Assembly: GCA_042218075.1 (NCBI GenBank)
Contig: JBDGRK010000005.1
Location: 87,693 to 151,692, forward strand
Reading direction: 5' to 3'
Length of the DNA: 64,000 nt
Origin: Candidatus Nanohaloarchaea archaeon
Lineage (GTDB): Archaea; Nanohalarchaeota; Nanosalinia; Nanosalinales; Nanosalinaceae
Positions 1 through 64,000 of the stretch are shown here, in pieces; the first letter of the stretch is position 1, and the number at the start of each line of letters is the position of its first letter. The position numbers and the translations under genes are program-made. A model generated the notes under the pieces. That model made no database searches. It was not told the origin of the DNA and was given only the letters and a program-made list of their open reading frames with translations.

Positions 1-1799
1 AACGAGACATCGTTCAAAACTTCTATGTAGATGCCACCGAGTCCAACCATAACCATGGGGCCGAACTGTGGATCCCTCTTCACGCCTAGAGCCACCTCAA
101 TTCCATCAAGCTGCTCCTGGAGCTGGACGCCTTTTATCTCAGATCCTGGAGCATTCCGATGCACATTTTCCACAATCTCTTGGAACGCCTGCATCACTTC
201 TTCCCTGGTCTCAACTCCTGTCTCAACCGCTCCCAGATCAGTCTTGTGCTTTATATCCGGGGAATCGATCTTCATGACAAGAGGATACCCGATATTCGGT
301 GCAGCCTCTGTCGCGTCTCTCGGGGCTTCCGCAACCTCCGTCAGCGCAACGCTGAAGCCGTAATAGGCAAAAAGATCCTCCTTGTCCTCAAAGTTCTCAA
401 ACTTCTCCAGAGCCTCTTCAGCTTTCTCCCTATCAAACTCGAGATCCCTGTAGCTCTCATCTCTGTCAAGAAACTCGCCGTAGCTTTTCATCGCCTCAAG
501 CGTCGAGACCGCATCCATAGGATCCTTGAACTCAGGAACGTGATTCTCCTCAAGTATCTCGATGCCCGACTCCACGTCCTCCTCCCCCATGAAACAGGCG
601 AATACAGGTTTGCTTGATTCCTCTGAGATATTTGAAATCGTCTTCGCCGTCTTGTCGATCTCCGTGTTCGCCTGCGGGGTCAGAAGGACAATGATTGCGT
701 CCACATTCTCATCCTCAACCACTGCTTCAAGCGCATTCTTGTAGCGCTCGTGTCCCGCGTCCCCGATCACATCCAGAGGATTGTGAGCGGAGGCCTCATC
801 CGGCAGGGATTCCCCCAGCCGATCCCTGGTTTCCGGGGAAAACTCAGCCAGCTCCAGTCCATGCTCGGATATCTCGTCGGTTGTTATCACGCCAGGACCT
901 CCAGCGTTCGTGACCACCGCGATGCTATCTCCTTCAGGGAGAGGCTGGTAGTTGAAGGCCCTCCCGAAGTCGAGCAGCTCCCGGTTGGACTCCGCCTCGA
1001 TTATTCCTGACTTCCGGAAAGCTGCCTTATAAGCCTCGTAGCTCCCTGCGATCGATCCAGTGTGAGAGGATGCTGCGTCACCCCCCTGGTCGGTCCTCCC
1101 CGACTTTACCATCACGATCGGCTTTTGCTCCGAGGTCTTCTTCGCCTCTTCTATGAACTCCCTGCCGTTCTCTATTCCTTCCGTGTATGAAAGTATAGTT
1201 TCTGTTTCATCCTCCCTCCACTTCCTCAGGAAGTCAACCTCGTCCAGCATCGACTTGTTTCCAAGGGAGACGAAATGCCTGAATCCTATGTGCTCCGCCT
1301 TCGCGTAATCGAGAATCGCGGTGCAGAACGCACCGGACTGGCTCATAAAGCTAATTTCGCCCTCCTCAGGCATCTTGGAGGCAAAGGAGGCGTTCATGGA
1401 GTTCTCAGTGTTGATCAATCCCAGGACGTTCGGTCCAAGCAGATCGATGCCGTGGTCCTCCGCCTTCTGCAGAAGCTGCTGCTCAAGCTCCTCGCCGCCG
1501 GACTCGGAAAAGCCAGCAGAAACAACAATCGCTGCCTCCACTCCCTTCTCTCCACAATCCTCAATCACTGATGGAACGATCTTCGCCGGAACAGCTATAA
1601 CCGCCATATCCGCGTCTTCCGGGACTTCATCTTCGCATTCGACTCCATGTATCTCATTTGCCTTTGGATTCACCGGAACTACATCTCCCTCAAACTCGTG
1701 GAGAAGATTGTCAAAGATTTCATGGCCGGTCTTCCCCTCCTGCCTCGAAGCTCCGACCACCGCCACAGTTTCCGGCAGAAACAGCTTTTCCAGTTTCAC
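1..1799 (-). CDS. acd: Acetate-CoA ligase (ADP-forming), fused alpha/beta; runs off the window edge (3' partial)
   Basis: Missing from the ORF track. Manual minus-strand translation from GTG 1799 gives MKLEKLFLPETVAVVGASRQEGKTGHEIFDN (CoA-binding domain); near the edge is the ATP-grasp segment IGYPLVMKIDSPDIKHKTDLG...RDPQFGPMVMVGLGGIYIE. Confidence 0.92.
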   Translation of the reverse strand, partial: MKLEKLFLPETVAVVGASRQEGKTGHEIFDNLLHEFEGDVVPVNPKANEIHGVECEDEVPEDADMAVIAVPAKIVPSVIEDCGEKGVEAAIVVSAGFSESGGEELEQQLLQKAEDHGIDLLGPNVLGLINTENSMNASFASKMPEEGEISFMSQSGAFCTAILDYAKAEHIGFRHFVSLGNKSMLDEVDFLRKWREDETETILSYTEGIENGREFIEEAKKTSEQKPIVMVKSGRTDQGGDAASSHTGSIAGSYEAYKAAFRKSGIIEAESNRELLDFGRAFNYQPLPEGDSIAVVTNAGGPGVITTDEISEHGLELAEFSPETRDRLGESLPDEASAHNPLDVIGDAGHERYKNALEAVVEDENVDAIIVLLTPQANTEIDKTAKTISNISEESSKPVFACFMGEEDVESGIEILEENHVPEFKDPMDAVSTLEAMKSYGEFLDRDESYRDLEFDREKAEEALEKFENFEDKEDLFAYYGFSVALTEVAEAPRDATEAAPNIGYPLVMKIDSPDIKHKTDLGAVETGVETREEVMQAFQEIVENVHRNAPGSEIKGVQLQEQLDGIEVALGVKRDPQFGPMVMVGLGGIYIEVLNDVS

Positions 1800-1896
1800 A
1801 ACTCAGAATTGTCGATATCCGTTATTTAGGTTGTTGAGTTCACCGGAAGGTCGCAAACCACCTTTTTTATTCGAGTCTGGTCGATTCTCAAACATA

Positions 1897-2952
1897 ATGT
1901 CCAGGGAACAGGTATTCTCCACGGAGATAGAAAAGATCGAGGTCATGGACTCGGACGAGGAACTGGAACTCGAGGAAGAAGAGATGAAAGAACTCTACAG
2001 GAACATGATGGTGGCGAGAAAGTTCGACGAGAAAGCTTTCTCACTCCAGAGAAGGGGCGAGATTTCCACCTACGCGCCCCACAAGGGGCAGGAAGCTGCC
2101 CAAATAGGAGCGATGTTCGCTCTCGGAGACGAAGACTGGATGACCCCCTCTTTCAGGGAGACCGCCGCCTTCATAATGAGAGGAGCACCCCTAGAAAAGA
2201 TATTCAGGAGGTGGATGGGTGACGCGAACGGCCAGAAAGGTCTTTCCGAGCTGTATACTCTTCCTGTCGCAATACCGGTCGGAACCCAGAACCTCCACAC
2301 AGCGGGAATAGGAATGGCGATGGAGTTTGAAGACGATGATAAGGCGGTACTTGGATTCACAGGTGACGGAAGCACCAGCCAGGGAGACTTCCACGAGGCG
2401 CTCAACTTCTCGGGGGTCTATGATGCACATTCCATCTTCCTCGTGCAGAACAACCAGTACGCGATATCGATGCCTGTTGAGAGACAGACCAACTCGGAGA
2501 CGCTGGCACAGAAGGCCATCGCCTACGGGATCGAGGGAGTCCAGGTGGATGGAAACGATATACTTGCGGTGATCAAGGCGGTTAGGGAAGCTCTTGAGAA
2601 AGCGAGAAACGGAAATCCAGTTCTGATCGAGGCCCTGACCTACAGGCTTGAAGACCACACGACCTCGGACGACTCGACACGCTACCGGGATGAAGAAGAG
2701 GTGGAGGAGTGGAAGAAACACGATCCAATAGAACGGTTTAGAGAATACCTGAAGCAGAAAGACATCTGGAGCGAAGAACTGGAAAAATTCGAAGAGGAAG
2801 CCGAAGAAAAAGTTGACGAAGCCGCCCAAGAGGCTATTGAATCGGAAGACCCCGGCTTCGACGAGTTATTCGACTACGTCTACGACGAAATGCCGGATCT
2901 GCTGGAAAAAGAGAAAGAACATTTCAGGAAGGAACTGGAGGTTGATTCGTAA
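1897..2952 (+). CDS. pdhA: Pyruvate/2-oxoacid dehydrogenase E1 alpha
   Basis: TPP motif GDGSTSQGDFHEALNF...NNQYAIS, YRLEDHTTSDD; start moved to ATG 1897 because the upstream part of ORF 1321 is antisense to acd. Confidence 0.95.
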   Translation: MSREQVFSTEIEKIEVMDSDEELELEEEEMKELYRNMMVARKFDEKAFSLQRRGEISTYAPHKGQEAAQIGAMFALGDEDWMTPSFRETAAFIMRGAPLEKIFRRWMGDANGQKGLSELYTLPVAIPVGTQNLHTAGIGMAMEFEDDDKAVLGFTGDGSTSQGDFHEALNFSGVYDAHSIFLVQNNQYAISMPVERQTNSETLAQKAIAYGIEGVQVDGNDILAVIKAVREALEKARNGNPVLIEALTYRLEDHTTSDDSTRYRDEEEVEEWKKHDPIERFREYLKQKDIWSEELEKFEEEAEEKVDEAAQEAIESEDPGFDELFDYVYDEMPDLLEKEKEHFRKELEVDS

Positions 2953-3962
2953 TGGCGCCTACCGGAGCCTCAGATGGTGATGGAACTTCCAGAAGTTCCG
3001 AAGAGATGAACATAGTTGAAGCGGTCAACGCGGCGCTCCACGACGAGATGGAGGAAGATGAAAAAGTGATAGCCTATGGAGAGGACGTTGGAGAGGATGG
3101 AGGAGTTTTCCGGGCGACGGAAGGACTTCAGGAGGAGTTCGGTGAGAAAAGGTGTTTCTCGAGTCCTCTGGCGGAGTCGGGAATTGCCGGGACAGCAATA
3201 GGAATGAGCATCTACGGTTTTCGTCCGGTGGTGGAGATGCAGTTCTCAGGCTTTTCCTATCTCGCTTTCTACCAGATCAAGGAACACGCTTCAAGGATGA
3301 GAATCAGGAGCAGGGGCGATTACGAAGTTCCGATGACTGTTAGAGCTCCGTACGGAGGAGGTATAAACGCCCTCGAGCACCACCAGGAATCTCCTGAGGC
3401 TTACTTCGCTCACGCTGAAGGTCTTCACGTCGTGATTCCCAGCAACCCCCAGGATACCTACTCTCTTCTCAGAAAATCGATCCAGATGGATGATCCCGTG
3501 GTATTCCTTGAGCCCAAGAAGATTTACAGGGCATTCTCAGAGGAAGTCGACCGTGAGAAAGAAGTCGAGCTGGAAGAAGCGAAAGTAGTTGAAGAGGGAG
3601 AAGAAGTTACCCTGATCTCCTGGGGAGCTATGATCCCGGTTGCGGAAGACGCAGCAGACAAGGTAGATGCTGACGTGGAGATCATCGACCTGAGAACCAT
3701 ATATCCCACAGACTTCGATACAGTGCATGAATCGGTCAGGAAAACAGGGCGAGCTATGGTGTTGCATGAAGCGCCAAGAAGCGCTGGTTTTGGAGCTGAA
3801 GTGGCTTCAAGGATACAGGAGGAAGACATACTCAAGATGGAGGCGCCGGTGGAGAGAGTCACTGGACCGGATGTTCCCTACCCCCTGTACACTCTGGAAG
3901 ACTACTACATGCCTAACAAGAAGAGAGCCGTAAAAGGACTTGAAAGAGTTCTGGAATTCTAG
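2952..3962 (+). CDS. pdhB: Pyruvate/2-oxoacid dehydrogenase E1 beta
   Basis: GEDVGEDGGVFRAT, PLAESGI, EHHQES, IIDLRT motifs; operon position. Confidence 0.95.
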   Translation: MAPTGASDGDGTSRSSEEMNIVEAVNAALHDEMEEDEKVIAYGEDVGEDGGVFRATEGLQEEFGEKRCFSSPLAESGIAGTAIGMSIYGFRPVVEMQFSGFSYLAFYQIKEHASRMRIRSRGDYEVPMTVRAPYGGGINALEHHQESPEAYFAHAEGLHVVIPSNPQDTYSLLRKSIQMDDPVVFLEPKKIYRAFSEEVDREKEVELEEAKVVEEGEEVTLISWGAMIPVAEDAADKVDADVEIIDLRTIYPTDFDTVHESVRKTGRAMVLHEAPRSAGFGAEVASRIQEEDILKMEAPVERVTGPDVPYPLYTLEDYYMPNKKRAVKGLERVLEF

Positions 3963-5378
3963 GTGATCGAGATCAAGTTCAAGTTTCCCGACACAGGTGA
4001 AGGAGTTACAGAGGGACAGTTCCTTGAATGGGAAGTGGATGAAGGAGATGAAGTGGAAGAAGACCAGGTTGTGGGAGAGGCGGAGACCGATAAAGCCGTG
4101 GTCGAAATTCCAGCTCCTTCAGATGGAACCGTGGATGAACTTCTCGCTGATCCCGGCGACAAGGTGGAAGTCGGAGACGTCATAATGATACTTGATACTG
4201 ATGGGGGAGAGGAAGGAGATGCCGGGAAAGAGAAGGAACAGAACGAGGAGCAAAAAAAGCATGAGGAAGGGAAAAGGGAGAGTGAAGGAGGAGATGATGA
4301 GGATGTAGATATAGAAAATAGCTCCGGTGGAGATGTCCTCGCACTACCTAAGGTCAGGAAGCTCGCTCAGGAGAAAGGAGTTCAACTATCGGAGATAAAG
4401 ACCGGGGAAAGGATAAACGAGGAAGAAGTGCTGGAAGCCGCGGAGGACGAAGATGCTGGAACTGAAGAGGTTGAAGAAAAAGAAGTTCAGGATTCTGTAA
4501 GCGAAGAAGTCAAGGCAACTCCGGCGGTGAGAAAGCTGGCCAGGGAGAAAGGAGTCGAGATTCAAAGTATAGACGGTTCTGGAAGAGGCGGAAAGATCAC
4601 CAGGGAAGATGTTCTGGAAGCGTCGAAGGAGGAAGCTTCGGAAAATTCTGGAGAAGAACATGGAAAAGATAAAGTGGAGATTGAAGGAAAGGAGAAAAGG
4701 ATAGAACTTTCGAAAGTCAGGAAAACTGTGGGAGACAGGATGGAGGAATCAAGGTTCACAGCCCCGCATGTGACACATTTTGATACCGCTGACGTCACCG
4801 AGCTGGTGGAGCTGAGAGAGGAGAAGAAGGATGGGGTGGAAGCACACCTTACATACCTGCCTTTCATAATGAAGGCGGTCCAGCTCTCGATGGAGAAGCA
4901 CCCGAGGATCAACTCTGAGCTGGACGAGGAGGATGAAAGCCTGATCATGAAGAACCACTACGACTTCAATATTGCTGTGGATACAGATGAAGGCCTGATG
5001 ATCCCTCTGATAGAAGAGGTCGACGAGAAAAACATAGTGGAGCTGGCGGAGGAGATAGGTGAAAAGGCAGAAAAGGCGAGAGAAAACGAATTATCGCCTG
5101 AAGATATGAGAAACGGGACGTTCTCCATCACCAACCTGGGAGTCATAGGCGGAGAGGAGTTCACACCGATAATCAACTATCCGCAGGCCGCCATACTCGG
5201 CGTGGGAAAGATACAGCAGACAGCGGAAGTGGTAGAGAGAGAGGTACAGCCTCGGAGTACTGTGAAGCTATCTCTCAGTTACGATCACAGGATAATTGAC
5301 GGCGCAGATGCCACAAGATTCCTGAACGAAGTCATTCAAAACCTTCAAGACCCGGAAAACATGATACTCGAGCTCTAA
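3963..5378 (+). CDS. pdhC: Dihydrolipoamide acyltransferase E2
   Basis: Lipoyl domain ETDKA, two E3-binding repeats (ALPKVRKLA, ATPAVRKLA), catalytic DHRIIDG. Confidence 0.95.
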   Translation: MIEIKFKFPDTGEGVTEGQFLEWEVDEGDEVEEDQVVGEAETDKAVVEIPAPSDGTVDELLADPGDKVEVGDVIMILDTDGGEEGDAGKEKEQNEEQKKHEEGKRESEGGDDEDVDIENSSGGDVLALPKVRKLAQEKGVQLSEIKTGERINEEEVLEAAEDEDAGTEEVEEKEVQDSVSEEVKATPAVRKLAREKGVEIQSIDGSGRGGKITREDVLEASKEEASENSGEEHGKDKVEIEGKEKRIELSKVRKTVGDRMEESRFTAPHVTHFDTADVTELVELREEKKDGVEAHLTYLPFIMKAVQLSMEKHPRINSELDEEDESLIMKNHYDFNIAVDTDEGLMIPLIEEVDEKNIVELAEEIGEKAEKARENELSPEDMRNGTFSITNLGVIGGEEFTPIINYPQAAILGVGKIQQTAEVVEREVQPRSTVKLSLSYDHRIIDGADATRFLNEVIQNLQDPENMILEL

Positions 5379-6787
5379 TGGTAGTAGGAGACATAGAGGA
5401 GGGAACTGACCTTCTTGTCATCGGTGCAGGACCTGGAGGTTATACAGCAGCTATAAGAGCTGCACAGAAAGGGCTCGATGTGGTGCTGGTTGACAAGGAG
5501 AAAGTCGGAGGTATCTGCCTGAACCATGGATGCATCCCCGCAAAGTCACTGATACATGCGGCAAACTTCGAACAGGATATACTGCACTGGAACCAGATAG
5601 GGATTCACACAGGGGAGCTTGAAGTTGACTTCGGAGAGATACAGGAGTGGAAGGACAGTGTTGTCAAGAGGCTTGACAGCGGGATAGAGAGTCTGCTGCA
5701 GAAGCACGGTGTGAAGTTCAAGAAGGGAGAGGCGTTCTTCCAGGACTCGGAGACTGCGAGAATAGAGATGGAGCACAACGCCGAGACTATCAAGTTCGAC
5801 AATGCGATCATCGCGACAGGTTCCCAGCCGATAGAGGTTCCCGGACTGGAGTTCGACAAGGAGAGGATTATATCTTCGAGACAGCTGCTGCAGCTTGAGG
5901 AGATCCCTGACGAGATAGTGGTGGTCGGCGGAGGATACATAGGCATGGAGGCGGTCACAAAGTTCTGCAAGTTTGGAGCCACTGTCAAGGTCGTTGAGGC
6001 TCTCGACCAGGTTCTGCCCGCATTCGACCGGGAACTGGGGGACAATATCCAGGAGGCCAGCGCCTGTTACGACGACGAGATCTACACGAATACGGAGGCG
6101 AAGAAAGTGGAGTACGAGGAAGATAAGGCGATACTGGTGGCGGATAGAGATGGAGAGGAGGAAAGAATAGAGGGAGATCAGATTCTTGTCGCGGTCGGGA
6201 GAACCCCTGAGCCGGGCCTCGAATCATTGAATCTTGAGAATACGGGAGTTGAGCTTGAGAATGGTTTCGTCCAGACAGATAAACGGATGAGAACAACTGA
6301 TGACAGCATATTCGCGATAGGAGATGCCGCAGGAGATCCGATGCTCGCTCACAAGGCTTACAGGGAGGGAAAAGTCGCCGCTAATGTAATAGCTGGAGAG
6401 AATGATGCGATGGACAACCAGTACATTCCTAAGGTCACCTACACCGATCCGGAACTGGCTGTTGTTGGAATGAATCCAGAAGAGGCTGAAGAAAAGTACG
6501 ATGAGGTTAAGGTCGGGAGGTTTCCATTCTCTGCGTCTGGCAGAGCGCTCACGACAGAGCAGGAGGACGGTTTTGTAAGGGTGGTTGCCTCGATAGAGGG
6601 AGAACTGCTTGGGGTACAGATAGTGGGTCCAAGAGCCTCCGACATAATAGCCGAGGCCACCCTTGCTCTTGAAATGCAGGCCTACCTCGATGACATCATC
6701 AGAACCGTTCACGCCCACCCTACTTTCCCTGAGGCACTGGCGGAGGCCTGCGAGGACGCGAAAGGGGAGAGCATACACACCGCGTGA
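5378..6787 (+). CDS. lpdA: Dihydrolipoyl dehydrogenase E3
   Basis: GAGPGG, GGICLNHGCIP redox disulfide, HAHPTFPE. Confidence 0.96.
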   Translation: MVVGDIEEGTDLLVIGAGPGGYTAAIRAAQKGLDVVLVDKEKVGGICLNHGCIPAKSLIHAANFEQDILHWNQIGIHTGELEVDFGEIQEWKDSVVKRLDSGIESLLQKHGVKFKKGEAFFQDSETARIEMEHNAETIKFDNAIIATGSQPIEVPGLEFDKERIISSRQLLQLEEIPDEIVVVGGGYIGMEAVTKFCKFGATVKVVEALDQVLPAFDRELGDNIQEASACYDDEIYTNTEAKKVEYEEDKAILVADRDGEEERIEGDQILVAVGRTPEPGLESLNLENTGVELENGFVQTDKRMRTTDDSIFAIGDAAGDPMLAHKAYREGKVAANVIAGENDAMDNQYIPKVTYTDPELAVVGMNPEEAEEKYDEVKVGRFPFSASGRALTTEQEDGFVRVVASIEGELLGVQIVGPRASDIIAEATLALEMQAYLDDIIRTVHAHPTFPEALAEACEDAKGESIHTA

Positions 6788-6820
6788 CTATTATTAACAA
6801 AGTTCTCGCATTGCAAGACA

Positions 6821-9520
6821 ATGTCCTGGCACGAAATGGGCGAGGAAGAAGTACTTTCAAGCCTTGATACTTCCAGCGAAGGCCTTTCTGGAGAGGAAGC
6901 CAGAGAAAGGCTGGAGGAGCAGGGGCAGAACGAGATAAGCAAGGAGGAATCCGCGTCTCCCGTAAAGATTTTTCTCAGCCAGTTCCACGATTTTCTGATC
7001 TACATCCTTATACTTGCGGCGCTTCTCTCGCTCGCTGTGGGTTTTCTACCCGGGCACTCGCCCGAGTACACCGAGGCAGGACTGATATTTCTTATACTGG
7101 CTGCGAACGGGATTTTCGGTTTCATACAGGACTACAAGGCGGAGAAATCGATAGAAGCTCTTAAAGATCTCTCAACTCCAAAAACCACGGTGCTTAGAGA
7201 TGGAGAGAAGAAAAAGATTGATTCAAGGAAGGTTGTTCCAGGCGATATTATTTTCCTGGAACAGGGAGACGCGGTGCCCTCGGACGCGAGGCTCATCGAA
7301 CAGCACAGCCTGGAGACAGACGAGTCGGCGCTTACAGGAGAGAGCACTTCGGTATCGAAGAAAACCGGAACTCTGGACGAAGCTACCTCGCTGGCTGAGA
7401 GACAAAACATGGTCTACATGAACACCAACGTGGTCAGGGGTAGAGGAAAGGCTACAGTGGTCGAGACAGGCATGGATACGCAGGTTGGGGATATAGCCTC
7501 CCAGATAGAGGAGGCTGACGAGAAAAAGACCCCCTTCCAGAAGGAGGTGGATGAGCTGGGCAGGAAGATAGGTTACGGTATTTTCGGTGTTATCGGGCTT
7601 GTAGCCGCGATACAGTTCTTCTTCACTTCCGCTGGCCCGATATCGATACTTTTAGTGGCGATAACTCTGGCTGTTGCGGCTGTGCCTGAAGGTTTACCAG
7701 CAGTGGTCACTCTCACACTCGCCCTCGGCTCCAAGAAGATGCTGGAAAAGGACGCGCTGGTCAGGAGGCTGCCGGTGGTGGAGTCGCTGGGATCGGTTGA
7801 CGTTATCGTGACTGACAAGACAGGCACCCTGACTGAGGGCACGATGACCGTGAAGAAGGCCTACTTTTCGGGCGAGGAGTACGAGGTGACTGGAGAGGGT
7901 GCCGACACGGATGGAGAGTTTCTGCTGGATGGAGAAGAAAACATGGATCTGAAGCCGATGCTCGAGTGCGGCTACATCTGCAATAACGCGGAGAGAGCTC
8001 CTGAAGACGAGGATAAAGACTTTTACGGTGATCCGACAGAGGTAGCGCTTCTCGTATCGGCGATGAAGGCGGATGCAACACCCTACTTCGAGAGGCAGAA
8101 GAGCATTCCCTTCTCATCCGACAGGAAAAGGATGACGGTGATAACAGGAGAGAAAGAGGCCTACATGAAGGGAGCTCCGGAGACAGTGCTTGAGAGGTGT
8201 GACAGAGTTCTGATTGATGGAGAGGAAGAAAAACTTACAGATCAGAAGAGACAGGAAATACGGCAAAAAAATACAGAATTTGCGGAGGAAGCGCTGAGAG
8301 TTCTCGGGTTTGCTAAAAAGGGGGTTGAAAATCCTGAAGCCCCGGATGAAGAGATCGAATCCGGTATGGTATTCCTCGGACTCCAGGGCATGATAGACCC
8401 GCCGAGAAGTGAGGTAAAGGGAGCGGTTGACGACTGCCGTAATGCCGGAATCGATGTTGTCATGGCTACAGGCGACAACATCGAGACTGCGAAGGCTGTA
8501 GGAGGACAGATAGGATTCGATCCGGAAGGGGCGATGACAGGTAAAGAAGTTGAAGAGTTAAGCGACAGGCAACTGGAGGAGAAAGTCGGGGAGGTAGAGA
8601 TATTCGCACGCGTCTCCCCGGAACACAAGGTGAGGATACTCCAGGCTCTGCAATCAAACGGATACAACGTGGCGATGACAGGCGACGGTGTGAACGACGC
8701 TCCAGCTCTGAAGAACTCTGACGTAGGAGTCGCTATGGGGCAGAGAGGGACAGACGTTGCGAAGCAGAGCGCCGACATGGTGCTCCAGGATGACAATTTT
8801 GTGACTATCAGGGACGCGATAGCAGAGGGCAGGGGAATCTTCGACAACATCAGGAAGTTCGTGAACTACCTGCTATCGGCCAACGCCGGAGAGGTGATGG
8901 TTGTATTCTTCGGGATACTGCTGGGCACCGCCTTATTCCCGCAGGTATTCAGCTCAAGCTCGGAGGCACTTATACTGACACCTATAATGCTTCTATGGAT
9001 CAATTTTGTTACCGATGGGCTCCCCGCACTAGCTCTGGGTACAGATCCCAAGTCAGAGGGTATAATGGAGAGAGAACCGAGAGGCAAAGAAGAACCGGTT
9101 ATAAACAGGAGGATGATGGCGTCGATAATCGGTATCGGAGGAATTATGGCTGTGGCCGGCATACCTCTATTCTTCCAGGCTCTCAGAAGATCTCTAGGAA
9201 GTATGGGAATTGGAGAATCTCTTGTCGTGGCCCAGACCGTGCTTTTCACCTTCCTGGTTCTGGTGGAGATGATCAGGATACAGGTGATAAGATCAAGGTA
9301 CAATCAATCCATACTTTCCAACAACTGGTTGATTGCTGCGCTTGTATTATCGATCGTGCTGCAGCTAATGGTGCTTTACACGCCGCTGAGAACCTACTTC
9401 GAAACTGCGGCGCTAGGAATACGTAGCTGGATGCTTATGGGAACCGGGGTTACAGGATTTTTGGCCCTAGCCTATGGCATGAGCAAAGTACTGGACTGGT
9501 ACTCCAGCGATCATCTTTAA
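6821..9520 (+). CDS. Cation-transporting P-type ATPase (type II, Ca2+-like)
   Basis: TGES, PEGL, DKTGTLT phosphorylation site, KGAPE, TGDGVND. Confidence 0.93.
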   Translation: MSWHEMGEEEVLSSLDTSSEGLSGEEARERLEEQGQNEISKEESASPVKIFLSQFHDFLIYILILAALLSLAVGFLPGHSPEYTEAGLIFLILAANGIFGFIQDYKAEKSIEALKDLSTPKTTVLRDGEKKKIDSRKVVPGDIIFLEQGDAVPSDARLIEQHSLETDESALTGESTSVSKKTGTLDEATSLAERQNMVYMNTNVVRGRGKATVVETGMDTQVGDIASQIEEADEKKTPFQKEVDELGRKIGYGIFGVIGLVAAIQFFFTSAGPISILLVAITLAVAAVPEGLPAVVTLTLALGSKKMLEKDALVRRLPVVESLGSVDVIVTDKTGTLTEGTMTVKKAYFSGEEYEVTGEGADTDGEFLLDGEENMDLKPMLECGYICNNAERAPEDEDKDFYGDPTEVALLVSAMKADATPYFERQKSIPFSSDRKRMTVITGEKEAYMKGAPETVLERCDRVLIDGEEEKLTDQKRQEIRQKNTEFAEEALRVLGFAKKGVENPEAPDEEIESGMVFLGLQGMIDPPRSEVKGAVDDCRNAGIDVVMATGDNIETAKAVGGQIGFDPEGAMTGKEVEELSDRQLEEKVGEVEIFARVSPEHKVRILQALQSNGYNVAMTGDGVNDAPALKNSDVGVAMGQRGTDVAKQSADMVLQDDNFVTIRDAIAEGRGIFDNIRKFVNYLLSANAGEVMVVFFGILLGTALFPQVFSSSSEALILTPIMLLWINFVTDGLPALALGTDPKSEGIMEREPRGKEEPVINRRMMASIIGIGGIMAVAGIPLFFQALRRSLGSMGIGESLVVAQTVLFTFLVLVEMIRIQVIRSRYNQSILSNNWLIAALVLSIVLQLMVLYTPLRTYFETAALGIRSWMLMGTGVTGFLALAYGMSKVLDWYSSDHL

Positions 9521-9543
9521 TAACGGCCTGACAAACCATACTT

Positions 9544-9705
9544 ATGGGACTCTTAAGCGGCGGTGAGGAATGCTACGTCTGCGGGAAGGAAATAGACTCG
9601 GATACCTGTATAGAGAAGGATGGAAAGAAGTTCTGCTGCGAGAAATGCAGGGAGAGGTTCGAGGAAGAGCAGGGTGAACCTGATGAAGTATGCCAGTTCT
9701 GCTAG
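9544..9705 (+). CDS. Small Cys-rich TRASH/YHS-like metal-binding protein (53 aa)
   Basis: Below the ORF-track cutoff; manual translation MGLLSGGEECYVCGKEIDSDTCIEKDGKKFCCEKCRERFEEEQGEPDEVCQFC has CxxC...FCCxxC plus a terminal CxxC. Confidence 0.8.
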   Translation: MGLLSGGEECYVCGKEIDSDTCIEKDGKKFCCEKCRERFEEEQGEPDEVCQFC

Positions 9706-9714
9706 GCTGATAGT

Positions 9715-10590
9715 ATGAGAGCGCTCCACAGGATAATCGGGTCGACTCTAGTCGCGATACTGCTGACAGCCTTATCGATATTCGTGGCGCCGGAGTTCAA
9801 CTTCACCCGGTACGTAGTCCCGCTTTTGTTACTTGGACTGCTGGCCACGCTGACTCTGACTTCACTGGCGTTCTACCGGGAGGACAGCCTGACACTCCAC
9901 GACAAGGACATACTTATGAACGGATTCCTGATAGCTGTGCTTGTTCCCTCATTCTACACCGCTGGAGCATTCATGCATGAAAGTGCAACCTCCTGGTCTG
10001 GCGGCGAAATCCACTACCATGCGGATTATGAAGTTATCGTGGAGAGGAACGGGGAACTCCAGACACTGGACCTGATAGATCCGGGCAAGTTCTGCGGTGA
10101 CAGCTACATGTGCAACCTGAACGACAGGACCGGGATCACGAAGTACCATGAGCACAACGACAACAGGATACACCTGGAGGGAATCTTCGAGAAGAGGGAA
10201 GACGCCACTCTCGCGGCCTACTTCGAGACTTTTGGCGGGAAACTCACGAACTCTAAACTGGTATACCCCACGAACAACGGAACGGTAAAAGTCTCAGAGA
10301 AAGACGAGAAGCAACTGAAAGTTATTGTCAGAAAAGGCACGGGAGGAAACAGGCACTGGTGCATAATAGGCAACAATGTGCCTGAAGGAAACATATGCAG
10401 GGATCAGTACACCGGGGAACTGGCAAACTCCCCCTCAGAGTACGTTGTCTCGCCGCACAAGAAGGGACCGAGCCTAGACGACATATTCGTTATCTATGAC
10501 AGTTCCTCGAAACTCGAAGCACTGCAAGACCTCCAGAAAGACGGAAAATACAGGGGCACAGGTCTAAGCAAGAAGGGTGAGGGCTTCTAA
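9715..10590 (+). CDS. Membrane-anchored His-rich putative metal-binding protein
   Basis: Three N-terminal TM segments; HYHADY and HEHNDNRIHLEG motifs; paired Cys. Confidence 0.7.
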   Translation: MRALHRIIGSTLVAILLTALSIFVAPEFNFTRYVVPLLLLGLLATLTLTSLAFYREDSLTLHDKDILMNGFLIAVLVPSFYTAGAFMHESATSWSGGEIHYHADYEVIVERNGELQTLDLIDPGKFCGDSYMCNLNDRTGITKYHEHNDNRIHLEGIFEKREDATLAAYFETFGGKLTNSKLVYPTNNGTVKVSEKDEKQLKVIVRKGTGGNRHWCIIGNNVPEGNICRDQYTGELANSPSEYVVSPHKKGPSLDDIFVIYDSSSKLEALQDLQKDGKYRGTGLSKKGEGF

Positions 10591-11354
10591 TGGTGACCGC
10601 TACTCTACCTACACTGACCGCTGTGATTATCACCGCTGCAGTCGACTCGGTAAACCCCTGCGCTATAGGTGTGGCTCTGCTGCTGGTCGCGACACTGGTC
10701 AAGCAGGACAGGAGGGGCGACATACTGAAGGTCGGATTGATCTACGTTACTTTCGTCTACCTCACATACTTCACGGCAGGACTTGGAATACTGTTCGGGC
10801 TGACATCGATACCCACACAGGTCGCCAACTACATAACCGTATTCGTATCGCTCATAGTCATAGCGGGAGGTTTACTGGAGATCAAGGACTTCTTCTGGTA
10901 CGGAGAAGGATCCTCTCTCATGATACCGGAGAAGTACTCGGAAAAGATTGCGGAGAAGATGGAGAATATAACGACTCCCGCGGCTGTACTGCTCGGAATC
11001 TTCGTGGCGGCGGTGGAACTACCCTGCACAGGAGGCCCATATCTGGCGATACTGACAGTTGTTCACCAGGCTCTCGTGCAGCCGGCGACCGCCTCAACAG
11101 CGGTGATGGTGAACATATTCGGCTTCAATCTGCCCCTGACAGCTCTGCTGATGATGGCGCTATACAACCTGATCTTCGTGATGCCGCTGATAATCATAGT
11201 ACTGATGTCATACTTCGGGTCGAAGAAAGTCCAGGAGATGAAAAAGTGGAAGCACATGAACAGGGCCAGGATGAGATTGGCGGCGGGACTGCTGATGATC
11301 TACCTCGGCTGGATCCTGCTTCTCCTGGCGACCGGGATCGTGAGGCTTGGATAG
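10590..11354 (+). CDS. CcdA/DsbD-like (cytochrome c biogenesis-type) membrane thiol-redox protein
   Basis: DSVNPC and ELPCTGGPY Cys motifs in a multi-TM protein. Confidence 0.8.
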   Translation: MVTATLPTLTAVIITAAVDSVNPCAIGVALLLVATLVKQDRRGDILKVGLIYVTFVYLTYFTAGLGILFGLTSIPTQVANYITVFVSLIVIAGGLLEIKDFFWYGEGSSLMIPEKYSEKIAEKMENITTPAAVLLGIFVAAVELPCTGGPYLAILTVVHQALVQPATASTAVMVNIFGFNLPLTALLMMALYNLIFVMPLIIIVLMSYFGSKKVQEMKKWKHMNRARMRLAAGLLMIYLGWILLLLATGIVRLG

Positions 11355-11355
11355 C

Positions 11356-11631
11356 ATGGGAAAGATCGTGAAGAGTCAAGGAGAGAAAGAAGAGTTCGAC
11401 GAGGGAAAGCTGTGGCACTCGATTTACTATCCCGCGAGAGAAGCACACTACACGGAGGAAGAGGCTGTAGAGCTGGCGGATGATGCAAAGCAGGAAGTTA
11501 TGGGATGGATGGACGAACATGAGGACGATGTACTGACCTCTAAAGAGCTGAGGCAGAAAATATCTGAAATACTGTCGCGCAAGGACGAGGATGTGGAGTT
11601 CCTCTACAGGAAGCACCTGGATCTCAACTAG
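11356..11631 (+). CDS. Stand-alone ATP-cone domain protein
   Basis: IVKSQGEKEEFDEGKL...LTSKELR pattern of an ATP-cone. Confidence 0.7.
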   Translation: MGKIVKSQGEKEEFDEGKLWHSIYYPAREAHYTEEEAVELADDAKQEVMGWMDEHEDDVLTSKELRQKISEILSRKDEDVEFLYRKHLDLN

Positions 11632-12155
11632 TCGTATCTCCAGAGGATCACTGCTATAGCCAGGAATGCGGTAAGAGCCATAACAGGCACAGTGATGTAT
11701 CCGTAGTGGAAAGTGTACTGTGTCTCGCAGCTCACCTCCATTATCGAGCAGCCCGCTGAGTGGAACTGTTCTATCCTCTGGATTATGGAGTGGTATAGAG
11801 CTATAGGTATTCCGATCAGCGCCAGCGGCATTACGTAGTCCTTCAGGTCATCCTTCCTCAGATATATAGCTGATGCTGAAAGAACCACGATCGGGTACAT
11901 GAAAATCCTCTGGAACCAGCAGAGGCGACACGGAGTCCAGCCGAGAACGTTAGAAAGGTAGAGACTTCCTGCTGTCGCTATAGATGCGACAGTCAAGACA
12001 ATATAGTATTTCCGATCCGAAATAAACCCATCAGCAGGCTCCAGGAACTCTAGCTCTTTGCCCATTTTCCTCGCTAAAAATACGATCAATGCAGCTATCA
12101 ATCCCAGATCCAGTAGAAAAACAGTGGTAGCTAACGCAGAGGTAACCACTCCCAT
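11628..12155 (-). CDS. dsbB: Disulfide bond formation protein B (BdbC/DsbB)
   Basis: PCRLCWFQRIFMYP plus a second Cys pair; 4-5 TMs. Confidence 0.9.
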   Translation of the reverse strand: MGVVTSALATTVFLLDLGLIAALIVFLARKMGKELEFLEPADGFISDRKYYIVLTVASIATAGSLYLSNVLGWTPCRLCWFQRIFMYPIVVLSASAIYLRKDDLKDYVMPLALIGIPIALYHSIIQRIEQFHSAGCSIMEVSCETQYTFHYGYITVPVMALTAFLAIAVILWRYD

Positions 12156-12207
12156 GGGAGAAAGATGGTAGGTTTAAAATAAAAACCTGTCTACACCAGA
12201 ATCCCAC

Positions 12208-13020
12208 ATGGTCGACTGCAAATACTGTGAAGAAGAGTTCGATTCTGAAAGAGAGATGCACATCCACTGGGGAGAAGAGCACGAGGACGAGCTCAACTCA
12301 CACGACGAAGAGAAAGTGAAGAAGGCGGAGAGAAAGAAGGAGGAGGAAAAGCAGAAGAAGATGTCGAGAAGGAAGAAGCTTGCTGGACAGGGACTCGCTT
12401 TAGGGGGAGCGCTGGTGCTAGTCGCGGTACTGGGATACCAGGCGCTTGGAGCTTTCGGCGGATCAACAGGGTCAGGTAATGCAGAGTTCGAGCTCAAGGG
12501 AGAACCCATGCTCGGAAATCCTGGAGCCAATGTTACAGTGGTCGAGTTCGGAGACTACAAGTGTCCGTTCTGCAGGGACTTCGAGGCAAACCACTTCCAG
12601 AGGCTGGAGAAGAATTACATCGAAAAAGGCAAGGTTAAGTTCTACTTCATGAATTACGCTTTCCTAGGCCAGAGCTCAACCAGGGCGGCGGTAGCGGCCG
12701 AGTGCGTCCTGAGGCAGAACGAATCCCAGTTCTGGAAATTCCACAAGGCTATATACCAGAACCAGGGGCCGGAATCCCAGGACTGGGCGACTCAGAGCGT
12801 GCTCATGAACATTGCCAGACAGAACACCCAGGGACTTGACTATCAGAAGCTCAGGAGCTGTATTTCCAATCGGAAAACCATCAACGAGGTTCAGTCCGAC
12901 AGGAGTCAGGGAGCCGAAAATGGAGTTTCGGGAACGCCCAAGATATTTGTCAATGGAAGGAAACTTCCGGGATACGAGTACTCGACGATCAAGGCAGCAA
13001 TAGAGCAGGAGCTGCGATGA
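12208..13020 (+). CDS. DsbA-family thioredoxin with N-terminal C2H2 zinc finger and TM anchor
   Basis: CKYC...HIHWGEEH zinc finger; FGDYKCPFC; GVSGTP cis-Pro loop. Confidence 0.88.
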   Translation: MVDCKYCEEEFDSEREMHIHWGEEHEDELNSHDEEKVKKAERKKEEEKQKKMSRRKKLAGQGLALGGALVLVAVLGYQALGAFGGSTGSGNAEFELKGEPMLGNPGANVTVVEFGDYKCPFCRDFEANHFQRLEKNYIEKGKVKFYFMNYAFLGQSSTRAAVAAECVLRQNESQFWKFHKAIYQNQGPESQDWATQSVLMNIARQNTQGLDYQKLRSCISNRKTINEVQSDRSQGAENGVSGTPKIFVNGRKLPGYEYSTIKAAIEQELR

Positions 13021-13676
13021 AAAGAGAAGACCTCATGGAGCAGTACAGAGAGAGAAGGAAAGAGATAGACTCCCGGCTTGAAGATTTCGAAAAGCTGAGG
13101 CAGGCAAGCGACATCAGAATGTTCAAAGAACTTGTATTTGTGATCCTGACCTCCCAGACAGAGGCAGAGAAAGCATGGGAAGCAACCGGAGAGCTGGATG
13201 ACAGAGGTCTCCTTGATGAGGGAGGAGAACAGAGGATTGCAGAAGTTCTGAGAGATCACGATGTCAGCTACGAGGAGAACAAGTCCAGTTACATAGTGGA
13301 GAACAGGAAGAAGCTCTCCCAGCCGACACTGGATGATCCTTCAGGCGAACTCAAGTTGAAAAATAGAATTGATCCGGAGAATCTGGAGAAAACAAGGAAG
13401 TGGCTTGTCGACAGTGTATCCGGAATAAGCTGGAAAGGAGCCTCCCATTTCCTCAGGAATATCGGTTACGGTAACGGTTTTGCGATAATCTCCAGCCACA
13501 TACTCAAGGTTATGTCGCAGCTCGACCTGATAGAGAGCCCGAGCGCCCCTGAGAACAGGGAAGAATACATGGAATACGAGGAGAAACTCCGCCGGCTTTC
13601 AGAAGAACTTGGAATCGACATCAAAGCCCTGGATCTTGTCACATGGTCTCTCAGGACAGGAGAGGTTTTCAAGTAG
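13017..13676 (+). CDS. ogg: 8-oxoguanine DNA glycosylase/AP lyase homolog (archaeal Ogg2 type)
   Basis: FKELVFVILT, HhH GISWKGASHFLRNIG, C-terminal TGEVFK; the catalytic Asp appears substituted. Confidence 0.85.
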   Translation: MKREDLMEQYRERRKEIDSRLEDFEKLRQASDIRMFKELVFVILTSQTEAEKAWEATGELDDRGLLDEGGEQRIAEVLRDHDVSYEENKSSYIVENRKKLSQPTLDDPSGELKLKNRIDPENLEKTRKWLVDSVSGISWKGASHFLRNIGYGNGFAIISSHILKVMSQLDLIESPSAPENREEYMEYEEKLRRLSEELGIDIKALDLVTWSLRTGEVFK

Positions 13677-13935
13677 TATACTCTCCAAATACTCCGCCTT
13701 CACTCATTCTTTCATCCATAAATTGTTGATAAACTTCCTCTACTCTTTCTTCCAACTGGTATCTTCCTACCTCTAACTCAATGCTTTCATAAACGCTTTC
13801 CAGATGATCAGCTAATTGATCTTTGTTGATCTCATCGATATCTTCTGTCATCGAAAGAATCTGTTTTACATCATTCTCAATAAATTCTTCGACCTTTTCT
13901 CTTTTTCTCTCGCGATCTTCAATTGCAATTGCCAT
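13669..13935 (-). CDS. Hypothetical acidic protein
   Basis: 88-aa ORF with acidic composition like the rest of the proteome; upstream TTTATAAA. Confidence 0.6.
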   Translation of the reverse strand: MAIAIEDRERKREKVEEFIENDVKQILSMTEDIDEINKDQLADHLESVYESIELEVGRYQLEERVEEVYQQFMDERMSEGGVFGEYTT

Positions 13936-13977
13936 AGCATTCTAACTGAACGAGTCAAAACTTTATAAACACTTCAA

Positions 13978-14160
13978 CTATGTCAGGTCGCTCATCCTGA
14001 GGAGTCCAAACGTGGTAAGTATCACACCCAGCAGGGCTCCAAACAGCTCGTAAAGGTAGAATGTTGAGGGAGATTCCAGGGTATAAATTCCTACTCCCGC
14101 AGATGCAAGCAGCAGGGATTCCAGTGAAAGAGCCGCGAGAAGCAGTTTTCTAGTCTCCAC
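13978..14160 (-). CDS. Small two-TM membrane protein
   Basis: 60-aa hydrophobic ORF filling the intergenic space. Confidence 0.55.
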   Translation of the reverse strand: METRKLLLAALSLESLLLASAGVGIYTLESPSTFYLYELFGALLGVILTTFGLLRMSDLT

Positions 14161-14191
14161 GCCATGTTATTAAATCCGGCTTTTTGTAAAA

Positions 14192-15463
14192 TTAGGCAAA
14201 GTCGTACTGGAAGTAGGTGAACCTGACATAGAGGTAGAAGAAGTAAAGTACTACCAGAAGAAGTGCCCCAGCGATCGAAATGACCCTGTTCTCCGTGGCT
14301 TCCAGTCTCTCCGCCACCGAACCTACTCCAGCATACCTGAAAGGTTTTGCAAGCGCATTGCCGATGTCTTCCTTCGAAAACATATAGAGCAGAAGTATGC
14401 CCGCAGTCACTGTCTCAACCGGCAGATCCCAGAGAACCAGCGGTCTCGGAACAGCATAGGTTGAAATTACAGCCCCGGATCCTATAGCCAGCAGAGGATT
14501 CGTTATATTGCTCCCGATCAAGGTTCCGAGAGAAACACCTTCGCTGCCATGCCTGAGGCCTGTTATAGCGGTTATCATCTCAGGGAACGCTGAAACTATT
14601 CCAACCGAGGCAACACCTATCATCGACTCCGATAGTCCTGTCTTCGCGACAGCGACCTCGACCACTCTCAGGAAAACCTCCGCAGATCCCAGGACCAGCG
14701 CCATCGCCCCCAGGCCAATCGCAAGATCGAACCACGGTCTACTCGAAGGCTCAACGTCTCCCTGTTCCGCCAGTTCCTCTCCTCTAGTCGTGTAAAGGTA
14801 ATACATGTAGGCCGCGAAACTTCCGACAAGTACAATCCCATCCAGTCTCGTCAGGGTTCCCGAAACCGCCAGAGAACCGCCCGATAAAAAGTTCAGTACT
14901 CCTTTCCAGTTTAGAGCCAGAATCATGGTCATGAGTGTAGTTCCCATCATCGGAGCGTAATCCCTGATCAGGAACTTCCTTGAGAACCGGAAGCTGTGCC
15001 TGTCAGCCAGGAGAGCGGAGGAGAAAATGACCAATCCCAGAACGAGGGTCTGCTGTACGACATCGCTACCAATGTTGGCTCCGAGGACTGCACCTGACTT
15101 TCCTCTAAAAGTTTCAGTCGAAGCAGATGCTGTCTCCGCACCCATCCTCCCAGCCTCCACCAGAGAATTAAGCGCCGCGGAGTGGCTCTCAAGTAAAACC
15201 GTGGAAAGATCAAGCGAGAATAGTTCAAGAGGTAGTGTTGAGCTCATAAGTATCTTTACAGAGCCTATAAGATGGAGTGCAAGCTCAGGAAGTGAAGTGC
15301 CTACCGCCACAATAGTCATCGCTATAACCACCTCAGAAACACCGAAGTGCTTCGCCACTCCTTCCATCTTTGAAACCACAATTTCAGCGCCGAAGACAAG
15401 AGTGATAATCGAGAGAATACCGATGACGGCTGTTGCCGCTACACCGGTAAAGCCAAGGACCAT
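14192..15463 (-). CDS. Sodium/calcium exchanger family antiporter
   Basis: Alpha repeats GTSLPE...GANIGSD and SAFPE...GTLIGSNITN. Confidence 0.9.
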   Translation of the reverse strand: MVLGFTGVAATAVIGILSIITLVFGAEIVVSKMEGVAKHFGVSEVVIAMTIVAVGTSLPELALHLIGSVKILMSSTLPLELFSLDLSTVLLESHSAALNSLVEAGRMGAETASASTETFRGKSGAVLGANIGSDVVQQTLVLGLVIFSSALLADRHSFRFSRKFLIRDYAPMMGTTLMTMILALNWKGVLNFLSGGSLAVSGTLTRLDGIVLVGSFAAYMYYLYTTRGEELAEQGDVEPSSRPWFDLAIGLGAMALVLGSAEVFLRVVEVAVAKTGLSESMIGVASVGIVSAFPEMITAITGLRHGSEGVSLGTLIGSNITNPLLAIGSGAVISTYAVPRPLVLWDLPVETVTAGILLLYMFSKEDIGNALAKPFRYAGVGSVAERLEATENRVISIAGALLLVVLYFFYLYVRFTYFQYDFA

Positions 15464-15496
15464 ATCCAAATTAAATAAAAAACGGCTTAAAACTCT

Positions 15497-17902
15497 TTAG
15501 CCAAACTTGTCAAGTCCGCTCTGCTTTCCCTCTCCTTTCAGCTGTCCCTCTGTGTAGTCGAATACTTTCAGCACTCTAAGTGTGGCGGGAAGAACCTGGT
15601 TCTCTATGTAGTAGTCAGAGTCGTAATCCTCCGCGTACTTCAGTATCTCGGCTCGTGAGGAAATGCTTCCCCCTCCCCGCGTAATCACGTAGGCAATTGT
15701 CTCACCAGGTGAAATTTCATCACCTCTATCGATAGCTTTCTTCGCCGCCTCGACATGCGGTGCTGTGGATTCATAGTTCTCCGGCTTCTTCTTCATCTGG
15801 GTGTAAATTCGCAGCTTCTCCACCGGTATCTCTCCCTGTCTCAGCTTCTCTACAGTCTGCTTAACTATCTCAGCCGCCTCTTCTACTTCATTTTCCAGTA
15901 CCTTCCTCAGCACCTTCTTCTGCGTGTCCTTAGCCACAGGACTCCAGTCCCTCCTCACTTGCTCGAAGCCGGTTATCTTCATTTCTCCATCAGGTGAGAT
16001 CAGCGCGTACTTCTTCTTCGCTCCCTCCCCGGAATCGGTCGAGGTGAAGAAACCTCTCCTGAAGAATCCCTCGAACTCAAGCTGCATGAACTCGGGTAGA
16101 TCCGAATTCACTTTCTCCAGGAATTCATCGATCCTTTCCCGGATATTTTCTCCCTTCAGGAACACCGAATCAGTGTCGCCATAGCTCACCTCGAAGCCCA
16201 TCTCCTCAGCTGTCTCGATCGAATCCTGTATATACTCTCTGCCGAGGTAGGTGGTGGCCTCCGCGCTCTCCCTGGAATACCATCGAGCACCGTTGTATCC
16301 GAGGTAGCCGTAGAAGCTATTTGCAAGTATTTTTTCAGCCTGTTGGCGGTTGTCGAGAGACTCGTATTTGGGGTCATCTTTATCCAGATTTTTCATCTCC
16401 TGCTTTATCTTTGAACGATCCTCGACAAGTGATTCCACCAGCTCCGGGAAGAAACCCTGCTGATCCTGGCAGAAGTCGTAGCCGAACTCTTCCACCTCAA
16501 ATCTTTCATCACAGCCTTCGAGATTCAGTGTGTCGGGAGATATATTGTGTGCCACCATTACGGTAGGATACAGAGACTTGTAGTCGAAAAGGGCTACATT
16601 TTCGTGAAGTCCCGGCTCAGGAGTGTATACGAATCCGCCGGAATAGGCTCCCTTCCTCCTTCTTTTCTGCTGCTCCTGATGAGAAGGTCGATTCGGAGCC
16701 AGCATCTTCCTCTCGTGAGCCTCTCTCAGCAGGTAGTTTTCAGTAAGCTGTCCGTAGGTCAGGCGGCATGCATCGAAGGGAATAAGTCCGACTATCCTGG
16801 ATAGCTCCATGACCTGTGGAACGATCTCCTCCCCTAGCCTGAATGCCAGTTCTGAGTCTCTAAGAGCGTAGTCTGCGAAGCTCTCAAGATCCTGCTTCTC
16901 CCTCCAGGATTCCTTCATATCCTCCCAGCTCATTTCGTCCTTGTTCTCTCCCAGTAGCTCCTCCGCCACTGAATCAAGGTCCAGGGTCTCGGATTCCAGT
17001 CCTGGAGACATGATGTGTGAGATGAAAGGATAGAGATCCAGGTGCATCCTGCCCTTCAGCCGCGCACCGGAGAACCTTCCCCTCCTGTTGAATTTCATCC
17101 TCTCACCGTTCCTTCCCAGCTTCAGCTCCAGGCCGTTTTCGTTGGCTCTCCTCCTGAGAACATCGAAATCGTACTCGTCGGTGTTGTAACCTGTCAGGAT
17201 GTCGATATCTTTTTCCTTCACAATCTCGATCAGCCTTTCGATAATCTCCCTCTCCGATTCCACTTTTTCGGCAAAATCTCTATCAATTTTCTCAGTTGAG
17301 ACCACTTTCTCAAACCCTTCCGAGTAAAAGGATGCCATTATTATCCTGTCCTGGTAAACTTCAAGGTCAAAAGCCAGTCTGTTCCACTCAGTTTCTCCAG
17401 GTTCTATTCCGGTTTCAACTTGCCTTAATTCGATCTCGACATCCAAGTCCCCGCTCTTCTTTTTCTCACCACTCGCCCTTATCCACTCACCCGGTTTGAT
17501 ACCCTTATCGATGAGATAGCGCTTGTAGAACGGAATATCGAACTCCCTGCATTCTTTAACTTCATCAAGCTCCTCCACCTCGCCCTTCAGCTTGGGGATT
17601 CTCGGAGGAATGTTGGTGTGAACTTTCAAAACTTCCTTTTCTTCGTTTTCATCGACCATCCTGATTCTCTGAATTTCCTCGACAGGAAGAGGCTCGCCTT
17701 CCTCCTCGAAATTGGAATCCTGCAGTTCTCCCTTGAGGTTTTCAATCTCTCCCTCCTCTGGAACCGCGTAGAAGTAGGGGAGGAAATTCCTCTCCTCGCT
17801 CAGAACGTTTTTCCCTTCCTTTGACTTGCCGAAAAGCCGGAGAACCACCTCTCCATCTTCAATACGGTAGTCAGCGTCCACCACCTTCAGTTCCTGCTTC
17901 AT
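15497..17902 (-). CDS. polB: Family B DNA polymerase
   Basis: Exo motifs FDLE, GYNTDEYD, YALRD; polymerase motifs DYKSLYP, KILANSFYGY, YGDTDS; C-terminal PIP box QSGLDKF. Confidence 0.97.
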   Translation of the reverse strand: MKQELKVVDADYRIEDGEVVLRLFGKSKEGKNVLSEERNFLPYFYAVPEEGEIENLKGELQDSNFEEEGEPLPVEEIQRIRMVDENEEKEVLKVHTNIPPRIPKLKGEVEELDEVKECREFDIPFYKRYLIDKGIKPGEWIRASGEKKKSGDLDVEIELRQVETGIEPGETEWNRLAFDLEVYQDRIIMASFYSEGFEKVVSTEKIDRDFAEKVESEREIIERLIEIVKEKDIDILTGYNTDEYDFDVLRRRANENGLELKLGRNGERMKFNRRGRFSGARLKGRMHLDLYPFISHIMSPGLESETLDLDSVAEELLGENKDEMSWEDMKESWREKQDLESFADYALRDSELAFRLGEEIVPQVMELSRIVGLIPFDACRLTYGQLTENYLLREAHERKMLAPNRPSHQEQQKRRRKGAYSGGFVYTPEPGLHENVALFDYKSLYPTVMVAHNISPDTLNLEGCDERFEVEEFGYDFCQDQQGFFPELVESLVEDRSKIKQEMKNLDKDDPKYESLDNRQQAEKILANSFYGYLGYNGARWYSRESAEATTYLGREYIQDSIETAEEMGFEVSYGDTDSVFLKGENIRERIDEFLEKVNSDLPEFMQLEFEGFFRRGFFTSTDSGEGAKKKYALISPDGEMKITGFEQVRRDWSPVAKDTQKKVLRKVLENEVEEAAEIVKQTVEKLRQGEIPVEKLRIYTQMKKKPENYESTAPHVEAAKKAIDRGDEISPGETIAYVITRGGGSISSRAEILKYAEDYDSDYYIENQVLPATLRVLKVFDYTEGQLKGEGKQSGLDKFG

Positions 17903-18055
17903 GTAGATGTATGGGTGCTGGAAAGTTAAGAATAGGTTGGGAAAGCCCCGATTCCCACAAAAAAAACTAAAGAAGATTATAGATGTTTAGTAACTGTGAA
18001 ATACTTTCTGGATACTAACAACCCTGTTGGAGGGGCTCTATTCTACTTTGTAAGA

Positions 18056-18808
18056 ATGGCGGAGATATCGGAAGAATATGTAATCAAGTTCGATACATCT
18101 GAACTGCGTTCAAGCTTTGGAGATGATTCAAATCTTTACGATATCGTAAATTCCAACCTAGATAGGAAGGCTGGAGGAAGAATTTTTGAAGGAAACAGTC
18201 ATTTTTCAGGAGATATGCCTGAGAAAGTCACTAGGTGCCTCTCTGAAAACCAAGATGAAATCAGGTACCTGGATTTGATTGAGGTTATTGAGGGAGATGA
18301 GACAGTGTGCAGGATAGAGTTCGATGAATATAATGGAGTCTACACTGAATTCAAGATTAACGAAGAACTGGCGGATTTTCACTCGGATTTCCTGGAGGAA
18401 TTCAATTCAGAACCCGAAAATGTGGCGCAAATACTTCCAAGGTGGAGGATGAAGTGGGAGTCTCGAGAAACGAAGTATGTGTTCGGGGGGGAGTACCTGA
18501 ATCCAACCACAATCTGCACGAGGGAAGATCGCAAATACTTCGACTTAAGGGAAATTAAGGACTTTGAAGAAAATCCTGACGAGTTGATGATCAAGCTGAA
18601 GTATCCTATCCACATGAATATCCTAGGAAACATCTTGAAACCGATAGTATGGCTAATCATAAGGGAATCGGATCTGAGGTGGGACCACAGACCTCAGGAA
18701 ATTTACTTTGATGAAAGAGAACGGATGGAGAAATTTTCCGAGATACTTGAGTTGATTAATAATAGGAGGGAAAGATTGGTACTTGAAGAAGAACTTGGCA
18801 GGAGTTAA
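18056..18808 (+). CDS. Hypothetical protein
   Basis: Long acidic ORF; ATG 18056 preferred as start. Confidence 0.65.
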   Translation: MAEISEEYVIKFDTSELRSSFGDDSNLYDIVNSNLDRKAGGRIFEGNSHFSGDMPEKVTRCLSENQDEIRYLDLIEVIEGDETVCRIEFDEYNGVYTEFKINEELADFHSDFLEEFNSEPENVAQILPRWRMKWESRETKYVFGGEYLNPTTICTREDRKYFDLREIKDFEENPDELMIKLKYPIHMNILGNILKPIVWLIIRESDLRWDHRPQEIYFDERERMEKFSEILELINNRRERLVLEEELGRS

Positions 18809-18846
18809 TCCAATTCAATTAAAATCTCCAGTTCAAATCTATTAAC

Positions 18847-19500
18847 ATGAGACTTCTACTCCTGACCGACATTCACGGGCACACCGAGAAGCTGGAGAAA
18901 ATCGTTAAGAAAGAGGATTTCGATGCTATCCTCTGCGCGGGAGACCTATCGGATGCCACCGAATACGACGATTACTCCGGAAAGCTGGAGCAGGTTCTGG
19001 AGGCAATGCAGAAGCAGGGCAACATGGCGAAGGCAGTTCCCGGGAACATGGATCCGGAGGAGAAATGCCTGGAACAGCTGATCGAGAGAAGGATGAATAT
19101 CCACAAGAAGATCGCCAGCTTTGAAGACTTTGAAGTAGTCGGCTTTGGAGGCGGAATCACACCGTTCGGAACTCCCTTCGAGCCATCTGGGGGAGAGATC
19201 AAGAGTGCTCTGGAACAACTCTACGGAAGGATGAACACGGAGAGAAAATTCGCGGTTATACACCAGCCACCACACGATACACAGCTCGATCTTGCCGAAG
19301 GCAATCACGTGGGAAGCCAGGAAGTGAGAGACCTGATAGAGAAGAAAGACTTCGAGCTGGTTCTGACTGGACACATCCACGAGGCAAGAGGAAAAGACAC
19401 TGTAGGAGACACACTGATTGTTAACCCGGGGCCTGTACTTGAAGGCTACTATGCGATCCTTGACACATCAGGCAATCTGGAGATGAAGAGCCTGAACTAG
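18847..19500 (+). CDS. Calcineurin-like metallophosphoesterase
   Basis: DIHG, GDLSD, PGNMD, HQPP, GHIHE. Confidence 0.92.
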   Translation: MRLLLLTDIHGHTEKLEKIVKKEDFDAILCAGDLSDATEYDDYSGKLEQVLEAMQKQGNMAKAVPGNMDPEEKCLEQLIERRMNIHKKIASFEDFEVVGFGGGITPFGTPFEPSGGEIKSALEQLYGRMNTERKFAVIHQPPHDTQLDLAEGNHVGSQEVRDLIEKKDFELVLTGHIHEARGKDTVGDTLIVNPGPVLEGYYAILDTSGNLEMKSLN

Positions 19501-19683
19501 CACACCACTCAAATCTCATCTTAACCCGGACTCAGCATGCAAAGACAGTCTGTTCGACAGAAACGAACGCAAATAGTTTGATGAAACAAAATAAAGCTGC
19601 AGAAGTCAACCTGTTTTTATAAGGCAGCTAATACAATTTTATTATAGAATAAAAGAACTTTCCATAAAAGGAGGTGAAACGAA

Positions 19684-19881
19684 ATGGCAGAACTACCACT
19701 TGCACCGGTGAAGAGAATCATCAAACAGGCAGGAGCTCACAGAGTTTCCGAAGACGCAGTAGAGGAGCTGAGAGACGAGCTAGAGGACTACGCTGAAGAG
19801 AGAGCGAGGGATGCGAAGGAATTCGCCGAGCACGCTGGAAGGAAAACGGTGCAGGCAGACGACGTAAAAGCATCAAGCTAG
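19684..19881 (+). CDS. Archaeal histone (HMf family)
   Basis: [12 protein letters not shown]...RVSEDA...HAGRKTV; SD GGAGGTGA upstream. Confidence 0.95.
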
Positions 19882-19919
19882 ATGCTTTCTTAACACTATT
19901 CCACTATCTTTCTTTTCTT

Positions 19920-20669
19920 ATGAGGCTGGAAAATAGCTTTATACTGGTTCCCGGAGTAGGAGAGAAGACGGAGAGGAAACTCTGGAAAAACGGAGTAAGA
20001 CACTGGGATCAAGTTTCCAGCGCTGAAAAAATAGGCGGACGAAAGAGGAAGAGGATTGAAAGTTTTCTGGAGAAAGCGAGGAAGAACCTTGAGGTTGGAA
20101 ACAGCTACTTCTTCGGCGACAAGCTGCCGAACAGTGAGCTATGGAGGGCCTACAGGAATTTCGAGCAGGAAGCGTGTTTTTTCGACATTGAAACTACTGG
20201 ACTCGACAGGGAGAAGAACAGGGTCACAACAGTGAGCTTTCACCGCAACGGAGATACTAGAACACTGGTGAGAGGTGAAGATCTCACTTTTGAAAATATC
20301 AGACAGGAGATAGAGAGCTCCAGCATACTGGTATCTTTCAACGGAAAGAGGTTCGACCAGCCATTCCTGGAGCACAACTTTGATCTGGAGATAGAAATTC
20401 CACATCTCGACCTGATGTATCCCTGCAAGAGGCTGGGATTGACAGGAGGTCTCAAGAAGGTCGAGAAAGAACTCGGTATTGGAAGAAATCTCGAGGATAT
20501 AGATGGAAGAGAAGCAGTAAAGCTGTGGAAGAGATACGAGAAGGGAGATCAGGAAGCACTCGAAAAGCTGGTTAGGTACAACGGCTATGACGCGGAGAAC
20601 TTGAGGCAGGTTCTGGAAAACGTCCACAGAAGGCTTGAGAGCAAGTTTTTCCGGCCTCACGTTGATTGA
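19920..20669 (+). CDS. RNase H-like (YprB/DEDD) exonuclease with N-terminal HhH
   Basis: VPGVGEK, FFDIETTG, SFNGKRFD, HLDL, GGLKKVE, YNGYD. Confidence 0.88.
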   Translation: MRLENSFILVPGVGEKTERKLWKNGVRHWDQVSSAEKIGGRKRKRIESFLEKARKNLEVGNSYFFGDKLPNSELWRAYRNFEQEACFFDIETTGLDREKNRVTTVSFHRNGDTRTLVRGEDLTFENIRQEIESSSILVSFNGKRFDQPFLEHNFDLEIEIPHLDLMYPCKRLGLTGGLKKVEKELGIGRNLEDIDGREAVKLWKRYEKGDQEALEKLVRYNGYDAENLRQVLENVHRRLESKFFRPHVD

Positions 20670-20718
20670 CAGGAAATATTTATAAACTTCACTTCACAAT
20701 AGTTAGGTGAAGATTCAC

Positions 20719-20835
20719 ATGGCCCTGAATAACCTGAACTGGAACACTAATGTGCATGTGTCTCCGGTGAGCTATAGCTTTGCCAGGGCCAAGGCCAAAT
20801 ACTTCTCCACCAACACCATTAACCTGGCAGAGTAG
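20719..20835 (+). CDS. Putative 38-aa leader peptide (uORF)
   Basis: TATA-like TTTATAAA ~20678 and SD-like AGGTGA before the ATG; MALNNLNWNTNVHVSPVSYSFARAKAKYFSTNTINLAE*. Confidence 0.5.
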   Translation: MALNNLNWNTNVHVSPVSYSFARAKAKYFSTNTINLAE

Positions 20836-20838
20836 AGC

Positions 20839-21240
20839 GGGATGACGCCTTGGCACCTGACAGGTGCCGACTCGCGCCGACCGCGAAAAACTAAAACACA
20901 GGGAAAATCCACACCTGCCATCTCTACACCGTGGAAATTCTCAGGGCGACTGTCGCTTGCAAGGTGGCGGTCGTCCCCGGAACATTTTCAGCCATCCAAC
21001 TCTGCCAACTGAAAAAGGTGTCTACAATCGACGCGAACACACGAAACTTCGAGACCGAGCTTCAGGCCCAGGAAGAAACAGGAGTGAGAATGGAAACTCA
21101 GCTCCACCAGGAAGCCACGGTCTTGACCGCGACAGCCCTTTAAAACAAACGGCCGGAGAACCATTTTTCCTCCTCTCAAGACGTAATGCTTTTACACACC
21201 TCCGGCCACAGGGAGAAATCCCTGTCATCCCTCTTTTTTT
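20839..21240 (+). ncRNA. Large structured RNA of unknown class (~400 nt)
   Basis: Terminal helix 20839-46/21224-31, at least six internal helices, several G-U pairs that only work on the + strand, 3' T7 tract. Confidence 0.7.
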
Positions 21241-21712
21241 ATTCGGATGCAGCCGACTCGAAAGCCGCCCAGCCGTTCGCTATTGAATCAAGAATTGAGG
21301 TGAAGGATCTGGCCGGTTTGATGATTTTTCTCCTGCCTTTCTCCCCCTCGTTCCTGCCCCGGTACTCAAGGTAGTCGTACTTTATCACGCCAAGCCTTCT
21401 GAGCTTGGGGAGTATATTGTTCTTCAGGTTGCTCTTGCCCTTCTCATGACCCCATTCATCGAAGGAATTCAGCTTCTCAGAGTCTATTTCTCCCTCATCC
21501 TTGAGTTCCCGGAGAAAAATCTTCGCGTACTTGTTCCTCTTCGGCGACTGCTCCTGGGGGAAGAAGAGATCAACGATCTTCTCCCAGTTCCACGCCCTCT
21601 CCGACTTCTTGTACTTCTGCCGGTCCTCCGGGATCGCGATCGAATGTTTTGTTACGATAGTGGAAGTCTTTCTCGCGGTTTCGTCCACGAAAGGATGATC
21701 GTCTTCGGTCAT
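21239..21712 (-). CDS. Hypothetical protein, winged-helix-like
   Basis: 157 aa; KSNLKNNILPKLRRLGVIKY resembles a wHTH recognition helix plus wing. Confidence 0.7.
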   Translation of the reverse strand: MTEDDHPFVDETARKTSTIVTKHSIAIPEDRQKYKKSERAWNWEKIVDLFFPQEQSPKRNKYAKIFLRELKDEGEIDSEKLNSFDEWGHEKGKSNLKNNILPKLRRLGVIKYDYLEYRGRNEGEKGRRKIIKPARSFTSILDSIANGWAAFESAASE

Positions 21713-21771
21713 GTAACTCTCTTAACAAAGGAGGTATATCAATTTTTCACACCTTCCCAGCTAAACCAGAA

Positions 21772-22260
21772 TCAGAAAAAATACTAGGCCGGATAACGTC
21801 AGAAAAAGCTCATAAGTTATTATAAAACGATTCTGGATGTAGAAAGAAACGTAATCCCCCAGTCTTTCCAGGTTGCTTATTGAGAAATCTCCTTTCGAGA
21901 TTTTATTTGAAATAGACTGTATTCATTTTCCCTGAAAGGATAGAAAAAGAAAACACCTGTAGTCCTGGCGCACAAATAATCATTAAATAGGTGAAAAAAT
22001 GTATGAAGCAGTAGTCTCACACCCAGAACTGAATTGAAAATTGAGACAATAGAGGAAATAACTATCCAGAACCCGGGAGCATGGAAAAGAGACCTGTGAT
22101 GGTCCCTGACCGTTCTTGCAGTAAGTATATCAAGATCCGGTAGCATGGAGAAAAGAAATGCTGACGCCATTACTGGAACTGAAACCTCCAGAAAACCTGA
22201 TTCAGAGAGAAGAAACGTAATCAAAAATCCGGAAGTGCCGTGGAAAAGCGTGAAAATGCT
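21772..22260 (-). pseudogene. Membrane metal-dependent hydrolase (YdjM-like), frameshifted, no clear start codon
   Basis: SMLPDLD, HHRSLFHAP, HLFNDY, FFYPF motifs; the C-terminus continues in another frame (...SKGDFSISNLERLGDYVSFY...GLVFF*) from ~21900. Confidence 0.6.
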
Positions 22261-22288
22261 ATATTTTAGGAATTCAAACAGTTATAAT

Positions 22289-22861
22289 TCAGTGTTTTCT
22301 GTTCACATACTTTATCTTCCAGCCATCCCTGAATCTCTCCAGCCCGGTTACAGAGCAGTTGTCAAGCTCCAGCCTCCATACCTGCCTAGAATCACAGTTG
22401 AGTATGTAGGCGATCATCGCCCTTATAGTGCCTCCATGACAGACTACCAGAACTCTCTCGTAATCTTCTTCAGTCACTTCACCCAGTACCTCTGAAGCTC
22501 TATCCTTGTGCTCTTTCAGGCTCTCTCCCTCCTCAGGTTTCCATTCGTGGTGATCCTCTGTTTCAATCTCGTGCCACCTCTGGCTCGGCTCGTCGTGAAG
22601 CTCTCCGAGATGTCGCTCCCTGAGTTTTTCCGTCTCTTTGATTTCAATAGCTCTATCCTCAACAAGGATTTCCGCGGTTTCATATGCTCTGCTGAGGTCG
22701 CTTGAGTAAACCCCATCGAACTCAATATCCGAAAGCTTTTCTCTCAAGTTTTTCGCCTGCAGCCTTCCTCTCTGTGTAAGCTCCGAGTTGATCTGTCCCT
22801 GTATCAGATTCCTGCTATTATGCTCGGATTCTCCGTGCCTGACAAGGTAAACTTCCGTCAT
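22289..22861 (-). CDS. Histidine phosphatase (phosphoglycerate mutase family)
   Basis: LVRHGES, SSDLSRA, LRERHLG, VCHGG. Confidence 0.92.
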   Translation of the reverse strand: MTEVYLVRHGESEHNSRNLIQGQINSELTQRGRLQAKNLREKLSDIEFDGVYSSDLSRAYETAEILVEDRAIEIKETEKLRERHLGELHDEPSQRWHEIETEDHHEWKPEEGESLKEHKDRASEVLGEVTEEDYERVLVVCHGGTIRAMIAYILNCDSRQVWRLELDNCSVTGLERFRDGWKIKYVNRKH

Positions 22862-22927
22862 GTAAATAAGTTCTCGGCCAGCTTTTGATAGATTGGCTTA
22901 AAAATTTCAGATTCGATTCCTGAAAAT

Positions 22928-23431
22928 ATGGATAATCAATACGAGGAACTTTCCAGAGAACAGCTTGCGGAGGTTCTCAGTGAGCTGGAAGAGAAAATAA
23001 TGGAACTGGAAGAGGAAAGAGATGAAATGGAAGAGAAAGCGAAGAAAGTGAAGGCCGACTTTGAAAATTACAGGAAAGAAGAGGATGAAAGGAAAGAAAA
23101 ATGGAGGAAAGAGGCTGAGAGAGAACTTGCGGAGGGCATGATCGAAGTGATCGACAACCTGGAGAGGGCGATCGCATCAGCGGAAGAGGAGACCGGAGTT
23201 GTGCAGGGAGTGAAGATGGTGGCCGACCAGCTCTACGAGGAACTGAAGAAACGCGGGCTGAAAAAGATTGATGCGGAGGGAGAAGAGTTTGATCCGGAAC
23301 TCCATAAAGCCGTGGAGACCAGGGAGCACGATGAACAAAACAGGGTTCTCGAGCAGAAGAGGAAGGGATACATGTTTGAGGACGAAGTGCTGAGAGAGGC
23401 AGAAGTCGTTGTGGGTGAAAGCGATGGGTGA
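22928..23431 (+). CDS. grpE: Nucleotide exchange factor GrpE
   Basis: ADFENYRK, DNLERA, FDPELHKAV, KGYMF..VLREA. Confidence 0.95.
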   Translation: MDNQYEELSREQLAEVLSELEEKIMELEEERDEMEEKAKKVKADFENYRKEEDERKEKWRKEAERELAEGMIEVIDNLERAIASAEEETGVVQGVKMVADQLYEELKKRGLKKIDAEGEEFDPELHKAVETREHDEQNRVLEQKRKGYMFEDEVLREAEVVVGESDG

Positions 23432-23669
23432 AAATCCCCTGAAATTTCTGAGGGATATGGAAATAGAGGATTCAGATCCGTACGAGCAGATCACTAGCGA
23501 GCTTGAGAAAAGGGCTATCGGCTTCTTTGAAAGGGAATGGGAAGTTGAGGAAGATGCCGCAATGGGACCCTACCACGGCTACAGCCTGGATCTTGAGGAT
23601 GGCAGAAAAATCGAGATCATACTGGAATCAGGTACAGAAGATGCGCCTACTTACAGATTGAGGGATTGA
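23424..23669 (+). CDS. Hypothetical acidic protein between grpE and dnaK
   Basis: ATG overlaps the grpE end; acidic 81-aa ORF. Confidence 0.6.
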   Translation: MGENPLKFLRDMEIEDSDPYEQITSELEKRAIGFFEREWEVEEDAAMGPYHGYSLDLEDGRKIEIILESGTEDAPTYRLRD

Positions 23670-23723
23670 ACCTTCGTGTTTAAAAATTTTTATTGTTGTG
23701 TATAAAAACAGGTGTATTGTAAA

Positions 23724-25628
23724 ATGTCAAAGATAATCGGTATCGATCTCGGTACAACCAGAAGTGCAGTTGCAACAATCAAAAACGGAGAACCTCAGAT
23801 TCTAGAAAACTCGGAAGGGGACAGAATCACGCCCTCAATAGTAGCTTTCGACGATGGAGAGAGACTGGTCGGGAAGCCAGCTAAAAATCAGATGCTCACA
23901 AACGAGGAAAACACTGTCAAGTCGATCAAGAGGCACATGGGAGAGGAATACGAGGTCGAGCTCGAGGGAGAGGAATACACGCCGCAGGAGATCTCCGCCA
24001 TGATACTGCAGAAGCTGAAAAGCGATGCAGAAGATAAACTTGGAGAGGAAGTGGATAAAGCAGTCATCACAGTTCCAGCCCACTTCGACGACACGCAGAG
24101 ACAGGCAACAAAGGATGCCGGAGAAATAGCAGGACTCGAGGTTGAAAGGATACTAAACGAGCCTACGGCTGCCTCGCTCGCCTACGGCCTCGACGATGAG
24201 AGGGAGCAGACAGTACTTGTGTATGACTTCGGTGGCGGAACTTTCGATGTAACGATTCTTGAGATGGGAGACGGAGTGTACGAAGTCCAGTCAACCGAGG
24301 GAGACAACGACCTTGGTGGAGACGACTTCGACCAGGAGATAGTCGACTGGATACTCGAAATCTTCGAGGAAGAGAACGGAATTGACCTTAGCTCGAACGA
24401 TGAAGCGATGCAGAGACTTAGAGAGAACGCTGAAGAGGCGAAGAAAGAGCTATCCTCTAGAAAACAGACAAAGATCAACATTCCTTTCATCCACCAGGAG
24501 GATGGAGAGACTTACAATATAGACTACGAGCTTACAAGGTCAAAGTTCGAGAATCTTGTTGAGGACCTGATCCAGAGGACCACAGAACCCACAGAGACAG
24601 CGATAGAGGACGCTGGAATCGAGAAGAGCAGTATCGACGAGGTTATACTTGTTGGAGGAACCACCAGAGTTCCGGCTGTGAGGGAGCACGTCCAGGCCAT
24701 CACCGGACAGGAGCCCAGCAAGGAAGTCTCACCTGATGAAGCAGTGGCGATAGGAGCAGCGATCCAGGCAGGATCGATCTCGGGAGAGATGGACGACATC
24801 CTGCTTCTGGACGTCGCGCCTCTCTCACTGGGGGTCGAGGTCAAAGGTGGCCTGACGGAGACGCTGATCGAGAAGAACACCACAATTCCCGCAGAAGAGT
24901 CAAAGACCTTCACTACAGCACAGGACAACCAGTCAATGGTTACCGTTCACGTTGTACAGGGGGAAAGAGAGATGGCGAAAGACAACAAGTCGCTCGGCCA
25001 GTTCAATCTTGAAGGATTACCTCCTGCACCAGCGGGAAGGCCAAAGATCGAAGTGACATTCGAGATAGACGCCGACGGCATCCTCAACGTCTCCGCGGAA
25101 GAGCAGGAGTCGGGAGAGGAAGCCTCCATAACTATAGATGATGCCTCGAGACTCGATGAGGATGAGATCGAGGAAATGAAAGAAGAGGCAGAGAAACACG
25201 AGGAAGAGGACCGGAAGAGAAGAGAGTTTATAGAGACGAAGAACAAGGCGGATCAGATAATCTCCCAGGCAGACACCCAGATCGAGAACTTCGAGGACCA
25301 GGTTGATGAAGAAATCATAGATTCAGTTGAAGAAGCGATTGATAAAGTCGAGGAGGCGAAGCAAGATTCAGAAGAGATGGAAGATCTTGAGGAGGCGAAG
25401 CAAACTATTGATGAAGCGGTGGAAAAGCTCGAGGAAGAACTCCAGCAGATCGGACAGGAAATGTATGGAGGAGAAGGAGCAAGACCTGGTTTCGATCCCT
25501 CGAACATGAGCGAGGAAGACCTGAAGCAAGCAGCACAGAATATAGGTGGAGATCAACAAGGCTCTGAGGAAGTGGTTGACGCCGACTACGAGGAAGTAGA
25601 TGAGGAGGAAGAAGAAAGCCAGTCCTGA
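23724..25628 (+). CDS. dnaK: Chaperone DnaK (Hsp70)
   Basis: [27 protein letters not shown]. Confidence 0.98.
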
Positions 25629-25685
25629 TCTTTTACGATCCCGGAATAATAATATAAAGGAAGAGAGTAGTTGAGTTAATACAGG

Positions 25686-26750
25686 ATGCTCCAGAGTATC
25701 AGGGATAAAATCGACAGGTATAACACGGACAGGGCCGGACAGGTATTCTGGGCAGTAGTCGCCACGATAATTCTAGGAATCCTTCTCCACATGTCCGATG
25801 TCAGCAAGATGGTGGATGCCTTCCGGAGGGCGAACAAGGATTACATGTCACTATCAATTATCTTCGGTGCAACCGCGTTTGGTATATGGTCGATGAACTG
25901 GCACAACTTTTTCGAGATAACCGGTATAAAGGCAGGATTCGCAAGGACATTCCAGATATTCACCGCCAGCAGATTCCTGAACCTTGTGACACCCCTAGGA
26001 CAGTTCGGCGGACAGCCAATCATGTCGTACCTGGTCTGGAAGGAATCTAACGCCTCCTACGAGGAGGCTCTAGCGACGCTCTCATCCGCGGACCTGATAG
26101 TGATAATGCCTATAACCATCTACACGGGGATAGGATACCTTTACCTCAAGGCAAATGGCGTGGTACCGGCGGAGGTCCAGCAGGCCTCGACCCTGGCTTT
26201 GAGCCTGGCGACATTTGGTGTTTTCATGGGTTACATGGGATGGAGAAGACCCGCCATACTAAAGGATATACTATTCTTTATCGCAAGACAGGTGAGATTC
26301 TTCACAGGCAAGGACTCCAACCTGGTGGAAAAGATAGATCGCTTCTTAACCAACCTTGAGGACTCGTACAGGCATATTGGAAAGCATCCAAGAGGCATCT
26401 ACACTTCATTCGCATTTGTCCATGCATCGTATCTCTGCAAGATAATCGCTTTCTTCATAATCACGGTATCGCTCGGGATGAACATGAGCTTCTTCGAGGC
26501 GCTGATACTGATTCCCCTGGTGAGCATTGCAAACTTCAGCCCGACTCCAGGCGGAACAGGGGCGGTGGAAGCAGCTCTATCCGGGCTCACGGTAGTGGTG
26601 GTCGGTGCATCGCTCTCCACAGCACTGCTGGCCACACTGATTTACAGGATAGCCACCTACTGGCTCGGCGTCGTTCTGGGTTACGTTTCAATGGCTACTT
26701 TGAGCTTCGATGCGGACGAGTACGCAGACTTCATGGCCCAGAGAAACTGA
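25686..26750 (+). CDS. Flippase-like / lysylphosphatidylglycerol synthase TM domain protein (UPF0104)
   Basis: NLVTPLGQFGGQP, PTPGGTGAVE, YRIATYW. Confidence 0.85.
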   Translation: MLQSIRDKIDRYNTDRAGQVFWAVVATIILGILLHMSDVSKMVDAFRRANKDYMSLSIIFGATAFGIWSMNWHNFFEITGIKAGFARTFQIFTASRFLNLVTPLGQFGGQPIMSYLVWKESNASYEEALATLSSADLIVIMPITIYTGIGYLYLKANGVVPAEVQQASTLALSLATFGVFMGYMGWRRPAILKDILFFIARQVRFFTGKDSNLVEKIDRFLTNLEDSYRHIGKHPRGIYTSFAFVHASYLCKIIAFFIITVSLGMNMSFFEALILIPLVSIANFSPTPGGTGAVEAALSGLTVVVVGASLSTALLATLIYRIATYWLGVVLGYVSMATLSFDADEYADFMAQRN

Positions 26751-26792
26751 GAGCTGTAGAATCTTTTTATTCCTCAGGAATAATCATTAGTC

Positions 26793-27512
26793 ATGGAACT
26801 TAAGCCACTGATACCAAGCAGGAGACATTTATTTGAGCTGGGTTTCCTCTTTCTGGTATCACTAGTACTTCTCAACCCTCTGGAAATATCATTTTCGCTC
26901 GCATCAATAGATCTATCTCCAGAGTCGATCAAGAATGCGGTGCTGGGACTTGGAATGCTGGCACCGGTAGGGATGATTTTCCTTGACTGGCTGCAGGTAG
27001 TTATCGCCCCGATGCCTCCCGTCACGATGGTGGCGAGCGGCTACACTTTCGGATTCCTGTTCGGAAGTCTCTACAGCTTTATAGGCATGTCTCTCGGGAG
27101 CCTGACTGCTATACTGCTTGGGAGAAAGTTTGGACAGAAAGTGGTGGAAAAAGTGGTCAGCGAGGAGCACATGGAAAAGTTCCACGACCTGACTCAAAGG
27201 CACGGTCTGATAGTCTTCACCGTTATATTCCTGTTTCCAGGCTTCCCGGACGATGTTGTGTGTTACCTCGCGGGTCTGACCGATCTTGACCTGAAAAAAC
27301 TGTATCTTTCTGCATCACTTGGAAGGATACCCACTGTTTTGACCCTTACACTTACAGGAAACAGCATCGCCGTTGCAAACATAAAACTGATGGTTGGAGC
27401 GCTCGGGGTGTTCGGCGGCCTGAGTTACGTATCCGTCAGGAACGAGGAGAGAATTATACAGAGAGCTTCCAACCTTGAGAAGTCTCTAGAAGGTTTCATA
27501 CCTGGATTCTGA
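26793..27512 (+). CDS. TVP38/TMEM64 (DedA/VTT) family membrane protein
   Basis: LQVVIAPMP, GYTFG, LGRKFG, FPGFPDDVVCYLAGLT, GRIP. Confidence 0.88.
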   Translation: MELKPLIPSRRHLFELGFLFLVSLVLLNPLEISFSLASIDLSPESIKNAVLGLGMLAPVGMIFLDWLQVVIAPMPPVTMVASGYTFGFLFGSLYSFIGMSLGSLTAILLGRKFGQKVVEKVVSEEHMEKFHDLTQRHGLIVFTVIFLFPGFPDDVVCYLAGLTDLDLKKLYLSASLGRIPTVLTLTLTGNSIAVANIKLMVGALGVFGGLSYVSVRNEERIIQRASNLEKSLEGFIPGF

Positions 27513-27561
27513 ACAGATTCTTGGAAGGAATAAAAGTTTTAATGACGACAATTAAAATAAA

Positions 27562-28647
27562 ATGTCCAAGAAATACTACGAGCTCCTTGGTGTATCAGAG
27601 GACGCCTCACAGGAAGAGATAAAGAAAGCATACCGGGAAAAGGCTAAAAAGTACCACCCGGACTCCAATTCGGAGAAGGCGGACGAGGAAAAGTTCAAGA
27701 AGATCAACGAGGCCTACGATGTTCTTTCGGATGAAGATAAGAGGAAGAAGTACGACCAGTTTGGCGAGCAGGGAGTAGAAGGTCATGCTGGCAGAGGCCA
27801 GAGAAGAGCAGCATCCAACTTTCAGGATATCTTCGAACAGATCTTCGGCGGAGGAGGATTTGGTGGAAGGAGACAGAGACAGAAGAGCGGGGAAGACCTG
27901 AAGATGCATACAACCATCAGCCTAGAGGAAGCCTATCACGGGGTTGAGAAAACTTTCGAAGTGGAGAGGAAGGTAGAATGCTCCGAATGCAGTGGAACCG
28001 GTGCGGAAGGAGGAGAGACCCGTTCATGTGGAGAGTGCGGTGGAAGCGGAAGAGTCGAGAAGATGCAGAGGACACCTCTGGGTCGAGCGAGAACTGTAAC
28101 CGAGTGCCCCAAATGCGGTGGAAGGGGTGAAATCCCTGAAGAGAAATGCAGTTCATGCGGAGGTGAAGGACTCGAAAGGAAGAAGGATAAGTTGAGCGTG
28201 GATATTCCAGCGGGCGCGAGAGATGGTCAGGGGATGAAGATGCGTGGAGAGGGTAATGAATCTAGGACGGGAAGATCTGGAGACCTCTACCTGTATGTCA
28301 ATATTGAAGAACACAATATATACGAGAGGCGACAGGACGACCTATTCACGACAGTAAAGATCGGGGTTGGAGATGCAGCTCTTGGCACCTCCATCGAACT
28401 TGAACATCCTGACTCGGACATAGTCGGGGAGATTCCTGCTGGAACCCAGCCGGGACAGGTGCTGAAGTTTGAAGAAAAGGGAATGCCTCGACAGAGAGGC
28501 AGGGGAAATGGAGACATCTACATAAAGATAGATGTTGAAATCCCCGAAGAACTCTCGGAGCATCAGAGAGAAATTATGGAAGAAATGAGGATTCAAAAGC
28601 AGAAAGATAAGTCTTTCTTTGAAACTGTGAAAGACTTTATCTCCTAG
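27562..28647 (+). CDS. dnaJ: Chaperone DnaJ
   Basis: J domain with HPD, G/F region, four CxxCxGxG repeats. Confidence 0.97.
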
Positions 28648-29378
28648 ATCGCCTGTTTGATATAAGGAATAATGTACATTCCAAATACTCCGACTGAAAA
28701 CACGATCAGGTGTCTTATCCACTGATCGCTCTGCTTGAACTCGGGAAGTAGGTCGCTGCCGGCTATATAGACAAAGTTTCCAATCACCAGTGGGAGGAGT
28801 ATAGGAACTGTGGAGGCGGATACCTCTGACAACACTATCACCATTCCAGCCCCCAGAAACATGAAAAGGCTAACTCCGACATTCACTGCGAGAGCCTTCA
28901 AGCGGGAGAAACCTCCATCAACCATCACACCAAAGTCCCCAAGTTCTTTAGGAATCTTGTGAGCGATCACTGCTACAGTGGCGGCAACTCCTGTAGACAC
29001 AGAGGCAAGAAAGCTTGCAGCTATAAGAATCCCATCAAGAATATTGTGGAGAGAATCTCCGACAGCAAGCACATAGGGAATAGGTTCAGCATGGTTCTCC
29101 CGATGATGGCAGTGCCAGTGAATCAGTCTCTCGAGTACAAAAGAACCTCCCATTCCAACCAGTATAAGCAGACCTGTGAACCTGCCGTAGCTGAACTTAT
29201 TCGCCAGCCTGAAAACAAGGTGGATGAAAACGCCTCCGAAGATTGTTCCTGCGGATAGTGAAATCAGGTATGGCATGAGAGAATCAAACTCTTCCCTGGA
29301 AACGAAAAGCAGGAAAGCTCCGATAGCCGATAACAGAGACGTCACAATAAGGCTCAAAAACACCTCTCTCATTACCAT
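28644..29378 (-). CDS. ZIP family metal transporter
   Basis: HWHCHH loop, [27 protein letters not shown]. Confidence 0.92.
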
Positions 29379-29460
29379 AAAATTCACTTTGCTCGCAATC
29401 TTTTAACATCTCAAAAAAACGAAAGTGGAATAAGGTTTCTCGCATAATTAACTAGATATT

Positions 29461-29838
29461 ATGAAACTCGCACACACGATGCTCCGGACTGGTTCCCCAC
29501 AGCAAATGATAGATTTCTACAGAGAGGCCTTTGGATTCGAGTTAAGAGAGAAGAAAGAGATGGACACATTCACGCTCTACTTCCTCAGGCATCCGGATCA
29601 GACAGCTGAACTTGAACTGACCTACAACCATGGAAAAGACGATAAGTACGAGAAGGGAGAGGGATTCGGACACATTGCGATCCGTTCAGACGAAGATCAA
29701 TCACTCGAGGAGGCGTTCCAGAAAGCGGTGGAAGCGGGAGGAGAGGATTACCGACCCCCGGAAGAATGTCCCGGCAACTACGCCTTCGTCAAGGATCCGG
29801 AAGGCTACGAGGTGGAGATACTGGGGAGAAGCGCCTAA
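29461..29838 (+). CDS. gloA: Lactoylglutathione lyase / VOC family
   Basis: HTMLR, LELTYN, GFGHIA, FVKDPEGYEVE. Confidence 0.85.
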   Translation: MKLAHTMLRTGSPQQMIDFYREAFGFELREKKEMDTFTLYFLRHPDQTAELELTYNHGKDDKYEKGEGFGHIAIRSDEDQSLEEAFQKAVEAGGEDYRPPEECPGNYAFVKDPEGYEVEILGRSA

Positions 29839-29878
29839 AGGCCAGGCGAATTTTAAAATTTGAGGGGTTTTTCACTTT

Positions 29879-31228
29879 ATGGTAGCTAAAGCTGAATTTT
29901 CCAGTGATCTCGGAGGGGAGTCCGGAAGTAGTATTGAAGATATAGGGTTCACATCAGTGTCCGGAGCTGAATTCATAGTCGAGCTTGACCGGATTACCGA
30001 TTTTGATACCCCTAGTCATGAAAGTTTGAGGGATATTGTAAAAGCAACTATCAATCTACAAAAGAACAAATCGGGTGATGAAGAAATATCTACCGGTATA
30101 GATGATAAAACGGAAGACTGGGAGGAATTTTTCGTAGATTATGAACAAGTTATAACGATATATGGAAATATAGTGGAGGAAGGAGGTCAAGAGTTTGATC
30201 GTAATGATATTGATCAGAAAATCCAAGATCATGTTTCTTCAAATAGAGAGTCACAAGAGAATTTGGATGGCGACTCACTTGCGATCCAAAAAGGTTCAGA
30301 AGAACTGAGCGATATCATTCCTGAAAATATCTCTGTAAATATTCTGGATGGAGGTCTAATTCTAACCTCTTTAGCGAATACTTTCAACTACGATGTATCT
30401 GAGGAAGTACTAAGAAGTGAACTAGAAGATTATAGTAGGGGAGATAAAATCTCTGGTGAAAAATTGCTTGAAATCCTTGATAATATAACTCAAACGGCTG
30501 AAGAGCGGATCGTATACGATCTTGAAAGCCTTAAAGGGGTTTCTCTCAAAACAGATGAAAAATGCAAAAGTACGGAGGAAGTCGAATCATGGCTGAAAGA
30601 AGAAGAGTTGGACTGGAAAAAGGTTGATGAGGATAATGTAATTGAAAGGGATGAATCAAAAAATAATGAATTCGTCTGGAAAGAACTGGAAAGGAATAAT
30701 TCAGATAAATATTCTACCTTGATGCAAATAGAAGGGATCGATGAAGATGAAGCCGAGGAAATTATGGAACATGATGGGAACAGCAAGATGGCCAGAAAGA
30801 TTCTGGAAACAGAATACAAGAAGGAGAATCTAGAAAAATTTATCGACTGGGATACTTTTGCCAAGGGATCCACATACAGTGAATCTGAATATCTGTTTGC
30901 CGAAATGGATGAAGATGAGAGACATGAAGTGATCGATAAAATGGTGGAGAATAGTAGCATAACCAAGACATGGACCCAAGGAGATACACTAATGGGATAC
31001 GATGAGGATAAAGGGCATCCGGTTGCGCTGATATATTCTTACGAGCAGAAAATGGAAAATATGGCAAATAGCTCTAGTGGTATCTCAGAGATGCTGGAAG
31101 ATGCGGGTCAATACGTCAATGACTACGGGAAGTCTGCTCTTAAATCACTGGAAGTTGAAGAAGCTACAGGAAGTATAGAGGAAGAAAAGCTTGTCGAATA
31201 TATAAATTCTGAATGGCGGATGTATTAG
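29879..31228 (+). CDS. Hypothetical highly acidic protein
   Basis: 449-aa ORF in AT-richer DNA; no recognisable motif. Confidence 0.75.
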   Translation: MVAKAEFSSDLGGESGSSIEDIGFTSVSGAEFIVELDRITDFDTPSHESLRDIVKATINLQKNKSGDEEISTGIDDKTEDWEEFFVDYEQVITIYGNIVEEGGQEFDRNDIDQKIQDHVSSNRESQENLDGDSLAIQKGSEELSDIIPENISVNILDGGLILTSLANTFNYDVSEEVLRSELEDYSRGDKISGEKLLEILDNITQTAEERIVYDLESLKGVSLKTDEKCKSTEEVESWLKEEELDWKKVDEDNVIERDESKNNEFVWKELERNNSDKYSTLMQIEGIDEDEAEEIMEHDGNSKMARKILETEYKKENLEKFIDWDTFAKGSTYSESEYLFAEMDEDERHEVIDKMVENSSITKTWTQGDTLMGYDEDKGHPVALIYSYEQKMENMANSSSGISEMLEDAGQYVNDYGKSALKSLEVEEATGSIEEEKLVEYINSEWRMY

Positions 31229-31299
31229 TCAGAAACCTTACTAGTACTATAGATCAAAAAACTGTTTATGAGCAGTTTTTCAATCTAATACCGAGATAA

Positions 31300-31695
31300 T
31301 TAAGTTAAATCAGTTTCTATTGCTCTCAATTCTTCCTTAATAGTATTTAACCTTTTTCTGGCAGCCTCACTCTTATTCTCAATTTCATTTATTGCAGATT
31401 TAAGTTCTTCCACAGTCTTAATCGCATCCTGTTCATCGGCTATCATGCTCTTAACTTCGTTTCTATTAATACTTCCGCTCCTCAGAACGTTTCTGTTATC
31501 AACTTCCTCTATGTGACTATCTAAAAATTCAACTACTTCCGTCACATCTCCCATCACTTCCTTTGCGTCTGATTTCCAGATATCTATGAAACTTTGTATT
31601 GCGCCAATATACTCATCATTCAATTTATCAAACTGACCATGAATCTTCCTGTTACCATTATAGACTTCCATCAACGGTTCTTTAGCCTGAGACAT
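31300..31695 (-). CDS. Hypothetical coiled-coil protein
   Basis: 131-aa helical, heptad-like ORF. Confidence 0.65.
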   Translation of the reverse strand: MSQAKEPLMEVYNGNRKIHGQFDKLNDEYIGAIQSFIDIWKSDAKEVMGDVTEVVEFLDSHIEEVDNRNVLRSGSINRNEVKSMIADEQDAIKTVEELKSAINEIENKSEAARKRLNTIKEELRAIETDLT

Positions 31696-31967
31696 AAAAC
31701 ATATTACGCTGTTTATTTATAAAAAACGTTGACAAAGAATTTTAGCAGAACTTTTTTGGATGTAATTTAGATAATCTTAAGATATCCTGGCGGGTCATAA
31801 AACTTCCAGAAACCAAGTAGATCATCTCTAGGGAATTAAATATTTGAGCTTTATTATGTCGTGATAATTTTCATTCGAATAAAGTTTTTTAGCCTCTAAT
31901 CCTAAATCCTCCATCCCTGATTTGAAGTTATAAATATATACATCAAAATAGCTAATCAAATTATAGT

Positions 31968-32633
31968 ATGAAACGTAGAAGATTATTGGGTCTTGCGGCC
32001 TCTGCGTCTGTATTATCAGGATGTAATGAAGCGAGGGAGCAGGATCAAGAACTGGAAACCCAGAAAACTGCTTCAAGCAATTCCACATCAGCTTTGGATC
32101 TGTCTCCTCCGAAAGACAGAAGTTATGAAGTAGCTCATGTCTCATGGCCCGATCCGATAAAAGATGCCGTGAATCGATTGGAAAAAGAGATAGATATCCA
32201 CATATTTGAAGATAGAGAAATACTGGCCAGGAAAAAAGGTTATACAGAGATCAGTAAAATGATCGGTCTGAAGCTGAGTGAAATCGATAAAGATATCTAC
32301 GAAGTTGAGATATCCTTATCTGTGGATAAATCAGATTTTGATGACAACTTAGATTATAATCTAGGGCCTGTTTCGGCAAGAAACATTTTGCGACCGATTA
32401 ACGTCATTTGTTATAATGAATTGAACGATATATGTTACGGAGACGAAGATGCAAAAAGTTTCGAACATGTCTTAGGTTCTCTCTCAATTCAGCTAAATGG
32501 ATGGGAAAGAAGTTATGAAATCGAATATGCCATAGAAAGACTTGAAACAGACGAGTACTCACTCCAGGATTTTGTAAATTTCGATGACAGGAGAGAATTT
32601 GAAGAAATATTTCAGGCAAAGATGGATGAATGA
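31968..32633 (+). CDS. Putative Tat-exported lipoprotein
   Basis: MKRRRLL twin-Arg plus LSGC lipobox. Confidence 0.75.
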   Translation: MKRRRLLGLAASASVLSGCNEAREQDQELETQKTASSNSTSALDLSPPKDRSYEVAHVSWPDPIKDAVNRLEKEIDIHIFEDREILARKKGYTEISKMIGLKLSEIDKDIYEVEISLSVDKSDFDDNLDYNLGPVSARNILRPINVICYNELNDICYGDEDAKSFEHVLGSLSIQLNGWERSYEIEYAIERLETDEYSLQDFVNFDDRREFEEIFQAKMDE

Positions 32634-32855
32634 ATCAGCCGGGAAATATGAGCTTCACATTTAGGGAAGTTCGATTGAAACACACAAACTACTGTTTGAA
32701 CTTTATGAACATCGTATACCTTTTAATCCATGATGTTTTGATCAAAATAAAACAAAAATTATTACCTGCCCATTGGGATATTGAGGTAAAAATGAGTGTG
32801 AATAATTAATGAACACTCATAAAATTTTCTGACTTACACCAAAGAATCCCACCAC

Positions 32856-33019
32856 AAAGAAGGTATACAAGATACCTGCTGACCGACTCACTCGCCACCC
32901 GTGAAGAAAATATACCTTCTTTATTATTACCCTTTTCCACCTCGCCTACCCAAGCCAGTTTACTGAGAAAGTGGTGAAAACGAGAATAAGATTGATTCTG
33001 ATATACCTTCTTTATTATT
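32856..33019. repeat. 19-bp direct repeat plus inverted 12-bp core
   Basis: ATATACCTTCTTTATTATT at 32910-32928 and 33001-33019; AAAGAAGGTATA (reverse complement of the core) at 32856-32867. Confidence 0.8.
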
Positions 33020-33073
33020 TGATATTGGCCAAGATTCTGAAGAATTGGCTAAAAAATAGTAAAAGAAATTATA

Positions 33074-33712
33074 ATGTTTTCAGAGAGAATTGATATTATG
33101 TCTGCTCAAAGTCCGACCGAAGAACTTCTCGATGATATAAGAAATCTAGAAGATGATATCGAAGGGCTAGAGAACCAATATCGCAATCTGAACCACTCTA
33201 TACCTTTATACCTGCAGAAACTCGCAAAAGGAATGAGAAAGCATGAAAGAACTTTAATTGACAAAAAAAATAGAAAAACTGTGATTGGCTATAGAAAAGG
33301 TATTATAGAAGTTTTAGAAATTGTAAAGGAACTTTATAGGAATAATAATTATCATATAATGCTTAGACAAGTCCAAGACTTGACATGTTCGATTCAAAAA
33401 CATGAAAACTTTAGTTCGGATCTGCAAAAGTTGTTAGAACATTTTTCAGCCAAAGAGATAGACAAATTCATCAATACAAACAGAGCGAAACTGTTGGATA
33501 TAGGCAGAGAAGAAGGCTATAATGTGGAAATTCCGCGACTTATTCTGAATAAATCTGAAACAATGCGAAATACAGCAGAAAAGCTGGGAGAAAAGGGAAA
33601 AAAATCCGAGGCAGAAGGTTTACTTATAATTGGAGCTCTACTTCTGAAGGCGCTAGAGAATTTATATGAGGATAAATGTGGCCAATATATTTTGAAAGAA
33701 TTAGCCGCATAA
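33074..33712 (+). CDS. Hypothetical helical protein
   Basis: 212-aa ORF, AT-rich, less acidic than the core genes. Confidence 0.65.
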   Translation: MFSERIDIMSAQSPTEELLDDIRNLEDDIEGLENQYRNLNHSIPLYLQKLAKGMRKHERTLIDKKNRKTVIGYRKGIIEVLEIVKELYRNNNYHIMLRQVQDLTCSIQKHENFSSDLQKLLEHFSAKEIDKFINTNRAKLLDIGREEGYNVEIPRLILNKSETMRNTAEKLGEKGKKSEAEGLLIIGALLLKALENLYEDKCGQYILKELAA

Positions 33713-33941
33713 AGCTTCTGAAGAGTAAAAATTGGAAAAGTGGGAAAAATAGATAAAGGTTGTTCGTTAAATTATAACACTCATTGATCGAATAAACTAC
33801 TAACTAGTTAGAACGATATTTTTAAAATAACTTTGAATGTTCAATATAGTTAAACATAATATTGTTCAGATTCTATGCACACTCAAGTACGCTGTGAGTT
33901 TTCAGAGAGGATTTATCAGTATAATTTCTGAATAATCAGGT

Positions 33942-34180
33942 GTGAAGCGAGTAGATACCACCTTCCCGGAGGAGAACAGGGATGAAGTAGAGGAAGTGCT
34001 CGGGGATTAAGGTGAGAAGAAGGCTGTGTTCAGTGAGGTTGAGAGGAGGGGAAGGATTTCCTGAGATGCGAGATCGTATGGAAGTCGACGGAGATAGACG
34101 AGTTGATAGAGGAGATTGAAGGATTTATAGAGATAGAGTCAGGCGACCTGCTGGTCGAGGTTCTGGAGCAGACTACTTGA
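33942..34180 (+). pseudogene. Degraded gene fragment (possibly a DUF389/TIGR00341-like N-terminus)
   Basis: VKRVDTTFPEENRDEVEEVLGD* then ...EIDELIEEIEGFIEIESGDLLVEVLEQTT*; host-like acidic codons broken by stops. Confidence 0.4.
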
Positions 34181-34235
34181 ATCGAGAAGGGAAAGAGCCA
34201 CAGGGTTTAAATATTAGAAAGCAAATAGATGAAAT

Positions 34236-34757
34236 ATGTCTAAAATCTTTGAGGAGATGACCGGGTACCAGCTGATGATAGTCTGGGGTGCCGCCGTTGT
34301 CGCGGGATGGCTGGGTTCCCAGATTCTGGCTTCCACGGGCTACTTTGGCGCGAACACCGTGCTTGCGATAACCACTCTGTGGCTGATCGGTGCGCTGATA
34401 CCAGTGATAGCTTCATACCTGTGGACCCGGGAAAACGATTTCGAGTGGATCCTGGCTATCTGGCCGGCTGTAGGAGTTGCAGGGATACTGGCAACGTACG
34501 CAGTGGCGCTCAACTACCTGACAGTCAACCCGATGCACATGTACGGTACTTTCTGGTTCGTGGCTCCGGCTGTTGGATTTCTTGCTACGGTTTACTACGT
34601 AGATGACTGGAGCAGAAATCTCTATCTTGGCGCTGCTTTACTGAACCTTGGGGGGGCATACGCTCTGCTACAGGTTCCATCCTTCGCTACCTACTACTAC
34701 ACGTTCGCTGCGGTAGCACAGGGAGTGCCGATGCTGGTGCACGGTTACAGGGGCTAG
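34236..34757 (+). CDS. Hypothetical multi-TM membrane protein
   Basis: About six hydrophobic segments. Confidence 0.75.
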   Translation: MSKIFEEMTGYQLMIVWGAAVVAGWLGSQILASTGYFGANTVLAITTLWLIGALIPVIASYLWTRENDFEWILAIWPAVGVAGILATYAVALNYLTVNPMHMYGTFWFVAPAVGFLATVYYVDDWSRNLYLGAALLNLGGAYALLQVPSFATYYYTFAAVAQGVPMLVHGYRG

Positions 34758-34843
34758 AACCGCTGGAGAATTTTTACTTTTTCTTTTTTCTTGATAACCA
34801 CTCTATTTAAATAGATAGGAGATTAGTGGTTTGACGTGGTAGA

Positions 34844-35041
34844 ATGGAGTTTTCTGTATCAAAGATGAAGGAAATGATCAAAAATGAAGGCGACAAGAGG
34901 GTGTCAGAGGAGGCCGCAGAACACCTTGGAGATCTCCTGGAGATGTTCGCGGGCGATGTGGCAGAGGAGGCAATAGCGGTCGCCAGAGACGATAACAGGA
35001 AGACTGTGAGAGCCGATGACGTCAGGGAGGCATTAAACTGA
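34844..35041 (+). CDS. Second archaeal histone-fold protein
   Basis: KRVSEEAA...RKTVRADDV. Confidence 0.9.
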   Translation: MEFSVSKMKEMIKNEGDKRVSEEAAEHLGDLLEMFAGDVAEEAIAVARDDNRKTVRADDVREALN

Positions 35042-35098
35042 GTTTTCGAATTTTCACGCATCGCCACGGATTTAAGTTTTCCATCTCAACTGTTTTCT

Positions 35099-36094
35099 AT
35101 GGAGCAGGAACAAATAATCGAAAAGATAGTTGAAGAGACAGAGCTTGAAGAGGAAGAAGTAGAGGAAAAAGTGGAGGAAAAGATGGAAGAATTCGAGGGG
35201 CTGGTGTCAGAGGAAGGCGCCGTCCACCTTGTTGCGAAAGAAGCAGGAGTTCAACTCGCGGAGACCTCGAGCCAGGACCTGAAGGTGGATAACATCGTCC
35301 CGGAGATGAGAAAGGTTAACATCAAGGCAAGAATAGTCGACATATCCGATGTAAATACCTTCGAGAGGGACGATGGAGACGAGGGAAAGGTTCAGAACAT
35401 AGTTCTGGGAGATGATACCGGAACGATTAGACTCACGCTATGGGACGAGCAGACAGAGATAGCGGAGAAAGTTGAAGAAGGGGATGCTATAAGCATATCA
35501 GGAGCCTACTCGGTGGAGGACAACCAGGGAAGAGCCGAATTGAGGCTGGGAGACTCGGCCCAGGTTAAGATGGCGGAGGAAGATGAAGTCCCAGAAGTAG
35601 AGAGTTCAGGAAGCATGGATACCACCGAGGCAGATATACGAGAAGTAAGATCTGAAAACGCCAGCTACGAGGTAGAAGGAATGATAGTGGATGTCTATAC
35701 CAGCAACCCCTTCTACTCTACATGCCCGGAATGCGGATCGACCGTGAGGGAAAACGATGATGGAGAGTTTGTCTGCGAGGAAGACGGAGAGGTTGAGCCT
35801 GACAAGGCGCTGGCAGTGTCGGCTGTGATCGATGATGGAACTGATAATATCAGGACTGTATTCTTCAGGGATCGTGCCAGGGATCTACTTGGCGTTGAAG
35901 AGAAGCAGGAGAAGGAAGGAGACAAGGAAGCAGTCGAGAAAGGAGCCGAGGAGACTATTGGGAAAAAGCTGCGGCTGGAGGGAAGGACTCGCTACAACGA
36001 TTACTTCGGCACTCTGGAGATACTGGCAAATGGATTCGAGGAAATTGATACGGTAGATCAGATCAAGGAAATGCTGGAGACACTCAAGGCATGA
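35099..36094 (+). CDS. rpa: Replication protein A (OB-fold ssDNA-binding, Zn finger)
   Basis: GLVSEEGA N-terminus, GDDTGTIRLTLW, CPEC, DDGTDNIR. Confidence 0.88.
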   Translation: MEQEQIIEKIVEETELEEEEVEEKVEEKMEEFEGLVSEEGAVHLVAKEAGVQLAETSSQDLKVDNIVPEMRKVNIKARIVDISDVNTFERDDGDEGKVQNIVLGDDTGTIRLTLWDEQTEIAEKVEEGDAISISGAYSVEDNQGRAELRLGDSAQVKMAEEDEVPEVESSGSMDTTEADIREVRSENASYEVEGMIVDVYTSNPFYSTCPECGSTVRENDDGEFVCEEDGEVEPDKALAVSAVIDDGTDNIRTVFFRDRARDLLGVEEKQEKEGDKEAVEKGAEETIGKKLRLEGRTRYNDYFGTLEILANGFEEIDTVDQIKEMLETLKA

Positions 36095-36161
36095 CCCAAG
36101 CACTAAAAAGATTAAAAAGTATTTTACAGTTTAGAAGATCTTTAAACGAGGCAAAGATACT

Positions 36162-37112
36162 ATGACAGAAGAAAAAGAGGTAGAACTCGAGGACTTGAAA
36201 GGAGTTGGAAGCAAAACAGCGGAAAAGCTGCGGGAAGCAGGATATGACGACCTGATGTCGATCGCAACAATGAGCTCCGGAGACCTTGGTGAAGTTGCGG
36301 ATCTTGGCGATAAGAAGGCCCAGAAGATTATTACAGCGGCCAGACAGGAGCTCGACATAGGATTCCAGACCGGGAAGCAGAAGTACGAGACCAGGAAGGA
36401 TATGGGAAGGATATCCACGGGATCGGATAACCTGAACGAGGTGCTCGGCGGAGGAGTTGAGACCCAGGCCATAACCGAATTCTACGGGGAGTACGGCTCC
36501 GCGAAGACCCAGATCTCTCACCAGCTATCCGTCAACGTCCAGATGCCGGAAGAGGAAGGCGGACTGGAGAAAGGCGTGGTTTACATCGATACCGAAGACA
36601 CGTTTATTCCTGAAAGAGTGGAGCAGATGGCCGATGACACAGGGCTTGAGGCGGAAGAGGTTCTGGACAACATCCACGTCGCCAGAGCGTACAACTCCGA
36701 CCACCAGGTGCTGCTTGCTGAGGAGGCACAGGATATCTGCCAGCAGCAGGACATCGGCCTGATAGTCGTTGATTCATTGACCTCACAGTTCCGGGCAGAT
36801 TACGTGGGCAGGGGCGAACTCGCGCCGAGACAGCAGAAGCTTAACAGGCACATGAACACTCTTCTGAGGCTAGCTAACTCCCACAACGCCGCTGTAGTTG
36901 TAACCAACCAGGTTATGAGCAATCCCGACCAGATGTTCGGTGATCCGACAAAGGCGATAGGAGGACACATCGTGGCTCACAACTCGGCTATAAGAGTCTA
37001 CCTCAGGAAGGGAAAAAAGGACAAGAGAGTCGCCCGACTGGTGGACTCGCCCTACATGCCGGAGGCAGAGGCCGTCTTCAAGGTGAAGGATGAAGGGATA
37101 ATTGATGGGTAA
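36162..37112 (+). CDS. radA: DNA repair/recombination protein RadA
   Basis: HhH N-domain, LGGGVET, GEYGSAKT, YIDTE, VVDS, TNQV, GGHIVAH. Confidence 0.96.
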   Translation: MTEEKEVELEDLKGVGSKTAEKLREAGYDDLMSIATMSSGDLGEVADLGDKKAQKIITAARQELDIGFQTGKQKYETRKDMGRISTGSDNLNEVLGGGVETQAITEFYGEYGSAKTQISHQLSVNVQMPEEEGGLEKGVVYIDTEDTFIPERVEQMADDTGLEAEEVLDNIHVARAYNSDHQVLLAEEAQDICQQQDIGLIVVDSLTSQFRADYVGRGELAPRQQKLNRHMNTLLRLANSHNAAVVVTNQVMSNPDQMFGDPTKAIGGHIVAHNSAIRVYLRKGKKDKRVARLVDSPYMPEAEAVFKVKDEGIIDG

Positions 37113-37121
37113 TTGAATCAA

Positions 37122-37616
37122 TTATGAGGAAATGAGTTCTGCTAATTCTTCTGCGCTCATTCCCTTTATTTCCTCTTTAAACTCATCTCTAGACCAATCC
37201 TTGTCGGCCTTTGAAGGAAACTCTATATCAGATTCCTTGCGAGCTTGATTCAAAGATTCCCTTTTTTGACTAAGGGCCTGATGAACATCTTGAATCGTAG
37301 ATGCCTCTTGCTCAAGTTTTTCAATTTTCTGGACTATATCATAAACCTCTTCAGCAACTACATGTAACAGAGCATTAAAAATGTCATATTGTTTGGCAAT
37401 TTCCTTTCTTTCCTTGTTATTAACTCTTCTCTCAGTTCTTAATCTATTCTCAAGGCTTTCAACACGATGTAATTCGTCCTTTAGAATTTCTGCCTTCTTC
37501 AATGCATCTCCTTCTTCACGAGCTAGAGATTCATGCTTCTCTCTTAAATTTTCAAGGTGTCTCTCTAGTTCATTCACATTTCCCTCAAAAGCATCTTCAA
37601 TATCATCTATTCCCAT
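37122..37616 (-). CDS. Hypothetical coiled-coil protein
   Basis: 164-aa heptad-rich ORF directly downstream of the PRC-barrel gene. Confidence 0.7.
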   Translation of the reverse strand: MGIDDIEDAFEGNVNELERHLENLREKHESLAREEGDALKKAEILKDELHRVESLENRLRTERRVNNKERKEIAKQYDIFNALLHVVAEEVYDIVQKIEKLEQEASTIQDVHQALSQKRESLNQARKESDIEFPSKADKDWSRDEFKEEIKGMSAEELAELISS

Positions 37617-37625
37617 TTTTTCACC

Positions 37626-37886
37626 TCAGACTATATCGTCTTCGCTCACGATAACAAAATCTCCTATGCTTCTTACTGCGGAGAAAGGAATGATGTTTCT
37701 GCCCTTCCGGTCTTCCTGGAGTTTTACTTCATCGATATGCTCTGTAGTACCGGATATCAGTAGGTTCATGAGTTCTCCCGTGTCGGCCACAAAGGAAATA
37801 TCGTTGACCTCTCCATACTTTTTGCCGTGTTCTTCGGAAACAATCGTCTTGCCGACCAGTTGAGAGCCTCGGGGTCTGTCCGCCAT
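37626..37886 (-). CDS. PRC-barrel domain protein (CdpB-like)
   Basis: LVGKTIVSEEHGKKYGEV..ISF..TGEL...IIPFSAVRSIGDFVIV. Confidence 0.88.
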   Translation of the reverse strand: MADRPRGSQLVGKTIVSEEHGKKYGEVNDISFVADTGELMNLLISGTTEHIDEVKLQEDRKGRNIIPFSAVRSIGDFVIVSEDDIV

Positions 37887-37937
37887 TTAATCTTACCTCG
37901 TGTAAAACTTTTAGCACCTGATCATTAAAAACTTAAC

Positions 37938-38474
37938 ATGGTGAGAGCCTTCACCGCCGTGGAAATCAGCGACCGGGATTTACTTGAAGAGCTTTCAAGG
38001 GTAAGGGACAGACTTGACCTAGGTTTTTCCCCAGTCGAGGCTGGAAAAATGCACATGACTCTGGAGTTCTTCAGTGATATAGATCAGGAAGAGCTGGAAA
38101 AAGTCAAAGAATCGATGGACCAGGTTTCGATAGGAGGTTTCAATGGCGAGGTAAGAGGGGTTGGATGTTTTCCCAACAGGGACTACATCAGGGTAGTCTG
38201 GGCAGGTGTAGAGTCGGAGAAGATTTACGATCTAGAACGCAAAGTATCTGATAACGGTGTTGTATCCGACAACGATCACGATTTTCATCCGCACGTCACT
38301 CTAATGAGAGTAAAAAATATAAGTCAGAAACAGAAAAACAAGTTACAGAGAAGTCTTAGAGAGTTTGAAGACCATTACATCGGCGAAATAGAGATAAAGC
38401 GTCTGAAACTTTTCAAGTCAGAGTTTAAAGGCGGTGAATCTGTATATACGGAATTGCACAGCTCCAGGATCTGA
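37938..38474 (+). CDS. thpR: RNA 2',3'-cyclic phosphodiesterase (2H family)
   Basis: HMTLEF and HPHVTL 2H motifs, RVVWAG. Confidence 0.92.
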   Translation: MVRAFTAVEISDRDLLEELSRVRDRLDLGFSPVEAGKMHMTLEFFSDIDQEELEKVKESMDQVSIGGFNGEVRGVGCFPNRDYIRVVWAGVESEKIYDLERKVSDNGVVSDNDHDFHPHVTLMRVKNISQKQKNKLQRSLREFEDHYIGEIEIKRLKLFKSEFKGGESVYTELHSSRI

Positions 38475-38815
38475 AGCACCGAGAGCTCTACTTTCTGTCC
38501 CTAATTTTCGCAGCAGTTGGAATAACGGTTCTGTATTTTACTACCGTGTGGATGGAACCGGAAAAAGTGAGAGTTGACGAGATCAAAACATCTATGGTGG
38601 GGGACGTCGTGGGGGTCAGTGGAGAGGTCGCCAACTACAGTTATTATGGCGGGAACAGTTTCTTTCAGCTGAAAGACGGGAATTCAAGCATCAAGGCTGT
38701 TCAATTCGATTCTGAGAAAAGGCTGGAGGAAGGTAAAGAAGTAAGAGTTAAGGGCGAACTGGCTATTTACAAGGGGAAGATGGAGATAATCGTGGATTCT
38801 GTAGAGAAGAAATAG
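38471..38815 (+). CDS. Membrane-anchored OB-fold protein
   Basis: OB fold (VSGEV, FFQLKDG, VRVKGELAIYKG); the frame stays open upstream through a TM helix to CTG 38471, overlapping the thpR stop. Confidence 0.7.
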   Translation: MKHRELYFLSLIFAAVGITVLYFTTVWMEPEKVRVDEIKTSMVGDVVGVSGEVANYSYYGGNSFFQLKDGNSSIKAVQFDSEKRLEEGKEVRVKGELAIYKGKMEIIVDSVEKK

Positions 38816-38844
38816 TTTTAACGATCATACTCTCATCCGGAATT

Positions 38845-39231
38845 ATGCTGCTCTACCTTGTTATAATCCTACTGGCGCTCCCATTCCTAGACCTCTATAT
38901 CCTGATCCAGGCAGCGGACTTTATCGGAATTGTCCCGACACTGGGCCTGATACTTGCTACAGGTTTGATCGGTGCAGCGATCCTGAAGCGGGAGATGGAA
39001 AGGGTGGGCAGAAAACTTTTCACATCGGTAACTGCCAGGGAGATTTCAAGAAACATGCTGGAAGGTTTTCTTCTACTGGTGGGCGGAATAATGCTTCTGA
39101 CTCCTGGCTTTTTAACAGATTTTACCGGTTTTTTGCTGCTTGTGAGGCCTCTCAGGGTTAAGCTGATGCTGAGGATCGAGGAAAAACTGGAGAACAGCTC
39201 TAACGTCAGTGTGCAGGTCGGAACTATTTAG
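38845..39231 (+). CDS. fxsA: FxsA family membrane protein
   Basis: LPFLDL, GGIMLLTPGFLTD. Confidence 0.88.
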   Translation: MLLYLVIILLALPFLDLYILIQAADFIGIVPTLGLILATGLIGAAILKREMERVGRKLFTSVTAREISRNMLEGFLLLVGGIMLLTPGFLTDFTGFLLLVRPLRVKLMLRIEEKLENSSNVSVQVGTI

Positions 39232-39922
39232 CTCGATAAGAAATTATGAATGAAGCGGCGAAGACCGCCAGGCCAAGCTCTGAGGGAACGCTAAATCCGT
39301 ATAGCGACATTGCTATCAGCAAGAGTACAATAGAGGAACCCTTTCTTATGTAATCGAGCTCCAGGCCTGAGATATTAATTCTGGCCGCGAGATACAGTGC
39401 AGCAAGCGAAATAATCGAAGTCAATAGCGCCGGCATTACGTATTCAAAACTGAACTGGAGAGAGCCCGGGTTCTTTACTGATAGCATCAGTCCGGTCACA
39501 AGTATGGCCGGAACGGAGAGTTTATCCGCCAGCCTGAGCTCTGACAATTTCATTGCTATCGAAATCAGCGCAAGCCCGGCCGCGTATCTAAATCTCTGGA
39601 TGTGGAACAGCTGCTCGTAGATCGGCGCCACAAGAGACACTATCAGGGCTCCCAGTAGAAGGTATGGAGCTGCCTGCTTCACCATATATATTGCTTCTTC
39701 AGTGTCTCTTGAACAGGAGTAAAGAACTGCGAGCGTTCCAGCACCTGTGAAAACTGTAAGTGAAATCGCTACAACATCGGAGAAAGTCTCCATCGCTCCA
39801 GTGACGAGTAAAGTGGCGAAAACTCCATCGATAAGAGGGAGGCAGAGTATAAATATCAGTCTCCTCGTATCGTGATCCGGCAAGTGCCGTGAAGCGCCGT
39901 CCCTGTACTCCTCCAGAACCAT
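39224..39922 (-). CDS. DUF5794-like membrane protein
   Basis: LCLPLIDGVFATL motif resembling the haloarchaeal DUF5794 family; ATG 39922 preferred. Confidence 0.7.
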   Translation of the reverse strand: MVLEEYRDGASRHLPDHDTRRLIFILCLPLIDGVFATLLVTGAMETFSDVVAISLTVFTGAGTLAVLYSCSRDTEEAIYMVKQAAPYLLLGALIVSLVAPIYEQLFHIQRFRYAAGLALISIAMKLSELRLADKLSVPAILVTGLMLSVKNPGSLQFSFEYVMPALLTSIISLAALYLAARINISGLELDYIRKGSSIVLLLIAMSLYGFSVPSELGLAVFAASFIISYRAK

Positions 39923-39964
39923 GCAGAAAACCTCATACGAGAACGGCTCTGGAACCAAGCAACT

Positions 39965-40072
39965 CTATTTCCAGTTAAACTTGGTTCCTGTAAACTTCAG
40001 AAAGAACTTCTTGGATACTTCAGCAGCTGTCGGGATTGATACAGTAACCGAATTCAGGACAGCTGCTCGCAT
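39965..40072 (-). CDS. Putative 35-aa leader peptide
   Basis: MRAAVLNSVTVSIPTAAEVSKKFFLKFTGTKFNWK*, embedded in hairpins upstream of the DUF5794-like gene. Confidence 0.45.
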   Translation of the reverse strand: MRAAVLNSVTVSIPTAAEVSKKFFLKFTGTKFNWK

Positions 40073-40095
40073 ATTAATTTTCATTTAGCTAAAAT

Positions 40096-41061
40096 CTATT
40101 TAAAGTCTTTCTCGAGAAAAATTGGATCGCCTTCATCAAGAACCTTCTCACCGTCAAACCATACAGTGGGATCTTTACAGATAGCATCCCAGTGTAGATC
40201 ACACGGGTTTCTTTCCTTCCTACCTTCCTGAACGTAACTAGTGTTGTCCCCGAAGGCTATATGCACAGTGCCAAGCACCTTCTCATCCTGCAACACATTT
40301 CCTATCAAAGTTGCTTCAGGATTTGTTCCAAAACCAAATTCTGCAATCTTTTTTGAGCACGGCATTTGATTGAATTTCTGCTCCAGATTGGATTTCTTCT
40401 CATTTTCGTTCTCTATAGATACGACTACACCATCTTCTATCTCCACTTTCCTAGCTTCCGGAGAGAAAGGGAAATGATCTAAAAATAGAGTGCCACTTAT
40501 TCCCTCAGGATAACCGTTTGGTTCCCCATCAGGCAGATTGGAGCATTTACCCGGCTTCTTTATCATACCCTCGCTTTGATGATATGTTTCAATATCCACC
40601 CTGAAGCTGAGATCTGTTCCCGAAGGAGTTTCTATCCTTACTTTTTCTGTAACCTCCAGCAGTTCATAGACTTTTCGAGTAATCCTTGAAATTTCCCCGT
40701 AATCAGCCTGGAGAGATGAATTCCATATTTTTTTGGATATTTTCGGCATTGATGCCATTCTGGCCCCAGCCTCACAGGCTTTACCTGTTGCATCTGTATG
40801 GGTTAAAGACTTCAGAGTTGGAGCTATAATTACGTCAACCTCTCTCATCCTTTCCGCAACTCTCTCCGGAGGTTCCTCGCCTTGATTTCCCAGCTCCTCG
40901 TACTCCAGCAGCTCGTACTCAGCACCGTTATCTTCCAGTACTTCAAGTAGCGCGTCTATCAAATCCTGGTCGTTCCCATCGTTCAGGACAAGAACTTCTT
41001 CTTCCGGCTGTATCTTCAGGCACTGGTCAACTACAGTTTCGGCTCCCTCTATGAGAGACAT
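40096..41061 (-). CDS. Aminopeptidase (M29 / thermophilic metalloprotease-like)
   Basis: NLPDGE, IAEFGFGTN, DEKVLGTVHIAFG, HWD. Confidence 0.9.
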   Translation of the reverse strand: MSLIEGAETVVDQCLKIQPEEEVLVLNDGNDQDLIDALLEVLEDNGAEYELLEYEELGNQGEEPPERVAERMREVDVIIAPTLKSLTHTDATGKACEAGARMASMPKISKKIWNSSLQADYGEISRITRKVYELLEVTEKVRIETPSGTDLSFRVDIETYHQSEGMIKKPGKCSNLPDGEPNGYPEGISGTLFLDHFPFSPEARKVEIEDGVVVSIENENEKKSNLEQKFNQMPCSKKIAEFGFGTNPEATLIGNVLQDEKVLGTVHIAFGDNTSYVQEGRKERNPCDLHWDAICKDPTVWFDGEKVLDEGDPIFLEKDFK

Positions 41062-41092
41062 AAATACTGTTGAAGAAAACAGACTTTAATTC

Positions 41093-41290
41093 CTATCCCA
41101 GGGAAAAAGTTGCGCCTCGACCCTTCGTGTCGAAATCAAGCTTCCCCTCTCTGGCCAGCCATCCGATAGCCATGCAAACCTTGGAGCGAGGAGCATCAAC
41201 ATTTTTGTCAATCTGTCTCAGAGATGTCTCCCCCTCTTCATCCAGAAACCTCCAAACCTCTCCCGCGGTCTCGCCTATCTCATCGTACAT
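41093..41290 (-). CDS. Small winged-helix protein (DUF2582-like)
   Basis: IGETAGEVWRFL...MAIGWLAREGK. Confidence 0.85.
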   Translation of the reverse strand: MYDEIGETAGEVWRFLDEEGETSLRQIDKNVDAPRSKVCMAIGWLAREGKLDFDTKGRGATFSLG

Positions 41291-41448
41291 AAACCTTCCT
41301 TGGGGAATAATAACGCAGAGCTGTTTAAAAAACTAGCTAAAGCCTAGAAAACTGATCAATTTGTACTAACTCTCTATTCGATAAAAATTCAAAATATATT
41401 AAAGTAAGATCGATCCTTGAATAATTGTACTTAAGCTGCAACTTTGAA

Positions 41449-41709
41449 GCCTCGGTGGCTCAGCTTGGCTAGAGCGGTCCCCTCGTAAGGTTACGCTCTT
41501 CGCGAAACTCCTTCTGGAGTTTCTGTGAACGCACAAAATCGCCTCCAGCGATTTTGGAGTACATCGCAACAAGCCATGCGCGTTGCGCATCGCTTCTGGA
41601 TTCTTCAGGACTCGAGGCGGCAGCCGAGAGTGGAACCCGGTTGAACCAGAAGTGGAAGGGCTACCTCTTAGGTAGGGACAGATCCCGGGTTCAAATCCCG
41701 GCCGGGGCT
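41449..41709 (+). tRNA. tRNA-Thr(CGT) with a 186-nt intron (41488-41673)
   Basis: Acceptor GCCTCGG/CCGGGGC, D arm GCTC..GAGC, anticodon stem GTCCC/GGGAC with CT-CGT-A|A, T arm CCGGG-TTCAAAT-CCCGG; spliced length 75 nt. Confidence 0.9.
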
Positions 41710-41847
41710 TACCAAGGTTAATTTGGGAAGTCCCAAGCGTCCAAATAAGCACCGGTTACCGGCCGGGGGCTTAGCTTTGGCTTTTTCACCGCTTTTAGAG
41801 CCTGAAGTCTTAGAATTTTAATTTGAAACTCTGAGGATTTGAACCTG

Positions 41848-42399
41848 TCAACTACTTTTTATGCTGATTAAAATTGGAGAGCAATTCAAGGTATCTCTCA
41901 GATTTTCGATAGAATCCATAAACCTTGATTTTGGAATCTGTATCTCTCGTCCAGTCCAGGAATCATTCACAGTAAATTTGCCGTTTTGATAATCACTCAA
42001 AACCACCCAATGTGCAAAATGTGTATACATATCCAAATTCCATTTATCAAGTAAAACTATAGCGAAACCTGTTTCAACAGATTCTATGTAATTATCTGCT
42101 GATAATATTTCATGTTTAGGTTCAATGTTATTCTCCAGAGTTTCTGAAAGTTTTTGATATTTCCAGACAAGATAATCTGATTCTATGAAAACATTGACAC
42201 TATGCTCCTTCATTAGTTCACTAATCAAGTAAGGCTCGTAGCACTCTCTGTCAAATCTAAATGACCTCTCCATCAACTCAAGTTCTTTGTCCTTGTCAAA
42301 CTCAAAATCTTCATCGTAGTAAGATTTTATCATTCCGTAGCAATTCATGAAACAACCGAAAGGCGTAGCCTGTTCTAATGTATTTAATTCGTTTTCCAT
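41848..42399 (-). CDS. Peptidase C39-like protein
   Basis: EQATPFGC (Q..C), HWVVL, VNDSW papain-like triad. Confidence 0.75.
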   Translation of the reverse strand: MENELNTLEQATPFGCFMNCYGMIKSYYDEDFEFDKDKELELMERSFRFDRECYEPYLISELMKEHSVNVFIESDYLVWKYQKLSETLENNIEPKHEILSADNYIESVETGFAIVLLDKWNLDMYTHFAHWVVLSDYQNGKFTVNDSWTGREIQIPKSRFMDSIENLRDTLNCSPILISIKSS

Positions 42400-42549
42400 C
42401 TTTACAAGGAGCTTAAGTAACCTCAAATTTTTTCAATCTTACTAAAAATAAATTAAATCAATTAATTTATATTTTATAGCTAATTTCTAGCTTTACATAT
42501 TTTAGCCGCAAGGTATGAACTCTTAGGTCTTGTAGCTGAGAAAATATCT

Positions 42550-42867
42550 TTAAGCCGGCTGTCCTGTAATGCCTCTCATAGGTAGGTTAAGAGATGTTTC
42601 TTTTTCATCCCTTCTTAACGTGATAGTCACCATCATAGATTCTTCATCGTCCTTGACGACTATCTCTATATCCTCTATATTAGAGAGTTCTTCCTTAGTG
42701 AGAGGCAGTCTTTCACTAGCACCTATAACTTCAAGACCAAGAAAGTCGCCCTCCGAGTTAACATCTACCACAAAGTTTGCGATATCAATACTTCTCTCGT
42801 AATCATCGTAGTCTCCATACTCGAATACTGCAATATCATCTTTTTCATGGTATTCAAATCTTGTCAT
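42550..42867 (-). CDS. DUF2283-like protein (putative antitoxin)
   Basis: YHEKDDI...VVDVNSEGDFLGLEVIGAS. Confidence 0.8.
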   Translation of the reverse strand: MTRFEYHEKDDIAVFEYGDYDDYERSIDIANFVVDVNSEGDFLGLEVIGASERLPLTKEELSNIEDIEIVVKDDEESMMVTITLRRDEKETSLNLPMRGITGQPA

Positions 42868-42884
42868 AAAAGGCCTTCATTCTA

Positions 42885-43178
42885 TTATTTGTTCCATACG
42901 CTTTTAACATATATTTCATTTCCGTCCATATTGAAGTAGATAGGCATCTCGTAGAAACTGCCTTTAGAAGTCTCGATGGTTACTTTGTATGTTTTGTTAT
43001 ACCTCGGGTCTTCCTGGTCATTCGGGCGGACACTGTGAATATCTAAATCCTTTAGTTTCTGCTTTATCTGTTTCAAGTTGACATTTCTCTGTTTAACTCT
43101 TCTATGAGAATATGGAGCAATACGGACTTCACTATCAACCGTCTTTAATTCAGAAATTACCTCTTCAACTGAAACCAT
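42885..43178 (-). CDS. DUF4258/RelE-like putative toxin
   Basis: Small basic protein (HRRVKQRNV, YKV, IYVKSVW) directly upstream of DUF2283. Confidence 0.6.
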   Translation of the reverse strand: MVSVEEVISELKTVDSEVRIAPYSHRRVKQRNVNLKQIKQKLKDLDIHSVRPNDQEDPRYNKTYKVTIETSKGSFYEMPIYFNMDGNEIYVKSVWNK

Positions 43179-43271
43179 AAAGTAAAACTCTATTCTTTTG
43201 CTTAAATTAACTGACTAATCCTACTATTAGCCTTAAGGTATGAACTAAGAGTTCACCGACCGGCCGGGGCT

Positions 43272-44417
43272 TCATTCCTTTATCTCCGGTTTCTCGAGGT
43301 CTTTCCTGGTCAGTATCTTGACTGAGCCGGAGGTAGCTCTTCCTGTTTTCTCCATTCCAATAATGTAGGAAGCACCGGATTCTTCAACAGTTTCAATCTC
43401 TTCCACGTCTATTTCGCCGTCGAAAACTATCGACTCGCATTCCCCTATATTCCGAACCTGCTCAAAGTCGCTTCCTGGCATTCTATCCACCTCCTCAAGA
43501 TTCTCGTCCAGAACGCAGACTGCTCGAGTCCCGACCAGATCCTCCAGAATTTGGCTCATTCTTTCAAGTTTTTCATCCGCCATCTTTTCCTGCTCAACTT
43601 CCTTCTCCCTAACGAACTTCAAAGGCTGCTTGTCCCTGATGCATTCGAAGACCTTCTCCTTTCCAAGCTCCTCCACCTCTTTTTTATCAGGGGCTCTCGC
43701 GATGTATTCCACCGATGCTTTCTGCCTGAGCTCCTTAAGTATAAGTTCTCCCCCCCTGTCTCCGTCAAGGAATGCCGTTACAGTCTTCCCATCCGAAATC
43801 TCTTCTATATCCTCGGGTATCGAGGTGCCGCCTATAGCGACAGCATTCTTGATGCCGTAACTCATCAGGTTCAGCAGGTCGGCCTTGCCCTCCACCAGGA
43901 CAACTTCGTCCGATACCTCTGCTTCCGGTCCGGCCTGGAAGCCACGATACTCTGTAATCTCTGAGGTTCTCACCTCTCTCTTGACCTCATCAGTTATCCT
44001 GTTCTTCTCCGGTTTTTCGTCCTTTATATCCTTGAGAAGCTGCTTCGCCCTCTTGACTATAAAGTCTCTCTTCGATGTTCTCTGATCCTGTATTTCTTTA
44101 ACTTTAATATCCGCAGAGCTTGGTCCAACCCTCTCTATAGTCTCCAGGGATGCCGCTAGAAGAGCAGTCTCGGTAGAATCAAGTGAAGAAGGTATCTTTA
44201 TCTCCGCACTCGAGCTTCCCTCATCAACCTCAACCTGGACATCAATCCTTCCAACCCTGCCTTTCTCCTGTAGTTCCCTTAGATCGAGCTCTTCACCCAG
44301 CAGTCCTTCAGTCTGGCCGAAAATGGCTCCAACAATATCCGGCTTTTCAACAAGGCCTCCCGCCCTCATTTCGACCTTTATCACGTATTTTGCAGAGTTC
44401 TGGGCGACCTTTCCCAT
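43272..44417 (-). CDS. dnaG: Archaeal DnaG
   Basis: KPDIVGAIFGQTEGLLG, TOPRIM VEGKAD and FLDGDRGG, EVEEL. Confidence 0.95.
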   Translation of the reverse strand: MGKVAQNSAKYVIKVEMRAGGLVEKPDIVGAIFGQTEGLLGEELDLRELQEKGRVGRIDVQVEVDEGSSSAEIKIPSSLDSTETALLAASLETIERVGPSSADIKVKEIQDQRTSKRDFIVKRAKQLLKDIKDEKPEKNRITDEVKREVRTSEITEYRGFQAGPEAEVSDEVVLVEGKADLLNLMSYGIKNAVAIGGTSIPEDIEEISDGKTVTAFLDGDRGGELILKELRQKASVEYIARAPDKKEVEELGKEKVFECIRDKQPLKFVREKEVEQEKMADEKLERMSQILEDLVGTRAVCVLDENLEEVDRMPGSDFEQVRNIGECESIVFDGEIDVEEIETVEESGASYIIGMEKTGRATSGSVKILTRKDLEKPEIKE

Positions 44418-44662
44418 CAGAAATCCCCCAGTGCTTCCATGAATTCTTTTTCGTCAAGAGATGTTTTCAGCTTTTTCCTCCCTGACCTATGGCCGGAAAC
44501 GATAGCCGGTCTCTCATCCAGGATATTTTCTAGCCTGTTCAGGAGCTCTGAGTTTGCTCTACCGTTCTCTGGCTTATTTTCAAGGAAAATCTCCGGCATA
44601 CTGTTTAACTCTACATCAAATTCATCGGACCCTGGAACCACCTTGATGTAGATTTCACTCAT
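44417..44662 (-). CDS. DUF167 (YggU-like) protein
   Basis: KVVPGS, PENGRAN..L, IVSGHRSGRK. Confidence 0.85.
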   Translation of the reverse strand: MSEIYIKVVPGSDEFDVELNSMPEIFLENKPENGRANSELLNRLENILDERPAIVSGHRSGRKKLKTSLDEKEFMEALGDF

Positions 44663-44683
44663 TTGATCACCAGGAAAATAGGT

Positions 44684-44770
44684 TAATCTGGCTGCCCTGT
44701 AACACAGCCGATCATGCCGCCTACCCTCTCGGGGGCGAACTCACGGCCGCTGACCGCGGGACAGCCACGC
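44684..44770 (-). ncRNA. H/ACA box guide RNA, predicted target 23S rRNA helix 69 (U1915, E. coli numbering)
   Basis: Lower stem GGCUGUCC/GGGCAGCC followed by an AGA box; pocket GCGGUCA / GUUAC; upper stem GCGGCCG/CGGCUGU; K-turn-like UGA/AUGAU; GAGA tetraloop; TTTAAG promoter upstream. Confidence 0.8.
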
Positions 44771-44799
44771 ATACTAGTCCAACCCAAGGCTTAAAGTAT

Positions 44800-45535
44800 T
44801 CAGAAAATACCGTCCCATCTTCCGCTCCTGTACGAAGCAGTTTCAAATAATTCTTCAAAACCTCTGTCAGAATAAAACTCGGATAATCCCGGATCAGTCA
44901 CAATATATACTTCGTCCCTCCTTTCCAAAGCCTTTTCCAGTAGTCTGCGCATTATCTCTGTAGCAATTCCCCGCCCCCTGTACTCTTCAACGGTGGAAAG
45001 CGTATAGATGTAAGCGCCATCTGCCGAATCGTATTTCTCCAGCTGAAATAGACTGGCCGGAACTGTAACAGACAAGTCTCATGAAGTCCTCACCGAAAAC
45101 TCTCTCCGGCGGATCATGCAAGTTTATGTAGGATTCAGGTGCGTTAAAGGCCTTCTTTTTTACGCTCAGATAATCACCGATTTCCTGCTTTTCGATCCAG
45201 CGGAATTCTGCATCGAACTCCTGCTTCTTCGGCTTTCCTGCTTCAAACTTCATCCATGCCTCTTTCCTGACCCTGCTGGTATCAGGAAACCTTCTGGACC
45301 TGAAATTATCTATAAAATTCTTTTCGCCATGCAGAGAGGGAATATGTTCGATAAAATCCATATCACGAAGTCTGGATAAATCCGCATCCATGGATTCAGG
45401 ATAAACCTGGTTGTACTGTGCTCCAGAAAGATTGTCGCTCAAAAGCATCCTGAATTCTTCACCGACATAAACATGGTTAAGGGTGGTTTCCAGGTAACTC
45501 TCCCAGTGGTCAAGAATCAGTTTCCTCGAATCCAT
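44800..45535 (-). pseudogene. GNAT acetyltransferase split by a frameshift near 45025
   Basis: The N-terminal frame reads ...SAGEIRF; the acetyl-CoA motif TVEEYRGRGIA and FYSDRGF lie in a different frame. Confidence 0.7.
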
Positions 45536-45539
45536 ATCA

Positions 45540-46289
45540 TCACTGGAAAAACACTCCTTCCTCGGGTACAGGTTTGAAGGCCGCCTCCCTTGTCTTGGTC
45601 TGGACAGGTTCCTCGCCGTGGTACTTCCTGAGGTACTGGAGGTACTCTGTAGTCCTCTCCCTGGCGTACTCTCCATCGTACTCAACCATCTCCTCCGCCA
45701 CGTAAAGGTAGAAAGCCCACTTGAAAAGCAGGTTGAGAGGGTTGGCGATCAGGCGCGGAAGCCGCTCCACTCCCGATGGTATATCATACTTCAGCTCCGT
45801 CTTCACCAGGTATTCCACGAAACCAAAATTGTTCTCGCCGGAGGGAGGATTCTTGGTGGCTATCTCGCTTATAATCCTCATCTCTCCCCTTCCGCTCGGC
45901 AGTCCCTCACTTCTATGCAAAATCGACGCGAATTCGTTGCTGTCAATATCCTGCTCGTAGTACCTCTCGTCAGGTCTTCCCATCTTCATCTTCTTCTTGA
46001 AAATGTGGACTTGGTCCTCGTATATCTCCGGTATGTGCGGGCTCTCGTACCATTCAACCCTGTTCTGGATTTCAACCCAGTCTCCGTGGAATAGCTCGAA
46101 CTTGCTCCAGGGATCGTCCAGCTTTCCGAACCTTTCATCCATATCATCCGTATAGTAGCTCTTGCTAGTTCCAGGAGTGTGGAACCAGGGAACGATCCTC
46201 CTCCTGAAAAAGCCGGGCTCCGAGCCTTCATCGGAGCCGGAGAAGATTTCCAGGGCATCCAGAAAATCCAGTAGAGCCACGGCTTCCAT
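45540..46289 (-). CDS. Hypothetical protein, tandem paralogue 3
   Basis: Shares ERYYE, a beta-meander and a C-terminal (F/Y)xLY...E helix with its two neighbours. Confidence 0.75.
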   Translation of the reverse strand: MEAVALLDFLDALEIFSGSDEGSEPGFFRRRIVPWFHTPGTSKSYYTDDMDERFGKLDDPWSKFELFHGDWVEIQNRVEWYESPHIPEIYEDQVHIFKKKMKMGRPDERYYEQDIDSNEFASILHRSEGLPSGRGEMRIISEIATKNPPSGENNFGFVEYLVKTELKYDIPSGVERLPRLIANPLNLLFKWAFYLYVAEEMVEYDGEYARERTTEYLQYLRKYHGEEPVQTKTREAAFKPVPEEGVFFQ

Positions 46290-46292
46290 GAA

Positions 46293-46919
46293 CTATCCCC
46301 ATGGAGGCCGGTAGTGTGAGGAACCTGATCTGTGAACAGCCTCCTCCACACCGAATTTTTCTCTCATAAGGTTTGAAACATGGATCGCCATCTCTTCAGC
46401 CTCCTCCTCGTAGCGGTGGATCTCCTTCGAGTAGAACTTGTTGTACCAGATCCCAACCAGTATCTCGTACAGCTTCGACTTCTGGAACGCCGATCGATGT
46501 TCCTCCATCAATCCAGGTTTCTTCTCCCAGTTTTCCTCAGGCCTCTGCTTAAGGCCGTGCGGGAGCCAGGAAATAGGATCTCCCCCCGGAAATACAGTTA
46601 TGACCTTTGCTCTGACCTTCAGCTTGGCCTTGAGCATGTCATCCGGCCTCTCGAATGATTCCACGAATTTTACAGGCTTCGCATCAAAAGAAATGTAGAG
46701 CCTGATCACCGTGTGAGGGCTCTTTTCCTTGAAAGCCAGGTATCTAAGCCTGTCCTTTGGCTTGGTTGAGTAGAACTCCATCCTGTCCTGGGTCTCAATC
46801 CGATCCATGTCGAACTCTTCCACAAGTAAATCCTTCAGTCCCCGGAAAACCCTGGCAACGTCTTCCTCAACGAATATCATGTCCTCCCTTTCAATCACAG
46901 GTTCCGTGAACTTAACCAT
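46293..46919 (-). CDS. Hypothetical protein, tandem paralogue 2
   Basis: VEDVARVFRGLKDLL..EFDMD, KEKSPHT, VRAKVITVFP, WYNKFYSKEI. Confidence 0.8.
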   Translation of the reverse strand: MVKFTEPVIEREDMIFVEEDVARVFRGLKDLLVEEFDMDRIETQDRMEFYSTKPKDRLRYLAFKEKSPHTVIRLYISFDAKPVKFVESFERPDDMLKAKLKVRAKVITVFPGGDPISWLPHGLKQRPEENWEKKPGLMEEHRSAFQKSKLYEILVGIWYNKFYSKEIHRYEEEAEEMAIHVSNLMREKFGVEEAVHRSGSSHYRPPWG

Positions 46920-46922
46920 TTT

Positions 46923-47375
46923 CTACGCCTCCAGGTTCTGCCTTATCCTGTGCAGGAACTCCTCGGTTTTCTCCTCCACCGCTTTCTCCCACTTGGACCT
47001 GACCTCCCCGTACAGGAACTTCTCGTAGAGAGACCTGTAGGCATAGTACCACAGGTTCGCCTTCCAGCCAACAACAGGGTAGGAAGTAACCAGCTTCCCT
47101 TTAACCTGGATGTCCAGCTCCCTCGATTTACGGCTTATTACTATAAAAATCTCCAGCACCTCTTTCGTGTGCTTGTCGAACTCCTCCTCAGTTTCAATCT
47201 CCGATCGAATGTTACCTTCCTCTACATCGTTGTAGTAATTATTCTCCTGGACGTGATCGAAAGACATCCTTCTCTCAAGCAGATCACGGATCTCTGGATA
47301 GGCTGAATCCGGGTCTTCAACCCTTATGGTCTGCCTCCTTCTAACCACTTCCTCATTGATGTTCATCTCAGACAT
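46923..47375 (-). CDS. Hypothetical protein, tandem paralogue 1
   Basis: VEDPDSAYPEIRDLL..MSFD, EEFDKHT, VKGKLVTSYP, LYEKFLYGEV. Confidence 0.8.
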   Translation of the reverse strand: MSEMNINEEVVRRRQTIRVEDPDSAYPEIRDLLERRMSFDHVQENNYYNDVEEGNIRSEIETEEEFDKHTKEVLEIFIVISRKSRELDIQVKGKLVTSYPVVGWKANLWYYAYRSLYEKFLYGEVRSKWEKAVEEKTEEFLHRIRQNLEA

Positions 47376-47412
47376 GCAGAATAATTTGTGAGGGCGATAA
47401 AAAAGAGGTAGG

Positions 47413-47946
47413 TCACATCCTGCATTCCGAACAGACCAGGGAACCGCCATCCTCCCTCAGATCTTCAGAGTAGTTGCCGCATTCCTCGCAAACACCGGTT
47501 GAAGAGCGCTGCCTGGGAGCTGCCTCGGCATCAAGCTCTCTTTCCTCTCCGATTATCTCCGCGAAGCCAGGCCACGCACGTATAATGTCAGACTGTGTGA
47601 GAATTCCCACTAGCATGTCGTCCCGGACAACAGGTACTCTCGAAATGTTGTTTTTGACCATCGCCATGGCAATATCGTCAAGCACCTCGTTCTCCTCCGC
47701 AACTATCAAATCCGTGGACATCACATCTTCTACAGTCTTCCCGGAGGGGTTTTCGCCGTTCGCGACTACCTCGTAGACTATATCCCTGCAGACTATCACT
47801 CCGACAGCCTCACCGTTATCAACAACTACTAGCCCCCTTATTTCCTCCTCGCTCAACAGGTTGGCTGCCTCCACTATAGACTTGTCTTTTTCAATTGCGA
47901 TGACGCCATCAGTCATGACCTCACTCACAGGTACTTCTTCTTTCAT
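47413..47946 (-). CDS. CBS-pair protein with C-terminal Zn ribbon
   Basis: Two CBS domains; CEECG...CSEC. Confidence 0.9.
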   Translation of the reverse strand: MKEEVPVSEVMTDGVIAIEKDKSIVEAANLLSEEEIRGLVVVDNGEAVGVIVCRDIVYEVVANGENPSGKTVEDVMSTDLIVAEENEVLDDIAMAMVKNNISRVPVVRDDMLVGILTQSDIIRAWPGFAEIIGEERELDAEAAPRQRSSTGVCEECGNYSEDLREDGGSLVCSECRM

Positions 47947-48016
47947 GGGACTAAAACCCGGATCAATTACTAAATAAGCTGGGGTTTTTCCCCATAATAT
48001 AACGGCGTTATACATA

Positions 48017-51000
48017 TCAGGCTGTGAACTGTTTCAGTCCGCTCTGCCTGTCCTGCTTTCCAAATAGACTTTTCAGCGTCTTGTTAAGAATTAAAATCTG
48101 TTGCCGGACATATGGCGATATCTCATAGCTTTCGATAATATCCTTACTGGGCTGCATGTACTTCTTTATGGTTCCCTCAGAGATGGTAAGCAAAACAGAG
48201 CCGCCGCACTCAGGGCACTCCGCTGTAGTCTTTCCTGTAGGTGCTATCGTCTGATTTGTCAAGGGAACTCTCCTGAACTTCTCGTTGCAATCAACACACC
48301 GCATCTCCTGGGAGGAAAAAGACCTCAAATTACCCTTGATATCGGGTATGAAGTGCTTGTTAAGCAGAAGTTCCGCGACCTTGTTCTCATCAACTGCCTT
48401 GAGTTTTTCGCCCAGGCCTAGCTGGGCTGAAGTTTTCTCACTCATTTCATCCAGGGTAACGTACTCGCTCTGCACTGGAGCATTTTCCACAGTCTCGGTA
48501 TCGTGAGTGTAGGAGTGCCTGAAAGGATTATCCGAGTGGACTATATCTTCCCCGATCTCAATATCTGTATTGAGCTCCCAGGGTTTCCTGTATTCCTGCG
48601 TTTCCTCGTAGAATTCTACCGGATACTCCTCAACTGTCTCAATCATCCATGCCTCGTCATCGATTTCATCAGCGTTCAGAACAGTTGAGAGGATTAGCGG
48701 CGCATCCATGGTATTGTGCGCGAAGATTGGATGAGGTCCACAAAGGAAGTTCTGTTTCCCGGGGACTTCCAGGTCGTAAACGTAATCATCACCATAATCT
48801 ACCTTCTCAATCTCCACCACTCTCTCCACAGAAATCTCCCCCTGTACCACATTTTCCAGCTCCTCAACCCCCTCTTCGTGGAGTCTCTTTACTCTTCCTT
48901 TCGAGGCTGTTTTCATCCTCTGGTTCTTCCTGTCGTTCGAGAGATAAGTTTTCCTTTCCTCGTAGGAATATCCTTGCTTCTTGAGAGAGGACCGGACCTC
49001 GTCTCTGAGTTCCCAGAGAGGCCAGTAAGGATCTTTATCATTCCATTCAGAATACAGTATCTCCCAGGTGTCTCCGGCTTTTCGGGTTGAGGACTTGTAA
49101 CCCAGTTTCCTGAGCAGTAAGGATAGCTGTGAGGCCATTTCGCCGCTCTTCGTGTAAAGTTTGGAAAAACCTTTATCCTCGTAGACTGAACCATCTCCAC
49201 TTCTGTAGGCTTCTATGAATGCTTCCAGTCTATCTGTGGCGGCACCAAACACAAATGAAGGGATCTTTTTGTCATCAAAGCTATTTCTTTCAAGCCCAAG
49301 CTCCTCAAGCGCTCTCATCAGAGTTGCAGGAGTATCAACCCAGTAACAAGTCTTTCTTTCTTCCCTCTCATCCTCGTGAGTCGGAGGTTCTACCCCGGTC
49401 AAATCTTCAATACAGTACTGGATCTCCTCAATTATCTCAGGATCAGAATTGTATATCCTGCCTCTCTGAAGATCTCCCTCCGAAAGCAGGTAGCCAAGCA
49501 GTCTGTAAAGTTCCCTGGAGTTATCGATAAATCTTTCAATCGGTTCAGTATTTGCCCTCAGTCTTACCTTGCAGGACGGCACCACCCCCACCTCCCTGTA
49601 AAACTCCAGTGGTGCATCTCTTTTTCCTTTCCTATACCGGTAGATATTATTCGTGCCGTAACATCTCCTCAACTCCTCAGTCTCCCTCTCTTTTATCTCA
49701 GGTCCAATTTCCTTAAGTTCTTCCTCTGGCACTTTGACGTAGCACTCACTGTCTGGCAGCAGTTCAAAAAGATCAACTTTTTCTTCCAGACCATCTGCTT
49801 CAATCTCTGTGTTGGATGGCACAATCACGCACTCTCCCTCCTTAAGCTGCCTTACAGGCTTTGCCTCAATTTCATCTCCGCGGGTTACGAATACGCTGTG
49901 ATCCCCGGTGACAGAAATCTCTCCCCTGCTGGTCTTTACCGTGAAAACATTCCCATCATTCTCGTGCCTGATCAGGGCTGAAACATCCTGGAACTCTACT
50001 TCTCCACTTTCATCAAAAGTTACAGTCTCTATTTCATCCTCAAATTCTCTCGATACTTCAAAACCATCATCCCTGACCTCATAGCCTTCCTGCATTATCG
50101 AGTCCACAAGCTCGTCAGCTCTCGGAGCCTCCATTTCACCGTTCCTCCTGACCACTATCCTAGTATCTTTTGTAACTGACCTTGCACCTGTCATATCAGG
50201 CAGGAAATCGCGTGAAAAATTGAGTAAGCCATCCATGAGCAGAAGTATAGCGTCCTCGTCACCGTCACAGTTGTTTGTTATCAAACTGTTTCCTATAACA
50301 AAATTGTGGGTTTCTGTAACCTCTAGATCGTACATAAACCTCTCATCAGCTTCTTCAATTTCTTTACTCTCAACCGGATCATACAAAATTTCGTTTTCAG
50401 TCTCGATTCTCGGCTCCCCCACCATTTCATAATCCTGTTCCAGTACTTCCTGCTTTCTTTCAATTGCAAAACCTATCTTCTTACCGAATCTAACAGCGTG
50501 AGAAGATCTGATATGGAGTTTGTGACTTACAAAAGTCTCTCCTTCGTATCTTTCACCATATTTCTCAAGCAGTACGCCGCCTGGTTCTCTCTCATACTTT
50601 GAATACCTTGCAAATATACCAAACCTCTTCAAGAGGAAATCTATATCCCTGAGAAGAGCCCTCGATACAGAGGTGGCATTTACATGAAGCTTACCTTTCT
50701 CTACCGAACCATCACCTGCGAAGTAGGCTGAAACAAGATGCTTGACTTTCTCAGTTGGAAGAGACTTCACAAACTCCGGAACCTTTTTTGAATGAGCTCC
50801 ATCTCCAGCATTAATTTCCTGGAAAAACTCGTAGACTATCCTTGAACTGACAGTCAGGACGTGATCGCCGTTTGAAGGCTCAACATCAAAAACTTGCCTG
50901 ATCGCATTTTCAATCCTCTGCTTAAGCTCTTTCTCCCCGAACGCAAAGCATACCTGATAAAACTCTTCACCTTTCTTCTCAGACTTTCTTGTATAACCTT

Positions 51001-54000
51001 CTGCCAGGTAGAACCCTATAAGCTCCATCAGAGAATTATTTACTTTTACACAGTTCTTAAGTTCTACTGTATCTCTCTTGGCGGCGATCCTGGCCTCTTT
51101 ACCGATATCGTAACCTTTTGCTGTCAGATCACTCAATTTATCAAATATATCTACCGGTAAACTATCCGTGTACCTGTAATTGCCCAGAGTTTTCTTGCTG
51201 ATTCCAAGTTTATCGGAAGCCTGCTTCAGCCCTCCGAGTTCAGAAAGCATCATATCGAAATCCTCTACATTGCCTCGAACTACCAGATCAGGGATATCCA
51301 GGAATTCAGTAAGTTTCAACCCCTGCATATCCTCAACTTCAACAGACAATTCAACCGGCTGCAACAGCTTATCGCCTTCTTCAACAGATCTGGCTTTTTT
51401 TATACCTTCAGAAGTCCTCAGTCTGTGGTCGGGAAAAACCTCAATTCTACGCCCTGATTCTGTCGTAAAAATTAGCTTGAACTCTTGAGCGGGAGCTCTA
51501 TAGACTTTAGCAAGATTCTTACCTTCAATTTCTCCTTCTTTTTCGGACAATACCTCAAGGTCTATCTCCCTCTCGACCGTGCCCATGAAATCGGCTTCCC
51601 TTCCCTCCTCCGCATCATCAAAAATTTTTCTCAGCTCCTTACTGGATCCATCAGCAAGCCTGACCTCCTCATCGCCTGGAAGACAGTTCCTCCTCTTTGC
51701 TGCGTGCCAGTATGGGTGAGAGTAGATGCCCTTGGCCTCTGTAAAGCCTATTATCCTTCCAACAGTACCTCCTGAAGTGTGAGGAGCCAGACCTATGACC
51801 AGCTTGCCTATCAGATCACGTTTTTCTTCCACACTGTAGTAGGGCTCAAGCCCGTAGAAATCCTCCAGAAGTTCATCTATGAAGTTGGCGACCCTGACAA
51901 GATACTCTGATGCTGGAAGTGTCTTCTGTGTGTCGGGGATCACAATGTCCTGAGGTTTCATTTGGAGGACCTGATCTTCCGATTCGAGAGGCTCACCCTC
52001 AACATCCTGCCTGTAGCCCAGCTCTTTCAGCTTTTCTACCGAAACTCCGATCTCCGCGGGCTTGAAATGTGTCATCGGTAAATCTGTTGCATCATACCTT
52101 ACAGTACCATCCTTGTTGACGTATAGATCGTGCTTCTGTCTCAGTAAGCCTTTTTCGATGGGTTCTACATGCTTGTGCTTTCCGCTCATGGCCCTGACAG
52201 ACTTGAGAAGTTCCGGCATCTCACCTATCGCCAGGTTTTCCATTGCAACATCGCAAAGCTCCTGAACATCTATATCCGTCCATCTGTACCTTTCAATTCT
52301 CTCCTCGCCGCAATTACCGCATTTTTCAGCTTCCTCGAGATACTCTTCACCGCAGTTCATGCAGAACCATAAAGGCTCGGCCGAAGAACCGCATTCCTGA
52401 CAGTAGGAAAAGTAACTGTAGGATTCGCAGTCGGGGCATTTGTTATGTATTATGGCTTCGTTGATCTCCCCTCTCTGGTATGATGCTGAAAGATTTCTCA
52501 TCCTTCCTCCCTCATCTTTTCCACAAGGAAACAGCAGCTGTGGCTTGCCCTTTATCGTTCTTCTCTCTGCCTTCTCAGGCCTTCCCATTCTCGCACCTAT
52601 ATAATGCGGTGCCTGCTCTCTGACTTCTATGCCTGAGACTTTGTCGATGAATCCGGGTATTTCAGAGGAATCATCTATCGAGTTGAGCTCCGAAGAATTA
52701 TCTTCCTCCGGTTTCAAAAGTCTTTCAAGCACCTTTCTGTCCTGCTCACCGATCTTTAACTCACCTTGTTCCTGACAGTGCTCTATCAGAACATCTTCCA
52801 GTGCCTTCCTCGTCTTCTCACCTTCCAGAGAGCCTTCGTCCAGCGACTGGTAAAGTGCCCTGAATCTTTCTACAGTAGTTTCACGCCAATGGTATGTCCA
52901 TTCAGGATGCAGGGGTATATCCAGGGTTTCCGATATCTTGAAGGCCTCCTCGGGCGTCGGTGAGCGATCTGAGAAATCCCTACCCAGCTTCACCTCATTT
53001 TTCTCAAGCGCTCTTTCAAGTTCTTTCTCCCACCATTCATCCACATAGGGTGAAGGCAGAAGCTTCTTGCCGTTCTCCACGAATTCCCCGTAAGTCACGA
53101 GCATATCTCCCAGGAAAAGTATTTCATCTACCCTATCCTCAACTTTCCTGGCTTCCTGCCTGCTCTCGATTCTCCTCACCTCTCCGTTTTCCAGTCTCAC
53201 TACAGGTGGATGAATACTGTCACAACATGTCGCTACGGTAGCCTTGCCCGGGTACTCCAGTTTTAACTGGGTGCCGATCGCTATGAACCTCTCCGTGATC
53301 TCCATGGTCGCGGGATGGAAAGAAACAGCTGCCAGTCCGTTAGTCCTTGAATGGCCGTACCTCAACCTGAAACCTCCCTTCTTCCCGGGATGGGAGAAGA
53401 CAGGTCTACCGGCCGTCAGCGAGTCAAGGTACTTGTCAGAAGCCTTGTACTCCGATGAGGAGTTATCCTCTTCTTCGCTTGAATGTATTTCTTCCTGTAA
53501 TTCCAGATAATCCTCTATCCACATCCAGTGTTCCAGCCCAAAATCTTCTCCCCAGCTCTCTATTCTCTTCTTGATCTTTGAAGCCTTGAGCGGGAGACCA
53601 TCAAGATAAACAAGGCACATCCCGCTCCTGATCCTGTTTGTCTCCACCCGATCCAGATCCTTGTGGTTTGATACGTCAAGCTGCTCGGTCGGCGACCCTG
53701 TGACTTCCACCGGAACGTTTTCTGCGATCATCTCTGTTTCCTCCCTCTCAGGGTTATACTGTTTGGCAGTCACCCTGTTATAGTAGTCCTCCACCTCTGT
53801 CGAATAACGCTTGATCACATTTTCAGAAGCTTTGAACCTTACCAGGCCGACTTTCTTCCTGACGTAATCCGCAAGAAGAACGCTCATAGCGGACGCTGTT
53901 CCCCCAGCCGATCTTATCGGGCCGGAGTAGTACACTGCAAGGTACTCCGAGCCGTCGGAGTTTTGCCTTATCCTGACATCTCCTATTCCCTCGAGAGGAG

Positions 54001-54361
54001 CTGTCGTGATCCCTCCTGTGAGGTATGAGACCCCGACTCTGACTCCGGCCTCACACGCCCTTTCTTTTTCGTCAAACTCGTGAAAATCCCCCTCTGCTAT
54101 CTCCCCGGCTATCGAGAAGGCGACCCTCTCATCATTCTTGCCGTATTCATTCTCCAGACCTCTAATCCTCTTGGCAACCCCCTGATCTTCCAGCTCCGGA
54201 AATTTTGCCGCGATCACCAGAGATGAGGCCTTCTCAGCCAGATCAGTTGCGATAGGAATATCGACCCTCTCCTCCGGATCTTTTGACTGGGATCTCGCTT
54301 CCTCAGCTACTTCGTAAGCCCTACCTGTCTTCTGCTCCAGCCTCTCAAAGTATTCATCCAT
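48017..54361 (-). CDS. polC: DNA polymerase D large subunit DP2, with two inteins
   Basis: GPIRSAGGTA, GGFRLRYG, GLAPHTS, HAAKRRN|CDGDED, MDAPL, C-terminal PIP box; 1153 aa after intein removal. Confidence 0.97.
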   Translation of the reverse strand: MDEYFERLEQKTGRAYEVAEEARSQSKDPEERVDIPIATDLAEKASSLVIAAKFPELEDQGVAKRIRGLENEYGKNDERVAFSIAGEIAEGDFHEFDEKERACEAGVRVGVSYLTGGITTAPLEGIGDVRIRQNSDGSEYLAVYYSGPIRSAGGTASAMSVLLADYVRKKVGLVRFKASENVIKRYSTEVEDYYNRVTAKQYNPEREETEMIAENVPVEVTGSPTEQLDVSNHKDLDRVETNRIRSGMCLVYLDGLPLKASKIKKRIESWGEDFGLEHWMWIEDYLELQEEIHSSEEEDNSSSEYKASDKYLDSLTAGRPVFSHPGKKGGFRLRYGHSRTNGLAAVSFHPATMEITERFIAIGTQLKLEYPGKATVATCCDSIHPPVVRLENGEVRRIESRQEARKVEDRVDEILFLGDMLVTYGEFVENGKKLLPSPYVDEWWEKELERALEKNEVKLGRDFSDRSPTPEEAFKISETLDIPLHPEWTYHWRETTVERFRALYQSLDEGSLEGEKTRKALEDVLIEHCQEQGELKIGEQDRKVLERLLKPEEDNSSELNSIDDSSEIPGFIDKVSGIEVREQAPHYIGARMGRPEKAERRTIKGKPQLLFPCGKDEGGRMRNLSASYQRGEINEAIIHNKCPDCESYSYFSYCQECGSSAEPLWFCMNCGEEYLEEAEKCGNCGEERIERYRWTDIDVQELCDVAMENLAIGEMPELLKSVRAMSGKHKHVEPIEKGLLRQKHDLYVNKDGTVRYDATDLPMTHFKPAEIGVSVEKLKELGYRQDVEGEPLESEDQVLQMKPQDIVIPDTQKTLPASEYLVRVANFIDELLEDFYGLEPYYSVEEKRDLIGKLVIGLAPHTSGGTVGRIIGFTEAKGIYSHPYWHAAKRRNCLPGDEEVRLADGSSKELRKIFDDAEEGREADFMGTVEREIDLEVLSEKEGEIEGKNLAKVYRAPAQEFKLIFTTESGRRIEVFPDHRLRTSEGIKKARSVEEGDKLLQPVELSVEVEDMQGLKLTEFLDIPDLVVRGNVEDFDMMLSELGGLKQASDKLGISKKTLGNYRYTDSLPVDIFDKLSDLTAKGYDIGKEARIAAKRDTVELKNCVKVNNSLMELIGFYLAEGYTRKSEKKGEEFYQVCFAFGEKELKQRIENAIRQVFDVEPSNGDHVLTVSSRIVYEFFQEINAGDGAHSKKVPEFVKSLPTEKVKHLVSAYFAGDGSVEKGKLHVNATSVSRALLRDIDFLLKRFGIFARYSKYEREPGGVLLEKYGERYEGETFVSHKLHIRSSHAVRFGKKIGFAIERKQEVLEQDYEMVGEPRIETENEILYDPVESKEIEEADERFMYDLEVTETHNFVIGNSLITNNCDGDEDAILLLMDGLLNFSRDFLPDMTGARSVTKDTRIVVRRNGEMEAPRADELVDSIMQEGYEVRDDGFEVSREFEDEIETVTFDESGEVEFQDVSALIRHENDGNVFTVKTSRGEISVTGDHSVFVTRGDEIEAKPVRQLKEGECVIVPSNTEIEADGLEEKVDLFELLPDSECYVKVPEEELKEIGPEIKERETEELRRCYGTNNIYRYRKGKRDAPLEFYREVGVVPSCKVRLRANTEPIERFIDNSRELYRLLGYLLSEGDLQRGRIYNSDPEIIEEIQYCIEDLTGVEPPTHEDEREERKTCYWVDTPATLMRALEELGLERNSFDDKKIPSFVFGAATDRLEAFIEAYRSGDGSVYEDKGFSKLYTKSGEMASQLSLLLRKLGYKSSTRKAGDTWEILYSEWNDKDPYWPLWELRDEVRSSLKKQGYSYEERKTYLSNDRKNQRMKTASKGRVKRLHEEGVEELENVVQGEISVERVVEIEKVDYGDDYVYDLEVPGKQNFLCGPHPIFAHNTMDAPLILSTVLNADEIDDEAWMIETVEEYPVEFYEETQEYRKPWELNTDIEIGEDIVHSDNPFRHSYTHDTETVENAPVQSEYVTLDEMSEKTSAQLGLGEKLKAVDENKVAELLLNKHFIPDIKGNLRSFSSQEMRCVDCNEKFRRVPLTNQTIAPTGKTTAECPECGGSVLLTISEGTIKKYMQPSKDIIESYEISPYVRQQILILNKTLKSLFGKQDRQSGLKQFTA
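48713..50179 (-). mobile_element. Intein 2 in DP2 (489 aa, LAGLIDADG endonuclease)
   Basis: GAR|SVTKD...VTGDHS...LLGYLLSEG...AYRSGDG...VYDLEV...FAHN|TMDAPL. Confidence 0.92.
50270..51685 (-). mobile_element. Intein 1 in DP2 (472 aa, LAGLIDADG endonuclease)
   Basis: KRRN|CLPGD...VFPDHR...LIGFYLAEG...AYFAGDG...MYDLEV...ITNN|CDGDED. Confidence 0.93.
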
Positions 54362-54368
54362 CCTACCA

Positions 54369-55865
54369 CTAGAAGAACTTCTTTACACGGGTGTTCCGGT
54401 TTTTAAAGTTCACAAGAGTTACCTTCCCTGGATCCGGCTGATGCCCCATCCTTTTCTGGAATGAGGTCTGCTCCTGGAAACTTGATGAGTTTATAACAGT
54501 GACTCCCTTGTAACTCTCGCAGGCGTGAGAGTGGAAGTGGCCTGAAACAAAAACGTCTGGCTTTTCGGTGATCGCGAGGTGATCCTCTCCCTCGGGAGAA
54601 AGCTGGTTTGAACCATAGGTAGGTGCAAGATGCCTTCTCTTCAGCAGGTCGATCATTACATGGTGTGGTTCATTGTAAGATTTCTCCCTGAGATCCTGGA
54701 TCATGTCGACGTGTTCATCGAAGCTGAACCCGTGGTACATCAGGTTCTTTACACCCTTGCTCCTAATGGCGTGAAGCCTTACCATCTGGGGGTTCTGGAC
54801 AAGATGAACATTTCTGTATTCCGATACTTCCGGAAGTGCCTTGCCAGGTAATCTTGGCTGTGGCTCCGCAAGCCGGGTAATGTCGTGGTTGCCTGGACCA
54901 ACAACTATCTGTATGTCTTCAGGCACTTCTTCCACCCATTCCTCGAACCTCTGGTACTGGCTGTATATGTCATTCACCTCCAGCTCCTCGTCCTGGTCAG
55001 GGTAAACTCCAACCCCTTCAACGAGATCCCCCGCTACAACCACGTAACCTACATCTGAGGCGTCGTCCGACTTCAGCCACTCCGCGAACTCCATGAACTT
55101 ATCCCTCCTCGTATCCTTCGACCCTAGATGGAGGTCCGAAATATAGGCAGCCTCTACCTCCTCCGAGGTGGTCCTTACACCGTCAGGGATCGGGAGATCC
55201 GGCCTCACTACCGAATCCGCGTAAATGATATCCCCACCCATCCGACCAATAACTCCAATAACCTCGTCAGGCACTATTCTCTCTCCCTCCCTCTCATCAA
55301 CAAGTGCCTTGAAAGTGGCTGTCCTATCCTCAAGCTCAACAATCCATTTTCCAGAGTTTGTAGAGTATTTATCATTTACAAAACCGAGTGCAGTGGCCTC
55401 ATCCCCCTCACTTCTTTTCTCAAGACGTTTCAAGGTTGTGGCGGACTGCATCTCCTTTCTTCTCATCAGTAGCTTCTTCATCTTCTCGTAGCGATCATTA
55501 TAATACTGCAGAAATTCCGGCACATCCTTCTCATCCCTGGAAATATCCTTATCATCAATAATCTCGACCTTGGTCTCAAGATCCCTCCGGTTCCTGTCGT
55601 CTAGTATCTCGACCTTTTCTGCCTCTTCTTCAACTCCAGGATCATTCTTTACACCTTTATTCTGTCCACATCTAGAATCTTCATCTATCTCACTTTTCCC
55701 ATCAATAGAAGACCTTAACTCGGAAAGCATCTCTCCTGATATATACATAGGAACCGTATCAAGATTTCTTATCGCCTCTATATCGTCATCCGTAAGCCTC
55801 TCAGCAGCCTCTTTCTCCACTATACATCCTTCCTTCGTGAGTTTCCTCACCGCCTGTCTATTCAT
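54369..55865 (-). CDS. DNA polymerase D small subunit DP1
   Basis: SDLHLGS, AGDLVEGVGVYP, GNHD, YHG, RRHLAP, GHFH. Confidence 0.95.
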   Translation of the reverse strand: MNRQAVRKLTKEGCIVEKEAAERLTDDDIEAIRNLDTVPMYISGEMLSELRSSIDGKSEIDEDSRCGQNKGVKNDPGVEEEAEKVEILDDRNRRDLETKVEIIDDKDISRDEKDVPEFLQYYNDRYEKMKKLLMRRKEMQSATTLKRLEKRSEGDEATALGFVNDKYSTNSGKWIVELEDRTATFKALVDEREGERIVPDEVIGVIGRMGGDIIYADSVVRPDLPIPDGVRTTSEEVEAAYISDLHLGSKDTRRDKFMEFAEWLKSDDASDVGYVVVAGDLVEGVGVYPDQDEELEVNDIYSQYQRFEEWVEEVPEDIQIVVGPGNHDITRLAEPQPRLPGKALPEVSEYRNVHLVQNPQMVRLHAIRSKGVKNLMYHGFSFDEHVDMIQDLREKSYNEPHHVMIDLLKRRHLAPTYGSNQLSPEGEDHLAITEKPDVFVSGHFHSHACESYKGVTVINSSSFQEQTSFQKRMGHQPDPGKVTLVNFKNRNTRVKKFF

Positions 55866-55883
55866 TCATCCCCCTCTTCCCCC

Positions 55884-57089
55884 TCAGATATAGAATTTTT
55901 CTTCCACGAGCTCACGTATCTGCTTCCGGATGTTTTCAGACAGATCCACGCTTATCTGCCTGGTTCTCCCGTACCTCCCCTTCGATATCACCTTTGCGTT
56001 TATAACACCCAGCATGTCAAGCTCCGATATCAACCCAGATACGCGCCTCTGGGTAAGCTCCGATACCTCCACCTCGGAACAGAGCTGCTTGTACTCTGAG
56101 TAAACGTCTCCAGTGGCGATCTCATCCTCGTCATCTGTCATTTCGAGAATGGTGTAGAGAACCAGCTTGGAATGCTTGGGCTGAGATCTTACAGTCTCCA
56201 CGATCCTGTCGCGCTCAATCTTGTCCTGGGCCTGGTCCACATGCTTCTTCAGTACCTGCTCCGCTGATGATCGCTCCGCGAGCTCCCCAGCAACCCTGAT
56301 AAGATCCAGTGCTCTCCTCGCGTCTCCGTGCTCCTGGGCGGCGAGCGCCGAACATTTGGATATCACCCCCTCTCTCAGAACTTGCTCCCTGAAGCCTTCA
56401 TCCGCCCGATCTTCAAGTATTTCCTTTAGCTCAATTGCATTATAGGGCGGGAAGATAATCTCTTCCTCCGATAGAGAGGATTTTACCCTTGAATCCATGT
56501 ATTCCGTGAAGTTCAGGTCGTTCGATATGCCGACTATCGAAACTTTGGTCTGACTCAGATCATCGTTTATCCTCGTAAGGTTGTAGAGAAACTCATCACC
56601 TACCTTCTTTACAAGCGCATCAATTTCATCCAGGGCTATTATTACAACACCTTTCTGCTCCTGGAGTGCCTCAAAGAATCGATTATAGACTTCATCGGTG
56701 GGAAGTCCGGTGCTCGGTACTTCATCTCCCAGCTGTTCCGCCAGCTTGGCCAGCAAACGGTACTCGGTGTCCGCGACCTTTTTCATCTTGCAGTTGATAT
56801 AAACAATCTCGAGTTCCACGTCTTCATCCTCAGCCACTGTCTCTAGCTCTCCTGTCACATGCCTGGTGATCAGGCTCTTGCCTGTACCGACCGAACCGTA
56901 GATAAAAACGTTGCTCGGATCGTCACCCCTCAGAGAAGGAGCCAGTATAGACGCCAGATCGTTTATCTGTTCTTCCCTGTGAAGTATATTCTCTGGAACC
57001 CAGTTGGTGGTAAGCGCATCCTTGTTGGTGAAGAAAGTATCCTTGTCAATATAGCTGGTGAACATGGACTGTAAATTTGCCTGGCTCAC
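55884..57089 (-). CDS. cdc6: Orc1/Cdc6 replication initiator
   Basis: Walker A GSVGTGKS, Walker B LDEID, HGDARRALD, wHTH SKGRYGRT. Confidence 0.97.
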   Translation of the reverse strand: MSQANLQSMFTSYIDKDTFFTNKDALTTNWVPENILHREEQINDLASILAPSLRGDDPSNVFIYGSVGTGKSLITRHVTGELETVAEDEDVELEIVYINCKMKKVADTEYRLLAKLAEQLGDEVPSTGLPTDEVYNRFFEALQEQKGVVIIALDEIDALVKKVGDEFLYNLTRINDDLSQTKVSIVGISNDLNFTEYMDSRVKSSLSEEEIIFPPYNAIELKEILEDRADEGFREQVLREGVISKCSALAAQEHGDARRALDLIRVAGELAERSSAEQVLKKHVDQAQDKIERDRIVETVRSQPKHSKLVLYTILEMTDDEDEIATGDVYSEYKQLCSEVEVSELTQRRVSGLISELDMLGVINAKVISKGRYGRTRQISVDLSENIRKQIRELVEEKFYI

Positions 57090-57135
57090 CTGAAACCTCC
57101 TCCCCCCAATAAATATCTCGATCTCATTCGTATCG

Positions 57136-57640
57136 TTTCCATTCGAAATTAAGGTTTAAAATACTATTCCAAGTGAAGCCAGGGTGAACACTCCCCCCAC
57201 CCCCTGATTTCGGGTGGAGTGATATCAACCATTCATCTACTGATATAACAGTGTTATATTATATGTCATCGTTATATCCGGAACTATGATTCAGATTCAA
57301 TTAAGATTCCAGTTGAAACCAAGGGGTCTGTCTTATTGATGCTTTTTGGTTAACAGAACCTGAAAACAACTGTAGCAGATTATATTTATTTTAGCAGGTT
57401 CAAGTAAAAAATTATGGTTAAAAGCTTTTTAAAGATTTTAAAATTATTAAATAAAATAAAAAAGTTCTTAAAACATATTTCTTAGGTATTTAGATTCGTA
57501 GTGAATTTTTAATTATTTTTCAACATTAAAAAGATTCTCTAACACCCCCTTATTTCAAGTGGAGATGTCTTTGTTTTGTTTTTAGAAAGTGAAAACTGGC
57601 AGCTTAAAAGACATCTTGTGTATTGAACTTCAGTGGAATC
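57136..57640. other. Chromosomal replication origin (oriC) with ORB repeats and an AT-rich DUE
   Basis: ORB-like TTCCAGTTGAAACCAAGGGG (57307-26) and inverted CTCCACTTGAAATAAGGGGG (57545-64) flank an AT-rich tract; further copies at 57136, 57167 and 57192-219; adjacent to cdc6. Confidence 0.88.
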
Positions 57641-57738
57641 AGAAGAAAGAGGTAGAACAGAAAAGTCAATCTCGAGGCTAATCACTATTATAGTTCTCAG
57701 CGTAGGCCAGTTGATTTACACTTTATTTAGAGCGGTAT

Positions 57739-60700
57739 TCAGTTTTCTGGGGGCACTTGCAGGCGGATGATCTTCTCAAGTTTTTCTGTTTCTTTCTTGA
57801 GGTATTTCCTGTAATTCCTTACCGCTTCCTTTGTTTCTTGATCAAGATTTTTTAGATCCAAATTATTTCTCTTAATGGTGTAATGCTTGTCGTTTCTGTG
57901 AATCCTGAGGTGGTTCCTTGAAGCGCTTGAGATAGAAGATATTTTAAAATTATCTGTCTTTAGCATTCTTCTCTCTATTCGAGGAGTTTTGTAGATTGAA
58001 ACACTGCCTCTCCTGGATTTCCAGTCTGCTTTAAGACTTGAACCGTTTTGAGATATTGAAATTCGTGTACGTGGAGAAGTAAAGTAGTTTAGAAAGTTTT
58101 CCGGTGAAAAAACCAGTCTACTATCTCTAGAGGAAGTAATTTTTATTTCTGCTATGTTATCTGCGACCGATATACTAGATTTCCCTTGTTTTAGAGCTGT
58201 AACCCTCCAGTTAACCATCTTTTCGTCAGCTGCTCCTATACTTATTTTACGGGAATCATCCTCCATTATACCTAGGACAGTTTTATTTCCTGTATCAACG
58301 CTAATACCATACTCAGCAGAGAAATTGTTGGGGTTCTCAACAATAGCGGTCACCTTCCTGGTGCTTCCAAGAGCAATATCTGGGGCGAAAACTATGATGC
58401 TAGGCTTTTTCTTGACCTTGAAAGATCTTCTGGATTCCAGCTTCAGGTTATCTGATAGAAGGTATGCCTCTACTTCATTTATTCCGTATGGAAGTTTTTC
58501 CAGTTCAAAACTGTTCAAACCTTTTTCCAGCGAAATATTTTTCGTACTGGTGTTATCTCCAAGCTTCCAGATCAATTTTGCTTTGAGAGGGCTTGAAGTG
58601 TATATTTCTGCCTTCAGGCTCTTGTTTTCCTTGAAAAGCTCCAGAGTGGCTGGAGAAGTGTATTCTATCGATATACGGGCTTCTTCAAGTACTGATGTCT
58701 TATTCTCAATTTTTTTGGCCCCTGCAATGGCGAGCCTTAAGTCTTCGGTGAAGGAATAGTTGATCATAACCTCCGGGAAAGAGGAATAATTTTCTGTGTA
58801 GTTCACTAACTTTCCTCCAGATGTTAAGGTGGAATGTTTCCGCAACCTGATGTTGCTTAAGTTTCTTGACTCAGTTGAAGTTTCAATACTCTCTGAATCT
58901 ATTCCGGGTATCTCAAACCGGGCTGTGTAAAGAGGTATGACAGGCGCACCGGGTTCAAGGATGTAGTCAGTTGTATTTGAAACCAGGAATTTTGATCCCT
59001 CTAACTCTGCCACTTTCTGGGGCGGCACAAGAGTGATATTGATCCGGCAAAATCCTTCATAGCAGTTCTTTCTCTTTTTGAACATCTTGTTTTCGATCGG
59101 ATCTTTCCTCATCTCCGGGTTTCCATAAAGACGGAGAGATCTGGAGATTTTCTTTTTTAGACCTGATTTGAAGACGGCTGCAGGGCTGTAAATGAGTGAA
59201 GAAGATTCAAGGCTGTTGACGGATTTCTTCATCGAGTTTCCCAGTCTTTCGTAGTACCTGAAGAAATTCTGCCCCATTATCGCAGTATAGGCTGCATAGT
59301 TTACGCTAGAAAAACCGAGATATGCTGAGGCATTTTGTTCCAGGAAGGATTTTCTCATCGGATTGTCTCCAGAACCCGCATTGTTCGAGTTATCCCATAT
59401 AATTGCTCTTCCTGTTCCGGGAACTTCTTCAGGTTTCAAGCGGTTTACCCCCCTGTATCGATCCTGAATCAGGGAGGGGGCCTTGTTAGGAAGGGTCCAC
59501 CCTGAGGTATTACCGATGCCCCTGTAGTAGACTATGTCCGCTGACTCGATTCCATCCTTAATGTTTGATTCGTTGAGTTTAGGATGTCTCTCAGGCATCA
59601 GAAAAGCGTAAAGCAGCTTCATCACGTTTTTACGTAACCCGGTTTTTGGATCGGGATCGGTAACTCCCTCGAGTTCTTTCAACTTCCGGATACCTCTTTG
59701 AAAGTGTATTTCGAAAGTGTTCCACCTGTACTCGTAGTACATCTCCATTAACTGTTCAGCGAAATACGTGGATCGCAGCGCTATCATTGAGTTGCCGACT
59801 ATACCCGAGGAGATATCCGTGTACTTGGATAGAGTGCCTGAAGTTTCCTCAGAGGCTCTAAAGAAATCTATAAGATCGCTGGGAACAAGGCCTGTCAGGA
59901 AACTGATTGGATCCAGGCGGTACTCGACGTAGTGTGTGGTGTTAAATCCCTGTTCTTTCAGCACGCGATACGTGCTGGTTCCATGCCTCATTCCTCCTCC
60001 CGCGGTTGAAAGTATCACTGGCCAGTTGCTGTGAAGGTACTCGGAAGCCACCAAGGCTTTATTGCCTTTTTCTCTATCAAAAGATCTCTGGAATAGAACT
60101 GAGGCTTTCCCGGATTTGTTGGGGTATCTTCCCACTCCTGCCTCTATATAGTGGTCGTCATCAAGGTTCCCGTAATTCAGATCTGTCCTGAAGCGATCCC
60201 CGTCTTTCTTGTCCCCTTGGAGAATGCCCTTTTCCACAGGGTCTTCAATCAACTTTGCGGGTCCTTCAAGGATCGAGATGAATTTGCCCTGGATGACTGT
60301 TTTCCTGTTTTTTCCTATCTTTCTGAACTTCTTCCGGATTTTCTGCTCCAGTTGAATAACACCGTTATCGCTATTTATTTTCTCAGGTGTCAAGTTTTCA
60401 GGATATGAGGTTTTCCTTTCCCAGTTCAGTGGCAGGATTCCCCGCTTTGCAGCCATGTAGGATGCAATAAGACCTTTACTTGATTCCAGGTCCCCGACAG
60501 CGACGTGATGAGGTTCGAATTTTTTGATGAAGATGTTCTCCAGCCGACTATAGGAGTAATTGCTGAAGTCTCTATCCGCTTTATCTCTATCAAATGTCAG
60601 CGTGGCGTTCTGATTAGCGGCTATGGGAGCAAGAAGTACCGCTTTTTTTCTGCTGTCTGTATAGTATCTCTGACGCGAGACGTTAAAGGCAGAATTTATG

Positions 60701-61422
60701 TTTTTAATGCTGTTAGGCCCTTCTATACCGATGCTGATCGGTTCTCTTCCAGAATCCTTAACCTGTTCTTCTACCCTTGAGTAATTCTCTGTAACTAGTA
60801 CGGAACTATTGAGCGTGATGGCTTTCAGCATCTCCCTTCCTTTACCTACAAATACAGTGTTCTCAAGAGACTGGTTTACTCCGGAGGTTTCTTCAATAGT
60901 TTTCACTGAATCAAACCATGCCTTTCCGATGTTTACGTGGAAGATTATCTTGTTTAGGTTCGAGAAGGAGTCGAAGAAACTTCCAGAACCTTTCAGGCTT
61001 CCGTTCATATAAACTCTGTAGCTGTTCTGCCTCCAGTCAAGGGACAGAGTCACCCTGTGCCACGCCGAGTCCTGCGGAATGTAGTGATCCAGGTCAGCCC
61101 TAAGTATTCTATCATCGTTCTTGGCGAGCTTCAGTATGTGGTTTTCCAGGCCGCCGGTCCGGGTATAGAAGCTTATGTTTTCCGGACTCTGTTCTCTAAC
61201 CGGAAGTCCGATCACTTCATCTCCTCCTTCACCACCGGAATCATCAATAATTAGCGAATATGTACCTTTTCTAGATGAATTGCTTACCGCATAATCTGAA
61301 TTCCCGTAAAGTTTGTGCCATTCTTCTATATCTCCTTCTTCTTCATGAAAATCCAGGTATTTAGCGTTGACGCTAAAGGTGAGGAAAAATACCAGGATAC
61401 AAAGCTTTAGAGCTTTCTTCAT
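57739..61422 (-). CDS. Large secreted protein: ConA/LamG-like domain, C25 (gingipain)-like domain, Ig-like domains
   Basis: Signal peptide; WHRVTL..YRVYMNG; GVGRYP; LYGNPE; PGAPVIP propeptide-like segment. Confidence 0.7.
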   Translation of the reverse strand: MKKALKLCILVFFLTFSVNAKYLDFHEEEGDIEEWHKLYGNSDYAVSNSSRKGTYSLIIDDSGGEGGDEVIGLPVREQSPENISFYTRTGGLENHILKLAKNDDRILRADLDHYIPQDSAWHRVTLSLDWRQNSYRVYMNGSLKGSGSFFDSFSNLNKIIFHVNIGKAWFDSVKTIEETSGVNQSLENTVFVGKGREMLKAITLNSSVLVTENYSRVEEQVKDSGREPISIGIEGPNSIKNINSAFNVSRQRYYTDSRKKAVLLAPIAANQNATLTFDRDKADRDFSNYSYSRLENIFIKKFEPHHVAVGDLESSKGLIASYMAAKRGILPLNWERKTSYPENLTPEKINSDNGVIQLEQKIRKKFRKIGKNRKTVIQGKFISILEGPAKLIEDPVEKGILQGDKKDGDRFRTDLNYGNLDDDHYIEAGVGRYPNKSGKASVLFQRSFDREKGNKALVASEYLHSNWPVILSTAGGGMRHGTSTYRVLKEQGFNTTHYVEYRLDPISFLTGLVPSDLIDFFRASEETSGTLSKYTDISSGIVGNSMIALRSTYFAEQLMEMYYEYRWNTFEIHFQRGIRKLKELEGVTDPDPKTGLRKNVMKLLYAFLMPERHPKLNESNIKDGIESADIVYYRGIGNTSGWTLPNKAPSLIQDRYRGVNRLKPEEVPGTGRAIIWDNSNNAGSGDNPMRKSFLEQNASAYLGFSSVNYAAYTAIMGQNFFRYYERLGNSMKKSVNSLESSSLIYSPAAVFKSGLKKKISRSLRLYGNPEMRKDPIENKMFKKRKNCYEGFCRINITLVPPQKVAELEGSKFLVSNTTDYILEPGAPVIPLYTARFEIPGIDSESIETSTESRNLSNIRLRKHSTLTSGGKLVNYTENYSSFPEVMINYSFTEDLRLAIAGAKKIENKTSVLEEARISIEYTSPATLELFKENKSLKAEIYTSSPLKAKLIWKLGDNTSTKNISLEKGLNSFELEKLPYGINEVEAYLLSDNLKLESRRSFKVKKKPSIIVFAPDIALGSTRKVTAIVENPNNFSAEYGISVDTGNKTVLGIMEDDSRKISIGAADEKMVNWRVTALKQGKSSISVADNIAEIKITSSRDSRLVFSPENFLNYFTSPRTRISISQNGSSLKADWKSRRGSVSIYKTPRIERRMLKTDNFKISSISSASRNHLRIHRNDKHYTIKRNNLDLKNLDQETKEAVRNYRKYLKKETEKLEKIIRLQVPPEN

Positions 61423-61428
61423 CCTTCT

Positions 61429-62016
61429 TTATCTGTTGTTTTTCAGCGCGGGTTCCAGGTTTTGGGTCTTTGGAAATGCTTTCAGGAACTGAACATAGTT
61501 GAAGGGAAAAGGTCCAAGCTCGTGTTTTTCCACTTCATAAAACTGTTGGACCAGATGCTGTAGCTGCGTCTTCTTAAGTTCGAATATGTGGCCGTCCGCG
61601 GGTTCCGCTCCCTTTATCCTGTAGACCAGGTTGTCGATATTGGGAGTGGTTATAAGGATTCTGCCTTCCGGCTTTAGCACCCTCCTTGATTCTTTCAAAA
61701 GGTTGTAGGGATCCGTGACGTGTTCAAGAACCTCCCTGCATATTATTGAATCAAACTTATCTTCTTCATATGGAAATTTTTCAGTTGCATCCGCCTCTTC
61801 GAAGTAAATATTGTCGTCGTCCGGTTCAGTACAGTCAAAGTCGAACCCGTAGGCTTCGTCGATCTCGTCCGACAGCTTCCTTATCACCCTGCCGTTGTCA
61901 CATCCTATATCAAGAACCTTCTCTGCGTGGAAGTCATGAGACAGTATAAACCTGTCTCTCAGGTCCGAATAGTGGCCTCCAAGCCTGTTAGAGATTTTCC
62001 GTCTTAGTTTCATCAT
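61429..62016 (-). CDS. Class I SAM-dependent methyltransferase
   Basis: VLDIGCDNG, EVLEHV, RVLKPEGRILITTPN. Confidence 0.92.
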   Translation of the reverse strand: MMKLRRKISNRLGGHYSDLRDRFILSHDFHAEKVLDIGCDNGRVIRKLSDEIDEAYGFDFDCTEPDDDNIYFEEADATEKFPYEEDKFDSIICREVLEHVTDPYNLLKESRRVLKPEGRILITTPNIDNLVYRIKGAEPADGHIFELKKTQLQHLVQQFYEVEKHELGPFPFNYVQFLKAFPKTQNLEPALKNNR

Positions 62017-62238
62017 ATCATTTTAGATATTTGAAGATGAATTTACTTGTTTTAGATAATTTTAATTTGTCTTACAATTTTTCTACAGTTCAATATCTTT
62101 TATATAGTTTTTCTATTGATATCAGATGTTAATTTCTGCTTTTCAACTTTCTTAATTGTAAAAGTATTTTAGGACGGAAAAATTTTGTGCTCGCTATAGG
62201 ATTTCCAAGCTAAAAAGTATCCGGAATCAATTTTTAAG

Positions 62239-63264
62239 ATGATGAAAAAGGCAACGCTGATCTGCACTGTCTACAATGAGGGCGGATCGATCCGGGATCT
62301 GCTTGACTCGATAGTGGATCAGACTGTTTCCCTGGAAGAGGCTATATTCGTGGATGGTGGCTCTGATGACCGCACTACTGATATTATCAGAGAGTACGAG
62401 GAAGAGCACGAGTGGCTTGAACTTATAGTTGAGAACGGGTGCAATATCGCCGAAGGTAGAAATATAGCGGTCGAGAGCGCTTCCTGCGACTATATCGTTT
62501 CCACTGATGGCGGCTGCGTGCTCGATGAGAAATGGTACGAGGAAATGTGCGGGGCTTTCGAGAGATCGGATTATGTTATAGGCATGTTCCATTATGTTGC
62601 CGATAACCTGTTCGAAGAGGTCCAGGGCAAGATTATCTGTTCCTCTCACACTGTCGAAGAGCTGAGGAAGGGCAACAGAGGCCCGAGCTCTCGTTCCGTT
62701 GGATTTTCAATTGAGGCCTGGGAGGATGCCGGGGGCTACCCTGAAGATCTCTATACCGGTGAAGACTCAAAGTTCAACGCCAAGATTATGTCCTCGGGCT
62801 ATGAGTCTGTAATTGCGGAAGACGCCATGGTATACTGGAAGATGCGATCCTCATGGAAAGATTTGTACCGTCAATTCTATAGATACGGAGAAGGAGATGC
62901 AATAGGCGGAAATCTCTTCACTCATCCGTCCCAGAAACTTGGAATTTCGAAAAATGTCTGGCTTTTCGGCTCCGCCAAAACAACATTGATTCTGTTTTTC
63001 TCTCTATTTTACCTCATTTTGACTGGTTCAGAACTCGCCTTGTATAACGGCGTTATACTCATCCCTTTTCTTCTGATACCTTTCGGCTACTATTATTCTA
63101 ATCTGCTCGAAATTCTGGAGAAGGACGGTTTCAAGGCTTTTCTAATTGGACTCGGTATCTGCCAGGTGAAGTACTGGGCCTGGATGGACGGCTTCACTCT
63201 CACACTGCTGAAGAAACCTTCACTAATTCCTTACCAGTACAGGGAGTGGTGGAAGCTGAGATGA
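62239..63264 (+). CDS. Glycosyltransferase family 2 with C-terminal TMs
   Basis: VYNE, VDGGSDDRT, GRN, TDGG, GED, QFYRYG. Confidence 0.92.
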   Translation: MMKKATLICTVYNEGGSIRDLLDSIVDQTVSLEEAIFVDGGSDDRTTDIIREYEEEHEWLELIVENGCNIAEGRNIAVESASCDYIVSTDGGCVLDEKWYEEMCGAFERSDYVIGMFHYVADNLFEEVQGKIICSSHTVEELRKGNRGPSSRSVGFSIEAWEDAGGYPEDLYTGEDSKFNAKIMSSGYESVIAEDAMVYWKMRSSWKDLYRQFYRYGEGDAIGGNLFTHPSQKLGISKNVWLFGSAKTTLILFFSLFYLILTGSELALYNGVILIPFLLIPFGYYYSNLLEILEKDGFKAFLIGLGICQVKYWAWMDGFTLTLLKKPSLIPYQYREWWKLR

Positions 63265-64000
63265 AGATAGCGCATGTATTAACACGGTTCTCGCCGGAGA
63301 GAAATCCTGGAGGAGTCGAGAGAGTGGTGGAGGAGCTGGCGAAGAGGCAAGCTGAGGATCATGAAGTTGAGGTTGTATGCAGGAACGAGTTTGACGACCC
63401 TGGAGAAGAGGACTATGAAGGTTTCATTGTAAAGAGAGCCGGAGTTGCCGATAGATCTGGACTGAGGACACTCTCGTCTCTCCAGAGCATGAGAAAGCTG
63501 ATCCGGGACTCAGAAGCTGACATCTACCACATCCACGATTGGTCTCCATACCTGAATTACTACTTTTCCTCCGAGCCGGGAAAATCGGTTCTCACCCTGC
63601 ACAACCGAGCCTTCAACTTTTTCACTCGAAGACTGCAGGACTCCTGTATCTCCAGAGCTGACCGGGTCACAGCTGTCAGCGGGAGCATAGAGTCAAGGCT
63701 GGACATCGATGTGAAAGTCGTACCGGATGGTGTCGATACCGGTAGCTTTGTTCCGCTTGAATCCGGAGATTATTACCTTTACGCGGGAAACCTGATCGAG
63801 AACAAGGGGATCAGGGAGCTGGTTTCGGTCTGGAGGGAGGAGTGGCCTCTGATGAAGGTTGCGGGTTCTGGCCCTCTCAGAGATAAGCTTGAGGATAAGG
63901 AGAACATCGAGTACCTGGGAGAGATTCCCCACCAGAATATGCCGGAGCTGATCGGAAGGTCGAAAGGTGTGATCCTCCCGAGCAGGAGCGAGGGTTTCGG
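63261..64000 (+). CDS. Glycosyltransferase family 4 (3' partial)
   Basis: MKIAHV...GGVERVV, HIHDW, KGIREL, LPSRSEGF at the window edge. Confidence 0.9.
   Translation, partial: MKIAHVLTRFSPERNPGGVERVVEELAKRQAEDHEVEVVCRNEFDDPGEEDYEGFIVKRAGVADRSGLRTLSSLQSMRKLIRDSEADIYHIHDWSPYLNYYFSSEPGKSVLTLHNRAFNFFTRRLQDSCISRADRVTAVSGSIESRLDIDVKVVPDGVDTGSFVPLESGDYYLYAGNLIENKGIRELVSVWREEWPLMKVAGSGPLRDKLEDKENIEYLGEIPHQNMPELIGRSKGVILPSRSEGF

What the first reader, a model, noticed from the sequence alone, without database searches (positions are those of the whole stretch)
20839..21240. Unannotated ~400-nt, end-paired, highly structured RNA in an otherwise gene-dense genome
Seen in the sequence: GGGATGAC (20839-46) pairs perfectly with GTCATCCC (21224-31), closing the whole region, and a T7 tract follows. 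Internal helices are GGCACCT/AGGTGCC (20852-68), a 14-15 bp hairpin at 20944-76 with five G-U pairs (this fixes the strand as +), TTTTCAG/CTGAAAA (20985-21015), TCGAGACCG/CGGTCTTGA (21049-21126), GGAGTGAG/CTCAGCTCC (21081-105), GGCCGGAG/CTCCGGCC (21151-207) and ACAGGGA-GAAA-TCCCTGT (21208-25). Compared with known classes, I cannot find the RNase P P4 signature (GAGGAAAGUCC...ACAGAA..GGCUUA), SRP helix 8 (CAGG-NCC-GGAA-GGN-AGCA) or group II domain V. Inference: a new class of large archaeal ncRNA, or a very divergent member of a known one. This is my best candidate for an undescribed system in the window.
Basis: partly seen in the sequence, partly recalled or inferred. Interest (0 to 1): 0.88.

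Follow-up and report, generated by a model that had tools for sequence, protein, structure and literature searches.

The report
Structured K-turn RNA between two micro-genes
The supposed 400-base RNA is really a small, conserved Nanohaloarchaeal operon in which a folded RNA with a kink-turn sits between two tiny protein genes, probably to control their translation.

Summary
Comparison with up to 38 distinct homologous loci shows it is not one end-paired 400-nt RNA.

Only the 5' ~160 nt (20837-20983) is a conserved non-coding structure. It holds a kink-turn-closed hairpin domain and two further hairpins. 96.9% of cells are paired and 27 of 35 pairs show compensatory change.

The 3' half is a real 38-41-codon gene (ORF2, 21018/21027-21143), followed by hairpins and a T7 tract shared with a convergent gene. 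The closing helix GGGATGAC/GTCATCCC is found only in this window, and it competes with the conserved K-turn stem.

Upstream, a frame-conserved 38-codon ORF1 (20719-20835) is itself part of the RNA fold. Its start-codon segment, an internal segment and a segment of the K-turn domain form two overlapping, alternative helices.

SRP RNA lies elsewhere in the genome. RNase P RNA lies elsewhere in relatives and falls in an assembly gap here.

Best reading: a family-restricted, single-copy, undescribed cis-acting mRNA structure, probably bound by L7Ae. It is not in Rfam. Its function is inferred, not shown.

The parts
20679..20686 (+). TATA-box-like TTTATAAA, 33 nt before the ORF1 ATG (putative promoter of the unit)
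   Evidence: A YTTWTAAR motif is aligned at this place in the 28 distinct homologs shown. Its role as a promoter is inferred from recalled archaeal promoter architecture, not tested.
20719..20835 (+). ORF1: 38 codons plus TAG. A frame-conserved leader ORF embedded in RNA structure.
   Evidence: The frame is open in 28 of 28 distinct homologs; the other two frames are closed in 27 and 28 of 28. 21 of 21 distinct gap runs are multiples of 3, against 15 of 67 in the RNA and linker. Codon-position diversity is flat at 0.30/0.35/0.37, and the synonymous fraction is 0.175 against 0.11/0.15 in the other frames. 15 database relatives of 38-42 aa were found.
20720..20727 (+). Segment A (UGGCCCUG, overlaps the ORF1 start codon); pairs with B1
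   Evidence: A:B complementarity of 7-11 contiguous pairs in 32 of 33 distinct sequences, in 24 different sequence versions. predict the helix.
20784..20795 (+). Segment B (CAGGGCCAAGGC). B1 (20784-91) pairs with A; B2 (20788-95) is complementary to C. The two uses overlap.
   Evidence: Variants with both sides changed: L024/L052 for A:B; L101, L099 and L014/L024/L052 for B:C.
20837..20884 (+). K-turn-closed domain. C stem 20837-40/20881-84; bulge GAU 20841-43; G.A/A.G 20844-45 with 20879-80; NC pairs 20847-48/20876-77; hairpin H2 20852-57/20863-68. Segment C (GCCUUGGC) is 20847-54.
   Evidence: L2 A, L3 U, 1b G, 2b A, 2n G and 1n A are each invariant in 31 of 31 distinct sequences; L1 is G in 26 and A in 5; -1b:-1n is G:C in 31 of 31; helices 1-3 are 98-100% paired with compensatory changes. 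One search gives the same on an alignment not fitted to a model; the window's own fold closes this domain.
20901..20942 (+). Hairpin H3 (20901-12 with 20931-42) with an 18-nt pyrimidine-rich loop of conserved sequence
   Evidence: helices 4-6: 9 pairs, all with changes on both sides, 87-94% paired (alignment fitted to the model); a stem enclosing this loop region in 28 of 31 separately folded homologs; z below -2 in 19 of 31.
20944..20976 (+). Hairpin H4, 14-15 bp, with a conserved apex and several G-U pairs that fix the plus strand
   Evidence: MAFFT plus RNAalifold; 14 pairs, 10 with changes on both sides, 98% paired, and one pair G-U in all 28 sequences that have letters there.
20977..20983 (+). 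Conserved CCGGAAC directly 3' of H4
   Evidence: Alignments. No partner was found.
20984..21014 (+). C/A-rich linker, variable in length and sequence.
   Evidence: alignment. Gap runs here are not multiples of 3.
21015..21020 (+). AAGGUG, a Shine-Dalgarno-like motif. Its GUG (21018-20) is an in-frame candidate start of ORF2.
   Evidence: a GGTG-type motif lies upstream of ORF2 in all 38 distinct sequences printed.
21027..21143 (+). ORF2: 38 codons from ATC 21027 (41 from GTG 21018) plus TAA. A conserved acidic peptide.
   Evidence: on 31 distinct homologs: codon-position diversity 0.36/0.22/0.57; synonymous fraction 0.41 against 0.095 and 0.056 in the other frames; stops TAG 16, TAA 12, TGA 3; 60 database proteins, all hypothetical; 42 cluster representatives.
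21151..21207 (+). Hairpin GGCCGGAG...CTCCGGCC in the 95-nt convergent intergenic region
   Evidence: It recurs in L006-L008 and L011 only (read by eye; no count made).
21208..21240 (+). Hairpin ACAGGGA-GAAA-TCCCTGT (21208-25), then T7 (21234-40): the likely end of the transcript
   Evidence: The stem sequence differs while pairing is kept in L006 and L007 (by eye). It is not called by the bacterial-type terminator scan, because the T run starts 8 nt after the stem. T7 overlaps the stop of the convergent gene.
21239..21712 (-). Convergent 157-aa gene (context), always next to the unit
   Evidence: present in 38 of 38 distinct loci at 76-90% identity; model with pLDDT 69; only weak winged-helix matches (best E 0.034).
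19920..20669 (+). Upstream RNase_H_2 / DEDDh-type exonuclease gene (context)
   Evidence: PF13482, 1.5e-40; present in 36 of 38 loci; the other two loci start at a contig end.

Best explanation
The interval is the middle and end of one small transcription unit conserved in one family of Nanohaloarchaea.

Order of parts:
1. A TATA box.
2. A 38-codon leader ORF1.
3. A ~160-nt structured RNA core: a K-turn-closed hairpin domain, hairpin H3 with a conserved loop, and the long hairpin H4.
4. A variable linker.
5. A Shine-Dalgarno site and the 38-41-codon ORF2.
6. Hairpins and an oligo-T tract.

Proposed mechanism (inferred):
- The RNA acts in cis on translation.
- The K-turn has a GAU bulge, tandem G.A/A.G pairs and -1b:-1n = G:C. 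In studied K-turns that last feature prevents folding without protein. It is therefore probably folded only when an L7Ae-family protein binds.
- Segment C, inside the K-turn domain, is complementary to segment B2 inside ORF1. The overlapping B1 is complementary to segment A, which holds the ORF1 start codon.
- With the K-turn domain folded, B is free to pair with A and mask the ORF1 start.
- With the domain unfolded, B can pair with C and leave A free.
- ORF1 ends 1 nt before the K-turn C stem in the window (2 nt before its GC core), so a terminating ribosome would open that stem.
- How this reaches ORF2 is not known.

Shown: the architecture, the coding status of ORF2, the frame conservation of ORF1, the covarying helices, the K-turn signature, and the A:B and B:C complementarities.

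Inferred: the transcript ends, L7Ae binding, the switch, and any regulatory outcome.
For: Conservation and copy number:
- DNA homologs in 19 of 24 same-family genomes.
- Model R1 finds one copy per genome in 39 of 49 same-family genomes and 1 of 20 genomes of other families of the order.
- R1 hits 45 of 46 loci searched.

Structure:
- 96.9% of cells paired against 79.1% in shuffles and 40-46% when slid. 27 of 35 pairs have compensatory change.
- An alignment not fitted to the model gives 16 of 23 pairs with compensatory change.
- K-turn positions are invariant in 31 of 31 sequences.
- Rules for protein-dependent K-turns and the GAU bulge of l7ae leaders were read in section 5 of PMC6298567.
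- An L7Ae-family gene is in the genome.

ORFs:
- ORF2 coding statistics.
- An SD motif before ORF2 in all 38 distinct sequences.
- ORF1 frame conservation.
- ORF1 has RNA-type rather than protein-type substitution.

Alternative helices: A:B and B:C complementarity each in 32 of 33 sequences, with variants changed on both sides. Fold predictions agree.

Other:
- In the longer gene calls shown, the conserved H4 sequence is read in different frames relative to ORF2, so it is not coding.
- Synteny is kept in 36 and 38 of 38 loci.
Against: - There are no expression data, so transcript ends and translation are not shown.
- The K-turn is about 130 nt upstream of the ORF2 SD. This is unlike the l7ae leaders, where the K-turn stem-loop overlaps the SD.
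- Pairing between the H3 loop and the ORF2 SD is not above shuffles. Nor is pairing between the ORF1 tail and the H3 loop. No link from the switch to ORF2 was found.
- Segments A, B and C are mostly invariant, so covariation for A:B and B:C rests on a few lineages. The position that varies in C also covaries within H2.
- The A:B shuffle control is passed (at most 10 of 200) in 24 of 33 sequences, not all.
- 3b = C in 14 of 31 and 3n = G in 4 of 31 would favour ion-induced folding.
- A weak TATA-like ATTAT(C/T)A inside the ORF1 end could give a separate transcript starting at the K-turn.
- The alignment was fitted to the model.
Confidence: 0.55

Rival explanations
1. The ~160-nt core is a stand-alone, stable K-turn ribonucleoprotein RNA acting in trans. 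It is either cut out of the operon transcript or made from an internal promoter in the ORF1 end. The two small ORFs are merely neighbours or carriers.
For: - The K-turn sits at the very 5' end of the core and a long hairpin at its 3' end, as in protein-protected sRNAs.
- The H3 loop is conserved in sequence and no cis partner was found.
- An ATTAT(C/T)A motif lies about 24 nt before the K-turn (by eye).
- A conserved 266-nt intergenic sRNA of a Nanohaloarchaeon is reported in PMC7002113 (passage read). Its sequence was not visible, so identity with this RNA is unknown.
Against: - The ORF1 stop keeps a fixed distance before the C stem in nearly all homologs aligned.
- Segment C is complementary to ORF1-internal segment B in 32 of 33 sequences. 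This ties the core to the upstream mRNA.
- The core is always followed by SD-ORF2: 75 of 75 loci carry both motifs.
- No trans target was sought or found.
Confidence: 0.25
2. The core is a structural mRNA element without a switch, for example a stabiliser or processing site between two independently translated small-protein genes. The K-turn serves as an architectural or protein-anchoring motif.
For: The same structural evidence applies. No link to the ORF2 SD was found.
Against: It does not explain the overlapping A:B and B:C complementarities. It also does not explain the near-absence of protein-level constraint on a frame-conserved ORF1.
Confidence: 0.12
3. One reading: one ~400-nt RNA closed by 20839-46/21224-31. 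It would be a new class of large archaeal ncRNA or a very divergent RNase P or SRP RNA.
For: The window's own fold uses the closing helix and is unusually stable. The genome shows no RNase P RNA hit, although all four RNase P protein genes searched for are present.
Against: - The closing helix is absent from the three same-genus relatives.
- The 3' half is coding, and its internal helices are not conserved.
- SRP RNA is at C31:10241-10503 with 108 bits.
- RNase P RNA is found in 24 of 40 relatives at other loci than the homolog of this element.
- In two same-genus genomes RNase P RNA lies between regions that match the ends of contigs C34 and C38 of this assembly, that is, in a gap.
Confidence: 0.03
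4. The 5' element is a box C/D methylation-guide sRNA, as suggested by the weak Rfam sR45 match.
For:: sR45 at 22.9 bits, E 0.0079, over 20838-20882. The GGGAUGA / CCGA ends resemble the C and D boxes and form the same kind of K-turn.
Against: - The score is below the gathering score of 40.
- Where guides and C'/D' boxes should be there is a covarying hairpin with a variable loop.
- The C box (RUGAUGA) and D box (CUGA), recalled consensus sequences, are each one base off, and this holds in the homologs too.
Confidence: 0.03

Closest known systems
K-turn operators in the 5' leaders of archaeal l7ae mRNAs (Daume et al. 2017, PMC5539422, search listing and abstract only; Huang, Ashraf and Lilley 2019, PMC6298567, abstract, passages and section 5 read)
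   Same: [quoted passage not shown] A -1b:-1n pair that is not C:G, predicted to need protein to fold. A proposed conformational switch that changes access to a translation start.
   Different: - This element is not upstream of l7ae.
- Its K-turn does not overlap an SD. It lies directly after the stop of a leader ORF and about 130 nt before the next SD.
- It is part of a much larger structure (H3, H4, and helices inside ORF1).
- Binding was not tested.
Box C/D sRNA terminal K-turn (Rfam sR45, RF01274)
   Same: A terminal stem, a GAUGA-type strand opposite an NGA strand, and an L7Ae-type K-turn geometry.
   Different: There are no guide regions and no C'/D' boxes. The score is below the family threshold. 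The element is embedded in an mRNA.
Bacterial leader-peptide and translation-coupled switches (trp-type attenuators, ermC, secM-secA). Recalled from general knowledge; no paper read here.
   Same: A short ORF whose frame, rather than its sequence, is kept. It is followed by RNA segments able to form mutually exclusive helices, and it has a stop codon placed against a structure.
   Different: No such device has, to my recollection, been demonstrated in Archaea. No regulatory codons were identified. The K-turn/protein component is foreign to those systems. The output gene is a 38-aa peptide of unknown function.
K-turn-containing riboswitches and other structured RNAs (review PMC4316175; SAM-I study PMC3651934; search listings and abstracts only)
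   Same: A K-turn used as an architectural element inside a larger conserved fold upstream of a gene.
   Different: No ligand pocket or tertiary partner of the K-turn arm is evident. The H2 loop is variable. No Rfam riboswitch model matches.

Membership tests
Archaeal RNase P RNA (RF00373) | Match to the covariance model (P1-P4 core with its conserved regions) | tested here: not met
   No RF00373 match in 20650-21350 even at E up to 10. The best matches anywhere in the genome score 9.3 and 6.7 bits against a cut-off of 84, and lie on other contigs.
Archaeal RNase P RNA (RF00373) | It is the genome's RNase P RNA locus (orthology) | tested here: not met
   Relatives carry RNase P RNA at other loci than the homolog of this element. 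Examples: G002 at C1:3405-3813 against 91351-91751; G019 on C11 against C8. In this assembly the orthologous place falls between contig ends C34 and C38.
Archaeal SRP RNA (RF01857) | Match to the covariance model | tested here: not met
   The SRP RNA is at C31:10241-10503 with 108 bits. There is no match in the region.
Box C/D sRNA | C (RUGAUGA) and D (CUGA) boxes, internal C'/D' boxes and ~12-nt guides; a family model score | tested here: not met
   sR45 scores 22.9 bits against a cut-off of 40. The interior is a covarying hairpin. The box consensus sequences are recalled, not from a call.
Standard kink-turn motif | Watson-Crick C helix, 3-nt bulge, tandem sheared G.A/A.G, then an NC helix | tested here: met
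   bulge R-A-U. G and A at 1b/2b and G and A at 2n/1n in 31 of 31 sequences. C helix of 4 pairs, 100% paired, 2 of them with compensatory change. NC pairs 100% paired.
Standard kink-turn motif | Kinked three-dimensional geometry and binding by an L7Ae-family protein | not testable with these tools
   Only the presence of an L7Ae-family gene was shown.
L7Ae translational operator (l7ae leader type) | The K-turn stem-loop overlaps the ribosome binding site of the regulated gene | tested here: not met
   The K-turn domain (20837-84) lies after the ORF1 stop and about 130 nt before the ORF2 SD.
L7Ae translational operator (l7ae leader type) | Sequence rules predicting no folding without protein (-1b:-1n not C:G; 3b not C and 3n not G) | tested here: inconclusive
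   -1b:-1n is G:C in 31 of 31. But 3b = C in 14 and 3n = G in 4 of 31. The rules are from PMC6298567, section 5.
Leader-peptide / translation-coupled RNA switch | A short translated ORF with overlapping, mutually exclusive downstream helices | tested here: inconclusive
   The frame is kept. A:B and B:C complementarity is each seen in 32 of 33 sequences and overlaps in B. Translation and switching were not observed.
Intrinsic (bacterial-type) terminator | A G+C-rich hairpin directly followed by a T run | tested here: not met
   One search finds none on the plus strand. T7 starts 8 nt after the stem. Archaeal termination at oligo-T is recalled knowledge.

The most novel reading that the evidence does not exclude
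This is the first archaeal example of a ribosome-sensing leader. Translation of a frame-conserved but sequence-relaxed 38-codon ORF, together with L7Ae binding to an adjacent K-turn, toggles two overlapping helices (A:B against B:C). That would set the output of a bicistronic micro-protein operon in DPANN archaea. It would combine a leader-peptide switch with a protein-dependent K-turn, a combination not described in any domain.
Probability: 0.2. Interest if true: 0.75.

Novelty: new variant of a known kind. Interest (0 to 1): 0.5.

Why it matters
- It corrects a tempting mis-reading: a 'large end-paired ncRNA' taken as a missing RNase P RNA.
- It replaces that reading with a defined RNA family that can be modelled. 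The family is not in Rfam. It is single-copy and conserved in most genomes of one Nanohaloarchaeal family.
- Cis-regulatory RNAs are very poorly known in Archaea and unknown in DPANN symbionts with ~1-Mb genomes, where every conserved non-coding element is costly.
- A K-turn tied to a leader ORF gives a concrete, testable case of protein- and translation-dependent mRNA refolding.
- It also flags two conserved micro-proteins that gene callers miss or mis-extend.

Tried and rejected
RNase P RNA: rejected.

SRP RNA: rejected.

HARP-type protein-only RNase P: PF08745 has no match over its cut-off.

Closing helix of the 400-nt model: not conserved.

Helices inside ORF2: not conserved.

Anti-SD pairing of the H3 loop with the ORF2 SD region: at most 10 of 200 shuffles reached the observed value in only 3 of 38 sequences. 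Rejected as unsupported.

Pairing of the ORF1 tail with the H3 loop: passed in 1 of 36. Single suggestive variants (L008, L019) were not pursued.

Fused ORF1-ORF2 or longer relatives:
- None for ORF1 among 8000 longer candidates, which is weak evidence.
- Longer ORF2 hits have unrelated N-termini.

Family searches for the two peptides:
- Nothing in Pfam, NCBIfam or PADLOC.
- PDB sequence search gave only weak, unexplained matches for both peptides. ORF2: best E 0.087. ORF1: eL13, E 0.0044, 20.4 bits, no matched stretch passing on its own.
- Nothing usable in the ESM Atlas for ORF2.

Expression: no RNA holder was listed among the 7 sequencing runs returned.

ORF1-ORF2 complex prediction: no verdict.

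Literature:
- Searches found no description of this element.
- The one possible lead is the 266-nt Nanohaloarchaeal itsRNA in PMC7002113.

The single-sequence structure model of the 157-aa neighbour was poor. The alignment-based model gave only weak winged-helix matches.
Full report
**1. The observation**

Folded alone, 20836-21245 (+) gives -136.9 kcal/mol with z -4.61; 0 of 100 dinucleotide shuffles are as stable. That fold uses the listed helices, including the closing pair 20839-46/21224-31. The minus strand gives z -2.39.

No Rfam family reaches its gathering score in the 64-kb window. With permissive filters on 20650-21350 the only notable match is box C/D family sR45 at 20838-20882: 22.9 bits against a cut-off of 40, E 0.0079. 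No tRNA or tmRNA is called in the window.

What remained open was what conservation says.

**2. It is not SRP RNA or RNase P RNA**

The window is contig C36 of a 1.10-Mb, 40-contig assembly that is 92% complete.

- Archaea_SRP is found on C31:10241-10503 with 108 bits.
- RNaseP_arch has no match over its cut-off anywhere in the genome; the best is 9.3 bits.
- Pop5, Rpp30, Rpp29 and Rpp21 genes are all present.
- No HARP-type PIN_5 protein passes its cut-off.

This made a divergent RNase P RNA a serious candidate. It is excluded by three results.

- RF00373 matches 24 of 40 relatives, 7 of them over the cut-off. These matches lie at places different from the homologs of the present element. In G002 they are C1:3405-3813 against C1:91351-91751. 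In G019 they are on C11 against C8.
- blastn with the two same-genus RNase P RNAs finds nothing in this assembly.
- In both same-genus genomes the RNase P RNA lies between stretches that match the start of contig C34 and the end of contig C38. The gene therefore falls in an assembly gap here.

A survey paper reports all five RNase P proteins in Nanohaloarchaeota (PMC4919917, passages read).

**3. Relatives show a composite**

DNA search finds homologs in 19 of 24 same-family genomes. The printed sequences and alignments show the following.

ORF2:
- From window 21027 on, the sequence is a conserved reading frame.
- In 31 distinct homologs the pairwise diversity at codon positions 1/2/3 is 0.36/0.22/0.57.
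- 41% of differing codon pairs are synonymous, against 9.5% and 5.6% in the other frames.
- The stop varies: TAG 16, TAA 12, TGA 3.
- A GGTG-type Shine-Dalgarno motif precedes it in all 38 distinct sequences printed.
- Profile searches find 60 proteins and 42 cluster representatives. Those with names are 'hypothetical protein' of Nanohaloarchaea or Ca. Haloredivivus.
- Longer gene calls have unrelated N-termini. In the longer calls shown, the conserved RNA hairpin sequence is read in different frames, which shows that stretch is non-coding.

The rest of the 3' half:
Slid controls give 26-34%.
- The closing helix is absent from the three same-genus relatives.
- The hairpins at 21151-21225 lie in the 95-nt gap before a convergent gene whose stop overlaps T7. 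They recur only in the same genus and one other genus (by eye).

**4. The conserved RNA core**

MAFFT plus RNAalifold on 17 sequences recovers three helices: a 4-bp closing stem, the hairpin 20852-68 and the long hairpin 20944-76. 16 of 23 pairs show compensatory change.

A covariance model built from two sequences (R1) hits 45 of 46 loci searched. The miss is an unrelated bacterial contig. On the resulting alignment of 31 distinct sequences:
- 96.9% of cells are paired, against 79.1% in shuffles (0 of 500 reach the observed value) and 40-46% when the partner is slid.
- 27 of 35 pairs have changes on both sides.
- This alignment is fitted to the model, which favours it.

The third hairpin (H3, 20901-42) is also found when each homolog is folded alone. 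A stem is present in 28 of 31, with z below -2 in 19 of 31.

The closing stem is a textbook kink-turn:
- A C helix GCGG/CCGC with covariation.
- A bulge R-A-U.
- G and A on one strand opposite G and A on the other, invariant in 31 of 31.
- Two NC pairs that covary (C-G in 26, U-A in 5).
- -1b:-1n is G:C in 31 of 31.

According to section 5 of PMC6298567, that last feature is rare and prevents ion-induced folding. The same section says a GAU bulge with tandem G:A/A:G is what archaeal l7ae leaders carry. An L7Ae-family gene is present in the genome.

Invariant G-U pairs in H4 fix the plus strand.

R1 finds one copy per genome in 39 of 49 same-family genomes and in 1 of 20 genomes of other families of the order. 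None of 20 homologous loci has an Rfam match.

**5. The element reaches upstream into a leader ORF**

A 38-codon ORF (20719-20835) ends 1 nt before the K-turn C stem in the window.

Evidence that its frame is maintained:
- It is open in 28 of 28 distinct homologs, while the other frames are closed in 27 and 28 of 28.
- All 21 distinct gap runs within it are multiples of three, against 15 of 67 in the RNA and linker.

Evidence that its protein sequence is barely constrained:
- Codon-position diversity is flat at 0.30/0.35/0.37.
- The synonymous fraction of 0.175 is barely above the other frames.

The nucleotide alignment explains this. The start-codon segment A (UGGCCCUG here) is complementary to segment B1 inside the ORF. 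The overlapping segment B2 is complementary to segment C (GCCUUGGC) inside the K-turn domain.
- A:B has 7-11 contiguous pairs in 32 of 33 distinct sequences, in 24 sequence versions.
- B:C has 8-9 pairs in 32 of 33.
- Both have variants changed on both sides. The amino acids change with them.
- RNAalifold predicts A:B plus an inner hairpin when the K-turn domain is left out. It predicts B:C when the domain is included. The window's own centroid fold shows A:B together with the K-turn domain.

A TATA-like motif is conserved about 33-40 nt before the ATG.

**6. Mechanism**

Shown: the architecture, the coding status, the covariation, the K-turn signature and the competing complementarities.

Inferred:
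- An L7Ae-type protein folds the K-turn domain.
- That frees B to mask the ORF1 start.
- Without the protein, B:C forms and ORF1 is open.
- Ribosomes ending ORF1 unwind the C stem.

I could not connect this to ORF2. Pairing of the H3 loop with the ORF2 SD is not above shuffles, nor is pairing of the H3 loop with the ORF1 tail.

Rivals are a stand-alone K-turn RNP sRNA and a purely structural mRNA element. No RNA run holds the stretch, so ends and expression are unknown.

**7. Context**

The unit always lies between an RNase_H_2-type exonuclease gene (36 of 38 loci; the other two start at contig ends) and a convergent 157-aa gene (38 of 38 loci).

The 157-aa protein is 76-90% identical across genera, more than the exonuclease at 59-72%. 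Its model (pLDDT 69) gives only weak winged-helix matches.

**8. Novelty**

Searches of the held literature found no description of this element. A 266-nt conserved Nanohaloarchaeal intergenic sRNA is mentioned in PMC7002113. It could be the same RNA, but its sequence is in a supplement I could not open.

I class the finding as a new variant of a known kind, namely K-turn-bearing cis-acting mRNA structures. It has an unusual leader-ORF component.

Noticed in passing
G000 contigs C34 (start) and C38 (end); relatives G002:C1:3405-3813 and G004:C1:15898-16309: The genome's RNase P RNA is missing from the assembly. In two same-genus genomes it lies between regions that match these two contig ends. 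The part matching C34 gives hits in all six frames, which may mean an RNA gene. In this group, RF00373 scores fall below the Rfam cut-off in 17 of 24 genomes with a match.
   Followed up: partly
window 21018-21029 and homologs: The ORF2 start is heterogeneous. Of 38 distinct homologs, 21 have ATG at the homologous first codon. Of the other 17, 13 have an in-frame GTG exactly 9 nt upstream (inside the GGTG motif), 1 has ATG at -6, and 1 has GTG at -12. The remaining 2 (L014, L052) have no canonical in-frame start, only ATA/ATT.
   Followed up: partly
window 21239-21712 (-): The convergent 157-aa protein is unusually conserved: 76-90% identity across genera, against 59-72% for the neighbouring exonuclease. 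It has no Pfam or NCBIfam match. It shows a weak winged-helix fold likeness. The ESM Atlas places it near widespread ~160-aa archaeal hypothetical proteins and the AF_0843 family.
   Followed up: partly
L104:1415-1442 (G000 C15, about 20 nt upstream of the L7Ae-family gene): A perfect hairpin with a GAUGAUC loop and GCCUU/AAGGU in its stem precedes an AAGGUG motif and the ATG of the L7Ae-family gene. It shares the GAUGA and GCCUUG words with the element studied. Whether it is a K-turn or K-loop operator was not worked out.
   Followed up: no
proteins P0076-P0093 (homologs of ORF2): Gene callers often extend ORF2 upstream through the structured RNA to 62-107 aa. The extensions are unrelated to one another and are annotation artefacts. 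The window's own 70-aa ORF 20931-21143 and 140-aa ORF 20864-21286 are of this kind.
   Followed up: yes
window 20977-20983 and 20913-20930: The CCGGAAC word after H4 and the pyrimidine-rich H3 loop are conserved in sequence, but no partner was found.
   Followed up: partly
G000:C31:10241-10503 (-): The SRP RNA of the genome scores 108 bits against a cut-off of 96.5.
   Followed up: yes
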